The position numbers and the translations under genes were made by a program. A DNA stretch of 64,000 nt from a virus, in IMG/VR virus record IMGVR_UViG_3300035670_000113, positions 23,183-87,182 of that record; one strand, written 5' to 3'. Shown here one piece after another: positions 1 through 64,000 of the stretch. How positions within the stretch are numbered: the stretch's first letter is position 1; each line of letters begins with the position of its first letter. The notes beneath the pieces are model-generated. The model was not told where the DNA came from, ran no database searches, and worked only from the letters and a program-made list of their open reading frames with translations.

Positions 1-9
1 GGAGACTAT

Positions 10-225
10 GTGGCCCCTCTGCTAAAGAGGGTATATGAATTCCTTAGAGATGGCACAAGTTTTAGAGAACAACATTTTTGGAAAATGTTGTGTGAGGATA
101 CTCTAAGTATTCCTAGTGGACCTGCTCTATTTGATCTAATCAGAAGTTTAATAAAAAGTCCGGTCGTTGACTATCTAGAACAGTCACGAGAAAGACTTAT
201 GACATTAAAAAAAGGAGCGAAGTGA
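10..225 (+). CDS. hypothetical protein (may be 5'-truncated by the window edge)
   Basis: ORF track; stop overlaps the next start (GTGA). Confidence 0.5.
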   Translation: MAPLLKRVYEFLRDGTSFREQHFWKMLCEDTLSIPSGPALFDLIRSLIKSPVVDYLEQSRERLMTLKKGAK

Positions 226-1193
226 TGAGAAAAATCCAAGATCTAATTTCCACAAGAAGTGGAGATATTGTTGTGTGTAGTATCTTCAGTAATCTTGGGC
301 TTGCAATCGTTGAAAGATCTCCGGAAAACACTAATGCTCATTACCATCTATGCCAAAATATGGTTAGTGGTAATAGACCAGAAAATTTACATGGCATGAA
401 TTTTGGGTGGTCAGTTGCATATGGAAATGCTTCTAACCTCAGATCCAATTCTACTGTAGTATATTATGTAGTTGATAAAAAGGACTCTTTGGAGAAGATT
501 CTAAGATCTATGGACTTGTTAAAAGAAGAGCGTGATAAAGAATATCCAGATGTTTTGAGACTATTCAAAAAATGGAAAATTGAGGTTGCCAGAATGGGAG
601 AACATTGGAAAAGAAAAGGTCATCTCTATTTGCCAGATAAACAACAAAGACTCTTAAAAAGGGTCTGCGAAACGGATTTAACACTTAAATCAAAAGTGTA
701 TATGTGTTTATACCTAACAAGAGAATTTGGGTCATGGGATATTCCAGAAAAGATCTTCTCATCTAATGATAAAGTACACACTACACCTGCCAGAAGGAGA
801 TCTTCTGGAGATATTTACAGGCATCTCCTTTCTGTTATGGAAGTGAAACTGGAGGATGTAATTGAGGCAATGTATGGTATTTTAGGGAAAAAAGTATTTG
901 CATCAATCCATCCTTCCTTTAGAATAACCTGTTCGTTCTGCTCAACTGTTAAAAGGATGGTATTTTATGGTCACATGTCACCAAGTATTCCTACTAAGGG
1001 AGTTGATGAGTACAGAGGAAGCTTACTTTACTGGAAAATAGTAAACTGGACCAATGAGGATGAGATTTACTCATACCTGTTAAAGAATGGAGCTCCAGGA
1101 GCATGTAATGATGGTAACCCACTAAAATCAATGAGAAATATGATTGAATTATCATACAACTATATCAGAGAAATGGAGAAAACAGCAAAATGA
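222..1193 (+). CDS. hypothetical protein
   Basis: 323 aa ORF, AAGGAG SD, coupled to both neighbours; no motif recognised. Confidence 0.7.
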   Translation: MMRKIQDLISTRSGDIVVCSIFSNLGLAIVERSPENTNAHYHLCQNMVSGNRPENLHGMNFGWSVAYGNASNLRSNSTVVYYVVDKKDSLEKILRSMDLLKEERDKEYPDVLRLFKKWKIEVARMGEHWKRKGHLYLPDKQQRLLKRVCETDLTLKSKVYMCLYLTREFGSWDIPEKIFSSNDKVHTTPARRRSSGDIYRHLLSVMEVKLEDVIEAMYGILGKKVFASIHPSFRITCSFCSTVKRMVFYGHMSPSIPTKGVDEYRGSLLYWKIVNWTNEDEIYSYLLKNGAPGACNDGNPLKSMRNMIELSYNYIREMEKTAK

Positions 1194-2068
1194 AGAAATT
1201 TCTAATACTTATCACTCCCCTGGGAAAGAAATATGCTGGGATGATCAGCAGATCCATTATTTTCCAGGCGAAGAGGGACGGAGAGGATGTCAAAGTTGAC
1301 ATCTCTACTCCAGGATGTAATATGGATGGATACTCGTGCATCCATCCCCGTACAGCCTCTCCAAAGGCTGCATGGCTGTCCAATGCTGAGAAACTCCAGA
1401 CTTTTGGGGTACAAGTAATTAACTCTCCTGCCACTGTAAGACTCACATCTGATAAGATGAGATGTTCTGATGTTCTCATCAGAGCGGGTGTATCTCATCC
1501 GGATAGTATCTCCTACACAAAAGGAGATGTTGCATCTTTCGAGTCGGTACTGGAGTTGCTTAGGGGTGGTTTGGCAATTGCCAAACCTACAACTTCACTC
1601 TCTCAGGGACAGCATGTGACAAAGTTTGATCTTCCCAATTCCTTTGATGAGTTTGAGAGGCTTGTAAATGGAGTTCCTGGAAAGCAAATTGTAGTACAAA
1701 GGTTTGTTCAGTACACAGGAATTCACAGAGTAATTGTAATTGGAGGAGTTCCAAAGAACTTTACTTTTGTTGACAGAGTTTCTTTCCATCCAGAACAGTG
1801 GAAGGTCTCGGTGTGTCTATCCAAAACAAAGAGACTAGTTACTAATCCTCCAAAAGATCTTCTCGATGTTGCTGTAAAAGCACAGATGGCTGTCGGAGGT
1901 GACATCAATTTTATTGATGTCTTTGAGACACCAGATGGTTATACCATGAGTGAGATTAATACAGCATGTTCTCTGATCAAGCACGAGAAAATGGCAAGAG
2001 AAGCCGGAGTAAGGGGGTGGAATATCCATGCCAGTATTGCAAAACTGTTGTTAAGAAAAACAGCTTAA
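1190..2068 (+). CDS. RimK-like ATP-grasp ligase
   Basis: VINSP..V...SDK, AKP..LSQGQHV, VVQRFV, FIDVF....GY..SEINT motifs. Confidence 0.85.
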   Translation: MKKFLILITPLGKKYAGMISRSIIFQAKRDGEDVKVDISTPGCNMDGYSCIHPRTASPKAAWLSNAEKLQTFGVQVINSPATVRLTSDKMRCSDVLIRAGVSHPDSISYTKGDVASFESVLELLRGGLAIAKPTTSLSQGQHVTKFDLPNSFDEFERLVNGVPGKQIVVQRFVQYTGIHRVIVIGGVPKNFTFVDRVSFHPEQWKVSVCLSKTKRLVTNPPKDLLDVAVKAQMAVGGDINFIDVFETPDGYTMSEINTACSLIKHEKMAREAGVRGWNIHASIAKLLLRKTA

Positions 2069-2077
2069 GGAGATAAA

Positions 2078-2821
2078 ATGTATACTATCCTGACAAATGT
2101 AAATTCTGTATTAAGAAAAACTGCCAATATCATGGCAGAAGAACTTGGACAAAAGTGGAGAGTGGTTACAAAGCTTTCTGATGGAGTTCCCCCCACTGTA
2201 AGATGGGGAACATCCAAATCCTGGTTCCAGAAAGATACTGATCTCAACTCTCCATACTGTATAAATACTGCTGGAGTGAAAACGAAATTAGCTGAGGTAT
2301 TGAGAAATGCTGGAATATCTCACGTAGAATTTTTTAATGATACTCCAACGAGATATCCAGTAGTTGTAAGAAAAATGATCAATGTTGGTGGGGGTAGAGG
2401 TATCGTAATTGTTAAGAATGAGAGTGAATTCCAGCAATATATTGGAAATACATTCTCATATTGGTATGACTTTCAATTCGAGTTGGGAGTTCATGTACTG
2501 GATGGTAGAATTGCCAGAGTTTTTAAGAAGGTGTGGCCAGAAGAATTAACTCCCCAAGAGTTTCCAATCAGGAATACCCAACTTGGTTGGGAGTACAGGT
2601 TAAGAAATATTGAAAAATACAAAAAACTCCCACAATTTGTGAGTGGTATTTACAGTGTATTCCCAATAAGGATGTGTAGAATGGATATTGGATGGGATGA
2701 TACCAATAAAACATACAGACTTATTGAGATTAATTCTGCTCCAGATCTGTCTAATAACAGCAACACCAGAGAACTGTACACTAATTTTATTAAGGAGGTG
2801 GTAAATGCCATCACCAATTAA
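2078..2821 (+). CDS. ATP-grasp ligase, phiEco32-like
   Basis: VRWG, YPVVVR, GGGRGIVIV, RMDIGW, LIEINSAP motifs. Confidence 0.85.
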   Translation: MYTILTNVNSVLRKTANIMAEELGQKWRVVTKLSDGVPPTVRWGTSKSWFQKDTDLNSPYCINTAGVKTKLAEVLRNAGISHVEFFNDTPTRYPVVVRKMINVGGGRGIVIVKNESEFQQYIGNTFSYWYDFQFELGVHVLDGRIARVFKKVWPEELTPQEFPIRNTQLGWEYRLRNIEKYKKLPQFVSGIYSVFPIRMCRMDIGWDDTNKTYRLIEINSAPDLSNNSNTRELYTNFIKEVVNAITN

Positions 2822-3920
2822 GGTTCTTGATTGGTTGGGAATAGAGCTGGAAACATCTATTCTTTCCAGAGAAGAACTGTCAAAACTTTTGCAGATTGGA
2901 ATTGGAAAGAACCTGAAAGAATTTGTACAGGACATTCACAGAGATGCAAGTACAGAAAGTCCAATGTATGAGTTTTCCGGATTGAGATTACTAAGATCCC
3001 CGAATGAGGGAGATGTTATATCCTTCATGGGAGATACCCTATATGGGCACAGCTCTGTTGTGGGAGGAGAGATTGTATCACAACCACTAACAGAGGAAGA
3101 GAAGAATGTATTTCTCCACAGAATTATACCCCTTATTTCCAATAATGGGGTATCTGCTGATCCGAGGTCTGCTCTACATTTCCATGTTGGTTTTCCATAC
3201 TACCATGAGAATATGGTAAAAGCCCTCATGGTAGCCAGGGTCGTTGATCCTGTCCTATTCAGAATTGCAGGAATGGGGGGTTTTTACAGAGGAGAGATAA
3301 ACAGCAGTATATTTGCAAGACCTGTAGGTTCACCTCCAGCAGTAAAAGATATGGATAATAGATGGTGGAAAATGAACCCTCTGCGGGCCGTATCTTCAAC
3401 TAATTTGGCAGACTTCTGGAAAATGTATGCGGGTATCTCAGATCTTGAGAGACCCGATAGAAGCTTTCCAATCAGGTATTCAAGTGTTAATCTTTTTTCA
3501 GTGCTCGCACACGGGACTCTGGAATACAGACATTTTAATAGTACAAATATTCCTGTATTTGCATCCAATGTTGGAGGCCTGTGTATGCTGATTACTAAGC
3601 TGATAGATAGACTCAGCATACCTGAAATCAATAATCTGCCAGTTTTGCCTTATATCTTTAATGGTTTTCAGGATAAGGTATTGTTTGACTTGCTGGAGAA
3701 TCTTATAAAGATGGCCAGGAGTAAGGGTATTAATACATGTGTGTCATTAGATGTAATAAAAAATATCTTTAAGGTCACACCGCACCCTGTAATACAAATG
3801 GGAGACTATAAAACTCACTCCAAATACAAATTTAATTCCATGACACCTCAGAAATGTGGTTGGACTGAGTGTAGTCCTCTAGAATCTGGACACATTGATA
3901 TTCATACATTTGGATTTTAA
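2805..3920 (+). CDS. putative amidoligase (Amidoligase_2 type, glutamine synthetase-like fold)
   Basis: LGIELET, GEIVSQPL, ALHFHVG, RY..VNL, HGTLEYRHFNST. Confidence 0.85.
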   Translation: MPSPIKVLDWLGIELETSILSREELSKLLQIGIGKNLKEFVQDIHRDASTESPMYEFSGLRLLRSPNEGDVISFMGDTLYGHSSVVGGEIVSQPLTEEEKNVFLHRIIPLISNNGVSADPRSALHFHVGFPYYHENMVKALMVARVVDPVLFRIAGMGGFYRGEINSSIFARPVGSPPAVKDMDNRWWKMNPLRAVSSTNLADFWKMYAGISDLERPDRSFPIRYSSVNLFSVLAHGTLEYRHFNSTNIPVFASNVGGLCMLITKLIDRLSIPEINNLPVLPYIFNGFQDKVLFDLLENLIKMARSKGINTCVSLDVIKNIFKVTPHPVIQMGDYKTHSKYKFNSMTPQKCGWTECSPLESGHIDIHTFGF

Positions 3921-3932
3921 TTAGGAGACTAT

Positions 3933-5087
3933 ATGTGTAATCTAATATTCGCTAATTTGGGAGATACCAAGCTTAATATTGCTATAATTGAGATTATAGC
4001 ATCCATCGGATCTTTGGCCAGACATGATGACGGGTTTGGTATTTTTTCTCCGGCAACGGGGCTATGGAAAACTGAGCAATCTGCTCATCTGTATAATAAA
4101 CTGGGAAAAAATGTCTTTGATATGTTTAATGGTGTTCCAACAGATGGTGGTGTAATGGGACATATTAGAGCAGCATCTCCAAACATTCCCGTAACAGTTG
4201 AAAATGCTCACCCATTCGATGGAGAGAGATTTGTTCTAGCCCACAATGGGAGGCTATATACGAAAGATGATAAAACACCGGTCGTAGCCAGTGATGAGTC
4301 TACAGGTTCTGACTCTTTGATGTTTCTACACAGGCTGGAAAAGATACCTCTAAAAAAGAATGTATGGAATGGGCTTGTTGATACCATGAGAGAATTTAGA
4401 GGTACATTTGCATTTCTAATCTATGACAAAAGTAGTGAGGAATTTTACGCAGCAAGAGGTAAGAATAAAAAACTATTTATAGCATTTATTGGAGATAGAT
4501 ATGTGATCACGACAGAAGAAAATAATCTAAAATTCTCTGTAAATCTTCTGATAAACATGTCCCAAATACTGGGAAAGGATCTCTCAGATGAGACTGTAGA
4601 TATACAAGAAATTCCAGAAAACTCTATTCATAGATTGGATAAGAATAGCATTGTACATGTTTCAAAGATTCAGGAGACCGAAGATCCAGTGGTGCAACGG
4701 CCTATTACTGTAGGCACAAAATCTGTGAGTGGAATGAAGGGAATACTGTGGGAAGATCCTGTATCCATTAGTAAGTGGGCTAAAGGTCAAGGTCTACTGC
4801 CCAGAGATATGGATGTGATATGGAAAGTATTATTTGGACATGGTATTCTCGCTGCAGAGATGTGGGAGATGGACAAATTTATTAACAAAGTAATTCCAAA
4901 AATATCTGCGGATAAACGTGCATTAAAGTTTTGTCATAAACTCAGAATGTTGCCTTTTTACAGGTATTACTACATGAGACACGTATCCAAGAATGAAAAA
5001 TCTGAATTTCCCTGGAATTTGTGGACTCTAAATGAACTAAGAGAGTTCGCAGATAAAGAGGAAAAATCCAAGAAAGTTGGAGACTGA
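3933..5087 (+). CDS. class II (Ntn) glutamine amidotransferase
   Basis: N-terminal MC nucleophile, HDDGFG, GHIRAAS, NAHPF, AHNG, GSDS. Confidence 0.9.
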   Translation: MCNLIFANLGDTKLNIAIIEIIASIGSLARHDDGFGIFSPATGLWKTEQSAHLYNKLGKNVFDMFNGVPTDGGVMGHIRAASPNIPVTVENAHPFDGERFVLAHNGRLYTKDDKTPVVASDESTGSDSLMFLHRLEKIPLKKNVWNGLVDTMREFRGTFAFLIYDKSSEEFYAARGKNKKLFIAFIGDRYVITTEENNLKFSVNLLINMSQILGKDLSDETVDIQEIPENSIHRLDKNSIVHVSKIQETEDPVVQRPITVGTKSVSGMKGILWEDPVSISKWAKGQGLLPRDMDVIWKVLFGHGILAAEMWEMDKFINKVIPKISADKRALKFCHKLRMLPFYRYYYMRHVSKNEKSEFPWNLWTLNELREFADKEEKSKKVGD

Positions 5088-5088
5088 A

Positions 5089-5871
5089 ATGTATTTTATC
5101 GGACAGAGTAGGATAATGAATGAGCTGTCAGTACTCCTAAAACAGCTGTATAGCTCAAGATCTGGAACTAATATCCTAATCAGAGGACCATCTGGTTGGG
5201 GAAAGACACGTATGGCTCTCGGTATATGTAACTATTTGTCAGGGAGAGATTTCTACATGGCAGTAGGAAGCTACGCTCGAAATGATAAATGGGTACAGTT
5301 TATTGACGAGTGCCACCTAATAAATGATCCAGAATTCATGTATGAAGTTATGGACATGAAAAAGTATGTTATGATATTCTGTACCAATGATGCATCCATA
5401 CTCAAGGAAGCATTTGTTAATAGGTGTACATATAGCTTCTATATGGAGCCATACACCGATGAAGAGCTATTTGAAATGGTAGGAAGATCACTGAGGATAA
5501 GACTTCTTCCTGAATCTATTAAATATTTAATAGATTCAGGAGGTGGAAATCCAAGATTAATTCTAGGATTAGCATCCAGAATTAATACTCTACATGATGG
5601 AGGAGTCATAGAAAGTTTAAGTCATGAGGACTTTGTTAATATTCTCGATAAGTTTATGGGAATTAGGTATAGTTTAAGCCCTGCATGTACCAGGTACTTA
5701 AGTGTTCTTAGAGATATTGGAGGAACTGCATCACTGGATACAATGGCTTCAATGTTAAGAATGGATAAAAGCACGATAAGGTCTGAGATAGAGCCTGTAT
5801 TACTGTACAAAAATTTGATAACCATCTCCAGTAAAGGAAGGAAGATAAAAAATGACAACTACACTGACTAA
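5089..5871 (+). CDS. RuvB-like AAA+ ATPase
   Basis: FIGQ, Walker A GPSGWGKT, Walker B FIDECH, GNPR, C-terminal IEPVLL...SKGR; ATG at 5089 after GGAG preferred to 5077. Confidence 0.8.
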   Translation: MYFIGQSRIMNELSVLLKQLYSSRSGTNILIRGPSGWGKTRMALGICNYLSGRDFYMAVGSYARNDKWVQFIDECHLINDPEFMYEVMDMKKYVMIFCTNDASILKEAFVNRCTYSFYMEPYTDEELFEMVGRSLRIRLLPESIKYLIDSGGGNPRLILGLASRINTLHDGGVIESLSHEDFVNILDKFMGIRYSLSPACTRYLSVLRDIGGTASLDTMASMLRMDKSTIRSEIEPVLLYKNLITISSKGRKIKNDNYTD

Positions 5872-6814
5872 AGTAGTGAGAACAAGTGACGATGTGTTTG
5901 TTTCCAGAACTCTTTATGAGTTCAAAGCAGATCTAGGAAAAGATGTTAAATTTTGCTATGTACCAGCTACAGACATTGTATTGATTAAAAGAACGTCTCA
6001 AACAAATATTGATGTATGTTTCCTGTATTGCATCCACCACAACCATGCTGATATCTGGACAAAACTGGATGGAGATAAAACTGTAACAAGAATTGCTCAG
6101 CTATCTGTCGGAAGTTACGCATTTTACTCATTAAGAGATGAGAGGATCATTGATGATAATGACTTCTCAAGATTTATTCGTAAAGCAAAAATAAGTGATG
6201 AAAGGCCTCTGCTGGCATATATCATAAAGAGTTCACTAAACTCTGGTATTGACAAAGTATACTTTGTTACACCAACAATCAAAGAAACATACGAAAAATG
6301 TATTAGAATGACAGAATCTCGAAATTTCCTTATCGAAATTGCTATTACTGCTCCTGGACAGAGATTATTTGAAGCCCTCAATGTAGCATCAGGTGATTTT
6401 AATGAGTATGACGAGAATGATCATGCTCCTGGAGGTGTTACTGCTGACTTGATGATACCTCAAGAGTCTAACATACCAGAATATTTGTCCTATAATAGAT
6501 TATTAAAGATCAAAAAACAAGTATTCCCAGACGCTACTGATAGAGAAGAAAGACCCCTTACTTTATCTGATGCTGTAGAATCTATTGGTATTAACGTTCT
6601 GCTGGACTCTCTATATCCAGATGACCGTGTAGAACTGGAAATAGACATGATGGAGGACTTCTTTAAGAAGGTAACGCTGACGAAGTTTAACAACGGATCT
6701 GCCATGTGTGCAGTAACATTACAAACACCATCTCATGGTAAGGAGGTATACGATAAAATAGAAAGTTCTCTAGGAACAGATCTTTTCTTCCTGCTTGAAG
6801 GAACGGATATTTAG
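5852..6814 (+). CDS. hypothetical protein
   Basis: 320 aa ORF within the operon. Confidence 0.7.
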   Translation: MTTTLTKVVRTSDDVFVSRTLYEFKADLGKDVKFCYVPATDIVLIKRTSQTNIDVCFLYCIHHNHADIWTKLDGDKTVTRIAQLSVGSYAFYSLRDERIIDDNDFSRFIRKAKISDERPLLAYIIKSSLNSGIDKVYFVTPTIKETYEKCIRMTESRNFLIEIAITAPGQRLFEALNVASGDFNEYDENDHAPGGVTADLMIPQESNIPEYLSYNRLLKIKKQVFPDATDREERPLTLSDAVESIGINVLLDSLYPDDRVELEIDMMEDFFKKVTLTKFNNGSAMCAVTLQTPSHGKEVYDKIESSLGTDLFFLLEGTDI

Positions 6815-6831
6815 TTAGAGAGGAGATAAAA

Positions 6832-7212
6832 ATGCAAGTATTCTGTAGTAAGTGTAAGTGTCCTGTAAAGCTCACTGGAACAATTTCTACTGTTGCAACC
6901 ATTGTTGGGATCTCTCCAACCCCCAGTGGAATGGGTAAAATCACCCTGGGAGAGCGTGGAGAGTTCACCACCGCAGTTACATATAAGTGTTCATCGTGTG
7001 GACACAATGATACCATCAGTAACTCCTACGTGTGTTGCTCTCAGTGCGGAGATCAGTATGAGATCAAGGAGATGTATTGGTCTTATATCACAGGGACCAC
7101 ATGTAGTAAGTGTAAAACATCTGAGACCTTGATAAAAGACTACAGTGATATTCAATCATTCAGATGGCACAGAATGTCCACTATTCTTGGAAAAGGAGAT
7201 ACAAATGAGTAA
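6832..7212 (+). CDS. Cys-rich zinc-binding protein
   Basis: four CxxC pairs; GAGGAG SD. Confidence 0.7.
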   Translation: MQVFCSKCKCPVKLTGTISTVATIVGISPTPSGMGKITLGERGEFTTAVTYKCSSCGHNDTISNSYVCCSQCGDQYEIKEMYWSYITGTTCSKCKTSETLIKDYSDIQSFRWHRMSTILGKGDTNE

Positions 7213-8074
7213 AAAACTTCTATATGGGGCAGATCCTGAGTACTTCGCTACTGAACCTGGAACAGACAATGTAATTCCTCCAATCTTCTTTAGAAAGTTT
7301 GCTGGAGCGTCTGTGGAGGTAGTGAATGGGGCTGAAAATCACCCTATCTTTTTTAAGAGGGGTAAGGCTTTTATCCACGAGGATGGAGCTGCATTTGAAA
7401 TGAGTCTGCCTCCAAGAGAGAGATGGCAAGACCTTTGGGATGATATTCAAGATCTTAAAAATGCTTTTGATCTGTCAGCCTATCCTTTTGTAGAGCCCAA
7501 ACTAAAGGCTCTGCCTACTGCAACTTGGCAAGTAGAAAGATGGTTGGAGACTGGAGATGATGATTTCAAATTCTGTACAAGATTCGGATGTGACCGAGAC
7601 GAAGATGCGTTCCTCATTGAAGAGGAGCAGGATGAAGAGGATGCGTCTCTGCACCCATTCAGATATGCAGGAGGACACGCTCACTTCTCAGGACTTGAGA
7701 TCTTCGAGAGGAGACCTCTGGATGTTGTTAGAGGGCTGGCATTTACTGCAGGAATTTGTGCCATGCTGTACTCTGACACTCCTAAGGAGGATAAGCTCAG
7801 GGTGTACAGATATGGAAAACCTGGAAAATTTCGTGTACAACATTACTCTAATGGGGCGGTTGGTATCGAGTACAGAACTCCATCCACTCGCTGGACGGAT
7901 AACAAAGAACTTGCTCAAAAGATCTTTGAAGCAGCACAATATTGCTTCTATGAGCTTGTACCCTCTGGGAGGGTAGAAAGGATCTATAGTGATATGCGGG
8001 ATACTCTAATTGCTGCATTTAGAGGTATGAATAAATCGGTTCTATCTGATATTCTGAAGGAGGTTATGGTATGA
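7205..8074 (+). CDS. phiEco32-like COOH-NH2 ligase type 2
   Basis: YGADPEYF, EDG.AFE, FGCDRD, FRYAGGHAHF, R..YGKPG.FR, GIEYRTPS; ATG 7205 after AAGGAG. Confidence 0.9.
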   Translation: MSKKLLYGADPEYFATEPGTDNVIPPIFFRKFAGASVEVVNGAENHPIFFKRGKAFIHEDGAAFEMSLPPRERWQDLWDDIQDLKNAFDLSAYPFVEPKLKALPTATWQVERWLETGDDDFKFCTRFGCDRDEDAFLIEEEQDEEDASLHPFRYAGGHAHFSGLEIFERRPLDVVRGLAFTAGICAMLYSDTPKEDKLRVYRYGKPGKFRVQHYSNGAVGIEYRTPSTRWTDNKELAQKIFEAAQYCFYELVPSGRVERIYSDMRDTLIAAFRGMNKSVLSDILKEVMV

Positions 8075-8673
8075 ATGTCCTATTTGCAAGCAGAACTCTC
8101 TCTCAAGCGGTTGCTGAAAAACTCTCAAAACACAATATCTTCTTTTCTGAAAATAGAGATAGGAAAACCACATACGATCTCGTGATTTTTACAGGAGGTA
8201 GCGATATCCATCCAGAGGCTTATGGAGAACGTGTGAATGGAGCAGTCGGCTTTGACACTGATAGAGATAGTCATGAACTGGCACTTCTCCAAGATATCTA
8301 TGGAGGATACATCAAGGTCAGGAAACTTCTAGGAATCTGTAGAGGTATGCAAATGTTACATGTCGCTAGAGGTGGTAGACTTATTCAACACATTCCAAAC
8401 GCTCACAGGTCCTATCATACATTAAAGTGGCTGGAACATGGACCTCTTGATACCTTTGCTATGGTAAACTCTCTACATCATCAATGCATTATTCCGGATG
8501 GAAGACAGAGAGTTTTAGCTATGCATGAAGATGGAGATCCAGAGGCCACTTATTTTTCCTATAATGGAATTGAACAACTTGGAGTTCAATGGCATCCAGA
8601 GTGGATGACCAATGCAGAAGATTTCTTTGATATAATCATCAAATGGGTCAATGGAGGTACTATTGTAAAATGA
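8071..8673 (+). CDS. class I glutamine amidotransferase-like / peptidase C26 (PuuD-like)
   Basis: GGSDIHP..YG, RD..E, GICRGMQ, VNSLHHQ, GVQWHPE triad. Confidence 0.92.
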   Translation: MNVLFASRTLSQAVAEKLSKHNIFFSENRDRKTTYDLVIFTGGSDIHPEAYGERVNGAVGFDTDRDSHELALLQDIYGGYIKVRKLLGICRGMQMLHVARGGRLIQHIPNAHRSYHTLKWLEHGPLDTFAMVNSLHHQCIIPDGRQRVLAMHEDGDPEATYFSYNGIEQLGVQWHPEWMTNAEDFFDIIIKWVNGGTIVK

Positions 8674-8755
8674 TGTTCACAGATATAAAGATTAGATCTC
8701 CCTGTTAAAGATCTATAATCATAAATAATAAACTACAAAGAAAAGAGGAAAACAA

Positions 8756-9490
8756 ATGTTAATCAATGCTAAGATATTACTAATTCCCACATCTATGTAT
8801 GGAAAGAGGTGTGGAAAGATTCCTATTACTAAAGTTAAAGACCCCGCAGAAGCAGTAATACTGGCTGTAGAGAACTGTATCAATGATAGGAATTTTACTA
8901 CGCTTGAGTTGCAAATTGCAGACCCTGTAGAGTGCAGAGAAGTACTGGTTTCAAGGATTATAAGAAACATCAGGGACATTAATTCCATATTTAGGATCGG
9001 TCTCCCTAAAGATAGTGGTGAAAGACCTTCAAGATATAGATCTTTCACTATTGAGATAGAAATGCTGAAAGGATTCTATCCAGAGAAATATAATGCAAAG
9101 ACAGGCACGAAACTCTCACGCATTATAGATGCATCTGTAAAGTTTAATAGAAAGAGAGACAAGGTATACTTTAAGATTGATCCAAAAAATACAGATATCC
9201 TATTTACATCGGCGCAGATCTCTGCATGTCTCCTCTTTCTAAGAACTCCAGATATTGTTGACCGTATAAATGAAATTCCTGGTGCTCTAACTTTTAATAT
9301 CTTCAACAGCCTCACAGATTTAGCAGTATTAAAAAATGATATTCATCTCTTAGAAATACTGGCAGTTTTGCGTGTAATTCAGGGGAGGTCATTTGTACAC
9401 AATGGGCCAATTAACCTCCTTTGGAGATTAGCAGATATTAAAAATATGATAGACAACAAAATTGAAAGAGCAACACAGGTAAGGAGTTAA
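8756..9490 (+). CDS. hypothetical protein
   Basis: 244 aa ORF, GAGG SD. Confidence 0.65.
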   Translation: MLINAKILLIPTSMYGKRCGKIPITKVKDPAEAVILAVENCINDRNFTTLELQIADPVECREVLVSRIIRNIRDINSIFRIGLPKDSGERPSRYRSFTIEIEMLKGFYPEKYNAKTGTKLSRIIDASVKFNRKRDKVYFKIDPKNTDILFTSAQISACLLFLRTPDIVDRINEIPGALTFNIFNSLTDLAVLKNDIHLLEILAVLRVIQGRSFVHNGPINLLWRLADIKNMIDNKIERATQVRS

Positions 9491-9491
9491 T

Positions 9492-9878
9492 ATGCGATAT
9501 CACAAAGAAGTATATGCCCCTCCCTGGTGGGAGAAAGAGGTAGGTGATCTGGTAAAGAAGATTAATTCCAAAGAGGTGAGATGGACAGAACACTCTGAGG
9601 ATAAGTTGTTTGATCTTCCTCCACGTCTAAGAAGAAATATTATTAAATTTATTACTTGCATGTGGATAGATACATCTATGGTATTTGAAGTTTACAGAGC
9701 TGATAGTATCTACAAGTTTTGTCTAAGAGTTCAAAGTCCGATCTCAAACAACGATATGGTAGTAGTAATGACCTCAGACAAAAAAGTTGTAACATTCTAC
9801 TTCAATAGGACAGAAGACATGCACTCAAACCTAAATGAGGAAGTATATGAAAGAGAGGAAAAATGCCAGCAAGAGTGA
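9492..9878 (+). CDS. conserved phage protein, possibly DUF4258/BECR-fold RNase-like
   Basis: YHKEVY start, WTEHS, VVTFYFN..D.H..L...Y ending; fold assignment is tentative. Confidence 0.45.
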   Translation: MRYHKEVYAPPWWEKEVGDLVKKINSKEVRWTEHSEDKLFDLPPRLRRNIIKFITCMWIDTSMVFEVYRADSIYKFCLRVQSPISNNDMVVVMTSDKKVVTFYFNRTEDMHSNLNEEVYEREEKCQQE

Positions 9879-10165
9879 GAAATGTTGTAATCGAGAATGG
9901 AGAGGTGGTGGTTCTTCCAAGCATGGAGGACATTGAAGATCTCAAAATTGGACATGCAAATGGGAAGATGTACTTTGCTACCAGTGACAGGTATCTCTTC
10001 AAACTCCATAATGTGAATGAATCATATATGTGGATAGGTATGTGGAATAGTATTTGCTGTATTGAAAAGACTTTCAAAACAATGGAGGAGGCAATTGTGT
10101 ATATGTTAAATGACAGATACAAGGTAAAACAAATTCCATACTCATGCTTCGATCATATATATTAA
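9863..10165 (+). CDS. hypothetical protein
   Basis: ORF with GAGG SD. Confidence 0.6.
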   Translation: MPARVRNVVIENGEVVVLPSMEDIEDLKIGHANGKMYFATSDRYLFKLHNVNESYMWIGMWNSICCIEKTFKTMEEAIVYMLNDRYKVKQIPYSCFDHIY

Positions 10166-10189
10166 GTACAATTACTAAAAGGAGGCACA

Positions 10190-10387
10190 ATGTTTAAGAT
10201 CTTTGTTAGAATCCTGACGTTTCTTTTCCTGTTTTCAACATCCATGTCCTTTATCTGGATCTACCTGCGAGAGGAATTAAAGTTTGTTCCTGAGAGTGTG
10301 GTAGAAGTACAACTTATGGGGTTAGGATATTTTGTACTAGTGTGTATTGGACTTGGGATCAATCCAGTTGATAGTCTATCCAAGTAA
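10190..10387 (+). CDS. small two-TM membrane protein
   Basis: two hydrophobic stretches; AGGAGG SD. Confidence 0.7.
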   Translation: MFKIFVRILTFLFLFSTSMSFIWIYLREELKFVPESVVEVQLMGLGYFVLVCIGLGINPVDSLSK

Positions 10388-10399
10388 AAAAGAGATAAT

Positions 10400-10735
10400 A
10401 TGAATAACATGGTAGCAAGTAAGGCAGAGCGTGTACGAAGAAGATTAAATACTGGATCTATTACTACAGAGAGGGTCGTTGACTTTCTCGCTGTAATGAA
10501 CGCCATTAATACTTCCCATATTTTTAAGGAGGATGTGCATGACAGAATGTTCTTAGAGTTGGACCCACTCTCAGAGATGAGAAACGATCACTACTTCTAC
10601 GTGAGGAGAAACCGGCTCAGGAATCAGGATGCAAAAGATCTTTTCGATGTAATTAGATACGCATGTAATATCCCCGTAGAGCTCAGTAATGATGGTGAAG
10701 AGGTGACAAAATTACTCTTCTGGGTGAGTTACTAA
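10400..10735 (+). CDS. hypothetical protein
   Basis: ORF within the operon. Confidence 0.6.
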   Translation: MNNMVASKAERVRRRLNTGSITTERVVDFLAVMNAINTSHIFKEDVHDRMFLELDPLSEMRNDHYFYVRRNRLRNQDAKDLFDVIRYACNIPVELSNDGEEVTKLLFWVSY

Positions 10736-10783
10736 ATAGTTCCGCTACCGTGAACCTATAACGGAGAGAAAGAGAAGGCAAAA

Positions 10784-11164
10784 ATGATTAAGAAGATGCT
10801 AATTGTTATGGCAGTGCTAATGATGCTCCTGTCAGGATGTGCAGAGGCGGACGTGGCATCAGAGAATTTGTCAAAAAAGGCAGATTACTTTGAGGTTACT
10901 CGCCGCATCGTATTCTACAACGGAATCACTGGAGACTACATTCTGGTCATTGAAGGGTTGTGCTCTCTCGGCAACTACGATGCATTAGGGGAGTTGTCAG
11001 TGACATGTAAAGTTGGTCCTGAGGAGTATAAGAAACACTTTTTGGGATTATCTGATAACGTCACATATTTTGCTGAGCAGATTGAGGCAGTCAAAACAGA
11101 TGTATACCATTACAAGGTGATTTTCCGGCCCTCAGTTATCGTTCCAGACGTAGATGTTAAATAG
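10784..11164 (+). CDS. conserved phage lipoprotein
   Basis: signal peptide with LSGC lipobox; RRIVFYNGIT and YKKHFLGLSDNVTYF motifs. Confidence 0.8.
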   Translation: MIKKMLIVMAVLMMLLSGCAEADVASENLSKKADYFEVTRRIVFYNGITGDYILVIEGLCSLGNYDALGELSVTCKVGPEEYKKHFLGLSDNVTYFAEQIEAVKTDVYHYKVIFRPSVIVPDVDVK

Positions 11165-11177
11165 TATCCTGTAACTA

Positions 11178-11213
11178 AAAAAGCCCCCAGAGATAAAACT
11201 CTGGGGGCTTTTT
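11178..11213. terminator. bidirectional intrinsic terminator
   Basis: AAAAAGCCCCCAGAG / CTCTGGGGGCTTTTT inverted repeat between convergent gene blocks. Confidence 0.9.
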
Positions 11214-11251
11214 AATTTAAATTTTTTCGTGTGGTTATTAGAGTGAGAACT

Positions 11252-13030
11252 CTATGCTACATCACAAAATGAAAACCCACAATCTGGATCTGAACACTTG
11301 GAGCACCCACTCTCATGAATAAGAGGTTTTTCACAAACAGGGCACATATCTTTTTTGATATTCTTTGGTTTCAGTACTTCTATATCTCTAGACCCATTTC
11401 TATAAACTGTTATACCTTTTACTCCCAATTTCCATGCATATAAAAAGGACTCATATATAGTATCTTTGTCTGTTGAGTTGGGGAAATTTATAGTCTTACT
11501 CACACCACTATCAACAAATTTTTGGGCTGTGGCTTGTGTCTCAATGTGCTCTTGCCATGTGACCTCAACCGCTCCATTTGAGGATACTGAGCATCTATAC
11601 CAGGGGAGTTTTGAAAGCTCTGTATGGTCAAACTCATATTCTCCAGTCTTATCCTCTCTTTTCGTAAGATCAGAGAAGAATGGCTCGATACCTGAGTTGC
11701 ATCCTGCTATCAAACTTATAGTACCAGTTGGGGCTATAGTCAATAGAGTGATATTTCTTCTTGGATTTGGAAGTACAGAGCACGACTTTGGAACTCCTCT
11801 CTCTTCACCGAGGGTTATGGACTCTTCAGTGGCTATTGTTCTAATGAACGATAATATAAAAGCAAGCTCTTCATTAGCCTGTCTGGAGCCATATGCTACA
11901 CCCCTGAGTAAATAATAGTCAGCTAAGCCCATAATTCCAAGACCTATAGGTCTATTCTCTTCGGACCATCTGGCAATATCATTAGTGGGGTATGAAGATA
12001 CACTAACTACATCATCTAAAAACCTCACTGATAATCTAACTGCTAATTCCAGCATCTCAACATTAATGGAGTTATCATCTCTCAGAAACTTTGAAATATC
12101 CAAACTCCCAAGATTGCATACACCATTAGGCGGAAGTGGTTGTTCTCCACACGGGTTAGTAGCTTGTATCACCTGCCCAGAAAACCTATAAGGGGAATTA
12201 TTAATTTGGTCAAAAAATAGGATTCCAGGTTCACCATTTTTCCATGCGCTATCAACAATTAACCTAAAAAGATGTCCGACACTTAAAACATATGTATCTG
12301 GATGAACGTGTTTTAGATCCTCCTCCAACATTACTGTTGGGTAATAGATTCCTGGACCTGGATCACGCAGTAAGTATCCTTCCCCCCAACCATCAAAAAA
12401 TACCCTGTGTGGCTTATCAGGAGTACTTTTTACCGCCTCCATGAAAGAATCGTCAACAACTACTGATATATTGGTTGTTCTCATGACACCTTCCGTACTT
12501 TTGGCATTAATAAACTCCATTATATCTGGATGGTATACGCTCATTGTACCCATCATGGCCATTTCCCTGAAACCAGCCTGTGTCATAACTTCCATATCGT
12601 GACATATTGTATTAAAAAATGCTACAGGCCCACCAGCATATCCGTGAGTACTGCCATTGACAAGAGATTTTTTAGGTCTAAGATTTGATAAAGTGGTCCC
12701 ACAACCACCACCCTTCTTGGCTATAAGAGCGAAATCCAGCTTTGTTTTATAAATGCTTTCGATACTATCCTTAAAGTCTACTACAAAACATGCCGACAAT
12801 CCACCACCTACAGTCCCTGAATTGAAAAGACATGGGCTATTAGGAATAAAGTACCTGTTTGCTATCATCTCCCTTGTAAGGGCTTTTGTAGTAGGGTCTT
12901 CATACACCATAACATGATTAACAACTCTGTCAGCAATATCCTCCCAAGACTTTTCACCCTTTTTAAAATACCGCTTGTGTAGAATATTCATTGCGGTATC
13001 TGTAATATCATTTACTTTAAAAAATACCAT
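11252..13030 (-). CDS. nrdJ: class II (adenosylcobalamin-dependent) ribonucleotide reductase
   Basis: PNSPCL, SACFV, GGGCG, NGEPG, TNPCGEQPL, CNLGS, IAPTGTIS, SKTIN, C-terminal Cys cluster; no beta subunit nearby. Confidence 0.88.
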   Translation of the reverse strand: MVFFKVNDITDTAMNILHKRYFKKGEKSWEDIADRVVNHVMVYEDPTTKALTREMIANRYFIPNSPCLFNSGTVGGGLSACFVVDFKDSIESIYKTKLDFALIAKKGGGCGTTLSNLRPKKSLVNGSTHGYAGGPVAFFNTICHDMEVMTQAGFREMAMMGTMSVYHPDIMEFINAKSTEGVMRTTNISVVVDDSFMEAVKSTPDKPHRVFFDGWGEGYLLRDPGPGIYYPTVMLEEDLKHVHPDTYVLSVGHLFRLIVDSAWKNGEPGILFFDQINNSPYRFSGQVIQATNPCGEQPLPPNGVCNLGSLDISKFLRDDNSINVEMLELAVRLSVRFLDDVVSVSSYPTNDIARWSEENRPIGLGIMGLADYYLLRGVAYGSRQANEELAFILSFIRTIATEESITLGEERGVPKSCSVLPNPRRNITLLTIAPTGTISLIAGCNSGIEPFFSDLTKREDKTGEYEFDHTELSKLPWYRCSVSSNGAVEVTWQEHIETQATAQKFVDSGVSKTINFPNSTDKDTIYESFLYAWKLGVKGITVYRNGSRDIEVLKPKNIKKDMCPVCEKPLIHESGCSKCSDPDCGFSFCDVA

Positions 13031-13051
13031 ACTTCCTCCAAGTTGACAAGT

Positions 13052-13077
13052 TTACCCCCAAGAAAACTTGGGGGTAA
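13052..13077. other. GC-rich hairpin upstream of nrdJ
   Basis: TTACCCCCAAG-AAAA-CTTGGGGGTAA. Confidence 0.6.
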
Positions 13078-13091
13078 TTTAGTTTAATTTC

Positions 13092-13120
13092 ATTATACCA
13101 CATAATACTATTCTGTGATA
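13092..13120 (-). promoter_or_regulatory. putative extended -10 promoter for nrdJ
   Basis: minus strand TATCAC-N17-TATAAT with TGTGG before the -10. Confidence 0.5.
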
Positions 13121-13503
13121 TTTCTACCGTCTACTGGAAGAAGCTGTGAATACCCCTCAAGAATCTTTCTTTCCGCTTGCAAATCTCTTTGATTTGCATT
13201 TTCCTCTGTAAACTTATTTGGGAAGCGAGCATGTAACTTGCTAATATTTTGTTCCAAAATTTTCTCAAAATCAATGCTAAGAATATTACACATATTAGCT
13301 AAATACCACATTATATCCCCTAATTCTTCCTCAATATTTACAAGATCTAGTTCTCTTCCATACGCAAGAGCCTTCTTGTACTGGTCCAATAACTCACCAG
13401 ACTCTGTAGAGATACCGATAACCATGTGCAGCTGGTTTTTAAGACTATCCCCCAAATCTGGGAGAGTCCTTTTTGTTGATTCCATATATTCTTTAAGATT
13501 CAT
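13108..13503 (-). CDS. MazG-like nucleotide pyrophosphohydrolase
   Basis: GI.TESGELLD..KK, EEELGDIMWY, N..KL..RFP; start at MNLKEY preferred. Confidence 0.88.
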   Translation of the reverse strand: MNLKEYMESTKRTLPDLGDSLKNQLHMVIGISTESGELLDQYKKALAYGRELDLVNIEEELGDIMWYLANMCNILSIDFEKILEQNISKLHARFPNKFTEENANQRDLQAERKILEGYSQLLPVDGRNITE

Positions 13504-13693
13504 TTTTACTCCCGTGTCTAATTCCGAATTCCACTCCAGCATAAAAAATACTATATAGAAGTGCGTTGATAGTATTTATAAATGTTTTAGATTCTTTAAT
13601 ATACTCTGATGAGTTCGCATAGATATCTTCAAATATTTTTCTTATTATATTATCGTACTCTTCAACAATGGCTTCTTCAGAAATATCTTCCAT
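13493..13693 (-). CDS. hypothetical protein
   Basis: fills the operon gap; GGAG SD. Confidence 0.6.
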   Translation of the reverse strand: MEDISEEAIVEEYDNIIRKIFEDIYANSSEYIKESKTFINTINALLYSIFYAGVEFGIRHGSKNES

Positions 13694-13694
13694 T

Positions 13695-14216
13695 TTATAA
13701 CTCCTTCTCTAAGTTTTGTCTAAGCTCTAGCATGGAATAAACAGTATTGTATGCGTTACTCATGTGCGTATTCCAGGGTCTATTATACATAAAGGCATGT
13801 GTCACTTTACTCAAATTTTTAATCTGATATACAGAATCTTCCACAGAAAAATCAATCGAGTATAGTCTTGCAAGAGTTGCTTTATCACTCTCAAATATTA
13901 AATTATCTCCCTGTGGAAAATTAAAATCTCTGAAATACTTCTCTGTTACTCTCATTACACTAGTTGGTCTACTAGTAACATAATAAATATCAAAAATATT
14001 ATTGGCCCAAGTAAGAAAATCTTTAACATCTTTTGATGGTGAAATTCCATAATAGTACATCGGTATACTGCATATATAGTCCTGGTACTCTGTGGACTGG
14101 TTATGCACAAACACTGTCCAGAAATGATTGAAATCCATGTCTGGATTCACTTCCCTGTGTACGACATAATGCCAGTCATAAAGTACTCCGTCTAAGTCCA
14201 AAAGAATCTTTTTCAT
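13695..14216 (-). CDS. HAD-family 5'(3')-deoxyribonucleotidase-like protein
   Basis: LLDLDGVL, VTSR, K, VEDS, RPWN. Confidence 0.85.
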   Translation of the reverse strand: MKKILLDLDGVLYDWHYVVHREVNPDMDFNHFWTVFVHNQSTEYQDYICSIPMYYYGISPSKDVKDFLTWANNIFDIYYVTSRPTSVMRVTEKYFRDFNFPQGDNLIFESDKATLARLYSIDFSVEDSVYQIKNLSKVTHAFMYNRPWNTHMSNAYNTVYSMLELRQNLEKEL

Positions 14217-14217
14217 T

Positions 14218-15072
14218 TTACACCTCGAATACATAAGTAGAATTAGAAATCAAGTCTTTAAATCCTTCCAGTGTACCGCCGTCTCTAAAGAAGTCAACAG
14301 TATCATACTTTTCGGGCTTTTCCCTATACTTAACTATACGAACTCTGCCTGTTCCTAAAGATTCTGCTACCTTTTTAGATGCTAAATACCCTGCCTTATC
14401 ATTATCTGCAATATAAAAAATGTTATCTACTCTTGTAAAGTATTTAACCCACGATGAATTCCAATGATTTGCACCGTTTGTAGTACACACACACGGAAAT
14501 CCCAGTTGATTTAGTAGTATACAATCAACCATGCCCTCTGTAATGTATGCAGTATCTGTAAACTGTAGAATGTTCTTATTAAATAAAACTGGCTTAAAAT
14601 CAATATCCTTGTACCACATACGAATATTCTTGGGGTCGTCCCTTCTACACTGAAAGTTTACAAACCTATCATTATCATAAATGGGTATCAGACTCCACCC
14701 ATCATAAAATCCTAGTCTGTACATATCTATTGTAGAATCTTTGAGACCACGCTTATACCAGTAATCTCTAAAATGTTTACCAAGATTATAAAAAGAATCT
14801 ATCAGTTTAGAAAACTTTACCTGGACTCCAGTGGATTTTACTTCATCTGAAAATGGGTCAGCGTGATTTTTTATCAGCTCCCTAGCCGACTTTACATCCA
14901 TCTGTCTGACCTTTACTAAATATTCTAAAGGTCCTCCACTAAATCCTCTCGAATTGAAATAGAAAACATTCTTCTCATTATCTATAACTAATGAGGAGTG
15001 TATGTCAGACCTTAGCCATCTCCCTCTTCCAGATATTCCAAAGTCTTCTTTAACTAGTTCCTGTAGTAGCAT
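14218..15072 (-). CDS. DNA primase (TOPRIM domain)
   Basis: RGL....ID.YRLG, ITEGMVD, ADNDKAG. Confidence 0.85.
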   Translation of the reverse strand: MLLQELVKEDFGISGRGRWLRSDIHSSLVIDNEKNVFYFNSRGFSGGPLEYLVKVRQMDVKSARELIKNHADPFSDEVKSTGVQVKFSKLIDSFYNLGKHFRDYWYKRGLKDSTIDMYRLGFYDGWSLIPIYDNDRFVNFQCRRDDPKNIRMWYKDIDFKPVLFNKNILQFTDTAYITEGMVDCILLNQLGFPCVCTTNGANHWNSSWVKYFTRVDNIFYIADNDKAGYLASKKVAESLGTGRVRIVKYREKPEKYDTVDFFRDGGTLEGFKDLISNSTYVFEV

Positions 15073-15676
15073 TTAGCCTCTCTTCCGCTATTGCACAATA
15101 AGAAGGTGATATGTCTACTCCTATATAATTTCTTCCAAGATTCTTTGCACTAACACATGTTGTCCCTGACCCAACAAATGGGTCCAATATCAGATTACCT
15201 GGCTTAGATGCTCTGCTTATTATCCAATCTGCCCACTCTATTGGCTTTGGGACTGGATGATTAAATGTTCCCTTTTTAGGGCTTGGTTTTGTCTGAAAAA
15301 AGTCATGCATTACTACTCCCTTGTTTTTTCCATATACAAGGTGTGGCTCATAGTCATTGAATCCTACAAAACTTCTATGGCCAGTTGATCCCTTATACCA
15401 TATAATCAACCAATCTGGAGGAAAGTTATCATATATCCATTTCATTCTGGCAATCTTACAAGATGGAAGTATTGCCATAGTTGATACCCTAATAATCTCT
15501 GGTAATGCTTTGCCCATCAGTTTAAACCACTCATCTTCTGTATCACTATATGTATCATAATCTATTCCAATACCGTATGGCGGGTCTGTTAAAACTAGGT
15601 CTACAGACTTGTCTGGAAGTGTTCTCATAAATTCAATACAGTCTGCTGTATAAATCTTATTAATTTCAGGAAACAT
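15050..15676 (-). CDS. DNA amino-methyltransferase, beta class (N6_N4_Mtase)
   Basis: TDPPY, HPVPKP, LDPFVGSGTT. Confidence 0.92.
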   Translation of the reverse strand: MFPEINKIYTADCIEFMRTLPDKSVDLVLTDPPYGIGIDYDTYSDTEDEWFKLMGKALPEIIRVSTMAILPSCKIARMKWIYDNFPPDWLIIWYKGSTGHRSFVGFNDYEPHLVYGKNKGVVMHDFFQTKPSPKKGTFNHPVPKPIEWADWIISRASKPGNLILDPFVGSGTTCVSAKNLGRNYIGVDISPSYCAIAEERLNATTGTS

Positions 15677-16346
15677 TTAACCTCTTTTCTGCGAGTGAGA
15701 AAACATTCTTATCTATTTCTATACCTGTATAATTTCTATTAGAGTATCTACACACTTCACCAAGTGTACCAGAACCCATAAATAAATCTAGCACGTTATC
15801 ACCTTCATCAGTAAAAGGTAATAGTAATCTTTCCATTAACCATAAAGGTTTCTGCCACTGTATATTTCTACCACTATCTGTTTTTACTCTTTCTTTACTA
15901 ACTGTAGAAAAGGATACCTTATCATAAAAAACAGATGCTGGTACTTTTGTTCCAGTGCCCTTCTTATCAAACTTTGTTCCCGCTGTTGCTTTAGGAATCA
16001 AAATAGAATCTGAGTTCCATTTCCATGTCGTAGAATTTGAATAAACCAGTATATCGTCATGTTTCTGTGCAAATCTATTTTTAGGGACCCCTCCCCAATC
16101 ATTTATATATATTAACCAGTTTACAAATGACATCCCTAACATATCAAGATGCCTTTTAACCTCACATACTGTATGATAATCTGTTTGCACAACGAATATG
16201 CATCTGTCTTTCATCCTGGATATGGCATGATTAATCCATTCAAGATTTAAATTTTCATATATCATATCAGCATAAATAAAATCATACATAACATTGTCTC
16301 TTTTAATAAAGGATATGTTATCTTCATTAATTATTCTTATTGTCAT
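15666..16346 (-). CDS. DNA amino-methyltransferase, beta class, with variant motif IV
   Basis: YADMIY replaces DPPY; QKP..LMERL, LDLFMGSGT. Confidence 0.8.
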   Translation of the reverse strand: MTIRIINEDNISFIKRDNVMYDFIYADMIYENLNLEWINHAISRMKDRCIFVVQTDYHTVCEVKRHLDMLGMSFVNWLIYINDWGGVPKNRFAQKHDDILVYSNSTTWKWNSDSILIPKATAGTKFDKKGTGTKVPASVFYDKVSFSTVSKERVKTDSGRNIQWQKPLWLMERLLLPFTDEGDNVLDLFMGSGTLGEVCRYSNRNYTGIEIDKNVFSLAEKRLNVS

Positions 16347-16518
16347 TTGAATAGAATCCCTCTCCTACAAATACAATTCCTGGTTTTACTATAATCTTTA
16401 TAGTGCTGTTACTCCCGCATTTTGGACATGCGGGAGATTTAACAGCATGCTTTATATCTATAAAAGATTTGTCAAAATATTTAAGACACTTTGTACACTT
16501 ATACGAATAGGTCAGCAT
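16327..16518 (-). CDS. FmdB-like zinc ribbon protein
   Basis: Y.YKC.KC...CPKCGS...F.G.GFY..D. Confidence 0.8.
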   Translation of the reverse strand: MLTYSYKCTKCLKYFDKSFIDIKHAVKSPACPKCGSNSTIKIIVKPGIVFVGEGFYSNDNKNN

Positions 16519-16998
16519 ATTTCTCTTTTCTCATCTTCTTTTTGTGCTTACTCTTTTTCTTGACATCTCTCTTATTTATTTGTTCTTCGATGGTAAATAC
16601 GCTCTTTGAGTCCATTACCATACCGTAGCGTTTCTTTCTGTTTTTACGCTCTCTAACTGTAGCTTTAGTTATATTCATTTCCTCTATTTCCAGTTAGCAT
16701 CTTGCAGAACTTTTGCCACCTTCTTTGGCGATTCAATTTCTTCTGATCTCTTATCATTGCCTTATGCCGTCTGGCATCTTGTCTGCGTTCTCTTTCATCA
16801 TCTCTAATCTCTGCCTTTGTTTTTCCAAACATTTCTACCTACCTTTCTTTATAATACTTTCAAACTCTTCTTTTGTAATTTGTCTAACATCTCCTGCACT
16901 GGTCACATAATATATATCACACAACCAACAATGAAGAAAGTGGTGTGGTAAAACCCATACGTCATCCAAACAGGAGTTACACACAAAACATTTTTTTC

Positions 16999-17223
16999 TC
17001 ATTTGTTTCCCCTTAAATATCTAGTTAAAGTTCTAGTAAGAGTGTCTGACAACAGATCATCATCTTTAGTATACAGAAAATTTATCAATCGGTTTAGGTC
17101 TGGTTTAGATAGTGGCACATAAATTAATTCATGTGCATCTCTACATTGGTCTGCTTTAAACTCTGTAGGGAACTCCTTTTCACAATAACTGCAATACCAC
17201 TTGTCTTTTTTATTAATAGCCAC
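16999..17223 (-). CDS. small zinc-finger protein
   Basis: CSYC...F......C...H. Confidence 0.6.
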   Translation of the reverse strand: MAINKKDKWYCSYCEKEFPTEFKADQCRDAHELIYVPLSKPDLNRLINFLYTKDDDLLSDTLTRTLTRYLRGNK

Positions 17224-17647
17224 CAGTACCTACCTGTTCAACCTGTATCATATAAATACCACTCAATGCCTTTGAACACTCCTCAAACAGTCTACACAGA
17301 ATATCATTACTGGAGTTTTTATTGATTGTAAAAGGAAACTTTACAGTCACCTTTTTTTGTCCATGTGAACTAAAACATTTACAGGAATATTTAATCATTA
17401 TGCTCCTTTCATTAGAAACACTGTCATTGCGGCTGTACCTACTACTAGAAAAATCTCCCATGTTGCAAGGATGTAGGCATCATATACAGTTGTAGTACCA
17501 GTAACAATTCTTTTGTAAATACTTTTTAGTAACATAAAAATTTTCTCCTTCCACAGTATGAGCATCTCCATCCGTGCCCGTGATTATAAAACCATACATA
17601 AGCTCTGCAAACAGAGCAATACATCCATCTCTCTTTTACATTACTTG

Positions 17648-18283
17648 TCATGCGTTATTCTTCCTTGTTTCTGCAGTAAGATCAACAAAAGTCTCTGTTC
17701 TTCCCAAATCAAACCCATATGTTAGCCACATTGAGTGAAACTGTGCCGAAGAATATTTATAAATAAGTTGTGAAGGGATTTCATCTTTTCGTTCAAAAAT
17801 CGTATTTTCTCTGCTGTTTACTCTTGAAACAATATCTGGAGTAATGTATGCAATTCTGGATGTTGGAATAATTTTCTCACAACCTCTCTTTATCCAATTA
17901 ATAGATGTTGCAGAGTAATCAGCATTAATAAGAAATGCAAACGGCTTATTATATTCAAACGCTTTCTCAATAAATAGGTCCTTTATCGAGAATGGGGGAT
18001 TGGTTATAATACAGTCTATACTGGACAGCTCACTATCTTCCAAAGTTTCTGTTATAAAATTAAACTGCCTATCAATTATGTCTGGTTCAAATCGAATGTC
18101 TGTAGTATAAACACCGTATCTTTTAGTACCTTCCAAGCGCACGGCTATTTTACCACCACCCGCCGCACATTCCCAAATTGTGCCAACATTTTTAGGAATG
18201 AAGGGAATAAGTAAGTCAACAGCATAATTAGGCGTTTCAAATGTATCCCTGCCTTGCACGCTTTCGGGCGTTTTGGGGGGCAT
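17648..18283 (-). CDS. phage DNA adenine methyltransferase-like protein
   Basis: D.FETP.YAV, IWECAAG.G, IITNPPFS; start at MPPKT preferred. Confidence 0.8.
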   Translation of the reverse strand: MPPKTPESVQGRDTFETPNYAVDLLIPFIPKNVGTIWECAAGGGKIAVRLEGTKRYGVYTTDIRFEPDIIDRQFNFITETLEDSELSSIDCIITNPPFSIKDLFIEKAFEYNKPFAFLINADYSATSINWIKRGCEKIIPTSRIAYITPDIVSRVNSRENTIFERKDEIPSQLIYKYSSAQFHSMWLTYGFDLGRTETFVDLTAETRKNNA

Positions 18284-18356
18284 GGTAATGCCTTTTTTAG
18301 TGCGTAATTTGTAAGAAAATTCGGGCATTTTGGTGAAAATTCCTTTGCTTTAACCC

Positions 18357-18385
18357 TTGACAAATGGGTGATTTTGTGCTATAAT
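18357..18385 (+). promoter_or_regulatory. sigma70-type promoter driving the tRNA array
   Basis: ACCC-TTGACA-N17-TATAAT, extended -10 TG. Confidence 0.85.
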
Positions 18386-18425
18386 AGGCACATCGTTAGA
18401 AAGTAAATTACCCAACGATGAACCA

Positions 18426-18454
18426 ATTATACACCATTTTAATGATTTTGTCAA
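18426..18454 (-). promoter_or_regulatory. sigma70-type promoter for the leftward operon
   Basis: minus strand TTTACCC-TTGACA-N17-TATAAT. Confidence 0.85.
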
Positions 18455-18470
18455 GGGTAAAAAACAAAGT

Positions 18471-18542
18471 GCCTCGGTAGTTCAGTGGTAGAACATCATA
18501 CTTGTAATATGATTGTCAGAGGTTCGATTCCTCTTCGAGGCT
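18471..18542 (+). tRNA. tRNA-Thr(TGT)
   Basis: cloverleaf, anticodon loop CTTGTAA. Confidence 0.93.
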
Positions 18543-18667
18543 CCTAAGTGGTGTGGTCAACATTCTATGGAGAGATATTTCTCTAAAAATGACAAAGACC
18601 ATATATACAAAATCGTTGAGCCTGAGTAAGCCAACAGCCACAACTAGAGTATCAGAGAGGTAATAAT

Positions 18668-18898
18668 ATGGATGAAAAAGTCTACTCTGGTGTTATACAC
18701 GAGATTAAAGATGGTAAAGTACACCACTGCATAACCATCACTATAACACAATATAGTAACTCAAAAATGCCTGAGAAGATAGATGATGGCTTCAAGTTAA
18801 TTAGCAAGTCATCCAAGAAAGTTGGGTTTCTGGAAGTTAATGGAATTTACTTCTCTGGAACTGTACATACTTTTATATTCAAAAAGTATCTGGATTGA
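18668..18898 (+). CDS. hypothetical protein
   Basis: GAGG SD, lies between tRNAs. Confidence 0.6.
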   Translation: MDEKVYSGVIHEIKDGKVHHCITITITQYSNSKMPEKIDDGFKLISKSSKKVGFLEVNGIYFSGTVHTFIFKKYLD

Positions 18899-18901
18899 TA
18901 T

Positions 18902-18974
18902 GTATCCTTAGCTCATGTAGTAGAGCACCTTCCTGAAGAGAAGGGGGTGGCTAGTGCAAGTCTAGCAGGATACA
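18902..18974 (+). tRNA. tRNA-Phe(GAA)
   Basis: cloverleaf, loop CTGAAGA; atypical D loop and TGCAAGT T loop. Confidence 0.85.
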
Positions 18975-19007
18975 CAAGAGCAGTAATACACTGCTCGAAG
19001 GAGTACC

Positions 19008-19367
19008 ATGTTACCAAAGTATCACTATGAAATTGATGCTAACACTGGGAACGAAATTAAAGTTAGAAATTATCAATGCCCTACAGGTTGTAGTGTAGGC
19101 ATAGCAGACTATCTCTGCTTTACAATAAACACTGGTAAGGCCACAATTACTACAACACCTTCAAACCTATACAATGATACAGAGGAGTGTTTAAAGATTA
19201 TTATAAGAAATACTTCTAAAAAGACTGTAAAGATTGGAGGACCACTTTCACAGGATTTATCCCTGCTTCAAAATGCTGTAATAGAAATACCTATAAACAG
19301 TGTAAGTAAGGTATTTCTAAGAACTGATAGTGGTAGTACAATAGTAGAGTATATGATTTTAGGGTGA
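19008..19367 (+). CDS. hypothetical protein
   Basis: AAGGAG SD; beta-rich 119 aa. Confidence 0.7.
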   Translation: MLPKYHYEIDANTGNEIKVRNYQCPTGCSVGIADYLCFTINTGKATITTTPSNLYNDTEECLKIIIRNTSKKTVKIGGPLSQDLSLLQNAVIEIPINSVSKVFLRTDSGSTIVEYMILG

Positions 19368-19373
19368 GTTACT

Positions 19374-19444
19374 GGGCGATTGATGTAACGGGAGCCTGAT
19401 TGCTTTGCAAGCAATTCGTAAGAGTTCGATTCTCTTATCGTCCA
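19374..19444 (+). tRNA. tRNA-Ala(TGC)
   Basis: loop TTTGCAA; G3:U70 pair present. Confidence 0.88.
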
Positions 19445-19445
19445 C

Positions 19446-19655
19446 TAGTCTAATAGCATCGGCTGAGAAACTAGGACAACACTCAGTTTGTTGCCCAGGC
19501 AATAAGTACGGTAGTCATCGAAGGTAATCTGCAAAGATATTCCTCCTAGTAGTAAGAGGTAATCCCTGATGGCAAAAGGAGTGAGTTTGCTACAATAACA
19601 ATAATCTCCGCCTACAAGAAAGGGTAAGCCGACCTGTAAAGTGTAAGCAGGATTA
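19446..19655 (+). ncRNA. candidate structured ncRNA (~210 nt)
   Basis: fills the Ala-His spacer; TCGGCT/AGCCGA long-range pairing and 3' CCTG/CAGG hairpin. Confidence 0.4.
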
Positions 19656-19656
19656 T

Positions 19657-19729
19657 GGTGGCTAGCGTATAAATGGTAGTACACTCGTCTGTGAAACGAG
19701 AGGTGAGGGATCGTTACCCTCTGGCCGCC
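19657..19729 (+). tRNA. tRNA-His(GTG)
   Basis: loop CTGTGAA; G-1:C73; T loop ATCGTTA. Confidence 0.9.
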
Positions 19730-19764
19730 CCTTGAGCTTTAAGGCTCAGAGAAAGGGATAACCA

Positions 19765-19950
19765 ATGTTAGCTGTCTTGTACGTTTCAATCAGTATAGGT
19801 GTATTTATAGCATACTTACTTGATATGGAAGGGCCTTTTGAAGGACTGCCAAAAACAATTTTTAATATACTAGGAAACTTTGTTGAGGCGTTCTTCTGGC
19901 CCATCACACTTTACATGCATATCTTTAAAAAGATTTGGGGTGATGAATGA
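19765..19950 (+). CDS. small membrane protein
   Basis: two hydrophobic segments, FFWP. Confidence 0.65.
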   Translation: MLAVLYVSISIGVFIAYLLDMEGPFEGLPKTIFNILGNFVEAFFWPITLYMHIFKKIWGDE

Positions 19951-20147
19951 AAAAAGACGCATTTCAAGTAGGCTACGATGTAAAAAGTAGTGTAATCACT
20001 GTTTTATCTCTGATTGGAATGATAGTATTATGTGTTGGAGCATTTTTAATTATATCATTTTTTGCTACACAGTTTCAATACTACACTCATCAGCCTGAGA
20101 TGAACTATGTTGTATCAATTCCAAAAACAATTATAGGAGCACACTAA
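19947..20147 (+). CDS. small membrane protein
   Basis: one long hydrophobic segment; ATGA overlap. Confidence 0.65.
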   Translation: MKKDAFQVGYDVKSSVITVLSLIGMIVLCVGAFLIISFFATQFQYYTHQPEMNYVVSIPKTIIGAH

Positions 20148-20248
20148 TGAGAACTAAAATCGCTTGGTGCAAAAGATGTAATTCATATAGAGTCTTTATT
20201 AAGATTGGATCTATTTGGAACTGCAGAGTTTGCGGAGAACAAAAATAG
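20147..20248 (+). CDS. 33 aa zinc-ribbon peptide
   Basis: own translation MRTKIAWCKRCNSYRVFIKIGSIWNCRVCGEQK; TAATG coupling, AGGAG SD. Confidence 0.65.
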   Translation: MRTKIAWCKRCNSYRVFIKIGSIWNCRVCGEQK

Positions 20249-20254
20249 AAAGAT

Positions 20255-20327
20255 GCTCCTATCTTCTAATGGACAGGAAACTAGACTCTCAATCTAGGAA
20301 TCGTGGGTTCAACTCCCCGTAGGAGCA
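20255..20327 (+). tRNA. tRNA-Glu(CTC)
   Basis: loop CTCTCAA. Confidence 0.88.
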
Positions 20328-20371
20328 CACAAATATAAAATGTTCTTTTGGTATAATATATAGGAGATAGA

Positions 20372-20494
20372 ATGTTAAACTTAATAAGAAACTTCATTAA
20401 GGCATACAAAGAAGCATGGCTTGAAGAGAAGGTTATCTTTATAGCCCTGTGCATATTCTTTATTGTTATCGTAGTTTTAGAAACCAGATTTTAG
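20372..20494 (+). CDS. 40 aa single-TM peptide
   Basis: own translation; AGGAG SD; VIFIALCIFFIVIVVL. Confidence 0.65.
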   Translation: MLNLIRNFIKAYKEAWLEEKVIFIALCIFFIVIVVLETRF

Positions 20495-20502
20495 TGGTAA
20501 AT

Positions 20503-20575
20503 GCTCCCTTCGTCTAGTGGTTAGGACATCTCCCTTTCAAGGAGAAGATGGTGGGTTCGACCCCCACAGGGAGCA
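20503..20575 (+). tRNA. tRNA-Glu(TTC)
   Basis: loop CTTTCAA. Confidence 0.93.
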
Positions 20576-20593
20576 CTGAAGCATGTAAGACAT

Positions 20594-20666
20594 TGACGAC
20601 TAGTTCAATTGGCGGAACGCCTGTCTCTGGAACAGGAGGCTCCAGGTTCGATCCCTGGGTCGTCAG
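20594..20666 (+). tRNA. tRNA-Gln(CTG)
   Basis: U1:A72, loop CTCTGGA. Confidence 0.92.
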
Positions 20667-20846
20667 CTTGGGAGTGACAATGTTACTGTAGTAAAGTCTG
20701 CATACAAGTCCTTGTGGCTTAGACTCCCAAATCGAAAATCTGTAAATCCACTATGCATAATCCTGAATAGTGGATTTACAGGCTAATGGATAACATCTTC
20801 ACTACATCATATCTTATTATAATTGAGTACAAGAAAGGAAAAACTA

Positions 20847-21113
20847 ATGTATAAAATCGAGTTCGCTCATTTCCCTAACGAGGGTGGATCTGGAAAGTTT
20901 CAAGAAAATGGTAATACGCTCAAGTATGTTGGACATACTACGTGTGTAATCCTAAAAGGTGAAGAATTAATCTCCACTGGTAAAGCATTTTGTGGAGAAA
21001 AGGATAAGTATAACAAGGAAAAAGGTCGTAAAGTGGCTCTTTCCAGGGCTATTAAAAACCTTGATAGAGATACAAGAACCACTATTTGGAATGAGTACTT
21101 TTGCAGAAAGTAA
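20847..21113 (+). CDS. conserved phage hypothetical protein
   Basis: AFC..KD.YNK.KGR..AL.RA motif; GAAAGGA SD. Confidence 0.7.
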   Translation: MYKIEFAHFPNEGGSGKFQENGNTLKYVGHTTCVILKGEELISTGKAFCGEKDKYNKEKGRKVALSRAIKNLDRDTRTTIWNEYFCRK

Positions 21114-21122
21114 AATACTGAT

Positions 21123-21196
21123 GGGTCTGTAGCTCAATTGGCTAGAGCAAGTGCCTCTTAAGCATTAGGTTCAGAGTTCAAATCTCTGCAGACTCA
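21123..21196 (+). tRNA. tRNA-Lys(CTT)
   Basis: loop CTCTTAA. Confidence 0.93.
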
Positions 21197-21212
21197 CTTA
21201 AGGATATATAAG

Positions 21213-21479
21213 ATGTCATTACTTCAAGAAGTCAGAGACTATAAAGATGTTATTACTTTTGGTAAGTATAAAGGTCATACCTACAGATACATTATTGATA
21301 TTGACCCATCCTATATTGACTGGCTAGATTCCCAAGAAATTGTAAAACTTCCAGCAAGGATGATGAAAAAAGTATTACATAATAAAAAAGAAAATGACAT
21401 ATTCTACGATGTAGATATTAGTCATGCTGACGATGACATTATTAATGGTGGATGTGACCCGAATATGTGGGGGGATTAA
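21213..21479 (+). CDS. FGKYKG-motif protein (DUF3820-like)
   Basis: ITFGKYKG......DPSYIDWL. Confidence 0.7.
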   Translation: MSLLQEVRDYKDVITFGKYKGHTYRYIIDIDPSYIDWLDSQEIVKLPARMMKKVLHNKKENDIFYDVDISHADDDIINGGCDPNMWGD

Positions 21480-21499
21480 TACACCATAAATCATCTTAT

Positions 21500-21571
21500 G
21501 CTCCTGTAGGTTAATGGATAACCGCTTCGCTACGGACGAAGAATCTGCGAGTTCGATCCTTGCCAGGAGCT
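21500..21571 (+). tRNA. tRNA-Arg(ACG)
   Basis: loop CTACGGA. Confidence 0.92.
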
Positions 21572-21583
21572 CAGTTAAATAAT

Positions 21584-21670
21584 GGAGAGTTGGCCGAGCG
21601 GTAAGGCTCTCGTCTTGAAAACGAGTGACATCTGTAAAAGGGTGCAGGGGTTCAATTCCTCTACTCTCCG
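21584..21670 (+). tRNA. tRNA-Ser(TGA)
   Basis: loop CTTGAAA, long variable arm, G73. Confidence 0.93.
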
Positions 21671-21674
21671 CCTT

Positions 21675-21926
21675 GTATCACATTTAGTAAGCAATCTAAT
21701 CACAGAAGGTTGCTGAAAATCAAGTAAGAAAAGAAAGTCTTACATGCACCAGGCATACCATTAAGATGTATGTATACTATATTAAGTTTAACTGTGAGTG
21801 TGACTTATTATAGGGTTATCAGGCTGTGACGCTTGAGATTCTACCAAAAATTCAGGTAACGACTGGAAAATGGTAGACGGTTACTAGAATCCGATGCCTT
21901 GAAATAAGGTGAGTGCAGTGTGATAC
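21675..21926 (+). ncRNA. candidate structured ncRNA (252 nt)
   Basis: 10-bp terminal stem GTATCACATT/AGTGTGATAC, several internal hairpins, fills the Ser-Ser spacer. Confidence 0.6.
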
Positions 21927-21928
21927 TT

Positions 21929-22013
21929 GGAAGATTGCCCGACCGGTAAGGGCTCGGTTTGCTAAACCGAAGGCATCCGTAAGGGTGAATAGGTTCGATT
22001 CCTATATCTTCCG
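21929..22013 (+). tRNA. tRNA-Ser(GCT)
   Basis: loop TTGCTAA, long variable arm. Confidence 0.93.
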
Positions 22014-22059
22014 CCTAAAAGACTAATAAGACAAAGATTGTCAAATTTCAAATTTACCC

Positions 22060-22088
22060 TTGACATGGCAAACATGTTGTGGTATACT
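22060..22088 (+). promoter_or_regulatory. sigma70-type promoter
   Basis: TTTACCC-TTGACA-N17-TATACT, TGTGG extended -10. Confidence 0.85.
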
Positions 22089-22152
22089 AGGGGTATGTGG
22101 ACGAAATGACCACCCCGCCTTTGGTGCAAACTGGGAATGGAAGTCCACATTA

Positions 22153-22226
22153 GCAGAAGTGGTGAAGTGGTATAACACGCTCGTCTGATAAGCGAGTATA
22201 CGCAGGTCCGAATCCTGCCTTCTGCA
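22153..22226 (+). tRNA. tRNA-Ile(GAT)
   Basis: loop CTGATAA. Confidence 0.9.
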
Positions 22227-22227
22227 C

Positions 22228-22530
22228 TAATGTCTGTGTGCCAGACTATAAAAGAACGTCCTACGGTTGAAATGGGATGTGTGGAGGTCTAACATACACA
22301 GGCTGTAAGTAACTCTGTAGTGATATTGGCAGAAGAAGAGATGCAAATTAGACCAGCATCTACTGCGCTCACATTCGGTAGCAATTAAACATGGTTAGTA
22401 GGCGAATGTGTGGGGTAGACATCCCCCCAAGACGGTGATAATTACAGGCCAGTAATTTGAGTCTTGTGAACCAGAATAATCATAGACAGAGTGAAAGCTA
22501 GGAGGCCTTACAAGCTTCCCACAGACATTA
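22228..22530 (+). ncRNA. candidate structured ncRNA (303 nt)
   Basis: perfect 11-bp terminal stem TAATGTCTGTG/CACAGACATTA, fills the Ile-Ile spacer. Confidence 0.65.
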
Positions 22531-22534
22531 ACAT

Positions 22535-22607
22535 GCTCCAGTAACTCAATGGTCAGAGTACCGCTCTTATAAGGCGTTAGTTGTAGGTTCGACTCCTACT
22601 TGGAGCA
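22535..22607 (+). tRNA. tRNA-Ile(TAT)
   Basis: loop CTTATAA, full cloverleaf. Confidence 0.88.
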
Positions 22608-22621
22608 CAGAAAGGAAATCT

Positions 22622-22789
22622 ATGAACACTCATCCAACAGAAGGAGGTTTATTGAGATATCCTGAAACAGGTGGTTTTTACGAAGAGATTCCGTGTACTT
22701 GCAAGGAGGATTGTAACGATCCTTGTAGGGGAGAATGTGGTTGTAGAGCATGTGTTAATGCTTATATAGATGTCCTGGAGTATGATTAA
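22622..22789 (+). CDS. 55 aa Cys-rich peptide
   Basis: own translation ...PCTCKEDCNDPCRGECGCRAC...; GAAAGGA SD. Confidence 0.65.
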   Translation: MNTHPTEGGLLRYPETGGFYEEIPCTCKEDCNDPCRGECGCRACVNAYIDVLEYD

Positions 22790-22801
22790 AGGCAATGTAC
22801 A

Positions 22802-22861
22802 AGACTACGAACAGCAAACTAAAAAAATTTTCCAGTCAATGAAAAAAAATAAAAGTAGTCT
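22802..22861 (+). ncRNA. CAGCAA-motif RNA, copy 1
   Basis: AGACTAC-GA-ACAGCAA...TTTTC/GAAAA hairpin...GTAGTCT. Confidence 0.7.
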
Positions 22862-22866
22862 GTTTT

Positions 22867-22952
22867 GGGTAGAAGGCGAATATGGTTTGTCGCACCTGAC
22901 TGTAAATCAGACGAGGCTCGGCCTCATGCAAGTTCGACTCTTGCTCTGCCCA
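22867..22952 (+). tRNA. tRNA-Tyr(GTA)
   Basis: loop CTGTAAA, long variable arm. Confidence 0.9.
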
Positions 22953-23017
22953 CATGTATTATTAATATTAATATATATTCAGGAGATGTGTCTTATGTAC
23001 CAATATCAGGACACTCT

Positions 23018-23092
23018 GCAACCTTGATGGGAATTGGCATACCTGGGTCCCTCAAAAGCTCCCGTTTACTGGTTCGAATCCAGTAGGTTGCA
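23018..23092 (+). tRNA. tRNA-Leu(CAA), atypical or degenerate
   Basis: intact acceptor and T arm, Leu-type D loop, loop CTCAAAA; mismatched anticodon stem and no long variable arm. Confidence 0.6.
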
Positions 23093-23113
23093 CTTATTGG
23101 CACTGCAATAAAA

Positions 23114-23190
23114 GCTCCCTTAGCTCAATTGGACAGAGCACTTCGGTCCTAACGAAGAGGTCACAGGTTCAAATCCTGTAGAGAGCACCA
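23114..23190 (+). tRNA. tRNA-Arg(CCT)
   Basis: loop GTCCTAA; encoded CCA. Confidence 0.9.
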
Positions 23191-23204
23191 AGAAAGGAGA
23201 TGCT

Positions 23205-23396
23205 ATGAAAATTTTTATGGTGATAATATACTTTCCATTGTTTGTAGTATTCTTTCCCTGGATTGTAGCATACAAACTTGCTATCAAAAATACACGTATT
23301 GATTATAATCTTAGTTATCCAATGACAATTATAGTCATAGGATATGTAGCTCAGATGGTTTATTTTGCAACGATTTTCTACGTGTTTTTGCATTAG
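23205..23396 (+). CDS. small two-TM membrane protein
   Basis: GAAAGGAG SD; hydrophobic. Confidence 0.7.
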   Translation: MKIFMVIIYFPLFVVFFPWIVAYKLAIKNTRIDYNLSYPMTIIVIGYVAQMVYFATIFYVFLH

Positions 23397-23402
23397 TAAA
23401 AT

Positions 23403-23488
23403 GCTCTTGTGGCGGAATTGGTAGACGCAACTGACTTAAAATCAGTCGGGAAATTAGTACCGTAAGGGTTCGAGTCCCTTCTTGAGCA
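23403..23488 (+). tRNA. tRNA-Leu(TAA)
   Basis: loop CTTAAAA, long variable arm; two U-U pairs in the acceptor stem. Confidence 0.88.
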
Positions 23489-23502
23489 CAGAAATGATAA
23501 AT

Positions 23503-23576
23503 GGCCCATTGGTCGAGATGGATAAGGCACTTCTCTGTCACGGAAGAAACCAGGGGTTCGAGTCCCCTATGGGCCG
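23503..23576 (+). tRNA. tRNA-Asp(GTC)
   Basis: loop CTGTCAC. Confidence 0.92.
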
Positions 23577-23613
23577 CCTTTAGTAAGTATTTATAAACAG
23601 TAAAAGGAGACTT

Positions 23614-23802
23614 ATGAAAACATTTTTAGTTCTATTAGGTATCTATATTACATTCGGATATGTATTTTCCATATCATATCTTTATGATGTATCAAGAACA
23701 TGGAACGCACATTTTGTAGGAAGAACAACACGAGAAGTTAAATTGATGGCCATTAAGAAAGCTATAATGATGGTTGTAATGTGGCCGGTTCTTTACAAAT
23801 AA
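23614..23802 (+). CDS. small membrane protein
   Basis: AAGGAG SD; two hydrophobic segments, ends in MWP. Confidence 0.7.
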   Translation: MKTFLVLLGIYITFGYVFSISYLYDVSRTWNAHFVGRTTREVKLMAIKKAIMMVVMWPVLYK

Positions 23803-23805
23803 GAT

Positions 23806-23876
23806 GGCTAGGTAAGCTAATGGTAAACTGCTGATCTCCAAAATCAGTTTTCAGGGTTCGAGTCCTTGTCTGGCCG
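23806..23876 (+). tRNA. tRNA-Trp(CCA)
   Basis: loop CTCCAAA. Confidence 0.9.
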
Positions 23877-23895
23877 CTATTAGAAAGGAGCATAT

Positions 23896-24066
23896 ATGAA
23901 TCAGTATCCTAAGGATTTACGTGATAAGCAACAGAAAAAGTTTTTAGAGAAGGGGGAAGAAGCCAGAAAAGAGTACCTGTTTCATAAGAAGTATAAGGTG
24001 GCTGTAAAACTGTCTGCACTGATTATATTCATTATGTTTATTATCAGAATCGTTATAGAAAATTAA
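23896..24066 (+). CDS. 56 aa tail-anchored membrane peptide
   Basis: own translation; GAAAGGAG SD; C-terminal LSALIIFIMFII. Confidence 0.65.
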   Translation: MNQYPKDLRDKQQKKFLEKGEEARKEYLFHKKYKVAVKLSALIIFIMFIIRIVIEN

Positions 24067-24077
24067 AAATTTATTAA

Positions 24078-24149
24078 TCCCGTCTAGCTCAATGGCAGAG
24101 CAGGAAGCTGTTAACTTCAAGGTTTGAGGTTCAAGTCCTCAGATGGGAG
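24078..24149 (+). tRNA. tRNA-Asn(GTT)
   Basis: loop CTGTTAA. Confidence 0.92.
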
Positions 24150-24153
24150 CTAA

Positions 24154-24227
24154 GGACTCGTAGTTCAGTTGGTTAGAATGTCTCTTTTACACAGAGAGGG
24201 TCGGGAGTTCGAGTCTCTCCGAGTCCA
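24154..24227 (+). tRNA. tRNA-Val(TAC)
   Basis: loop TTTACAC. Confidence 0.92.
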
Positions 24228-24253
24228 CCTATATCAAAAAGAAAGGATTCTCT

Positions 24254-24352
24254 ATGAAAGAAATCTACAAAAATCTCGATAATATTATCATATCCACTCT
24301 TATATTCATCACAGGAGTAGGCACGTTTCTGATGTTTAGATATGTTATCTAG
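24254..24352 (+). CDS. 32 aa single-TM peptide
   Basis: own translation MKEIYKNLDNIIISTLIFITGVGTFLMFRYVI; GAAAGGA SD. Confidence 0.6.
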   Translation: MKEIYKNLDNIIISTLIFITGVGTFLMFRYVI

Positions 24353-24357
24353 TATAG

Positions 24358-24428
24358 TCTCCTATCGTATAATGGAAGTATGCTTTGCTTTGAACAAAGA
24401 GGCCTCGGTTCAATTCCCTGTAGGAGAG
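24358..24428 (+). tRNA. tRNA-Gln(TTG)
   Basis: loop CTTTGAA; mismatches in the T stem. Confidence 0.8.
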
Positions 24429-24454
24429 CCTTTACACAATAGGAAGGAGTTATC

Positions 24455-24541
24455 ATGGCAATTCTAGTTTTGCTAGTTATTATTGTGGTACTTTTGTTTC
24501 TAGCCTACCTGTATTTATTCAAGAAATATTGGGACAAATGA
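24455..24541 (+). CDS. 28 aa single-TM peptide
   Basis: own translation MAILVLLVIIVVLLFLAYLYLFKKYWDK; AAGGAG SD. Confidence 0.65.
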   Translation: MAILVLLVIIVVLLFLAYLYLFKKYWDK

Positions 24542-24726
24542 AAACCATTAAGTATATTGACCCACCAGAAGGATGGAAATATGGATTTCCAAAAAAACTT
24601 CCTGATAAGATTAAGAATAAAGACATTAACAATTGGTTAATATCTCAAGGATATCCTAAGGAACTAATAGAATCCTATGGTGACAGTTTTATAGTAAGTT
24701 ACTGGACATCGAATAAGCCTCCATAA
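24538..24726 (+). CDS. conserved phage hypothetical protein
   Basis: IDPPEGWKYGFPK...WL...GYP motif; ATGA coupling; stop overlaps the tRNA-Lys 5' end. Confidence 0.7.
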   Translation: MKTIKYIDPPEGWKYGFPKKLPDKIKNKDINNWLISQGYPKELIESYGDSFIVSYWTSNKPP

Positions 24727-24790
24727 CTCAACTGGCTAGAGTATCTGCCTTTTAAGCAGGAAGTTCAGAGTTCAAATCTCTGTGGAGGCA
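24717..24790 (+). tRNA. tRNA-Lys(TTT)
   Basis: loop CTTTTAA. Confidence 0.92.
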
Positions 24791-24794
24791 CTAT

Positions 24795-24867
<73 letters not shown>

Positions 24868-24925
24868 CAATTATTAGAATTTCATTAGAATTGTGAAAGT
24901 CATATGAAATTGCCCCACTTTACCC

Positions 24926-24954
24926 TTGACAAAATTGAAATTTGATGGTATAAT
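24926..24954 (+). promoter_or_regulatory. sigma70-type promoter
   Basis: TTTACCC-TTGACA-N17-TATAAT. Confidence 0.85.
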
Positions 24955-24984
24955 AGGACATATAGGACGGCAGAAATAGGGCAT

Positions 24985-25063
24985 ATATTAATTAATATAT
25001 TAATTAATATATTAATTAATATATTAATTAATAAGCGGAATAATAAAATTTATTATTCCGCTT
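24985..25063. repeat. 4 x ATATTAATTAAT tandem repeat plus a 15-bp perfect inverted repeat
   Basis: repeats at 24985-25032; AAGCGGAATAATAAA-A-TTTATTATTCCGCTT at 25033-25063. Confidence 0.95.
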
Positions 25064-25113
25064 GATAAAAAAAAATAAAAAAAAAGAAGAAGAAAGTGAT
25101 TTTTATTTTACCC

Positions 25114-25142
25114 TTGACATATTTTAAAAATTGTGGTATAAT
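25114..25142 (+). promoter_or_regulatory. sigma70-type promoter
   Basis: TTTACCC-TTGACA-N17-TATAAT, TGTGG extended -10. Confidence 0.85.
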
Positions 25143-25175
25143 ATATACATAATAAAAAATGAAAGGAAGTAAAAA

Positions 25176-25418
25176 ATGATTCGTTCAAGTATTCACTCAA
25201 ACCAGTTTATTATTGCATCTGTCTATTACAGCGGTAAAACAGCTCATTTCTCTGTATCTGATAATCCTGTTATTCATGAGAGTTACTCAGAGGCTCTTAA
25301 GGAAGCTCAGCGTCTAGCATCTAAGTTTAATGGTAAAAAGTTTGTTGTACTTGCTATAGCCGCTATTGCTGAATTAGCTCCTGTAAGTACTCCGGTAATA
25401 ACCACTTATTCACTTTAG
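25176..25418 (+). CDS. conserved phage hypothetical protein
   Basis: H.SY.EA..EA.RLA....G..F.VL motif; GAAAGGA SD. Confidence 0.7.
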   Translation: MIRSSIHSNQFIIASVYYSGKTAHFSVSDNPVIHESYSEALKEAQRLASKFNGKKFVVLAIAAIAELAPVSTPVITTYSL

Positions 25419-25423
25419 TTTAC

Positions 25424-25711
25424 AAACATTGGTGACTGAAAGAAATCTTGACTTCGGGAACAAGGTATTTCCATAAGAATCATACTACATGGAAAGTAGG
25501 GAAGATAGGAAAGGGTAAGGTGCTGGTAAAGATATTCTTAGGACAGTAGAATTCCTAAGATCACAGGCAATGTGTATCTCACGAAGTTACACAGTACATG
25601 TAAAACCATGTCATCACGATAAAAAGAAATTGCTACTCTTTTTGTGATGTGACCGAATACCTGGAACTTCTATCATAATCTTGCAGTTAGTGACGCAACT
25701 GCCCAATGTTT
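25424..25711 (+). ncRNA. candidate structured ncRNA (288 nt)
   Basis: terminal stem AAACATTGG/CCAATGTTT, a run of internal hairpins, no ORF. Confidence 0.6.
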
Positions 25712-25717
25712 ATAAAT

Positions 25718-25792
25718 CGAGGAGTAGCTCAGTCCGGCTAGAGCACTTGCTTTGGGAGCAAGGGGTCGCAGGTTCAAATCCTGTTTCCTCGA
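25718..25792 (+). tRNA. tRNA-Pro(TGG)
   Basis: C1:G72, loop TTTGGGA. Confidence 0.94.
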
Positions 25793-25819
25793 CAGTACAT
25801 ATTTTCAAGGAGATATTAG

Positions 25820-25978
25820 ATGATTAATAAAAATCAAATTGTAACAATTATTCTATCAGTAATTTTACTGGGTGCTGGAATTGCTACTTTTGTAGTGACC
25901 AAGAATGATGCACTTTCAAATGAGCTTATGATTGGGTCTATGATATTTGTAGTGATTACCTTATTTCTAAAACAGTAG
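25820..25978 (+). CDS. 52 aa two-TM peptide
   Basis: own translation; AAGGAG SD. Confidence 0.65.
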   Translation: MINKNQIVTIILSVILLGAGIATFVVTKNDALSNELMIGSMIFVVITLFLKQ

Positions 25979-25984
25979 ATTGAT

Positions 25985-26040
25985 TGATTGCTTACAGCAA
26001 ATACTACTCTTTGGCTTCATGTCAAGTATAGGGGCAATCA
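25985..26040 (+). ncRNA. CAGCAA-motif RNA, copy 2
   Basis: TGATTGC-TT-ACAGCAA...TTGG-CTTCATG-TCAA...GCAATCA. Confidence 0.7.
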
Positions 26041-26052
26041 GTAAAATAACTT

Positions 26053-26124
26053 AGCGGGTGGTGGGCAAGGAGTCCAAAGAGCCTCATAAGCTCTTATAGC
26101 ACAATTCAATTTTGTGACCCGCTA
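26053..26124 (+). tRNA. tRNA with CAT anticodon (Met or Ile2), atypical
   Basis: acceptor AGCGGGT/ACCCGCT, loop CTCATAA; short D loop, T stem CACAA/TTGTG. Confidence 0.75.
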
Positions 26125-26127
26125 CAT

Positions 26128-26183
26128 GGACTTCATACAGCAACTAATAAATTTTTTCATTTGGAGAAAAAAAACCGAAGTCC
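26128..26183 (+). ncRNA. CAGCAA-motif RNA, copy 3
   Basis: GGACTTC-AT-ACAGCAA...TTTTTTC-ATTTGGA-GAAAAAA...GAAGTCC. Confidence 0.7.
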
Positions 26184-26189
26184 GTATTT

Positions 26190-26302
26190 GCCGAGATAGC
26201 TCAATGGTAGAGCACTAAAAAATTTTAGTCAGTAGATTAGTATCAGCAATAACTATAACCTTTGCAGGGTAGTGGTTCTAGGTTCGACTCCTAGTCTCGG
26301 CA
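26190..26302 (+). ncRNA. tRNA-like RNA with a 41-nt CAGCAA-motif insertion (copy 4)
   Basis: intact acceptor, D and T arms; insertion at 26218-26258 in the 5' strand of the anticodon stem. Confidence 0.8.
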
Positions 26303-26431
26303 CTAGTCACATAGGAATATGTGACTCCCACAAGCCCATTGGCGGTGCAAACCAATTAAAAAACACTTCAGAGTTTTTACCGCATAGATTTTCTCAAGGA
26401 CAAAAAAATCTATGCACACTTATATAGATTT

Positions 26432-26502
26432 GAGGCTATGGTCTATGGGTTGGGCCTCTGCCTTCCAAGCAGATGAACTGAGTTCGAGTCTCAGTAGCCT
26501 CT
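26432..26502 (+). tRNA. tRNA-Gly(TCC)
   Basis: loop CTTCCAA, U73. Confidence 0.88.
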
Positions 26503-26509
26503 TAAGTTA

Positions 26510-35929: not shown

Positions 35930-36355
35930 ATGCCGTTGAAATCAAGAGTTAAAGGAAATCAATTTGAAGCACTGGCAGTTCAGTTATTGACAGAACTTGT
36001 TAAAAATAGTAGTTGGAAGAGAGTCCCAGGTTCCGGTGCATTTGGGACTTCAATGCATGAGCCACACCTACTTGGTGATATAGTAGGGCATGTGGATTCA
36101 TTTCAGAAGCCATTCAGAGTAGAAGCCAAAGTTGGATATAACAGTGCATCCGATACCAGGGAAGTAAAACAGTTCACTCTTAAAAAAGAATGGTTAGATA
36201 AGATAAAACAGGAAGGTGTAAATTCATATTCCTTCCCATTTTTAATAGGAAAGTTTTCTGGTGCTAGAGATGGAGTTAAAGTATTCGTAGTAATGGATTT
36301 AGAACAATTTGCAGATCTCTTAAATAAAGTCACAGAACTTTCAAACGAGGAATAG
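35930..36355 (+). CDS. Holliday junction resolvase (Hjc-like PD-(D/E)XK)
   Basis: KG..FE, RVPGSGA, GDI, VEAK. Confidence 0.8.
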   Translation: MPLKSRVKGNQFEALAVQLLTELVKNSSWKRVPGSGAFGTSMHEPHLLGDIVGHVDSFQKPFRVEAKVGYNSASDTREVKQFTLKKEWLDKIKQEGVNSYSFPFLIGKFSGARDGVKVFVVMDLEQFADLLNKVTELSNEE

Positions 36356-36733
36356 ATGAGAGATGCCTGGAATACCATAAAAGATTTTTATACAGAAAAC
36401 TTTAAGATTTCTGAAGAAGTTGTTGATATTGTAGCAGACCATGATATTTTACTGTTATGCGCCTCTGGACTGTCAAATATATCTATAGCATCGTTTCTGA
36501 ATGTTGATGTTGAAGATGTTGCAAGTGCTGTAGAAAAGTTTTATGGTTTTCGTGGGTGGATATCTGACATGAAGATTAATCCATATAAAGAATACAGAAC
36601 AGATAATAATAAAGATACCTTTATAGAAAGATTAGAATCTGCAGGTATTGATAAGGATGCTATTTTTACATCTTACGCATTATGTGAAAAATGTTTTGCA
36701 TACGATAATAGAATAGAAAAAGAGTGGGTATAA
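36356..36733 (+). CDS. hypothetical protein, possible HTH
   Basis: GLSN.SIA.FL.V. Confidence 0.6.
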   Translation: MRDAWNTIKDFYTENFKISEEVVDIVADHDILLLCASGLSNISIASFLNVDVEDVASAVEKFYGFRGWISDMKINPYKEYRTDNNKDTFIERLESAGIDKDAIFTSYALCEKCFAYDNRIEKEWV

Positions 36734-36751
36734 TTGCAGGAAGGAATATAA

Positions 36752-37012
36752 ATGAAAATTAATATAGAAAAAATACCCTATGGAAATAATTATATTAGTG
36801 TTGGAAATACTGTGACTAGAGAACTTACTAATTTACAGGTACTTCAAATGATATCAAAACTGGGTGTTTTTGGAGTACTGAGATTGGAAGTTGATACAAT
36901 TAGTAAGTTTTCCAGTTTATGCAAGGTGCTTGAAAAACTTGGTATTATAAGTTACTATCATACATATGAACCAGAAAATTCACGTACTATTTTAAATATA
37001 AGAAGGAGTTAA
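36752..37012 (+). CDS. hypothetical protein
   Basis: ORF with SD. Confidence 0.6.
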   Translation: MKINIEKIPYGNNYISVGNTVTRELTNLQVLQMISKLGVFGVLRLEVDTISKFSSLCKVLEKLGIISYYHTYEPENSRTILNIRRS

Positions 37013-37013
37013 T

Positions 37014-37385
37014 ATGATTACAAATTCAAATGAACTAATTAAATCATTACCAGATTTTGATGACCTTGTAAAGGTTGCTCAGGATATTTCAGCACTACAG
37101 TATAAAAAATTAATGCTGGAAGCTAAAATCAAGGAGGCCGAAGCAAACGTATTTAAACTGGCATTTACTGACGAGAAGTTTTTCCAGGGAGGAAAGCCAG
37201 CCTCAGTTACATTTATTGAGAACACCTATAAATACACTGGACTGGATAATTCAATAGTTCCTCTAAGAACAGAGTTAGCAGAAGTAACAGCAAAATTAGA
37301 AGAGCATAGAATTCTATTTGACATCTATAAGAACATGTTGGACGTGTGGAGAACATTATCAGCATCTGAAAGAAGTGTTACATAA
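37014..37385 (+). CDS. coiled-coil protein, possibly a UvsY-like recombination mediator
   Basis: helical 123 aa in the recombination module; tentative. Confidence 0.45.
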   Translation: MITNSNELIKSLPDFDDLVKVAQDISALQYKKLMLEAKIKEAEANVFKLAFTDEKFFQGGKPASVTFIENTYKYTGLDNSIVPLRTELAEVTAKLEEHRILFDIYKNMLDVWRTLSASERSVT

Positions 37386-38062
37386 TGACAATAAAACTAT
37401 CAGCATCACTGATAAAGGATTGGCTGGCGTGTAAGGCCATGCCGTTCAATAGAATTAATTTCCCAGAAGAGGTTGTTCCGAGCAGGGAAATGCACATCGG
37501 TAATGCTGTACATTTCTCTATAGAGCATGGATGGACAAACATGGAGTCCAGCATGGTCTACCTTGAAAAGTATAGAAAGTATTTTGACTATACACCACAA
37601 GAAAAAGATTTTATACTAAAATGTTTGAATAATTTTCATTCAGTATTTAGGGGATTTCTTTCAGAGGAAGATCTCGTAGAAAAAAAGTTTTCAATTGATA
37701 TTGGAAATGATGTTCGTGTAGTAGGTAAAATAGATAGAATAACGTCTGATGGAAAGATTTTTGATTGGAAAACAGATAGAAAAGTTCCCTCCAGTATATC
37801 AAAGTCACCACAGTTTATAATCTATGATTGGGCATATAGAAAACTTTTTGACAAACAACCAGTAGGAGTTTATTTTGCATCCCTTACCGAAGGAAGTTTA
37901 ATAAGTAAGAAGAAGGATGCCCTTTCAGAAAATGAATTGTTTGAGAGTATAATACCTGCTATAGTTAGTGATATAAGAAATAATAAGTTTCCAAGAACAG
38001 GGTTATTTACAGGAACTTGTTTTAGATGTCAGTATAAGAAATCCTGTTTAAAGGAAGATTAA
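37385..38062 (+). CDS. Cas4/RecB-like PD-(D/E)XK exonuclease
   Basis: LSAS.I...C, G.AVH, E..F, GKIDRI, DWKT, Q..IY, C..C.Y...C. Confidence 0.88.
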   Translation: MTIKLSASLIKDWLACKAMPFNRINFPEEVVPSREMHIGNAVHFSIEHGWTNMESSMVYLEKYRKYFDYTPQEKDFILKCLNNFHSVFRGFLSEEDLVEKKFSIDIGNDVRVVGKIDRITSDGKIFDWKTDRKVPSSISKSPQFIIYDWAYRKLFDKQPVGVYFASLTEGSLISKKKDALSENELFESIIPAIVSDIRNNKFPRTGLFTGTCFRCQYKKSCLKED

Positions 38063-38063
38063 T

Positions 38064-38465
38064 ATGAGTTGGGCAGTACAAAATTTATTACGAACAAGAG
38101 AGACTATTAGAATAAAGCATGATATAGAATCAGATGAGTACAATGACTTACTTATTCTAGAAAGACAGATAAAGGTATTACATGCTGCAGGAATGTTAAC
38201 AGACTTTGATGTATTTTTGTTAGATTCTATCGGTGATGGTAGACCGCTAGTAGAACTTGAGAGAATACTAAATCTTAATCGGCTTACTGTATCTAAACTA
38301 TTCGTGCAATTGTGTAGTAGAATAGCATATTATCTTGGTGGAACATTTACAGATGACGGACTGATTGAGGATATGACAAAGAAGTATTCCCTGAAGGATG
38401 AAGAAATAGAAACCCTAAAGAAATATATCAGCGGAAGATATAGACATAAACTAAAAAGGAAATAA
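38064..38465 (+). CDS. hypothetical protein, possible sigma-region-4-like HTH
   Basis: G..L.EL...L.L.R.TVS. Confidence 0.55.
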   Translation: MSWAVQNLLRTRETIRIKHDIESDEYNDLLILERQIKVLHAAGMLTDFDVFLLDSIGDGRPLVELERILNLNRLTVSKLFVQLCSRIAYYLGGTFTDDGLIEDMTKKYSLKDEEIETLKKYISGRYRHKLKRK

Positions 38466-38468
38466 AAA

Positions 38469-39365
38469 GTGATAGCAAAAACAGACATTAAGAATTTCAG
38501 ATGCAAGCACAGACACTCAGCTTTATCCCACCCCAAATGTTATATAAAGTTTCTGAGGGGTGAAGAAGATAAAAAGACACTCCCCAAAATACTTGTAATG
38601 GATATTGAAACATCCCCACTTACTGCGTATGTTTGGCAAAAGAGTGTGTGGAAGGCAAGCATTACAGATGACCACATTATATCAGAGTGGTATATGCTTT
38701 GCTGGAGTGCTAAATGGTTATTTGATAATAATATAATGGCAGATAGACTCACATCTAAAGAGGCACTGGCAGAGGATGACTCTAGAATAGTTGGAAGTTT
38801 GTGGAAACTTTTGGATGAAGCAGACATTGTTATAGCACATAATGGTGATACTTTTGATGTTCCAAATATGAATACACGTTTTATTGTTAATAACTACACT
38901 CCTCCAAGTCCATACAAGACAATTGATACTGTCAAAATAGCTCGAAGACAGTTTGGATTTACCCATAATAGTCTTAGAGCTCTTGCAAAAGTTTTTGGAT
39001 TCAAGACAAAACTGGAAACTAATTTTGAGCTGTGGAAAAAGTGTACAGACGGTGATGAAGAATCCCTAAAAAGTATGGAAGAGTATAACAAGAATGATGT
39101 CAGACTTCTAGAGGATGTATATACAAAACTTAGACCCTGGATTAATGGACACCCAAATCTTGGAATGTACATGGACTTTGATGGTCCGGTATGTCCAAAC
39201 TGCGGAAGTGATAATATTAAATGGATTGATGGAAAATTCTGGTATGCATCTTCATCTAAATACCCGCTATTTACTTGTGATAATTGTGGGGCTTTTGGAA
39301 AGTCACGTACAAATGTTGTAACTAAAGAAGAAAAGAAAAACCTAGCATCACCAATACCTAGATAA
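38469..39365 (+). CDS. DnaQ/RNase H-like (RNase_H_2) exonuclease with C-terminal Zn ribbon
   Basis: MDIETSP, AHNGDTFD, IDT, YNKND, CPNCGS...CDNCG. Confidence 0.85.
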   Translation: MIAKTDIKNFRCKHRHSALSHPKCYIKFLRGEEDKKTLPKILVMDIETSPLTAYVWQKSVWKASITDDHIISEWYMLCWSAKWLFDNNIMADRLTSKEALAEDDSRIVGSLWKLLDEADIVIAHNGDTFDVPNMNTRFIVNNYTPPSPYKTIDTVKIARRQFGFTHNSLRALAKVFGFKTKLETNFELWKKCTDGDEESLKSMEEYNKNDVRLLEDVYTKLRPWINGHPNLGMYMDFDGPVCPNCGSDNIKWIDGKFWYASSSKYPLFTCDNCGAFGKSRTNVVTKEEKKNLASPIPR

Positions 39366-39378
39366 AGGAGATATGTAA

Positions 39379-39633
39379 ATGTATACAAAAATAACTTACT
39401 CGTCCAACGTAGTCTGTGAATTTGAAGATGGCTCATGGACTGTTGTAGCAGATATTATAGAGCGAAGATTTAATGGAGAAACATGGGAAGAAGAGAAAAT
39501 CGCCGCTAAAGGAATTAGCAACCTGTTTGAAGAGGCTTATCAAACCGCAATGAGATCTTCTGTTGCTCAGTTTAATGACAGACTAAAGAAGACCAAATCT
39601 GGAGGATTATTTCCAACCCCAAGTAGAGATTAA
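39379..39633 (+). CDS. hypothetical protein
   Basis: AAGGAG SD. Confidence 0.65.
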   Translation: MYTKITYSSNVVCEFEDGSWTVVADIIERRFNGETWEEEKIAAKGISNLFEEAYQTAMRSSVAQFNDRLKKTKSGGLFPTPSRD

Positions 39634-39634
39634 T

Positions 39635-39844
39635 ATGGGAAAACTTATTATTACTAAACTTGATAGATTTAATACAATTGTGATAAAACAAGTAGGGGGT
39701 AAGTTCTTTCTATCAGCACAGGATTCTTTGGTTATAGATATTCCTGGACTGGCATTTATTTTAAAGTACCTGGTATTCAATAATTTAATCAGTGTAAAGG
39801 TATTAGAAGGGATTATTAATGAGTATAGAGATATTAAAACTTGA
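39635..39844 (+). CDS. hypothetical protein
   Basis: ORF within the operon. Confidence 0.6.
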   Translation: MGKLIITKLDRFNTIVIKQVGGKFFLSAQDSLVIDIPGLAFILKYLVFNNLISVKVLEGIINEYRDIKT

Positions 39845-40418
39845 TAAGGTGGTTCTTCCAAAGAGCGTGTGTGTTCTTTTTTCTGGAAGAATGGGAGTAG
39901 GAAAAACCCTTTGCAGTAATATTGCAAAGACATCTGTTAATGATGCTGGAATGACATCAACCGTATTATCTTTTGCCTATGATGTAAAAAAGATAGCACG
40001 AACTATGGGATGGAATGGAATAAAAGATGCGAGAGGTAGAGCACTTCTACAGGGGGTAGGAAGAATTGGCAGAGATTATGACAAGGACTGTTGGGTAAAA
40101 TCGTCCTTTAAGCGGGCGGAAGAAACTAGTGGTTATCCTTTTGATTTTATATTCGTAGATGATTGGAGATTTCCCAATGAGGCGATTTATATTAAAGAAC
40201 ATGAACCTCTTTATCATGTTGTTGAAATTAATATTATATCTGATACTTATTTTCCTGCAGATGGAATTTTTGGCACTGATGATGCTTCTGAAACATCGTT
40301 AGAGAATCATACATTTGATTATATTATAGACAATAATTCTGATACATTGCACCTCCATAATTCCATAGTTCAAGTACTTAATAGAGTGTCCAAAGAGTTA
40401 AGAAGTTCAAATAGATGA
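39819..40418 (+). CDS. deoxynucleoside monophosphate kinase
   Basis: SGRMGVGKT, SFA..VK, R.LLQ.VG..GR, DWRFPNE, SET. Confidence 0.88.
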   Translation: MSIEILKLDKVVLPKSVCVLFSGRMGVGKTLCSNIAKTSVNDAGMTSTVLSFAYDVKKIARTMGWNGIKDARGRALLQGVGRIGRDYDKDCWVKSSFKRAEETSGYPFDFIFVDDWRFPNEAIYIKEHEPLYHVVEINIISDTYFPADGIFGTDDASETSLENHTFDYIIDNNSDTLHLHNSIVQVLNRVSKELRSSNR

Positions 40419-40445
40419 TGTATATTCATACAGGAAAAAAATTAA

Positions 40446-40652
40446 ATGCTGCCTAAAACATGCTTTCTTTGTGAGAAAGAGATACAGATTGGTAGCCGAT
40501 ATCAGATAATTGGCCTAGATAAGCCGTATATAAACCTCTATTTTCATAGAGGTTGCTACGGTTTAATCGGTGAAATCAATGTATTTTTATCACAAAATGT
40601 AAAAAAAGTGTATAATTGGTGTAATAAAACTAATAAAAACACAAAGAAATGA
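40446..40652 (+). CDS. small zinc-binding protein
   Basis: C..C...FH..C. Confidence 0.55.
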   Translation: MLPKTCFLCEKEIQIGSRYQIIGLDKPYINLYFHRGCYGLIGEINVFLSQNVKKVYNWCNKTNKNTKK

Positions 40653-40658
40653 GGATAA

Positions 40659-41336
40659 ATGGCCAAGCAAACCAAAGAAAAAATGAGAAATCTTAAACAG
40701 TACAGTGATATGACTGATGAAAGGTTTGAAGAAATTTGGAAGAGTAGGGTTGCTGGACTTCAGCGTTCAAGTGACTTTGAGGAAAGAATCAATAAGAAAC
40801 TTGAGGATTTCTCTAAAGATTATGATATAGATGATCTTAAAATAAACGATAGAGAATCTCTTAGGGCTTTAATTCAGGCCACTATAGCCCTGGAAGACTG
40901 GGAACAGATCTTATTTAGAATGAGAACAGATGCAGATCTTGATACTTTTGATATCAACTCTATAGACAGAATTAGCAGAGTAATGTCTGATCTTAGAGGG
41001 GATATCGGAAGACTTCAGAATGATCTTAATATAACACGCAGAGTCAGAAAATCTGATAGAGAGGCATCTGTCATTAACTACATAGAGGACTTGAAACAGA
41101 AGGCAAAGCAATTTTATGAAGAAAAGACATCTTATGTTTTATGTCCAAAATGTAACATGCTTCTAGCAACTATATGGACACTTTATCCATATTCTGACAA
41201 TAAAATTACATTAACATGTAACCGACCTCTGGGAGATGGTACTATATGCGGGGAGAGGTTTTCTGTCACTACAGAAGAAATGATAGAGAATAAGAATACC
41301 AACTCTAATGGAGTTCTTCCAGATAGTATGTTATAG
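40659..41336 (+). CDS. hypothetical protein, candidate terminase small subunit
   Basis: helical core with L..DL.ITR..R, C-terminal Cys cluster; first gene of the late block; tentative. Confidence 0.45.
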   Translation: MAKQTKEKMRNLKQYSDMTDERFEEIWKSRVAGLQRSSDFEERINKKLEDFSKDYDIDDLKINDRESLRALIQATIALEDWEQILFRMRTDADLDTFDINSIDRISRVMSDLRGDIGRLQNDLNITRRVRKSDREASVINYIEDLKQKAKQFYEEKTSYVLCPKCNMLLATIWTLYPYSDNKITLTCNRPLGDGTICGERFSVTTEEMIENKNTNSNGVLPDSML

Positions 41337-41356
41337 TTATCTCTAAGGAGGTAACA

Positions 41357-41527
41357 ATGATTAAAAAAACCAAAGGTGGATATGCTTTGTTCTCTAAAAC
41401 AACAGGAAGAAAGTTGTCAAAAGTTTATAAGAGTAAAAATTCACCATCTCTTAAAAAGAGAGAACGCCAGGTAGAATACTTTAAGCATATATCTAAGCGT
41501 TCCAGAAAGAGTAAAAAAGGAAAATAA
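41357..41527 (+). CDS. 56 aa highly basic phage protein
   Basis: own translation MIKKTKGGY...KRERQVEYFKH...; TAAGGAGGT SD. Confidence 0.75.
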   Translation: MIKKTKGGYALFSKTTGRKLSKVYKSKNSPSLKKRERQVEYFKHISKRSRKSKKGK

Positions 41528-41533
41528 AAATAA

Positions 41534-42220
41534 ATGCCAAAAGTTATAGATAATAATACTGGGGAACTTATAGAGATGACAGATCCTCATTATGTGACAG
41601 ATGCCAATACTGGAGAACTAGTTCAGATTGATCTATTAGAAGATGCTGATCTTCCTTTTGTTACGGCAAGTGGAGATGTTATATTTAATCATCATGTATT
41701 CATGGATTCTGATGGAGTTGGTTGGGAGGATCTAAGATTTCCAGTAACCGCTATCAATCCACCTGGAGCTGCTAGTGACCCCACCAGAGATAATACTGAT
41801 GGACGTTTAGTATTTTCAGCATCTGCTGATAATATAATAGCTATTGCAGCACAACTTCCACACTCTTGGGAACCAGGTTCTACAATAGAACCACACCTTC
41901 ACTGGACTCCTACAGCATCAGGAACAGGAAATGTTGTATGGAAATTGCAGTATAAAGTATCAAATATAGGAGAAACTTTTCCACCATCCTATACGGAAGA
42001 TACAATAATAGCTCCAGTCAGTGGGATTAATTACCATCAGATATCTGGTTTCGATGGTATAGATATGACTGATAAGAGAATTTCATGTATGATATTACTA
42101 CTGCTTTCAAGAGTTGGTACATCGGAAGATGATTCTTACGCATCCACTGTAAAACTTAATGAATTTGATATTCATTACAAAATCAATTCGATTGGTTCAA
42201 GACAAGAATATATTAAATAA
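41534..42220 (+). CDS. hypothetical beta-rich protein, possibly virion-associated
   Basis: WEDLRFP, QLPHSW..G..I.PHLHW, FDIHY. Confidence 0.65.
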   Translation: MPKVIDNNTGELIEMTDPHYVTDANTGELVQIDLLEDADLPFVTASGDVIFNHHVFMDSDGVGWEDLRFPVTAINPPGAASDPTRDNTDGRLVFSASADNIIAIAAQLPHSWEPGSTIEPHLHWTPTASGTGNVVWKLQYKVSNIGETFPPSYTEDTIIAPVSGINYHQISGFDGIDMTDKRISCMILLLLSRVGTSEDDSYASTVKLNEFDIHYKINSIGSRQEYIK

Positions 42221-42248
42221 ATGTGTGGTAATATAGGAGGAAGGTAAA

Positions 42249-43478
42249 ATGAGTGTGAGGGAAGAAACTTACTGCAGAGTATGTAATGGAAAACTAGAGA
42301 TAGTCCACGATTTTGGTAATATTTATCCATCAGGATTTTGTGAAAAGGGTTTAGAAAACACCACTGATAGAGTTCCTATTATTCTTTCAAGATGTACAGA
42401 ATGTGGTTTAGTTCAATTAAAACATACAGTAGACTTGGATCTCATGTACAGACAGTATTGGTACTCATCATCCTTGAATAGAAGCATGGTATCATCACTA
42501 AAAGATGTAGTAAATCATGCAGAATCTGTAGTTAATTTATGTGATGACGATACTGTTGTAGATATCGGATGTAATGATGGAACATTGCTCAATCTATACT
42601 CTAAGAAGAATCTAATTACTATAGGATATGATCCAGCCCTTAATTTGAAACCAGATTGTAGTTATTTTTACAACGATTATTTTTCTGTATCTAAATACTT
42701 TGACGTATATGGTCATGTAAAGGCAAAGGTAATTACTGCTATAGCAATGTTTTATGATCTCCCAGATCCTAACAAGTTCATCAATGACGTAAAGAGCATA
42801 CTAAGAGATGATGGTATCTTCATAGTTCAATTTACAGATCTTGTATCCATGATAAAGGCCACAGCATTTGATAATATATGCCACGAACATTTAGAATATT
42901 ATAGACTTCAGGATATTGTATCTTTATTTAAGAATAACGGTATGGATGTTATTGACGTATCATACAACGATGTTAATGGTGGAAGTTTAAGAACCGTTAT
43001 AAGTCATTCTGGTAATATGCCAATATCAAATAGAGTGCAAGAATACTTGGAAGCTGAGAAGGATTTCTTATCCACCAGTCCTATAGAGACTTTTGTTGGT
43101 AAAGTGGAAATAGTGAAAGATAATATAACAATGTTTCTAAAATTAATGAAACATACAAATAAGACTGTGGCGTTATTGGGAGCTAGTACAAAGGGGAACA
43201 CCCTTTTACAAGTTTGTGGTGTTTCATCTGATGACATTAAATACGCTGCGGAAGTTAATCGAGATAAGTTTGGCTTAGTTACAGTAGGAAGTGGGATAGA
43301 AATAGCAGATGAGGCGTTCATTCTAAACGAAATAAAGCCAGATTATCTTCTAGTACCAATTTGGCATTTTAAGGAAAGTCTTATCAGAAAAGATAATATA
43401 TTGAAATATATAAATGGGGGAGGAAAATTAGTTTTTCCTCTACCAAGATTTCAATTAATAGGAAAAGAGGATTTATGA
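42249..43478 (+). CDS. NDP-hexose C-methyltransferase family protein
   Basis: CRVC...C.ECGLVQL, DIGCNDG, FDNICHEHLEYY, NGGSLR, GASTKGNTLL, GGKL.FPLP. Confidence 0.9.
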   Translation: MSVREETYCRVCNGKLEIVHDFGNIYPSGFCEKGLENTTDRVPIILSRCTECGLVQLKHTVDLDLMYRQYWYSSSLNRSMVSSLKDVVNHAESVVNLCDDDTVVDIGCNDGTLLNLYSKKNLITIGYDPALNLKPDCSYFYNDYFSVSKYFDVYGHVKAKVITAIAMFYDLPDPNKFINDVKSILRDDGIFIVQFTDLVSMIKATAFDNICHEHLEYYRLQDIVSLFKNNGMDVIDVSYNDVNGGSLRTVISHSGNMPISNRVQEYLEAEKDFLSTSPIETFVGKVEIVKDNITMFLKLMKHTNKTVALLGASTKGNTLLQVCGVSSDDIKYAAEVNRDKFGLVTVGSGIEIADEAFILNEIKPDYLLVPIWHFKESLIRKDNILKYINGGGKLVFPLPRFQLIGKEDL

Positions 43479-43735
43479 AAAGTGCAAGCACAAAAAGTTT
43501 GGGATTCCTGATTGATGAATTATTTACAACAGACCATAAATGTTGGGAAGCGCAGGAACGGATAATGGATACATCACTTAGTGTTGAAGATAGGCTAGAA
43601 AATGCGATAAGAGCACAGGAACTAAACAATAGGCGAAACATGCTTATTAGAGCTATTGATGAAATTGCAGATAAAGAAAACCTATCTCCAACAACAAAAT
43701 CATACCACACATATTTTGAGCAGAAAAGAACATGA
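43475..43735 (+). CDS. DUF4254-like small helical protein
   Basis: SLG.LID.L....K.W..QE...LN.RR..L...ID. Confidence 0.6.
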
Positions 43736-44706
43736 AGGCGGTTATATTTGGAATCAATGGCCAGGATGGGTCATATTTAGCAGAACTATTACTCTCTAAG
43801 GGATACGATGTTTATGGAGTTTTAAGAAGATCCAGTTCATCTAATACTTCCAGAATAGACCATATATTAGACAGAGTAAAATTGTATTATGGAGATATAA
43901 CAGATTCTTTATCAATAGTAAAAGTATTGAGCGATGTACGTCCAGATGAAATATATAATCTGTCTGCACAAAGTCACGTAAAAATTTCATTTGATGTTCC
44001 AAAGTATACTAGAGACACAGTAGCTATTGGAGCACTCGAATTATTTGAGGCAGTTAGAATTCTTAATCTTAAGTCTAGAATATATAATGCATCCAGCTCT
44101 GAAATGTTTGGCAGTACTCCACCACCACAGAGTGAGACAAGTTCTTTTAATCCAAGAAGTCCATATGCTGCTGCTAAACTTTATGCCTATAATATGGGTA
44201 ATAATTATAGAGATGCATACGGCATGTTTGTATCTAATGGAATATTGTTCAATCACGAGTCCCCAAGACGAGGAGAGAATTTTGTAACACGAAAGATAAC
44301 ACTGGCGGCATCAAGAATAAAACTAGGGTTACAAAAAGAATTAGTTCTTGGGAACATGGATTCTAAAAGAGATTGGGGGTATGCTGGAGATTTTGTAAGA
44401 GCCATGTGGATGATGCTGCAACAGGATAAACCAGATAATTACGTTATTGCTACTGGAGAAGCACACTCTGTTAGAGAGTTTGCAGAAGAGGCATTTGGAG
44501 TTCTTGATTTAGACTACTTAAAGTATGTAAGGGTAGATGAATCATATTTTAGACCAACAGAAGTAGAAAGCCTTCTAGGGGATGTATCTAAAGCGAGACG
44601 TTATCTAGGATGGTATCCAGAAACATCCTTTAAAGAACTTGTACAAATTATGGTTTCCAGTGATTTGAAGTTGGCAGAGTATGAAAGTTCTATTCGTAAA
44701 CCATAA
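43732..44706 (+). CDS. gmd: GDP-mannose 4,6-dehydratase
   Basis: [49 protein letters not shown]. Confidence 0.96.
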
Positions 44707-45586
44707 ACAGCAACAATGTGGGGTATACCAGTTTGGAAAAAGAGTGTACGAACTATCTAGATTATCTAAATTAGTAAATTATACATATATAGAGACAGAT
44801 AGTTTTAATGAGTTTCTTACTCATTATAATAATGCCCCAGATGTAATTATTTATAACTGGTATCCACTAACAATGTCATGGTTAACCGAAGAATTTATTT
44901 CCACATCTAAAAATGTAAAACATTTTTTTATTTTTCATGATGGTAATATAAGAAAAAACTTTGATAAGTACCTGTTTTTTGGTGATTATGGGAGTGGTGT
45001 AGAATTTCTAAAAGAAAAATCATTCCTGCTTCCGAGGCCACTATTCAAATATTATGGGACATACTCTAAGAATGAATTTCCAACAATAGGAAGTTTTGGT
45101 TTTGGGGGGTGGCAGAAAGGTTTTACCAGTATAGTAGAAAAAGTAAATGCAGAGTTTGATAATGCCATTATAAATATACAAATGCCCTTCGCATATTTTG
45201 GAGATAGACTTGGAAAAGAGACCATAAAGATAGCTCAAAAGTGTAGAGAACTGAATAAAAAACCTGGAATTACTTTAAATATAGATCATACATTTTTAAG
45301 TAATGCTGGTACTCTAGAATTCCTAGCTAAAAATGATCTGAACTTATTCATGTATAGAGCAGTAAATCAAGGCCTTTCTAGTGCAATTGATTATGCTATT
45401 TCGGTAGATAGGCCCTTTGGAATAACCAGTGACTCCATGTTTAAACATGTATATACTGAAGAAGTAGATGCTAATACTAATACAATTATGAAGTTGATAG
45501 GAAACACCAGAAGTAGAAGTAACTTATATAATAGATGGAACCCAGATAATTTTTATTTAGAAATGGATAAGATATATGCCTATTAA
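44681..45586 (+). CDS. putative glycosyltransferase (GT-B-like)
   Basis: CGVYQ, IGSFGF...KG, SSA.D.A.S..RP; cluster context. Confidence 0.6.
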
Positions 45587-46220
45587 TAGAATACTCACGG
45601 ATTTAGACAGGACGATATATACACCAGTCATTGATGAAATGATTAACAAGTGCCCAGATATGATGTCAAGAAAGATTCCCAGGGCAAATGTTCAACAGGC
45701 CTTTGTATTGGATACCGTAAGAAAAAGTATGTCTTTATTTAAGGACATTAAATTTCCGCTGTTGTGTGTAGGATCATTTGAAGACACAGCTTGTGCAACA
45801 CTTAAGGCATCTGGAACTCATGTAAAAGAAATAGATCCAGACGTAAACGGTCTAGATCTTCACAAGTTTTTTCTTATGGCACGTGAAAAATTTGATATTA
45901 TTTTTTCAACATCGGTTTTGGAGCATGTTAAAAATGACACACTGTTTATAGAGGAAATTTGTAAACTACTAAAACAGGGCGGGATTGCAATAATTACTAC
46001 TGATTTTAAAGATGATTATAAATCAGGAGACCCTCTGCCTTATTCAGATGAGAGATTTTATACTAGTAAAGATATTACTGTAAGACTGAGACAGATAATC
46101 AATGCCAATGATTGTGAATTAGTAGATGAACCAGATTATACAGATGTAGATAATTTTGTATATCAGGGACATACATATTCTTTCGCAACAATCGTTTTTA
46201 GGAAGAAGCAAGATGTATGA
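45576..46220 (+). CDS. class I SAM-dependent methyltransferase
   Basis: FDIIFSTSVLEHV, LLKQGG. Confidence 0.8.
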   Translation: MPINRILTDLDRTIYTPVIDEMINKCPDMMSRKIPRANVQQAFVLDTVRKSMSLFKDIKFPLLCVGSFEDTACATLKASGTHVKEIDPDVNGLDLHKFFLMAREKFDIIFSTSVLEHVKNDTLFIEEICKLLKQGGIAIITTDFKDDYKSGDPLPYSDERFYTSKDITVRLRQIINANDCELVDEPDYTDVDNFVYQGHTYSFATIVFRKKQDV

Positions 46221-47079
46221 GCAAGTAATATTTTACAACCACTTTGGAAATGGAGATATATTTGAATCCAGGGAGTTTGTAAGACGGTGGATGAGAGATT
46301 TACCATCCAAGAAATATTTTTACTCTCATGGAAAAAGTCCTAGAATTTTATTAGATATTCCAGAACTTGAATTTAAAGATATTACCATACATATGCATCC
46401 AATGCAGGATATTATGGATGATGGTAATGGAAATTTATATATAAATACATGGATTGGCAGAGACGGAAAGTACGTTCTTCCTGGTATAGGATGTACAGTT
46501 GAGAAACTTTTTGATATGCATAATGATATGAGATCAAAACTTGATATACCAAAAATGGACGAACCAATTGTTGAGTTTATACCAGATATAGATTACTCTG
46601 TATTTAGTATAGATGAGTGTAATAGTTTCTTGAGTATACATGAGGAACCAAAAATATATATAGATAATGGAATAGTACAATCCAAACAGGCAGAGAATTT
46701 TCCAATGTCTGATATTATTAAAGAGGTTGCCAAATTACACAGGGATAAATGTTTTATTGTAACTCATGATATTGGAGAGCATATAGATAACGTATATACT
46801 ACCAATAGTATTACTAAAGTGCCAAACTTCGATCTTCCAGAAATATCTTATATAAGTACTTTTTGTGACGTTCTTATAGGAAGAAATTCTGGACCACATG
46901 TTTTTTCACAGGTTAGAAAAAATGTAATGAATTCCAATAAAAAATTGCTTTCTTTTACATATCATCAGCAGGGAGCATCTTTTGTAGTTAATACAGATGT
47001 AAATATAAAAAAAACCTGGTCTTCAGAAACATCATTCGATAAAGTATTATCTACTATAGAAAGGGTATTAAGTGAATGA
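46213..47079 (+). CDS. putative glycosyltransferase-like protein
   Basis: GD.F.SR start and IGRNSGP.. resembling the GT9 DSG..H motif; context. Confidence 0.5.
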   Translation: MYEQVIFYNHFGNGDIFESREFVRRWMRDLPSKKYFYSHGKSPRILLDIPELEFKDITIHMHPMQDIMDDGNGNLYINTWIGRDGKYVLPGIGCTVEKLFDMHNDMRSKLDIPKMDEPIVEFIPDIDYSVFSIDECNSFLSIHEEPKIYIDNGIVQSKQAENFPMSDIIKEVAKLHRDKCFIVTHDIGEHIDNVYTTNSITKVPNFDLPEISYISTFCDVLIGRNSGPHVFSQVRKNVMNSNKKLLSFTYHQQGASFVVNTDVNIKKTWSSETSFDKVLSTIERVLSE

Positions 47080-47936
47080 CACAAAAAAATCTATTTGCTT
47101 TTGTTACTTTTGGAAACACAGATTTTTCAAGAGAGGCAGTAAAAAGTCTTAGAGAAACATCAGAAAATATTGAGTATGATATCTTTGCAATTATAGGAAA
47201 ACCTGGAGATGTGGAAACTGAAATGTGGTTAGAGGACGAAAATATTCCATACATATCTCATAGTACTAACTATGGATTTCCATACAGTATTAATGATATT
47301 TATGATTATGCGTGGAAAACAAACTCATATGATAATCTGATTTTGTTTGGAAATGACATAGTTTTTTACCCGTATGCAGCAGAATCTTTGGTTAAACTGG
47401 CAGAACAATCTGATTATGAGGTTATTAGTGCTTTGCAGTATGATGTAAAAGATCTTGTATCAGAGTTTGCAGATACAAAAAAATATTTTACTGGGAGTAA
47501 TCTAGAATTTTCTGATTTTGATAGTAAACCCTGGAATAATTTTACTGGTTATTCTAAAGATAATGTAATAAATGACATGAAGTTATATGATATACAGAAT
47601 CTGTGCTTATATAAAAGGTCTGTTTTTGATAAAGTTGGGTATACAGATGTTAACTTTTATCCGGCTTATTTCGTAGATAATGACTATGCTAGACGTATAG
47701 TGCTTTCAAATATAAAGTGCTGCACATTAACCAATGCTAGATTTTTTCACTTCTGGAGCAGAACAATACATCAAGAAACCGGTGGAAGTACTAATAAAAA
47801 TTTTGAGAATAATAGAAATTACTATTCATACAAATGGGGAGGGGCATTTGGAGAAGAAACAAAAACACCTGACATTTGTATAAATGATAGATCTAAAGAG
47901 ATTGCTACTATAAACCTTTGGAAGAATAAACGCTAA
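47076..47936 (+). CDS. GT2-family glycosyltransferase
   Basis: N.GF..SIN, NDI, F.KVGY.D.NFYPAYF.DNDY..R, H..S.T, KWGG. Confidence 0.85.
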   Translation: MTQKNLFAFVTFGNTDFSREAVKSLRETSENIEYDIFAIIGKPGDVETEMWLEDENIPYISHSTNYGFPYSINDIYDYAWKTNSYDNLILFGNDIVFYPYAAESLVKLAEQSDYEVISALQYDVKDLVSEFADTKKYFTGSNLEFSDFDSKPWNNFTGYSKDNVINDMKLYDIQNLCLYKRSVFDKVGYTDVNFYPAYFVDNDYARRIVLSNIKCCTLTNARFFHFWSRTIHQETGGSTNKNFENNRNYYSYKWGGAFGEETKTPDICINDRSKEIATINLWKNKR

Positions 47937-49486
47937 TGGCACTTATTGAAAAACCTACTAGAGAGGATTTATACTTATACGAAATAATGCGGCATCCAGT
48001 AATGGCAACAGAGTTCATATACAATATAGATTTAGATCCTAGATATGATACTATCTTTGAATTTACGTGGTATCAAAAAGATATTCTATGTGATTTCAAC
48101 TCATATATATCAATATGCACAGCAAGAGCCACTGGAAAAACAGTGTCTTTGTCTTCTCTTATATTGTGGATGTTATTATTTAAAGTATTTCCTGACGACT
48201 ATCTTATATATGCAGTACCTAGTAAAGTACACCTTGAACCAGTATTTACAAATCTTATACGATTATTTAGATCAAACTCCTTCCTTAAAAATTTTATAGA
48301 TAAAAAAGGTGGAGTTAATAGTTCTGATTTTAAGATATCACTTTTAAATCAGGCAACACTCATGTGTCGTATTGCTGGTCAATCTGGAACAGGTCAAAAT
48401 CTTATTGGTTTACACACACCTGTTCTATTAACGGATGAGGGAGGATATTTTCCTTATAATGCATTTAATGAAATGCAACCATCCCTTAATGTGTGGACCC
48501 CAGGATTCAGAGAAGTAGTAGCAGGGGTTCCCACAGGTTTAAGAGAGAATAATGTTCTTTACCATGTGGATATGGAGAATACTAACTATACAAAACATAG
48601 GGTATCTGCATATGATAACCCAAGAATTAGTAAAGCTGATGAGGAAAGAGCAGTACAGCAGTATGGTGGAAATGATTCTGATGACTTTATACACTACTTT
48701 CTGGGACAGCACGGTAAACCAATCTTTTCCATCTTTGATAGAAGCTCCTTTAGAATAGACACCTATCCAGTATTTAAATTGGAAATAGATGGTATTCAAA
48801 TGAATTCTAGTATAGAAGATATTGTTACTAAAATAAACGCCTTTCCACTAGTAAAGACTGGGAACTACGGTGTATTTATGGGAATAGATCTTGGATACAC
48901 TGAACCAACAGCTATTATACTAATGTATCGAGACTCTAATGACTGTTTAAAATTTCATGGCAGAATCAAGCTCACTAAAGTTTCATATCCAATTCAAGAG
49001 AAGATAGTTGATATTATTGACTCAAGATTCAAACCTGAACTTATAGGAATAGATAGGGGAGGAGTTGGTGTATCTGTTGTTCAGAGTTTACTTGAGCATA
49101 CAGACTATGCACACAAAGATTATAAAGATAGAATTGTACCAATAGACTTTTCATCTTCTATCGTTGTTGGAATTGGTTCAGACGGAAATGAAATAAAAAC
49201 AAAGGCAAAGGTATATACCACATCAGTATTACAAGATTTCTCCAATAATCATAAAATAATTTATTCATCAACTGATACTGATATGATTTCAGAGCTTGAA
49301 AGAATGACTTATACTAAAAGTGTCACTGGAGAAATAAGTTATAGAACTCTTACAGAAAGAGGAGGAAAGAAGGGAGAAGACCACTTTACATCGGCTCTTC
49401 TGTGTTTGGTGGGTGCTTACAATTTAGTAAACAGCCCGATATACCTAAGAACAAAAAGAAAATTACTTTCCCCTTCATGGATATAA
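47936..49486 (+). CDS. terL: terminase large subunit
   Basis: ARATGKT Walker A, TDEG Walker B, GIDLG and ID.GG.G nuclease motifs, DH. Confidence 0.88.
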   Translation: MALIEKPTREDLYLYEIMRHPVMATEFIYNIDLDPRYDTIFEFTWYQKDILCDFNSYISICTARATGKTVSLSSLILWMLLFKVFPDDYLIYAVPSKVHLEPVFTNLIRLFRSNSFLKNFIDKKGGVNSSDFKISLLNQATLMCRIAGQSGTGQNLIGLHTPVLLTDEGGYFPYNAFNEMQPSLNVWTPGFREVVAGVPTGLRENNVLYHVDMENTNYTKHRVSAYDNPRISKADEERAVQQYGGNDSDDFIHYFLGQHGKPIFSIFDRSSFRIDTYPVFKLEIDGIQMNSSIEDIVTKINAFPLVKTGNYGVFMGIDLGYTEPTAIILMYRDSNDCLKFHGRIKLTKVSYPIQEKIVDIIDSRFKPELIGIDRGGVGVSVVQSLLEHTDYAHKDYKDRIVPIDFSSSIVVGIGSDGNEIKTKAKVYTTSVLQDFSNNHKIIYSSTDTDMISELERMTYTKSVTGEISYRTLTERGGKKGEDHFTSALLCLVGAYNLVNSPIYLRTKRKLLSPSWI

Positions 49487-49492
49487 AAATAT

Positions 49493-51067
49493 ATGAAAAC
49501 GCAAGAAGAACTAAAAGAAGCAAAGGCTACTCCAACTTCCCCAAAGAATAGGAGAATCGCTCTAGGAGATTTACAGTCATCCATAGCCGCAGTAAATCCC
49601 TGGAAAGAAACAAAATCTAATACTGGAAAGAAAACATCTTTTGAGGATTTTGTTGAATCTGTAGACCTTTGTAGGTTCTTTTATAGAACAGAACCTGTAG
49701 TTTCTACAGTTATAAATAAACTAGTAGAAATAGGAATTAATGATCTGATAATATCTAAGAAAGGTTTATCAGAAAATGAGTTTAGAGTTTTCAATGCTCT
49801 AAAACCTCAGTTACTGGAGTTCGCAGAGACTATGGCTCAAGAACTCCTGTTATCTGGACTTGTTGTTCCAGAGATAGCATATGGTCCTGTAGACAAAGAT
49901 ACTATATTTGAACTTGGAATTAAGAAGTATAATAGACTTGTTTTCCCAGTTAGTATGTGGGTTAGAGACCCAAAGACTGTAAAAATAAATGTATCAATGT
50001 TATCAAATACACCATCTTACTATGTCACAATTCCAGATGACACTATTTATTTTATAAAGAATAAGGGTGAATATCCTGACGGTAGACAGGATAAGGAACT
50101 CTTCGATGAGATAAAATCATATTTTCCAGACTTTGTTAAAGCTGTTATGCAGGGTGAGACAGAGGTGTTACTAGAAAATAATGATTTAATACTTAGAAGA
50201 AAATATACAACTGATGACCCATACCCAATCCCGTACATTAGTCCAGTTCTAGATGCTCTACAACATAAGAGAGAGTTAAGAAGAATGGATTACTCCATAA
50301 TTGATAAAGTTATTGGAGCAATAATGCACGTTAAGGTGGGTTCTGATGAGTTTCCAATCACTGATACAGACGAAGATTTTGATGTTATAAATGAACTCAG
50401 AAAACAACTGGTATATAGATTTAATGGACAGCAAAATCTCGAAAGAATATTCCAACTTATTACTAACCATACAGTTAACATTGAGTGGGTATTTCCAGAT
50501 TCATCACTGCTTGCTAATACAGAGAAGTACGCAGATATAAATCAAGAGATACTCTTTGGTCTTGGATTTCCTAGAGTTTTAATTACTGGTGAATCAGAAA
50601 GAACTGGTACTTCTGACCCAGAGATTGCACTAATTTCTCCTATAAAGACTATGGAGTCTATGAGGAGAAAAATACTTAAGGTTGTTAGGGATGTGTGCAA
50701 GAACGTAGCTATGGAAAACAACTTCAAAGTACCGAATGTTAAATTTAAACCACTAAACTTGCATGTGTTCAAGGATTTTGTTGAGAGTTTAGGAAAACTA
50801 TACGAAATTTCTGGTCTAAGCAGAACATCTATGGCTGAGATTCTTGGGTACGATTTCAAAGATGAGGTAGACCTTCTAGCGGAGGAGCAAAAGACTCTAG
50901 AAACTAGTGGACTTCCAAATTTTGGCCCAACACCTAACAGCAGAGACCCAGAAATGGAGACTCCAACAGCTGGAAAAGACGAAAACACAGTCCAAAACGG
51001 AGAAAAACCGAAAAAGACAATCAAAAATAAGCAAGTTCAGGAGATAAAAGATGGAGAAACAGGCTAA
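49493..51067 (+). CDS. portal protein
   Basis: 524 aa directly after terL; Y..P.V...I, PYP.P.I. Confidence 0.8.
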   Translation: MKTQEELKEAKATPTSPKNRRIALGDLQSSIAAVNPWKETKSNTGKKTSFEDFVESVDLCRFFYRTEPVVSTVINKLVEIGINDLIISKKGLSENEFRVFNALKPQLLEFAETMAQELLLSGLVVPEIAYGPVDKDTIFELGIKKYNRLVFPVSMWVRDPKTVKINVSMLSNTPSYYVTIPDDTIYFIKNKGEYPDGRQDKELFDEIKSYFPDFVKAVMQGETEVLLENNDLILRRKYTTDDPYPIPYISPVLDALQHKRELRRMDYSIIDKVIGAIMHVKVGSDEFPITDTDEDFDVINELRKQLVYRFNGQQNLERIFQLITNHTVNIEWVFPDSSLLANTEKYADINQEILFGLGFPRVLITGESERTGTSDPEIALISPIKTMESMRRKILKVVRDVCKNVAMENNFKVPNVKFKPLNLHVFKDFVESLGKLYEISGLSRTSMAEILGYDFKDEVDLLAEEQKTLETSGLPNFGPTPNSRDPEMETPTAGKDENTVQNGEKPKKTIKNKQVQEIKDGETG

Positions 51068-52388
51068 AATTGACACAAATTTAGATTTTGTGGTACAATT
51101 TATAGAAGATAGTGAGCTGGAAAATGAACTTAAAGAGGCTTATTCCTCTGTTCTTATAAATCCAGCCGTTTCCTGGGCAAAATTTGTACTTACTGATGAT
51201 AATCCTAACGGAAATGGGCAGCGAATTCCTCAAGAGGAGTTTGCTAACCTAATACAATCCGGTACATTTATGCCAATTAAGATGGCACAGGGAGAAATCA
51301 AGGACGGACACGAAAAGGCTTTACCACTGGGTGTAATTACACATATAAAACAGGAAGGTAATAGGCTTATTGCTATGGCAGCCCTATGGCTAAAAGAAAG
51401 AGGCAATGATATTTCAATGCTAAAACAACTCTTAGCCAGCAATCAGCCAGTCAATGTCTCTTGGGAAATATTATATGGGGATGCAGATATTGAAGACAAT
51501 GTAATGAGCCTTAGAGATACTATCTTAAAAGCAGTTACAGTAGTAAAGAAGCCAGCATATGGTGGAAGAACTCCAATATTGGCAGTAGCTGCAAAGAAGT
51601 GGAGTCCAGCATATATAGCTGGTCTTCCAGATTCTTGTTTCCTAGTCGTTGAACGTCCTCTTCAAGAGGGTCAAAAGCCAATCCGACATTTTGCTTACAA
51701 AGATATGGATGGAAATATTGACCCAACAAGATTTCAAACAATTGCTGAAGAGATGGTAACAACATCTCTTCCACAAAATAAAATAAAAACAGCTATTCAG
51801 AAGATGAAAAAGCTGAAAGAAATGATGGAATCTGGAGCAAGCTTTGTGGAGATTAATGACGAATTTAAAGATGGTACACCCAACTTTATAGAGTCTGCGT
51901 CTTCTGAGCTTCCAGAAACTCCAGTGGAGGATAAGACATTGGACGAACTAGAACTTTTGAAAACAGCTAATGCGGAACTTCAGGCAAAACTGGATACCGC
52001 TAATGCTTTAGCTGCAGAACTACAAGAAAAACTTGATGTTGCCAACTCTTCTTTGGCAGCTGCAGCAGAAGAACTAGCTTCTTTAAAGGAATTTAAGGCC
52101 GCAATTGATGAAGAGAGAGCGGTTGCAGAGAAACTATCTGCTATTAAATCAAAATTTGAAGAGGCCGGTATTGCAAAAGAAGAAGGATATTTTGATACAA
52201 ATAAAGACTCCCTACTGTCAATGGAACAGGGAGCGTTGGATTTTATGATCCAAGAGATGGTTGCCTTTAATAGCAACCAACCTACTGAAGCTTCTAAACA
52301 GGTAAAAATTCCGAATCTTCAATCTGACACCAAAAAGTTAGATGTCAAGGAGCTAGGTAGGGCTCTTCGTGAGAGAAGAGTTAAGTAA
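51051..52388 (+). CDS. prohead protease fused to a coiled-coil scaffold
   Basis: PNGNG, H, VSWEI, V..PAY; Ala/Glu/Lys-rich C-terminus. Confidence 0.8.
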   Translation: MEKQAKIDTNLDFVVQFIEDSELENELKEAYSSVLINPAVSWAKFVLTDDNPNGNGQRIPQEEFANLIQSGTFMPIKMAQGEIKDGHEKALPLGVITHIKQEGNRLIAMAALWLKERGNDISMLKQLLASNQPVNVSWEILYGDADIEDNVMSLRDTILKAVTVVKKPAYGGRTPILAVAAKKWSPAYIAGLPDSCFLVVERPLQEGQKPIRHFAYKDMDGNIDPTRFQTIAEEMVTTSLPQNKIKTAIQKMKKLKEMMESGASFVEINDEFKDGTPNFIESASSELPETPVEDKTLDELELLKTANAELQAKLDTANALAAELQEKLDVANSSLAAAAEELASLKEFKAAIDEERAVAEKLSAIKSKFEEAGIAKEEGYFDTNKDSLLSMEQGALDFMIQEMVAFNSNQPTEASKQVKIPNLQSDTKKLDVKELGRALRERRVK

Positions 52389-52402
52389 ATTCGGAGGAAA
52401 TA

Positions 52403-52963
52403 ATGGAACTAAATAGATTTGAAGATGTTCTGGGTGTTGTAACTACAGACGCAATTGTAGAAGGACGCTTCGTAGTTTTATGCGGACACAGTGAAACTTA
52501 TGATTTCGGTAGCCGTGAAGACCTACCTGGAGTTAAGGTTCCTGCTACATCAGAGGAAGCCACTAGAGCAAAGTTTGTTCTAACCTTCGCTGTTGATAAC
52601 AGACCTACTCCTATTATGGAGCCGGTTCCTGCTACAACTTTTGGACTTCGTGGTGGATTCGGCGCAGCCGCTAATGCCCCATTCAGTGCAACAGTTTATC
52701 TAACCCCGCCAGGAAATCAGGAAGGACTAACAATTCCTTCTGGTACTCCTGCATTAGCATTTACAGAAGGAACATTTACTCTACCTTCTGGAGCTTACAT
52801 TTACAGTTCTAACCTAGTCGTACCTGGTGCTGCTTTTGTTATTGAGCACTCTGGTGCTGATGCTGGTAAGCCAAAGTACACAGCCACAAACGCTGTTGGG
52901 GTTATTGGCTTTGTTGAAAGATACGATTCAACAACTGGTAAGCTAACAGTAAGAGTTGAATAA
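52403..52963 (+). CDS. capsid decoration/cement protein
   Basis: 186 aa between scaffold and MCP. Confidence 0.65.
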   Translation: MELNRFEDVLGVVTTDAIVEGRFVVLCGHSETYDFGSREDLPGVKVPATSEEATRAKFVLTFAVDNRPTPIMEPVPATTFGLRGGFGAAANAPFSATVYLTPPGNQEGLTIPSGTPALAFTEGTFTLPSGAYIYSSNLVVPGAAFVIEHSGADAGKPKYTATNAVGVIGFVERYDSTTGKLTVRVE

Positions 52964-52984
52964 TTTTTGGAGGCTAGTTTTAAC

Positions 52985-53890
52985 ATGGATGAACTAAAGT
53001 TAAAGGAAGCTGTATCGAGCCTAATTAAGGAAGGCAATCGTGAGGCTGTTGCTCAGATGCTTGTTGAGTTTATTGACCCAACACACATCACTACAGATTT
53101 TGTGAGCCTTCTAATGAATTCTCGCAGCTTAAATCCTGGTGATTCTCTTGTAAAGAAAGTTAGAAAGGGAATTCAGGTAAGAACTTTGGTTCCTGGTGCT
53201 ATTCATCTTGCTAACGAAATCACTGTTTCAGACCGTATTAATTACGTTCTAGACGGTGCTGACGTAAAAGTTACCGCCAATGAGTGGGAACTTGAGGCTG
53301 GTGAGATTGGTACTGTGGAATCAATCAGAAATGAAATGATGGCTAAACTACGTGACTATTATCTAGGAAAGGTATTTACATCTCTGTCAACAATTTGGAC
53401 AGCTGGAAATACTCCCGATAATTTCACAGATGTTGGTGGAGCTATCAACGCAACTGCTCTAAAGGCAGCTATTGACAGAATCAACCAGACAACTGGCGGT
53501 GTTCGTGCAGTAGTTGGAACAAGAGCAGCTCTAACTCCTATTACAACCTTTGGTGCTGGATGGACTGACGGAACTGCGGTTTCTCAGGCTGTTCCTGGCA
53601 ATATTGCTGAAATTATGCAAACTGGTTGGTTAGGAAAATATTACGGTGCTCCTATTCTTGCTCTACAGCAAGAGTATGATAACCCAGAAGATTACAATGC
53701 TCTTCTACCCTCTGACAAGATTCTTGTCATTGGTGAGAAGGTTGGTGACTTTATTACTTACGGCGAAGTGAAAACAAAGCAGTGGAGTGATATGAGACCA
53801 ACTCCTCCACAGTGGTATCTAGAGTTATACCAACAGTTCGGTATGATTATTGACCGTGCAGATGGTATTTACGTAATCAAGGTTGCGTAA
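52985..53890 (+). CDS. major capsid protein
   Basis: ~301 aa in the canonical position, GGAGG SD, G.LG.YYG..I, followed by a hairpin. Confidence 0.8.
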   Translation: MDELKLKEAVSSLIKEGNREAVAQMLVEFIDPTHITTDFVSLLMNSRSLNPGDSLVKKVRKGIQVRTLVPGAIHLANEITVSDRINYVLDGADVKVTANEWELEAGEIGTVESIRNEMMAKLRDYYLGKVFTSLSTIWTAGNTPDNFTDVGGAINATALKAAIDRINQTTGGVRAVVGTRAALTPITTFGAGWTDGTAVSQAVPGNIAEIMQTGWLGKYYGAPILALQQEYDNPEDYNALLPSDKILVIGEKVGDFITYGEVKTKQWSDMRPTPPQWYLELYQQFGMIIDRADGIYVIKVA

Positions 53891-53904
53891 GCTTAATACT
53901 TAGA

Positions 53905-53929
53905 GTAGGGGAGGTTATCCCTCCCCTAC
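53905..53929 (+). terminator. hairpin after the capsid gene (terminator or stabiliser)
   Basis: GTAGGGGAGG-TTATC-CCTCCCCTAC; no clear U tract. Confidence 0.6.
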
Positions 53930-53956
53930 CTACTATAAAAGAAAGGGCATCTTTAA

Positions 53957-54481
53957 ATGAGTGCAAAGACTATTGAGGAAATGAATATTTTGGGGCAAAT
54001 CAATGGGGAACCTATTAAATCATACACTAAGACAATCTTAGGAAAAATCTATGTGATGGTTCTTGACAGGTTTTCTGGACAGCCCGTAGGAATTCTTCTT
54101 TCTGGAGATCCAAGAAAGCAAGATGATGGAAGCATTGTTGAAATATTTTCTGAGGTTGAGGACATCTATTTCAGAAAAGCTAACAAGAGACACTTTGAAG
54201 TTGGTAATATCATTCCATTTACAAAGAAGGTCGAGCCAAAGGAAAGAACAATTGAAGAGTACTCTGATGAAGAGTTGACAGTTCTGGTAAATCAAAAGTT
54301 CCTGGCTTTACAGCATACTCTAAATAAGACTGTATCGGTTGCTGTTCTGTTTAGAATGTTGAACCTGGCAGAAGCCAATGATAAATCAGAGAAGATTATA
54401 TCTGCTATCAAAGCGAGAATTTCTGAAGTTCAAATGCAAGAAGTTACTCCTAATAGGAAGCAGGAAACACAGGAAAAATAA
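53957..54481 (+). CDS. hypothetical protein (head module)
   Basis: position. Confidence 0.65.
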   Translation: MSAKTIEEMNILGQINGEPIKSYTKTILGKIYVMVLDRFSGQPVGILLSGDPRKQDDGSIVEIFSEVEDIYFRKANKRHFEVGNIIPFTKKVEPKERTIEEYSDEELTVLVNQKFLALQHTLNKTVSVAVLFRMLNLAEANDKSEKIISAIKARISEVQMQEVTPNRKQETQEK

Positions 54482-54484
54482 AGT

Positions 54485-54964
54485 ATGGCTTCTACAACTG
54501 TTGAATATTTACTTTCAAGATTAAGATTAAAATTGGGAGACACTGATTCAACCCAGTATAGATATACTGATGCATGGCTTATAGTATCTCTTCTTTCTGC
54601 TACCATATCACTACAAAGATGGTGGGATATAAAGTACCTCGTTGATACAGATCTTCAAACTATTACTAGAAACGAAGATGCTGTTGATCTTTTCAGGTAT
54701 GAGGAACCCCCCGTTATTCAACAGATAGATGAGCAGCCAATAATTCTTATGGCTGCAATAATTATAAAAAGTGGACAACTTGAGGCAAACTCGTGGAATT
54801 TAGGAAGCTGGAAAGATGCAGAAATAGCAGTTTCCAATATTGCTGGAGGAGATGCCAAAAAGGAATCCCTTAGAAGAGATTGGGACGAGCTAATGATGTA
54901 TATCGTTCCACCAACAAAAAGATTATTTAAGATTCAGAGATTGTCTTTCCCAGACGAAGAATAG
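54485..54964 (+). CDS. head-tail adaptor
   Basis: LRLKLGD.D...Y.YTD; position. Confidence 0.7.
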   Translation: MASTTVEYLLSRLRLKLGDTDSTQYRYTDAWLIVSLLSATISLQRWWDIKYLVDTDLQTITRNEDAVDLFRYEEPPVIQQIDEQPIILMAAIIIKSGQLEANSWNLGSWKDAEIAVSNIAGGDAKKESLRRDWDELMMYIVPPTKRLFKIQRLSFPDEE

Positions 54965-54980
54965 AAAGGAACTTAGGTAT

Positions 54981-56174
54981 ATGACTAAGAAAAAGGCTTA
55001 TGAGGTTTTGTGGATTTCTGATTTGGTAGTACCAACAGGATTTTCTAGGGTGGCACACAGTATTATAAAGTACTTGGATACAAAGAAATATTCTATTACT
55101 GGACTAGGTGTTAACTATAGGGGAGATCCACACTCTCACGGATTTCCAATTTTTCCTGCAAGTTCTGGAGGAAAAGTATATGGAGAGGATAGACTTGTCA
55201 GTATGTTGAATGATAAGAAATATGATATTTTATTCATTCTTAATGATTCATGGATTCAAAATGCATACCTGGCACAGATAAAGGAAAAAGTAACAAAAGA
55301 GAATATGCCAAAGATTGTATCATATTTTCCGGTGGATTCAGAGATGCATCTTCCAGAGTGGTACTCTAACTTTGATATTGTTGATGCTGCAGTAACGTAC
55401 ACAGATTTTGCAAAAGAGGTGGTAAATCATGAGTCATGTGCTCCAGATTTAAAGGTGGAGATTATACCTCATGGTAATGACCAGAAAGTATTTTATAAGA
55501 AATACATGAGCAGGTCTGATGCTAAGGTTGACTTGTTTAGAAACAAGGAGGCTGCAGACTGGTTTATTTTTCTCAATGCCGGAAGGAACCAGCCTAGAAA
55601 AAGACTTGATATATCAATAGAGGCATTTGCCCTGTTCGCAGAAAACAAACCAGATGTAAGGCTGTATATGCACTGTGGAGCAAGAGACTCACACATTGAT
55701 GTTCCAAGATTTGCTAGAAGGTTTTCTATTGATAATAAACTAATTCTAACCAGCCTTGTAAATGGAATTCAGACAGTTCCAGATGCCGTTCTAAATGGTA
55801 TCTATAATGCATGTGATGTTGGATTAAATACAGGTCTTGGAGAAGGTTGGGGATTGCCAAATGTAGAGCACGCAACCACAGGAGCTCCACAAATTGTTCC
55901 TGGACACTCAGCTTGTTTAGAATTGTTTAAGGACTGTGGAGAGATTGTTGCTCCAAAACTGAAGTTTACTTTAGACCACAGTATGACAGTTGGAAAACTT
56001 GTTGACCCGATTGATGTTGCAAGCAGTATGGAAAAGCTCTATGCAGACAGGCTGCTATATAATTCTTTAGCAGAAGCCGGAATGAAGAAATTTATCAATC
56101 CAGAATACGAATGGGAGAACATTTCTCATAGATGGGATAAGCTCTTCACTAGAGTTCTTTCTCAAAAGAAATAG
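54981..56174 (+). CDS. GT4-family glycosyltransferase
   Basis: PTGFSRV, IPHG, RNQPRK, YNACDV, GEGWGLP..E. Confidence 0.9.
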   Translation: MTKKKAYEVLWISDLVVPTGFSRVAHSIIKYLDTKKYSITGLGVNYRGDPHSHGFPIFPASSGGKVYGEDRLVSMLNDKKYDILFILNDSWIQNAYLAQIKEKVTKENMPKIVSYFPVDSEMHLPEWYSNFDIVDAAVTYTDFAKEVVNHESCAPDLKVEIIPHGNDQKVFYKKYMSRSDAKVDLFRNKEAADWFIFLNAGRNQPRKRLDISIEAFALFAENKPDVRLYMHCGARDSHIDVPRFARRFSIDNKLILTSLVNGIQTVPDAVLNGIYNACDVGLNTGLGEGWGLPNVEHATTGAPQIVPGHSACLELFKDCGEIVAPKLKFTLDHSMTVGKLVDPIDVASSMEKLYADRLLYNSLAEAGMKKFINPEYEWENISHRWDKLFTRVLSQKK

Positions 56175-56181
56175 GTATAAA

Positions 56182-56628
56182 ATGCAGATTACATGGCCTT
56201 CTAATACAAGAGAAACAATAGAAGATATTATAAACACAATAGGCAGACCTGTTGAATTTGTAACAGTTACATATTCAGCATGTCCTTTATGCGGACTCGA
56301 TCCAGTTACTAACACTTCTACAGATTCTTTTTGTATATCATGTTCTGGTGTTTACTGGATACCAATGTATAGTGGAACAGATATAACAGCCCATGTTACA
56401 TGGAAGTATGCTGATGCACTAAATTGGGAAGCAGGAGGCATGATATTTAATGGTGATGGCATCATTAAAATAATGTACTCTGGCCCATATATGAGCGTAC
56501 TCGAAAACACAGAGTATGTCGTAGTAGATGGAAAACAGGTTGAGATTTCTAATATAACCTTGCTTGGTGTTCCTCAAATAAACAGGGTACAAATGGATTT
56601 TAAGGAAAGGAAGAAGGAAGATGAGTAA
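56182..56628 (+). CDS. putative head closure protein
   Basis: CP.C...C..C.G; position. Confidence 0.55.
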   Translation: MQITWPSNTRETIEDIINTIGRPVEFVTVTYSACPLCGLDPVTNTSTDSFCISCSGVYWIPMYSGTDITAHVTWKYADALNWEAGGMIFNGDGIIKIMYSGPYMSVLENTEYVVVDGKQVEISNITLLGVPQINRVQMDFKERKKEDE

Positions 56629-56848
56629 TACTACTATTCAAGATTTGGATATTTTTGAAGTTATCAGATCTATCTCTAGAAGAAATAAGAGAACTCAGGC
56701 AAAACTTCTACAGGAGATAGAGATGCTGTTAGATAAAAGAACTCCAGAATATGCTTTACTTAGAAAGTTTATTCTGGACGAGTTGAACTCATATACAAGA
56801 TTTGTTGTAAAAGAAATCTTTGGTGATATAGAATTTCTAATAAAATAA
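56621..56848 (+). CDS. hypothetical protein
   Basis: coupled ORF. Confidence 0.65.
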   Translation: MSNTTIQDLDIFEVIRSISRRNKRTQAKLLQEIEMLLDKRTPEYALLRKFILDELNSYTRFVVKEIFGDIEFLIK

Positions 56849-56849
56849 A

Positions 56850-57884
56850 ATGCAAGACATAATTGATGAACTACAAACCCTGGTACGAAATACAGAGATA
56901 TCCAGAGACATTCTTTATAAGTGTAGAGTAGCATTAGATAAGGCAGATAAAGTTATTAAAGACGCATCTGAAAATCTAATCAAACTCAATTCAGCATCTT
57001 ACATTAATTCTTTTGTAAGAAATCTTGATAGTCTATTAGAAGATGGAGCTCAAGATATTCTAATAAGTAATGTCATGAGAGCCATAGAGACATCAGAAGA
57101 ATTCAAGAAGGATATCCTAGCGTCTCGTTTGCTTGCTGCAGCCAAGTCCCCTGGAATCATTGATCTTATATTCAGAGGATCTGGGTGGGAAAGAAGTGTA
57201 GTAGTTAATCAAAGATGGGATGAGATTGCAGGAAGTCTATCAGATTGGGCAGCGGCTGTAGATGCAGTAAGAGAAGAAAATGATTGGGGACCTTATGCAG
57301 AAAAAGCACAGCCCCAGAGAGCATCAAACTTCTGGAGAAATATTATATATGGTAGAGAGGATTATCTATCTACTATGGAACAGAGAATTGATGCAGCTGA
57401 TGTAGGTGGTGGAGGCATAGCCCCATTTTGGGAATTATTAGACAAGGGAAATTCTATAGGTATGGCATCCGATTGGGGAGGAAAACCTTACCCAAAAAAC
57501 ATGCCAACAAACTTTGTAGATGATACCGCTACTGAAATTCAGAGAAACTACAGGCAGATACTGTCAGAATCCAAAGTAGCTCATTCAGAAGACGTGGCAA
57601 ATATATCAGCATCTATAAATGAAATTAAAAATCTATCAGACGATATTACTAATAAAATTAGAGAATTGGAACAGGTAATAGATACAGAAGACCTTCTAAA
57701 AAAGGTTGCAGACAGGCTCGAAAGAGATGTGTCTGAATTATCCCTGGATAAATTACTTAAGTTTATGAGAGATTTTGAGTCAGGATACTATGCATATGAA
57801 AGGGTTGAACTGTCAGCCAGTTACTTAGATAGGGTTAGACCTACTGTTGGTAGGCTGAGTTCAATACTTTATAGTGGTGAATAA
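56850..57884 (+). CDS. putative neck/tail completion protein
   Basis: APFWELLDKG...P...F; position. Confidence 0.5.
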   Translation: MQDIIDELQTLVRNTEISRDILYKCRVALDKADKVIKDASENLIKLNSASYINSFVRNLDSLLEDGAQDILISNVMRAIETSEEFKKDILASRLLAAAKSPGIIDLIFRGSGWERSVVVNQRWDEIAGSLSDWAAAVDAVREENDWGPYAEKAQPQRASNFWRNIIYGREDYLSTMEQRIDAADVGGGGIAPFWELLDKGNSIGMASDWGGKPYPKNMPTNFVDDTATEIQRNYRQILSESKVAHSEDVANISASINEIKNLSDDITNKIRELEQVIDTEDLLKKVADRLERDVSELSLDKLLKFMRDFESGYYAYERVELSASYLDRVRPTVGRLSSILYSGE

Positions 57885-57885
57885 A

Positions 57886-64000: not shown

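Follow-up and report, generated by a model that had tools for sequence, protein, structure and literature searches.

The tRNA array described here lies in a window of 64,000 nt (the whole stretch of DNA that was analyzed, whose numbering is used throughout), which is part of the complete 87,182-bp genome, with direct terminal repeats, of an uncultured phage from a subsurface/soil metagenome. The window carries ~29 tRNA genes and is compact, as 8.8% of it lies outside of tRNAs and ORFs of at least 50 aa. Five of its eight gaps of at least 150 nt fall within the tRNA array, where other tRNAs are spaced 3–20 nt apart without any spacer. Among the 19 spacers of at least 100 nt, 12 contain an ORF of at least 32 aa, ten of which have an ATG start preceded by a purine-rich Shine-Dalgarno-like stretch, and most of the ORF-bearing spacers have a GC content of 0.29–0.36. 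The array also includes a gene encoding a DUF2828+DUF7788 protein (26546–28015), which is located 4 kb downstream of the spacer of interest, and no terminator-like sites were found on the + strand between 17500 and 29000. The spacer of interest separates two tRNA-Ile genes and its surroundings are arranged as follows:

22060–22088, + strand: sigma-70-type promoter (TTGACA, 17 nt, TATACT, with TG before the -10), 11 of 12 matches, extended -10
22097–22148, + strand: predicted 5' leader hairpin GTGGAC...GTCCAC, from an in-context fold of 22097–22620, ending 4 nt before tRNA-Ile(GAU)
22153–22227, + strand: tRNA-Ile(GAU) with no encoded CCA (ARAGORN; Rfam tRNA 65.0 bits at 22153–22226)
22228–22530, + strand: stem-closed element of 303 nt, predicted by the minimum-free-energy (MFE) fold to form 88 pairs and a four-way junction
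22531–22534, + strand: single-stranded 4-nt linker ACAT, whose U occupies position -1 relative to the expected RNase P site
22535–22608, + strand: tRNA-Ile(UAU) (ARAGORN; Rfam tRNA 65.2 bits)

A preliminary description of this DNA had proposed that an end-paired RNA exactly fills the gap between the two tRNA-Ile genes, and indeed only 1 nt (C22227) precedes the element and 4 nt (ACAT, 22531–22534) follow it. The acceptor stem of tRNA-Ile(GAU) ends at 22225 and its discriminator, read from the sequence, is A22226, which leaves the single base C22227 ahead of the end helix. The near-consensus promoter at 22060–22088, one of several near-identical promoter blocks that the array contains (repeat family D5), ends ~140 nt upstream of the element. 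Judging from its position, transcription would start near 22097, and the promoter should therefore drive a transcript containing the 303-nt element.

The element is single-copy in the 87,182-bp genome and is relatively GC-rich (0.436 vs. 0.367 for the window); at 0.433, its whole spacer has the highest GC content of the 19 spacers of at least 100 nt (range 0.286–0.433). As previously claimed, ORFs of at least 60 aa are absent. On the + strand, ORFs within the spacer reach 22 codons at most, and on the - strand of the element the only frames, of 39 and 31 aa, start with TTG. Each of the three + frames contains 5–11 stops, including all three kinds of stop codon, so no frame could be opened by a recoded stop, which excludes a recoded or short ORF in the element. 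There is likewise no ORF remnant in any of its frames. The tetramer AGAC occurs six times, and 49 of 20,000 shuffles contain at least as many copies; as it is one of 256 tetramers, however, its enrichment is not significant after correction.

The predicted fold is a four-way junction in which the end helix P1 meets a hairpin domain on the 5' side, a hairpin on the 3' side, and, between them, a long central arm. Its parts are:

22228–22238, + strand: 5' strand of P1, TAATGTCTGTG, with pair probabilities of 0.885–0.998 when folded with both tRNAs
22243–22290, + strand: 5' hairpin domain, in which AGACT/GGTCT closes ACGTCCTA/TGGGATGT, with 3 G-U pairs and mean probabilities of 0.73 and 0.92
22301–22499, + strand: central arm with stems GGCT/AGCT, ACTCTGT/ACAGAGT, and GTGAT/ATCAT, then a four-hairpin multiloop (MFE fold)
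22329–22366, 22370–22410, 22412–22426, and 22428–22466, + strand: the central-arm multiloop hairpins (MFE fold)
22501–22519, + strand: 3' hairpin GGAGGC-CTTACAA-GCTTCC, mean pair probability 0.97, one G-U pair
22520–22530, + strand: 3' strand of P1, CACAGACATTA (sequence and MFE fold)

The individual helices noticed at first sight are all borne out by this prediction. The two strands of P1 are perfect 11-bp complements (TAATGTCTGTG at 22228–22238 and CACAGACATTA at 22520–22530), and the 3' hairpin has GGAGGC at 22501–22506, the loop CTTACAA at 22507–22513, and GCTTCC at 22514–22519, with 0 nt between it and the closing strand. Likewise, the four internal helices named earlier all occur in the minimum-free-energy fold, albeit with mean pair probabilities ranging from 0.99 for CACATTCG/CGAATGTG and 0.95 for AGATGC/GCATCT to 0.59 for AATTAC/GTAATT and 0.54 for CAAGAC/GTCTTG. 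The central arm similarly combines strong helices (0.99 for both 22312–22318/22486–22492 and 22370–22377/22403–22410) with weak ones (0.30 for 22329–22332/22363–22366 and 0.35 for 22412–22415/22423–22426). Overall, the MFE structure accounts for 0.0001 of the ensemble, with four helices at probabilities of 0.30–0.59. When 22097–22620 was folded together, the leader hairpin, both cloverleaves, and the element all formed independent modules, with the P1 pairs at 0.885–0.998. The 3' hairpin had also been likened to a T-arm stacked upon an acceptor stem. Its stacking topology (0 nt to P1) supports the comparison, while its loop does not, as the T-loop consensus has U at position 1 and A at position 5 and CTTACAA has C at both. 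A tRNA or tRNA-like structure was rejected as well, since RF00005 has no match inside the element at E≤10 and ARAGORN calls nothing there. A 7-nt match seen by eye between the loop TTAGACC (22348–22354) and GGTCTAA (22286–22292) was set aside, as ~2 such matches are expected by chance.

The preliminary description had considered that a folding energy no better than that of dinucleotide shuffles would speak against a structured RNA. On the + strand, the MFE is -88.0 kcal/mol compared to -75.2 ± 5.2 kcal/mol for 100 dinucleotide shuffles (z -2.49), and none of the 100 was as good, so we continue to infer a structured RNA. The folding energy beats chance, but modestly: six control stretches (coding or other) gave z values of -1.87 to +2.14. 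The - strand is less stable (-78.7 kcal/mol, z -1.94). Ten of the 88 pairs are G-U pairs, which exist on the + strand only, and the helices of the 5' hairpin domain (22243–22290) have no counterparts in the - strand fold. Mononucleotide shuffling of the spacer produced a perfect end helix of at least 11 bp joining its first and last 30 nt in just 2 of 20,000 cases. Such a helix is also rare among 60 surveyed inter-tRNA spacers of 120–700 nt (16 from the window and 44 from the loci of 10 relatives), as 52 of them reach 6 bp or less and only two reach 11 bp, namely this spacer and 11923–12083 of the related locus L019. These two spacers appeared alike by eye; however, local alignment of the element with five other ORF-free spacers yielded z values of -0.18 to +0.07, so the apparent likeness was rejected.

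The element matches no RNA family represented in Rfam. The recommended cmscan check was performed at the gathering score, at E≤10 over 11 kb, and, with the filters at their laxest, at E≤10 over 471 nt, and none of 4227 Rfam families matches the element at the gathering score or at E≤10, the sole match in the 471-nt laxest-filter scan being OxyS (12.5 bits, E 4.9). These negative scans rule out a T-box, ribozyme, RNase P RNA, SRP RNA, 6S RNA, or tmRNA. RAGATH-33 (RF03102) was also considered, but at E≤10 its model matches neither the element nor a second spacer at 25419–25717, and in the whole 87-kb genome it finds a single 8.3-bit match elsewhere (G000 11964–12036).

A homologue search had been suggested too, and it returned none by BLAST, nhmmer, or covariance model in the phage records and loci searched. 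In blastn with a distant setting, 22100–22650 had no match among 50,697 phage records, and in 69 related virus records (14 + 5 + 50), BLAST matched the element only by chance over 14–26 nt or through tRNA-Ile(UAU). With nhmmer, there were 0 matches at E≤10 over 177 loci. A single-sequence covariance model of the element (R1; 303 positions, 88 pairs) recovered only itself from the window and 163 loci, and then from 17 whole records; these 163 come from roughly 190 loci, the omitted ones presumably being duplicates of included contigs or short contigs. The closest protein relatives of the neighboring DUF2828 gene are 50–55% identical and reside on 87–93-kb contigs, one of which (P0011, locus L179) was among the loci compared, as was L019 (51%); searches with P0008 in IMG/VR and with P0003 in genome contigs yielded no locus. 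One complete related genome encodes a DUF2828 protein 52% identical to that of the window, yet it lacks the element. As no homologue was found, there is no covariation for the element. Three DNA runs, all from one study of subsurface and soil metagenomes, contain the element stretch (0 RNA runs listed), and their contigs are identical across it, with no variants inside the element, which leaves no population variation to use. Thus, from the earlier proposal of a structured noncoding RNA, its noncoding and non-tRNA nature, its lack of an Rfam match, and its self-contained predicted fold all hold, whereas a homologue is missing wherever one was searched for.

A second spacer of the same array has comparative support of the kind that the element lacks. 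This sister spacer (25419–25717, 299 nt), located 3 kb away, has a homologue at L019:18312–18619 (nhmmer E 8e-12), in which 17 of 45 predicted pairs are changed on both sides. The sister spacer is conserved in both sequence and structure across phages, with compensatory changes. Its motif matched only the contig of L019 in IMG/VR. Both members of the pair (299 and 308 nt) resemble the element in being ORF-free, in having an end helix that closes, in the 3' hairpin that abuts the closing strand, and in being flush with the next tRNA, but neither has any sequence likeness to it (local-alignment z 0.05 and -0.05), and a profile of the two does not match the element. In the 60-spacer survey, other spacers are end-paired too, with quite different sequences. 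More generally, for 108 tRNAs from the window and 12 related loci, perfect helices of at least 7 bp ending 3–7 nt before the tRNA 5' end number 13–24 per offset, compared to a mean of 3.3 per offset at offsets 14–40, although these counts are not independent because related phages are included and longer helices are counted at several neighboring offsets.

With moderate confidence, we propose from these predictions that the 303 nt constitute a separate, stem-closed structured RNA within a phage tRNA operon. We place the element, as an orphan, among the stem-closed RNA cassettes that phage tRNA operons carry, of the kind represented by T4 RNA species I/II, as it is a noncoding unit in a tRNA operon that is flush with tRNA processing sites and has its own closed predicted fold. 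The element is probably cut out as a separate RNA, since with a promoter 140 nt upstream and a flush seat between two tRNAs, release by tRNA-processing enzymes is naturally expected. Host RNA polymerase would start at the promoter at 22060–22088 and make one precursor containing, in order, the leader hairpin, tRNA-Ile(GAU), the element, tRNA-Ile(UAU), small ORFs, and further tRNAs. Based upon the established behavior of RNase P, 5' maturation of tRNA-Ile(UAU) would entail a cut at 22534/22535, at the junction with the linker, which would also create the 3' end of the element. Its 5' end would come from 3' maturation of the CCA-less tRNA-Ile(GAU), either through an RNase Z/BN-type cut after A22226 or through an endonuclease plus trimming. 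The product would be ~308 nt, with tails of 1 nt (5') and 4 nt (3') on the 11-bp helix, which can stack on the adjacent 6-bp hairpin. Exonucleases would gain poor entry at such short tails, and the compact four-way-junction RNA would therefore be expected to last, most likely serving in trans as a stable decoy or scaffold while the infection proceeds. A bolder version, which we regard as tentative and rather improbable, would make the element the first known example of a separate class of phage RNAs, ~300 nt long and built on a four-way junction, that are cut by RNase P and RNase Z and owe a long life to the flush helix. During infection, such RNAs would work in trans, be it by mimicking the shape of tRNAs and so diverting host nucleases that target tRNAs, by scaffolding an RNA-binding protein of the phage, or in some other way.

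The structure could instead serve only in cis, with the 300-nt filler folding upon itself so that it cannot mispair with the tRNA-Ile precursors and keeps the sites for RNase P and for 3' processing exposed, after which it would be degraded without further function. This is what one might suppose from the fact that end-pairing and helices just before tRNA 5' ends are general in these arrays despite unrelated sequences, that even the 52-nt leader closes into a hairpin 4 nt ahead of its tRNA, and that the element is not conserved in any relative reached. However, neighboring tRNAs of the array are separated by only 3–20 nt without a spacer, so 303 nt are unnecessary for processing, and a compact phage genome would be expected to shed mere filler. 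Together with the raised GC content, the many perfect internal helices, and the retention of sequence and structure across phages by the sister spacer, this leads us to consider a purely cis-acting spacer unlikely. We would place at a similarly low level the possibility that the stretch is non-functional DNA, either a decayed gene or a leftover spacer, whose structure reflects chance and local composition. Its orphan sequence without a homologue would fit, as would a z of -2.49 that is only slightly past the control at -1.87 and an overall fold that is ill-defined at an MFE frequency of 0.0001. Chance does not readily account for a perfect 11-bp helix situated exactly at the spacer ends (2 of 20,000 shuffles), for the strand bias with its G-U pairs, for a GC content that tops all spacers, or for a modular fold that remains clean in context, and none of the frames holds an ORF remnant.

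The DUF2828+DUF7788 protein encoded at 26546–28015 in the same array raises another candidate role, as a phage Ro60-like protein of the DUF2828/vWA type might bind the element as a Y-RNA-like partner, with the terminal helix as the putative binding site. Some phage records do annotate DUF2828 relatives as "RNA-binding protein". Y RNAs are ~100–130 nt, which makes the element ~2–3 times longer, and it also lacks a T- or D-arm consensus and any match to Y-RNA-type Rfam models. DUF2828-bearing relatives are without the element, and WCAGCAA modules cluster before the DUF2828 gene, with none of the 32 matches in the window falling within 22228–22530. According to PMC4201824, Y RNAs are bound via a helix of paired 5' and 3' ends, and the bacterial and phage YrlA-type Y RNAs have ends that pair into a stem, tRNA-like modules, and a location near a Ro60-type gene, in phages as well. 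The element shares with these the paired ends and a Ro-like DUF2828 gene at a distance of 4 kb. The YrlA motif GNCGAAN0-1G resides in the 5' strand of the paired-end stem (PMC4201824). The element contains the motif once (22401–22408), in the 3' strand of an internal hairpin rather than in the terminal stem, and 2,908 of 20,000 shuffled versions of the element contain it, so by its motif the element does not qualify as a YrlA-type Y RNA; we judge a Y-RNA-like role to be quite improbable. Least credible of all is that the terminal inverted repeats of 11 bp merely resemble an RNA stem and belong to a DNA-level element such as a MITE or recombination site. The repeats are indeed perfect, and the dinucleotide AC flanks both ends (22226–22227 and 22531–22532), a 1-in-16 coincidence. 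Such an element is nevertheless difficult to reconcile with a single copy in the genome and with 0 matches in IMG/VR to the inverted-repeat pattern with a 268–298-nt gap. In 596 Gb of prokaryote genomes, the same pattern is found twice, which is close to the ~1 expected by chance, and both matches are unrelated inside (z -1.66 and +1.10). Moreover, the internal helices require + strand G-U pairs, and the other end-paired spacers have quite different sequences.

The preferred reading, a structured RNA cassette released from a tRNA operon, has its closest parallel in phage T4. RNA species I and II (rnaC and rnaD) are small stable RNAs of unknown function that are cotranscribed with tRNAs and presumably excised by the tRNA-processing machinery; like the element, they are noncoding and embedded among phage tRNA genes, but they are ~140 and ~120 nt, as opposed to 303 nt. 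The Figure 1 legend of PMC2330249 places both within the T4 tRNA region. There is no sequence likeness between them and the element, judging from the blastn search of 50,697 phage records, which are presumed to include T4. The larger GOLLD and ROOL RNAs had been mentioned at the outset as residents of phage tRNA arrays. ROOL is much larger than 303 nt, and neither the GOLLD nor the ROOL covariance model of Rfam matches the element at the gathering score or at E≤10, which speaks against membership in these families. PMC12286853 agrees with that earlier remark, describing both as large multi-branched noncoding RNAs of unknown function that are often near phage tRNA islands, with many GOLLD members exceeding 800 nt. 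The element shares their tRNA-array location and is below GOLLD in size. It shows no sign of forming multimers.

It is customary to regard phage tRNA arrays as tool kits for codon usage or anti-defense and to ignore the stretches between their tRNAs. If elements such as 22228–22530 are real RNAs, these arrays would also yield structured RNAs released by host tRNA-processing enzymes, and the known phage noncoding RNAs would come to include more than GOLLD, ROOL, Y RNAs, and T4 species I/II. If the new-class proposal were true, large phages would generally use their tRNA arrays to produce RNAs other than tRNAs as well. For now, the element provides one more well-built orphan instance beside a conserved sister at a distance of 3 kb, and the 87-kb genome, being complete, is open to synthesis or probing. 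An end helix that joins two processing sites has a further counterpart in the leader-trailer stalks of rRNA operons, in which the flanks of a structured RNA pair with each other. Those stalks measure at least ~20 bp and are substrates of RNase III, whereas here the helix is 11 bp and tRNA-processing enzymes would be expected to make the cuts.

The preliminary description had proposed a structured noncoding RNA in the 303-nt spacer at 22228-22530 (+ strand), between tRNA-Ile(GAU) and tRNA-Ile(UAU), and every sequence feature it had drawn upon was found in place. The two ends of this element, TAATGTCTGTG (22228-22238) and CACAGACATTA (22520-22530), are perfectly complementary over 11 nt (the helix P1), the 3' hairpin GGAGGC-CTTACAA-GCTTCC occupies 22501-22519 at 0 nt from the closing strand, and the four internal helices that had been singled out are all present in the minimum-free-energy (MFE) fold. 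The likeness of the 3' hairpin to a T-arm holds for its position, but not for its loop, which lacks the T-loop pattern. In tRNA-Ile(GAU), 22225 is the last base of the acceptor stem and A22226 the discriminator. Since just C22227 precedes the element and only ACAT (4 nt) separates it from G22535 of tRNA-Ile(UAU), it effectively fills the spacer. Nor does it contain an ORF of at least 60 aa, as had been noted: TAA, TAG, and TGA stops occur in every + frame, no + strand ORF is longer than 22 codons, and the - strand offers just two TTG-started frames (39 and 31 aa), which are antisense to all of their surroundings.

End pairing of this extent is rarely produced by chance, as a perfect helix of ≥11 bp between the terminal 30-mers arose in 2 of 20,000 shuffles of the spacer. 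Among 60 inter-tRNA spacers of 120-700 nt (16 from the window and 44 from the loci of ten relatives), 52 had end helices of ≤6 bp, six had 7-8 bp, and two had 11 bp, namely the element and, in the related phage contig L019 (IMGVR_UViG_3300032046_000248), a spacer of 161 nt that likewise lies flush between its tRNAs. The latter (L019:11923-12083) is an ORF-free spacer from tRNA-Gly(TCC) to tRNA-Arg(ACG), whose perfect end helix begins at the first base past the tRNA and stops 3 nt short of the next, with a fold z of only -0.61. The + strand of the element also folds better than its dinucleotide shuffles (-88.0 versus -75.2 ± 5.2 kcal/mol; 0 of 100 as good), although its z of -2.49 is modest, given that six control stretches span -1.87 to +2.14. 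The - strand reaches -78.7 kcal/mol (z -1.94); G-U pairs make up 10 of the 88 predicted pairs, and the helices containing them vanish in the - strand fold. Folded as one molecule, 22097-22620 resolves into four independent modules (a closed leader hairpin, two cloverleaves, and the element), with P1 pair probabilities of 0.885-0.998. On the other side, the MFE structure makes up a fraction of only 0.0001 of the ensemble, and pairing is weak in four helices (probabilities of 0.30-0.59). In GC content (0.433), the spacer ranks first among 19 spacers of ≥100 nt, most ORF-bearing spacers having 0.29-0.36 and the window a mean of 0.367.

None of the 4227 Rfam models matched the element at its gathering score, consistent with the uncharacterized RNA that had been proposed. 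A scan of 11 kb (E ≤10) likewise placed no match inside it, and a scan of 471 nt (E ≤10, laxest filters) yielded no family, the top score being OxyS (12.5 bits, E 4.9). From these negative scans, we rejected GOLLD, ROOL, tRNA-like models, Y RNAs, tmRNA, RNase P RNA, SRP RNA, 6S RNA, T-box, and self-cleaving ribozymes, within the reach of covariance models; the sole RAGATH-33 match in the genome lies away from the element at chance level (8.3 bits). Weak sub-threshold matches to Dicty_Class_I_RNA were seen at 22803-22862 (28.7 bits, E 0.05) and 26129-26184 (26.8 bits, E 0.16), both on ACAGCAA-bearing modules near the DUF2828 gene.

The source record is a complete 87,182-bp virus genome with direct terminal repeats, of which the window spans 23183-87182, and the DNA runs containing the element stem from a single study with the labels subsurface and soil metagenome. 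ARAGORN called 27 tRNA genes between 18.4 and 28.5 kb of the window, all on the + strand, and Rfam added two that it had missed:

Additional tRNAs matched by Rfam
20255-20327, + strand, tRNA, 48.7 bits
26190-26302, + strand, tRNA (113 nt), 53.1 bits

As the second match spans 113 nt, this tRNA would carry an insert of ~40 nt. Small ORFs with good ribosome-binding sites alternate with the tRNAs, several near-identical consensus promoters drive the array, and its neighbors include replication genes (DNA polymerase A, RecA, DnaB, ribonucleotide reductase, and methylases), an ATP-grasp/amidoligase cluster, and a DUF2828+DUF7788 protein. The genome is compact, with just eight stretches of ≥150 nt lacking a tRNA or an ORF of ≥50 aa, five of them inside the tRNA array. 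Near the genome right end (60910-63764), stretches of 477, 567, and 1250 nt have no ORF of ≥50 aa on either strand. The DUF2828+DUF7788 gene itself (26546-28015) sits within the tRNA array, and tRNA arrays flank the gene in relatives too.

The DUF2828 protein has thousands of relatives, none >55% identical, which indicates that the phage is without close kin in the collections. Loci around these relatives were taken from IMG/VR and JGI metagenomes (14, then 80, 80, and 9), the closest of those fetched being L019 (51%) and L179 (52%; a complete 93.6-kb genome). No homologue of the element was found by nhmmer in 177 loci, by a covariance model made from the element alone with its MFE fold and run on 163 loci and 17 whole records, or by blastn in 50,697 phage records, while BLAST against 69 whole related records returned just the tRNA-Ile(UAU) flank or chance matches of 14-26 nt. 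The contigs of three DNA runs are identical across the element. In GenBank, DUF2828 relatives are found in 711 phage records (Escherichia, Mycobacterium, Salmonella, Vibrio, Listeria, and other phages); all are <60% identical, and some carry the annotation 'RNA-binding protein'. Among the related loci, L019:12240-12311 is a tRNA with anticodon CTA (tRNA-Pyl by ARAGORN) and a possible amber suppressor, and L179:12204-12272, just 3' of tRNA-Asn, appears tRNA-like by eye (acceptor-like ends and a GGTTCAAATCC T-arm) and is uncalled by ARAGORN.

The best-supported explanation of the element is a discrete structured RNA that is co-transcribed with the tRNAs. The 22060-22088 promoter (11 of 12 matches, with TG), downstream of which we found no terminator-like site on the + strand, would drive transcription of one precursor. 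RNase P cleavage at 22534/22535 would then free the 3' side of the element, while its 5' side would be set free when the CCA-less tRNA-Ile(GAU) is matured at its 3' end, by an RNase Z/BN-type cut of the kind established for phage and bacterial tRNAs that lack CCA. The predicted product has tails of 1 nt and 4 nt on an 11-bp helix able to stack on the 6-bp hairpin; because exonucleases require single-stranded 3' tails, such an RNA is probably stable once released. We consider the chances about even that the element is a functional RNA excised in this way, and favor a model in which it would act in trans as a scaffold or decoy. It would work in the manner of the small stable RNAs encoded among the T4 tRNA genes, a region in which the Figure 1 legend of PMC2330249 places 'RNA species I and II'. 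In location and ornateness, the element resembles GOLLD and ROOL as described in PMC12286853, but it falls outside both by the Rfam covariance-model tests. A literature search, which was not aimed at proving absence, found no published description of this RNA, and we class the element as a so far orphan addition to phage tRNA-cluster RNAs of a known kind.

Four rival accounts are less likely. It is unlikely that the element serves solely in cis as a folding insulator, and equally doubtful that it is non-functional leftover sequence. A Y-RNA-like partner of the DUF2828 protein is improbable: the Y-RNA motif GNCGAAN0-1G (PMC4201824) occurs once in the element, in an internal hairpin (22401-22408), and is present in 2,908 of 20,000 shuffles, and WCAGCAA modules, which cluster 5' of the DUF2828 gene, are absent from the element. 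The 11-bp inverted ends might instead mark a DNA-level element, such as a miniature transposon, but this is the least likely reading, as the genome contains a single copy of the element and nothing in IMG/VR matches its end pattern. Across 596 Gb of prokaryotic genomes the pattern was matched twice, approximately the number that we calculate for chance, and both matches are unrelated inside (z -1.66 and +1.10).

Besides the element that we interpret as a co-transcribed RNA, the array has further ORF-free, end-paired spacers. That at 21673-21928 (256 nt, tRNA-Ser(TGA) to tRNA-Ser(GCT)) has an 8-9-bp end helix, no Rfam match, and a fold far better than chance, with a z of -5.35 (40 shuffles) or -4.72 (200 shuffles, none of which folded as well). 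A sister spacer at 25419-25717 (299 nt, 5' of tRNA-Pro; z -1.8) is built like the element, in that its ends pair, its 3' hairpin directly adjoins the closing strand, and it lies flush against the next tRNA, but the two have no detectable sequence likeness. The sister spacer also has no Rfam match, and its homologue is L019:18312-18619 (308 nt, tRNA-Lys(CTT) to tRNA-Phe; nhmmer E 8e-12, local-alignment z 16.7), with 17 of the 45 RNAalifold consensus pairs altered on both sides. Judging from these alignments, the two seem to be the members found thus far of a real, undescribed structured RNA family. We also surveyed leader helices at 108 tRNAs with ≥80 nt upstream, from window 17001-30000 and 12 related loci (L019, L020, L100, L101, L179, L182, L183, L013, L012, L109, L021, and L010). 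Counting perfect helices of ≥7 bp by the distance from the end of their 3' strand to the tRNA 5' end gave 13, 14, 24, 24, and 16 at 3-7 nt, whereas offsets 14-40 averaged 3.3, a 4-7-fold excess in which related phages and neighboring offsets are non-independent. This excess suggests that a helix just 5' of the RNase P site is a general rule of these arrays. In some spacers, including that of the element, the pre-tRNA helix encloses the entire spacer.

Two further sites in the array were noted. A perfect AT-rich palindrome with two 24-nt arms (24983-25033) lies between 12/12 consensus promoters at 24926 and 25114, and together these look like a regulatory region. Lastly, ATAAGATG (21208-21215) holds the start codon of an 88-aa ORF (21213-21479) with an ExoX-like C-terminal motif, and is perfectly complementary to CATCTTAT (21492-21499), directly 5' of tRNA-Arg(ACG); this pairing could reflect occlusion of the start codon by a spacer end helix, or chance.

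What the first reader, a model, noticed from the sequence alone, without database searches (positions are those of the whole stretch)
26190..26302. tRNA interrupted by a 41-nt circularly permuted CAGCAA module
Seen: removing 26218-26258 gives a fully paired 72-nt cloverleaf, GCCGAGA-TA-GCTC-AATGGTA-GAGC-A-CTACC-TTTGCAG-GGTAG-TGGTT-CTAGG-TTCGACT-CCTAG-TCTCGGC-A. The insert holds the motif helix in reversed order (TTAGTC-AGTA-GATTAG, closed by a tetraloop) followed by TATCAGCAA. The nominal anticodon TGC (Ala) lacks the G3:U70 Ala determinant. The insert is far too short for a group I or II intron. Inference: a tRNA-mimic/protein-binding chimera, conceptually like YrlA but keeping native tRNA ends, or less likely a new protein-spliced mini-intron.
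Basis: partly seen in the sequence, partly recalled or inferred. Interest (0 to 1): 0.85.

Follow-up and report, generated by a model that had tools for sequence, protein, structure and literature searches.

The report
tRNA-shaped RNA carrying a protein-docking handle
This phage gene makes an RNA with a complete tRNA shape plus an extra arm, and that arm matches the small RNAs beside a Ro60-like RNA-binding protein gene, so it is most likely that protein's partner RNA and not a broken or intron-bearing tRNA.

Summary
Window 26190-26302 is a full tRNA body (Rfam tRNA, 53.1 bits) with a 41-nt insert in the 5' strand of the anticodon stem. The insert is a capped 6-bp hairpin, 3 nt, then CAGCAA. 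That is the circular permutation of four free-standing helix-plus-CAGCAA modules in the same tRNA array.

It is not a random insertion. A covariance model built only from six similar elements in other phages finds it at 66.2 bits, while ordinary tRNAs score 50.2 or less. All helices covary, including the one bridging the insert.

The module clusters next to DUF2828 genes: 1.05 per kb near the gene against 0.044 per kb on the opposite strand, in 79 of 94 loci. Here the gene starts 292 nt downstream.

A decoding role is unlikely:
- The loop triplet duplicates a canonical tRNA in 7 of 7 arrays.
- Alanine identity (G3:U70) is absent.
- The positional counterpart in the nearest relative keeps the handle but has no anticodon arm.
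- The phage encodes no RtcB, Rnl2-type ligase or tRNA-splicing endonuclease.

Best reading: a Y-RNA-like, tRNA-shaped partner of a Ro60-like protein, a permuted YrlA layout. No RNA data exist and binding is untested. The scan has noted this class before in other genomes. I found it in neither Rfam nor the papers searched.

The parts
26190..26302 (+). Whole element: a tRNA body with a handle-bearing extra arm (113 nt; no CCA encoded)
   Evidence: Rfam tRNA 53.1 bits, full length. Model R1, built without this sequence, scores it 66.2 bits, E 1.8e-14.
26190..26196 (+). Acceptor stem, 5' strand; pairs with 26295-26301. Discriminator A at 26302.
   Evidence: 7 of 7 standard pairs. This helix covaries in 6 of 7 pairs across 7 members.
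26199..26213 (+). D arm (GCTC-AATGGTA-GAGC)
   Evidence: 4 of 4 pairs. Aligned to the Rfam tRNA D arm.
26215..26217 (+). First three nucleotides of the anticodon-stem 5' strand (CTA), pairing across the insert with 26270-26272
   Evidence: The bridging helix is paired in 7 of 7 members, with changes on both sides in 2 of 2 modelled pairs.
26218..26258 (+). The 41-nt insert: A-rich linker, handle hairpin, spacer, CAGCAA, linker
   Evidence: ARAGORN with introns allowed places a 43-nt intron at 29/30.
26225..26240 (+). Handle hairpin TTAGTC-AGTA-GATTAG: the module helix with its outer end capped
   Evidence: 6 of 6 standard pairs, two of them G-U. Homologous hairpins covary in other members.
26244..26249 (+). 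CAGCAA motif, 3 nt after the handle strand, the same spacing as in the free-standing modules
26259..26272 (+). Rest of the anticodon arm: CC, loop TTTGCAG (U33, A37, triplet UGC), GGTAG
   Evidence: A canonical tRNA-Ala(UGC) with G3:U70 lies at 19374-19445.
26278..26294 (+). T arm (CTAGG-TTCGACT-CCTAG)
22803..22862 (+). Free-standing module 1 (GACTAC ... CAGCAA ... GTAGTC-TG)
25986..26041 (+). Free-standing module 2 (GATTGC ... CAGCAA ... GCAATC-AG)
26129..26184 (+). Free-standing module 3 (GACTTC ... CAGCAA ... GAAGTC-CG); fills the spacer between tRNA-Met and the element
26510..26588 (+). Free-standing module 4, in the leader of the DUF2828 gene. It holds an anticodon-like hairpin and a T-arm-like hairpin. 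Its 3' strand GGAATC covers the Shine-Dalgarno region.
26594..28015 (+). DUF2828 + DUF7788 protein gene (473 aa), the presumed partner protein
   Evidence: Pfam E 2.7e-43 and 4.7e-31. PHROG 850 'RNA-binding protein', E 2.1e-123. Nearest other named families in the ESM Atlas are all TROVE.

Best explanation
The element is a non-decoding, tRNA-shaped small RNA. It belongs to a family of phage RNAs that share one docking handle: a 6-bp helix, 3 nt, then single-stranded CAGCAA.

Proposed mechanism, with each step marked:
1. It is transcribed within the tRNA operon (inferred).
2. Its ends are matured like those of its tRNA neighbours, and CCA is added by the host (inferred).
3. It folds into a tRNA L-shape whose anticodon stem carries an extra arm (shown by covariation).
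4. The extra arm is the same handle that closes the free-standing modules in the array and in the leader of the adjacent DUF2828 gene, but circularly permuted. The RNA ends sit at the acceptor stem and the handle is capped by a tetraloop (shown).
5. The Ro60-like DUF2828 protein binds this handle (inferred from gene-RNA linkage). The result is a Ro60/Y-RNA-type particle that displays a tRNA body.
6. By analogy with Ro60-YrlA, the tRNA body recruits or competes for tRNA-binding factors (inferred; the effector is unknown).
7. The handle copy over the ribosome-binding site of the protein's own mRNA would let the protein limit its own synthesis (inferred).
For: 1. Conserved class.
- ARAGORN with introns allowed, run on 95 loci, picked out similar elements near DUF2828 genes.
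- Model R1 was built from six of them without the window. Over 1,382,239 bases it scores the window element 66.2 bits. The seven hits to its seed sequences, one a duplicate locus, score 120.8-132.6. The best ordinary tRNA scores 50.2.

2. Structure.
- On 7 members, 98.4% of cells are paired.
- 18 of 27 pairs have changes on both sides.
- 0 of 500 shuffles reach any observed measure.
- Slid controls give 37-47% paired.
- The helix bridging the insert covaries in 2 of 2 pairs.

3. Handle linked to the DUF2828 gene.
- Modules lie at 1.05 per kb within 700 nt of the gene on its strand.
- The rate is 0.095 per kb elsewhere on that strand and 0.044 per kb on the other strand.
- 79 of 94 loci have at least one.

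4. A search that did not use the protein.
- The pattern CAGCAA-N20-40-GGTTCGAATCC was scanned over viral contigs, then filtered with R1.
- This gave 15 long hits in 11 records.
- 6 of the 11 have DUF2828 in the fetched stretch.
- 3 of the other 5 have it elsewhere in the record.
- The 2 misses are fragments 37% and 29% complete.
- For scale, 707 of 50,697 GenBank phage records hold a homologue.

5. Not decoding.
- The loop triplet matches a canonical tRNA in the same array in 7 of 7 cases.
- The window element has C3:G70 while the true tRNA-Ala has G3:U70.
- Two members have a GCU triplet on a body with a short variable loop.
- The six seed sequences carry four different triplets on a body with 79% mean column identity.

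6. Nearest relative, L016 (51% protein identity).
- The gene order is the same: tRNA-Pro, tRNA-Met, element, tRNA, module, DUF2828.
- Its element keeps the acceptor stem, T arm and permuted handle but has no anticodon arm.

7. Mycobacterium phage Zakai.
- Its 'Ro-like RNA binding protein' is a DUF2828 homologue (32% identity, E 9e-85).
- It is followed by an RNA with the opposite permutation. The handle and the tRNA body join at the same point in the anticodon stem, and 27 of 27 proposed pairs are standard.

8. 3' ends.
- Members follow each genome's habit for tRNA genes.
- CCA is encoded in 6 of 6 seed members, whose arrays nearly all encode it.
- It is absent here, where 1 of 27 tRNAs has it.

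9. Ro60 likeness of the protein.
- With DUF2828 clusters excluded, 30 of 30 nearest named ESM Atlas clusters carry TROVE, at scores 0.91-0.92.
Against: - No RNA data. No RNA run holds this DNA, so expression, ends and the unspliced state are untested.
- Binding of DUF2828 to the handle is inferred from linkage only.
- ViennaRNA prefers a different pairing of this copy's insert (-34.9 against -22.0 kcal/mol). The handle helix has two G-U pairs.
- The window copy scores much lower than the seed sequences (66 against 121-133 bits), so it is a divergent member.
- The Ro60 relation is weak by sequence. Pfam TROVE finds nothing in this genome. A profile of 25 homologues finds no Ro60 in the PDB sequences, only a weak vWA match at E 0.036. 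Shared Atlas features are 153-160 of 256, below the 170 typical within a family.
- Cys is the only amino acid without a tRNA in this genome, and one reading of the element gives GCA.
- The strict class was found in only 7 of 94 DUF2828 loci.
Confidence: 0.72

Rival explanations
1. It is an intron-bearing decoding tRNA. A protein-dependent activity, perhaps guided by the handle, would excise the 41-43 nt insert and the exons would be ligated. The product would be a working tRNA: Cys(GCA), which the phage otherwise lacks, or a second UGC tRNA.
For: - Removing 41 nt restores a fully paired cloverleaf with U33 and A37. Removing 43 nt gives GCA.
- The genome has 28 ARAGORN tRNAs covering every amino acid except Cys.
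- Members carry tRNA-style ends and CCA.
Against: - The Cys reading needs an A.G mismatch and loses position 26. The class alignment supports the UGC register.
- The discriminator is A73 and 3:70 is C:G. From recall, Cys needs U73 and Ala needs G3:U70.
- The triplet is redundant with a canonical tRNA in 7 of 7 arrays.
- GCU members lack the long variable arm of tRNA-Ser.
- The L016 counterpart has no anticodon arm.
- The Zakai RNA has the same join with a capped acceptor stem, which splicing cannot explain.
- The complete genome has no RtcB, Rnl2-type ligase or tRNA-intron endonuclease. The Rnl1 search was uninformative because its control was silent.
- No ribozyme or intron family matches 26100-26400 at E up to 10.
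Confidence: 0.07
2. It is a dead tRNA gene. A tRNA was disrupted when a copy of the locally abundant module inserted or recombined into it, and it is now decaying without function.
For: - The window copy is the weakest member (66.2 bits).
- Its handle has two G-U pairs and is not in the MFE fold.
- There are no expression data.
- KVP40's record annotates pseudo-tRNAs in a comparable array.
Against: - All 27 pairs are intact.
- The same design is found in unrelated phages, with compensatory changes in every helix.
- The spacing between helix and CAGCAA is exact.
- The positional counterpart in L016 keeps the handle.
- The sequence is identical in the three metagenome runs that cover it. These come from one study, one run may be the source of this DNA, and one covers only the first 21 nt of the element.
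Confidence: 0.08
3. This is a functional refinement, compatible with the main structural reading. The particle would act as a bait or decoy for host enzymes that attack tRNA anticodon loops. The displayed loop would copy a vulnerable tRNA, and the bound protein would trap, block or report the nuclease.
For: - The loop triplet equals that of a canonical tRNA in the same array in 7 of 7 cases.
- The triplet changes between otherwise similar members: GUC, GCU, GUU, UCU and UGC.
- Free-standing modules also hold anticodon-like hairpins.
- A review of jumbo phages places ROT/TROVE proteins with tRNA-like partners among RNA-repair systems (PMC7824862, passages read).
Against: - No nuclease or defence system was identified here, and the host is unknown.
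- The L016 counterpart has no anticodon arm.
- With 20-37 tRNAs per array, a match of triplets is not rare. It would also be expected if the loops simply descend from tRNAs.
Confidence: 0.2

Closest known systems
YrlA-type Y RNAs bound by bacterial and phage Ro60/Rsr (Rfam RF02553; Chen et al. 2014, PMC4201824, passages read)
   Same: - A small RNA encoded next to a ring-protein-plus-vWA gene.
- It combines a protein-binding helix with a tRNA-like domain (D arm, T arm, acceptor stem).
- M. smegmatis YrlA is cut by RNase P and receives CCA, so open tRNA-like ends have a precedent.
   Different: - The partner gene is DUF2828/DUF7788, not Pfam TROVE.
- The handle is a helix plus CAGCAA, not the GNCGAAN0-1G motif.
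- The topology is permuted: the ends are at the acceptor stem and the handle is capped.
- A full anticodon arm is present.
- The Rfam YrlA model gives no hit on the element. On the Zakai relative it reaches only 21.4 bits against a gathering score of 69.
Thermus phage phiLo Ro60 with Yrl1 and Yrl2 (PMC12135203, passages read)
   Same: A phage-encoded Ro60-type protein with partner RNAs encoded just upstream of its gene.
   Different: - Those RNAs have a stem-bulge-stem form with a CGAA motif and no complete tRNA body.
- That protein is a canonical Ro60 fold. A DUF2828 profile finds no Ro60 among PDB sequences.
Intron-bearing tRNAs: archaeal and eukaryal bulge-helix-bulge introns, and bacterial group I introns in tRNA genes
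   Same: An insert in the anticodon arm whose removal restores a cloverleaf.
   Different: - At 41 nt the insert is far too short for a group I intron, and no intron or ribozyme family matches.
- The genome has no splicing endonuclease gene.
- The insert itself is a conserved, covarying, protein-linked module.
Dictyostelid Class I RNAs (Rfam RF01414; Kjellin et al. 2021, PMC7919456, passages read)
   Same: The free-standing modules share the design: a short 5'/3' stem starting with G, then the ...UACAGCAA motif next to the 5' strand, a variable interior, and a tail of UG in module 1 (AG or CG in modules 2-4). Modules 1 and 3 give weak Rfam hits of 28.7 and 26.8 bits.
   Different: - The scores are below the gathering score of 41.5.
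- The paper reports no Class I RNAs outside Dictyostelia.
- The tRNA-borne copy is permuted.
- Any link to a DUF2828 protein in amoebae was not tested here.

Membership tests
Canonical decoding tRNA | Cloverleaf with acceptor stem, D arm, T arm, and a 7-nt anticodon loop with U33 and a purine at 37 | tested here: met
   Rfam tRNA 53.1 bits, full length. Helices checked. Loop TTTGCAG.
Canonical decoding tRNA | Continuous 5-bp anticodon stem | tested here: not met
   41 nt lie between stem positions 29 and 30.
Canonical decoding tRNA | Identity elements that match the anticodon: G3:U70 for Ala, U73 for Cys (rules recalled, from E. coli) | tested here: not met
   3:70 is C:G and the discriminator is A (read directly). 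The phage's own tRNA-Ala has G3:U70.
Intron-bearing tRNA | A recognisable intron type: group I core, or bulge-helix-bulge at the splice sites | tested here: not met
   No intron or ribozyme family matches 26100-26400 at E up to 10. I saw no convincing bulge-helix-bulge by eye; no dedicated tool was used.
Intron-bearing tRNA | Splicing endonuclease and RNA ligase available | tested here: inconclusive
   The complete phage genome has no PF01974, PF01139 or PF09414. The PF09511 control was silent. The host's enzymes are unknown.
Intron-bearing tRNA | A spliced product exists | not testable with these tools
   No RNA run holds this DNA.
YrlA (Rfam RF02553) | Match to the family model at its gathering score (69 bits) | tested here: not met
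   No YrlA hit on the element at E up to 10.
YrlA (Rfam RF02553) | Encoded beside a TROVE (Ro60/Rsr) gene | tested here: not met
   PF05731 has no match in the genome. The neighbour is DUF2828/DUF7788. TROVE is its nearest other family in the Atlas, which is only a lead.
YrlA (Rfam RF02553) | A tRNA-like D arm, T arm and acceptor stem joined to a protein-binding helix | tested here: met
   The order of the parts is permuted.
CAGCAA-handle RNAs of DUF2828 phages (unnamed; not in Rfam 15) | A 6-bp helix, 3 nt, then CAGCAA | tested here: met
   GATTAG-TAT-CAGCAA with partner strand TTAGTC. The four free-standing modules have the same spacing.
CAGCAA-handle RNAs of DUF2828 phages (unnamed; not in Rfam 15) | Lies near a DUF2828 gene, on its strand | tested here: met
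   The element ends 292 nt before the start codon at 26594.
tRNA bodies with a permuted handle in the anticodon stem (model R1) | Scores above ordinary tRNAs with a model built from other members | tested here: met
   66.2 bits against 50.2 or less for ordinary tRNAs.
CAGCAA-handle RNAs of DUF2828 phages (unnamed; not in Rfam 15) | Bound by the DUF2828 protein | not testable with these tools
   No RNA-protein prediction tool or binding data were available.

The most novel reading that the evidence does not exclude
The insert is a true protein-dependent tRNA intron of bacteriophages. The Ro60-like DUF2828 protein would recognise the handle and direct host or unknown phage enzymes to cut it out and rejoin the tRNA. 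Decoding by this tRNA would then be switched on only when the protein is present. This would be a third kind of tRNA splicing, found in bacteria.
Probability: 0.06. Interest if true: 0.92.

Novelty: new variant of a known kind. Interest (0 to 1): 0.6.

Why it matters
Ro60 and its Y RNAs are a conserved RNA-surveillance particle, and the role of the tRNA-like part of bacterial Y RNAs is still open.

- DUF2828 has no known function in Pfam, although some phage records annotate homologues as RNA-binding or Ro-like. Homologues occur in 707 of 50,697 GenBank phage records, including phages of Vibrio, Listeria, Staphylococcus, Escherichia and Mycobacterium. These data assign it a specific RNA handle.
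- The handle can be fused to a complete tRNA in either circular permutation. This suggests that what matters is displaying a tRNA body on the protein, not the position of the RNA ends.
- That gives a direct experimental route to the question of what tRNA mimicry by Y RNAs is for. It can be pursued in tractable phage-host pairs such as cluster L mycobacteriophages in M. smegmatis or KVP40 in Vibrio.
- It is also a warning for annotation. Such genes are missed by default tRNA finders or named as tRNAs; Zakai's is annotated tRNA-Thr.

Tried and rejected
- Close relatives by DNA. blastn of 25600-27000 against GenBank phages matched only ordinary tRNA pieces. An exact 27-nt pattern from the element found nothing in viral contigs. 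The PolA protein found no relative by single-sequence patterns.
- blastn of three other members against GenBank phages. The L059 member gave T-arm matches only. The L136 member gave nothing. The L125 member led to the cluster L mycobacteriophages.
- Sequencing runs. No RNA holder was listed; four DNA runs from one study hold the stretch. Laying their contigs showed no variant of the element. The 'joints' at 26214/26215-26274 are ordinary tRNAs of other organisms, with 17-18 other letters in between.
- Rfam. No family other than tRNA covers the element. Eight DUF2828 loci scanned at E up to 1 gave no family for the modules.
- PDB sequence search with a 25-sequence profile found no Ro60. NCBIfam found no family.
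- Literature searches were DUF2828, Class I RNA (36), YrlA + phage (49), tRNA-like/bacteriophage/Ro60/Y RNA (50), TROVE/phage/tRNA/vWA (74) and ACAGCAA + tRNA (75). None of the papers listed by these searches, judged from their titles and abstract openings, describes CAGCAA-handle RNAs or a tRNA with such an insert. Supplementary tables of Chen et al. 2014, which list the phage YrlA RNAs, were closed and may overlap the cluster L phage RNAs.
- My first handle coordinates were wrong by four bases and gave four false non-pairs. They were corrected.
- The Cys reading was rejected as the primary reading (see rivals).
- The loose permuted-module script also flagged two minus-strand sites, 58916-58939 and 62649-62676. 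They lie in a CAGCAA-rich stretch and I did not follow them.
This report is the same text with that field added.
Full report
CONTEXT

The window is bases 23183-87182 of an 87,182-bp IMG/VR phage record with direct terminal repeats. Positions 18471-28475 hold a tRNA array:
- 27 genes by ARAGORN.
- One more seen only by Rfam, at 20255-20327.
- The element in question, at 26190-26302.

Downstream lie a DUF2828+DUF7788 gene (26594-28015), then a GNAT acetyltransferase, DNA polymerase A, RecA and, further downstream, DnaB. The runs that hold this DNA are labelled subsurface and soil metagenomes from one study. The host is unknown.

THE OBSERVATION

- Rfam's tRNA model matches end to end at 53.1 bits, with 52 nt where the model expects 11.
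- The insert, 26218-26258, sits in the 5' strand of the anticodon stem.
- It consists of an A-rich linker, the hairpin TTAGTC-AGTA-GATTAG, the spacer TAT, CAGCAA, and a 9-nt linker.
- All 27 pairs of the cloverleaf-plus-hairpin structure are standard pairs.
- Removing the 41 nt gives a sequence that ARAGORN calls tRNA-Ala(tgc).

Two cautions apply.
- ARAGORN with introns allowed prefers a 43-nt removal that reads Cys(gca), at the cost of an A.G mismatch.
- ViennaRNA prefers another pairing of the insert: -34.9 against -22.0 kcal/mol. The whole RNA is still more stable than shuffles (z -3.48; 0 of 200 shuffles fold as well).

THE MODULE

Four free-standing elements in the array have the same helix, spacer and CAGCAA arrangement, but with the partner strand downstream. 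They are 22803-22862, 25986-26041, 26129-26184 and 26510-26588.

In the tRNA-borne copy the outer end of the helix is closed by AGTA, and the inner end opens into the tRNA. This is a true circular permutation.

The fourth module lies in the leader of the DUF2828 gene, and its 3' strand covers the Shine-Dalgarno region.

LINK TO THE PROTEIN GENE

I fetched 94 IMG/VR loci that encode DUF2828 homologues of 38-51% identity. Module density was:
- 1.05 per kb within 700 nt of the gene ends on the gene's strand.
- 0.095 per kb elsewhere on that strand.
- 0.044 per kb on the other strand.

79 of 94 loci have at least one module near the gene.

Vibrio phage KVP40 has several modules in its tRNA array. 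One has a 3' strand that includes the start codon of its DUF2828 gene.

Rfam 15 has no family for these modules. Two window copies resemble dictyostelid Class I RNAs below threshold.

THE INTERRUPTED tRNA IS A CONSERVED CLASS

ARAGORN with introns allowed, run on all 95 loci, picked out further tRNA bodies carrying a hairpin plus CAGCAA before the anticodon hairpin.

I built model R1 from six of them, leaving the window out. Over 1.38 Mb the scores were:
- Seed sequences: 120.8-132.6 bits.
- The window element: 66.2 bits (E 1.8e-14).
- The best ordinary tRNA: 50.2 bits.

On the seven-member alignment:
- 98.4% of cells are paired.
- 18 of 27 pairs show changes on both sides.
- No shuffle out of 500 reaches any observed measure.
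- Slid controls give 37-47% paired.
- The two modelled pairs that bridge the insert are C-G or U-A, and U-A or G-C, and are paired in 7 of 7 members.

The alignment was fitted to the model and has only seven rows, so these figures lean towards the structure. The compensatory changes are nevertheless plain in the raw sequences.

A SEARCH THAT DID NOT USE THE PROTEIN

The pattern CAGCAA-N20-40-GGTTCGAATCC was scanned over viral contigs. Scanning those with R1 gave 15 further long hits in 11 records. Their handle sequences are very different, but the layout is the same.
- 6 of the 11 have DUF2828 within the fetched stretch, mostly a few hundred nt away.
- 3 of the remaining 5 have the family's C-terminal domain elsewhere in the record.
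- The 2 misses are fragments 37% and 29% complete.
- Both of the complete records among the five checked have it.

For scale, 707 of 50,697 GenBank phage records hold a homologue.

DECODING OR NOT

- The genome has no tRNA-Cys (28 ARAGORN tRNAs), which keeps the Cys reading alive. The class alignment, however, puts the loop in the UGC register.
- A canonical tRNA-Ala(UGC) with G3:U70 exists at 19374-19445, whereas the element has C3:G70 and A73.
- In all 6 other members a canonical tRNA with the same triplet lies in the same array, making 7 of 7 with the window.
- The members are not copies of those tRNAs.
- Two members show GCU on a body with a short variable loop. From recalled identity rules, such a body could not serve as tRNA-Ser.
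- The six seed sequences share 79% mean column identity but carry four different triplets.
- The complete genome has no RtcB, Rnl2-type ligase or tRNA-splicing endonuclease. The Rnl1 search was uninformative.

TWO INFORMATIVE RELATIVES

L016, the closest DUF2828 relative (51% identity):
- It has the same gene order: tRNA-Pro, tRNA-Met, element, tRNA, leader module, DUF2828.
- Its element, 9613-9705, keeps the acceptor stem, a T arm, a D-like hairpin and a permuted handle, but has no anticodon arm.
- The handle hairpin is in its MFE fold.

Mycobacterium phage Zakai:
- It encodes a 'Ro-like RNA binding protein' that is a DUF2828 homologue (32% identity over the full length, E 9e-85).
- Just downstream lie three handle RNAs.
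- The middle one, L215:2497-2618, reads in this order: handle 5' strand, CAGCAA, three stem nucleotides, anticodon loop, stem 3' strand, T arm, an acceptor stem closed by a loop, D arm, two stem nucleotides, A-rich linker, handle 3' strand.
- 27 of 27 proposed pairs are standard.
- This is the same two-dimensional design as the window element, opened at the other helix, with the same join inside the anticodon stem.
- Its T arm, capped acceptor stem and D arm align weakly to Rfam YrlA (21.4 bits against a gathering score of 69).
- Part of it is annotated as tRNA-Thr.

THE PROTEIN

- Pfam names only DUF2828 and DUF7788, with a weak vWA hint.
- PHROG 850 calls it an RNA-binding protein.
- Pfam TROVE does not match anywhere in the genome.
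- A 25-sequence profile finds no Ro60 among PDB sequences.
- With its own families excluded, all 30 nearest named clusters in the ESM Atlas carry TROVE (scores 0.91-0.92; 153-160 of 256 shared features). This is a lead for a distant relationship.

READING

The most economical explanation is a Y-RNA-like partner RNA of a Ro60-like protein, built on a complete tRNA body. The closest known system is Ro60 with YrlA, whose M. smegmatis form is even cut by RNase P and given CCA (PMC4201824, passages read). It differs in protein family, handle motif, topology and the presence of an anticodon arm.

What the tRNA body does is unknown. Recruiting or titrating tRNA-binding enzymes, or acting as bait for anticodon nucleases, are the leading ideas.

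The intron and pseudogene readings remain possible at low odds.

EARLIER NOTES OF THIS SCAN

Other agents have reported the same handle and the same tRNA-borne permutation in many other genomes and reached the same reading. I consulted those reports only after forming mine; the first readers' notes on this genome I had seen. These are unchecked AI notes and are not counted as evidence.

I found no description of the class in Rfam 15 or in the papers searched.

Noticed in passing
window 22803-22862 and 26129-26184: Free-standing modules give weak Rfam hits to dictyostelid Class I RNA (28.7 and 26.8 bits; gathering score 41.5). The design is shared: a stem starting with G, then ...UACAGCAA, a variable interior, and a tail of UG in the first of the two (CG in the second). 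The Class I paper reports none outside Dictyostelia (PMC7919456, passages read).
   Followed up: partly
window 26510-26588; L096:8960-9006 (KVP40): A handle module sits in the leader of the DUF2828 gene. Its 3' strand covers the Shine-Dalgarno region in the window and the start codon in KVP40. This suggests the protein regulates its own translation.
   Followed up: partly
L215:2436-2700 (Mycobacterium phage Zakai, KX580961.1): Three handle RNAs follow the 'Ro-like RNA binding protein' gene. The middle one is a circularly permuted tRNA with a capped acceptor stem, and part of it is annotated as tRNA-Thr. A band-7-like gene lies upstream.
   Followed up: partly
window 20255-20327: A tRNA found by Rfam (48.7 bits) but not by ARAGORN. 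By eye its loop reads CUC (Glu).
   Followed up: no
L016:9243-9315: A module-like element with ACTGCAA in place of CAGCAA and an internal T-arm-like hairpin. It may be a motif variant.
   Followed up: no
L016:12240-12311: ARAGORN calls a tRNA with anticodon CTA (an amber reader, labelled Pyl) in the closest relative's array.
   Followed up: no
L013:6127-6319 and L004:6796-7288: A group I intron (Rfam 57.1 bits) lies among tRNAs in one DUF2828 locus. A phage-borne tmRNA (80.1 bits) lies in another.
   Followed up: no
window 61200-63500: A dense run of CAGCAA on both strands, 13 of the window's 56 matches. It is probably coding repeats. My loose script flagged two chance-level permuted modules on the minus strand, at 58916-58939 and 62649-62676; only the second lies in this stretch.
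   Followed up: no
window 26306-26326: A perfect hairpin, GTCACATAGGAATATGTGAC, lies directly after the element. It may be a processing or termination signal.
   Followed up: no
window 18355-18385 and 22060-22095: Near-consensus sigma-70-type promoters (TTGACA, about 17 nt, TATAAT) lie ahead of parts of the tRNA array. This points to a bacterial host with standard promoters.
   Followed up: no
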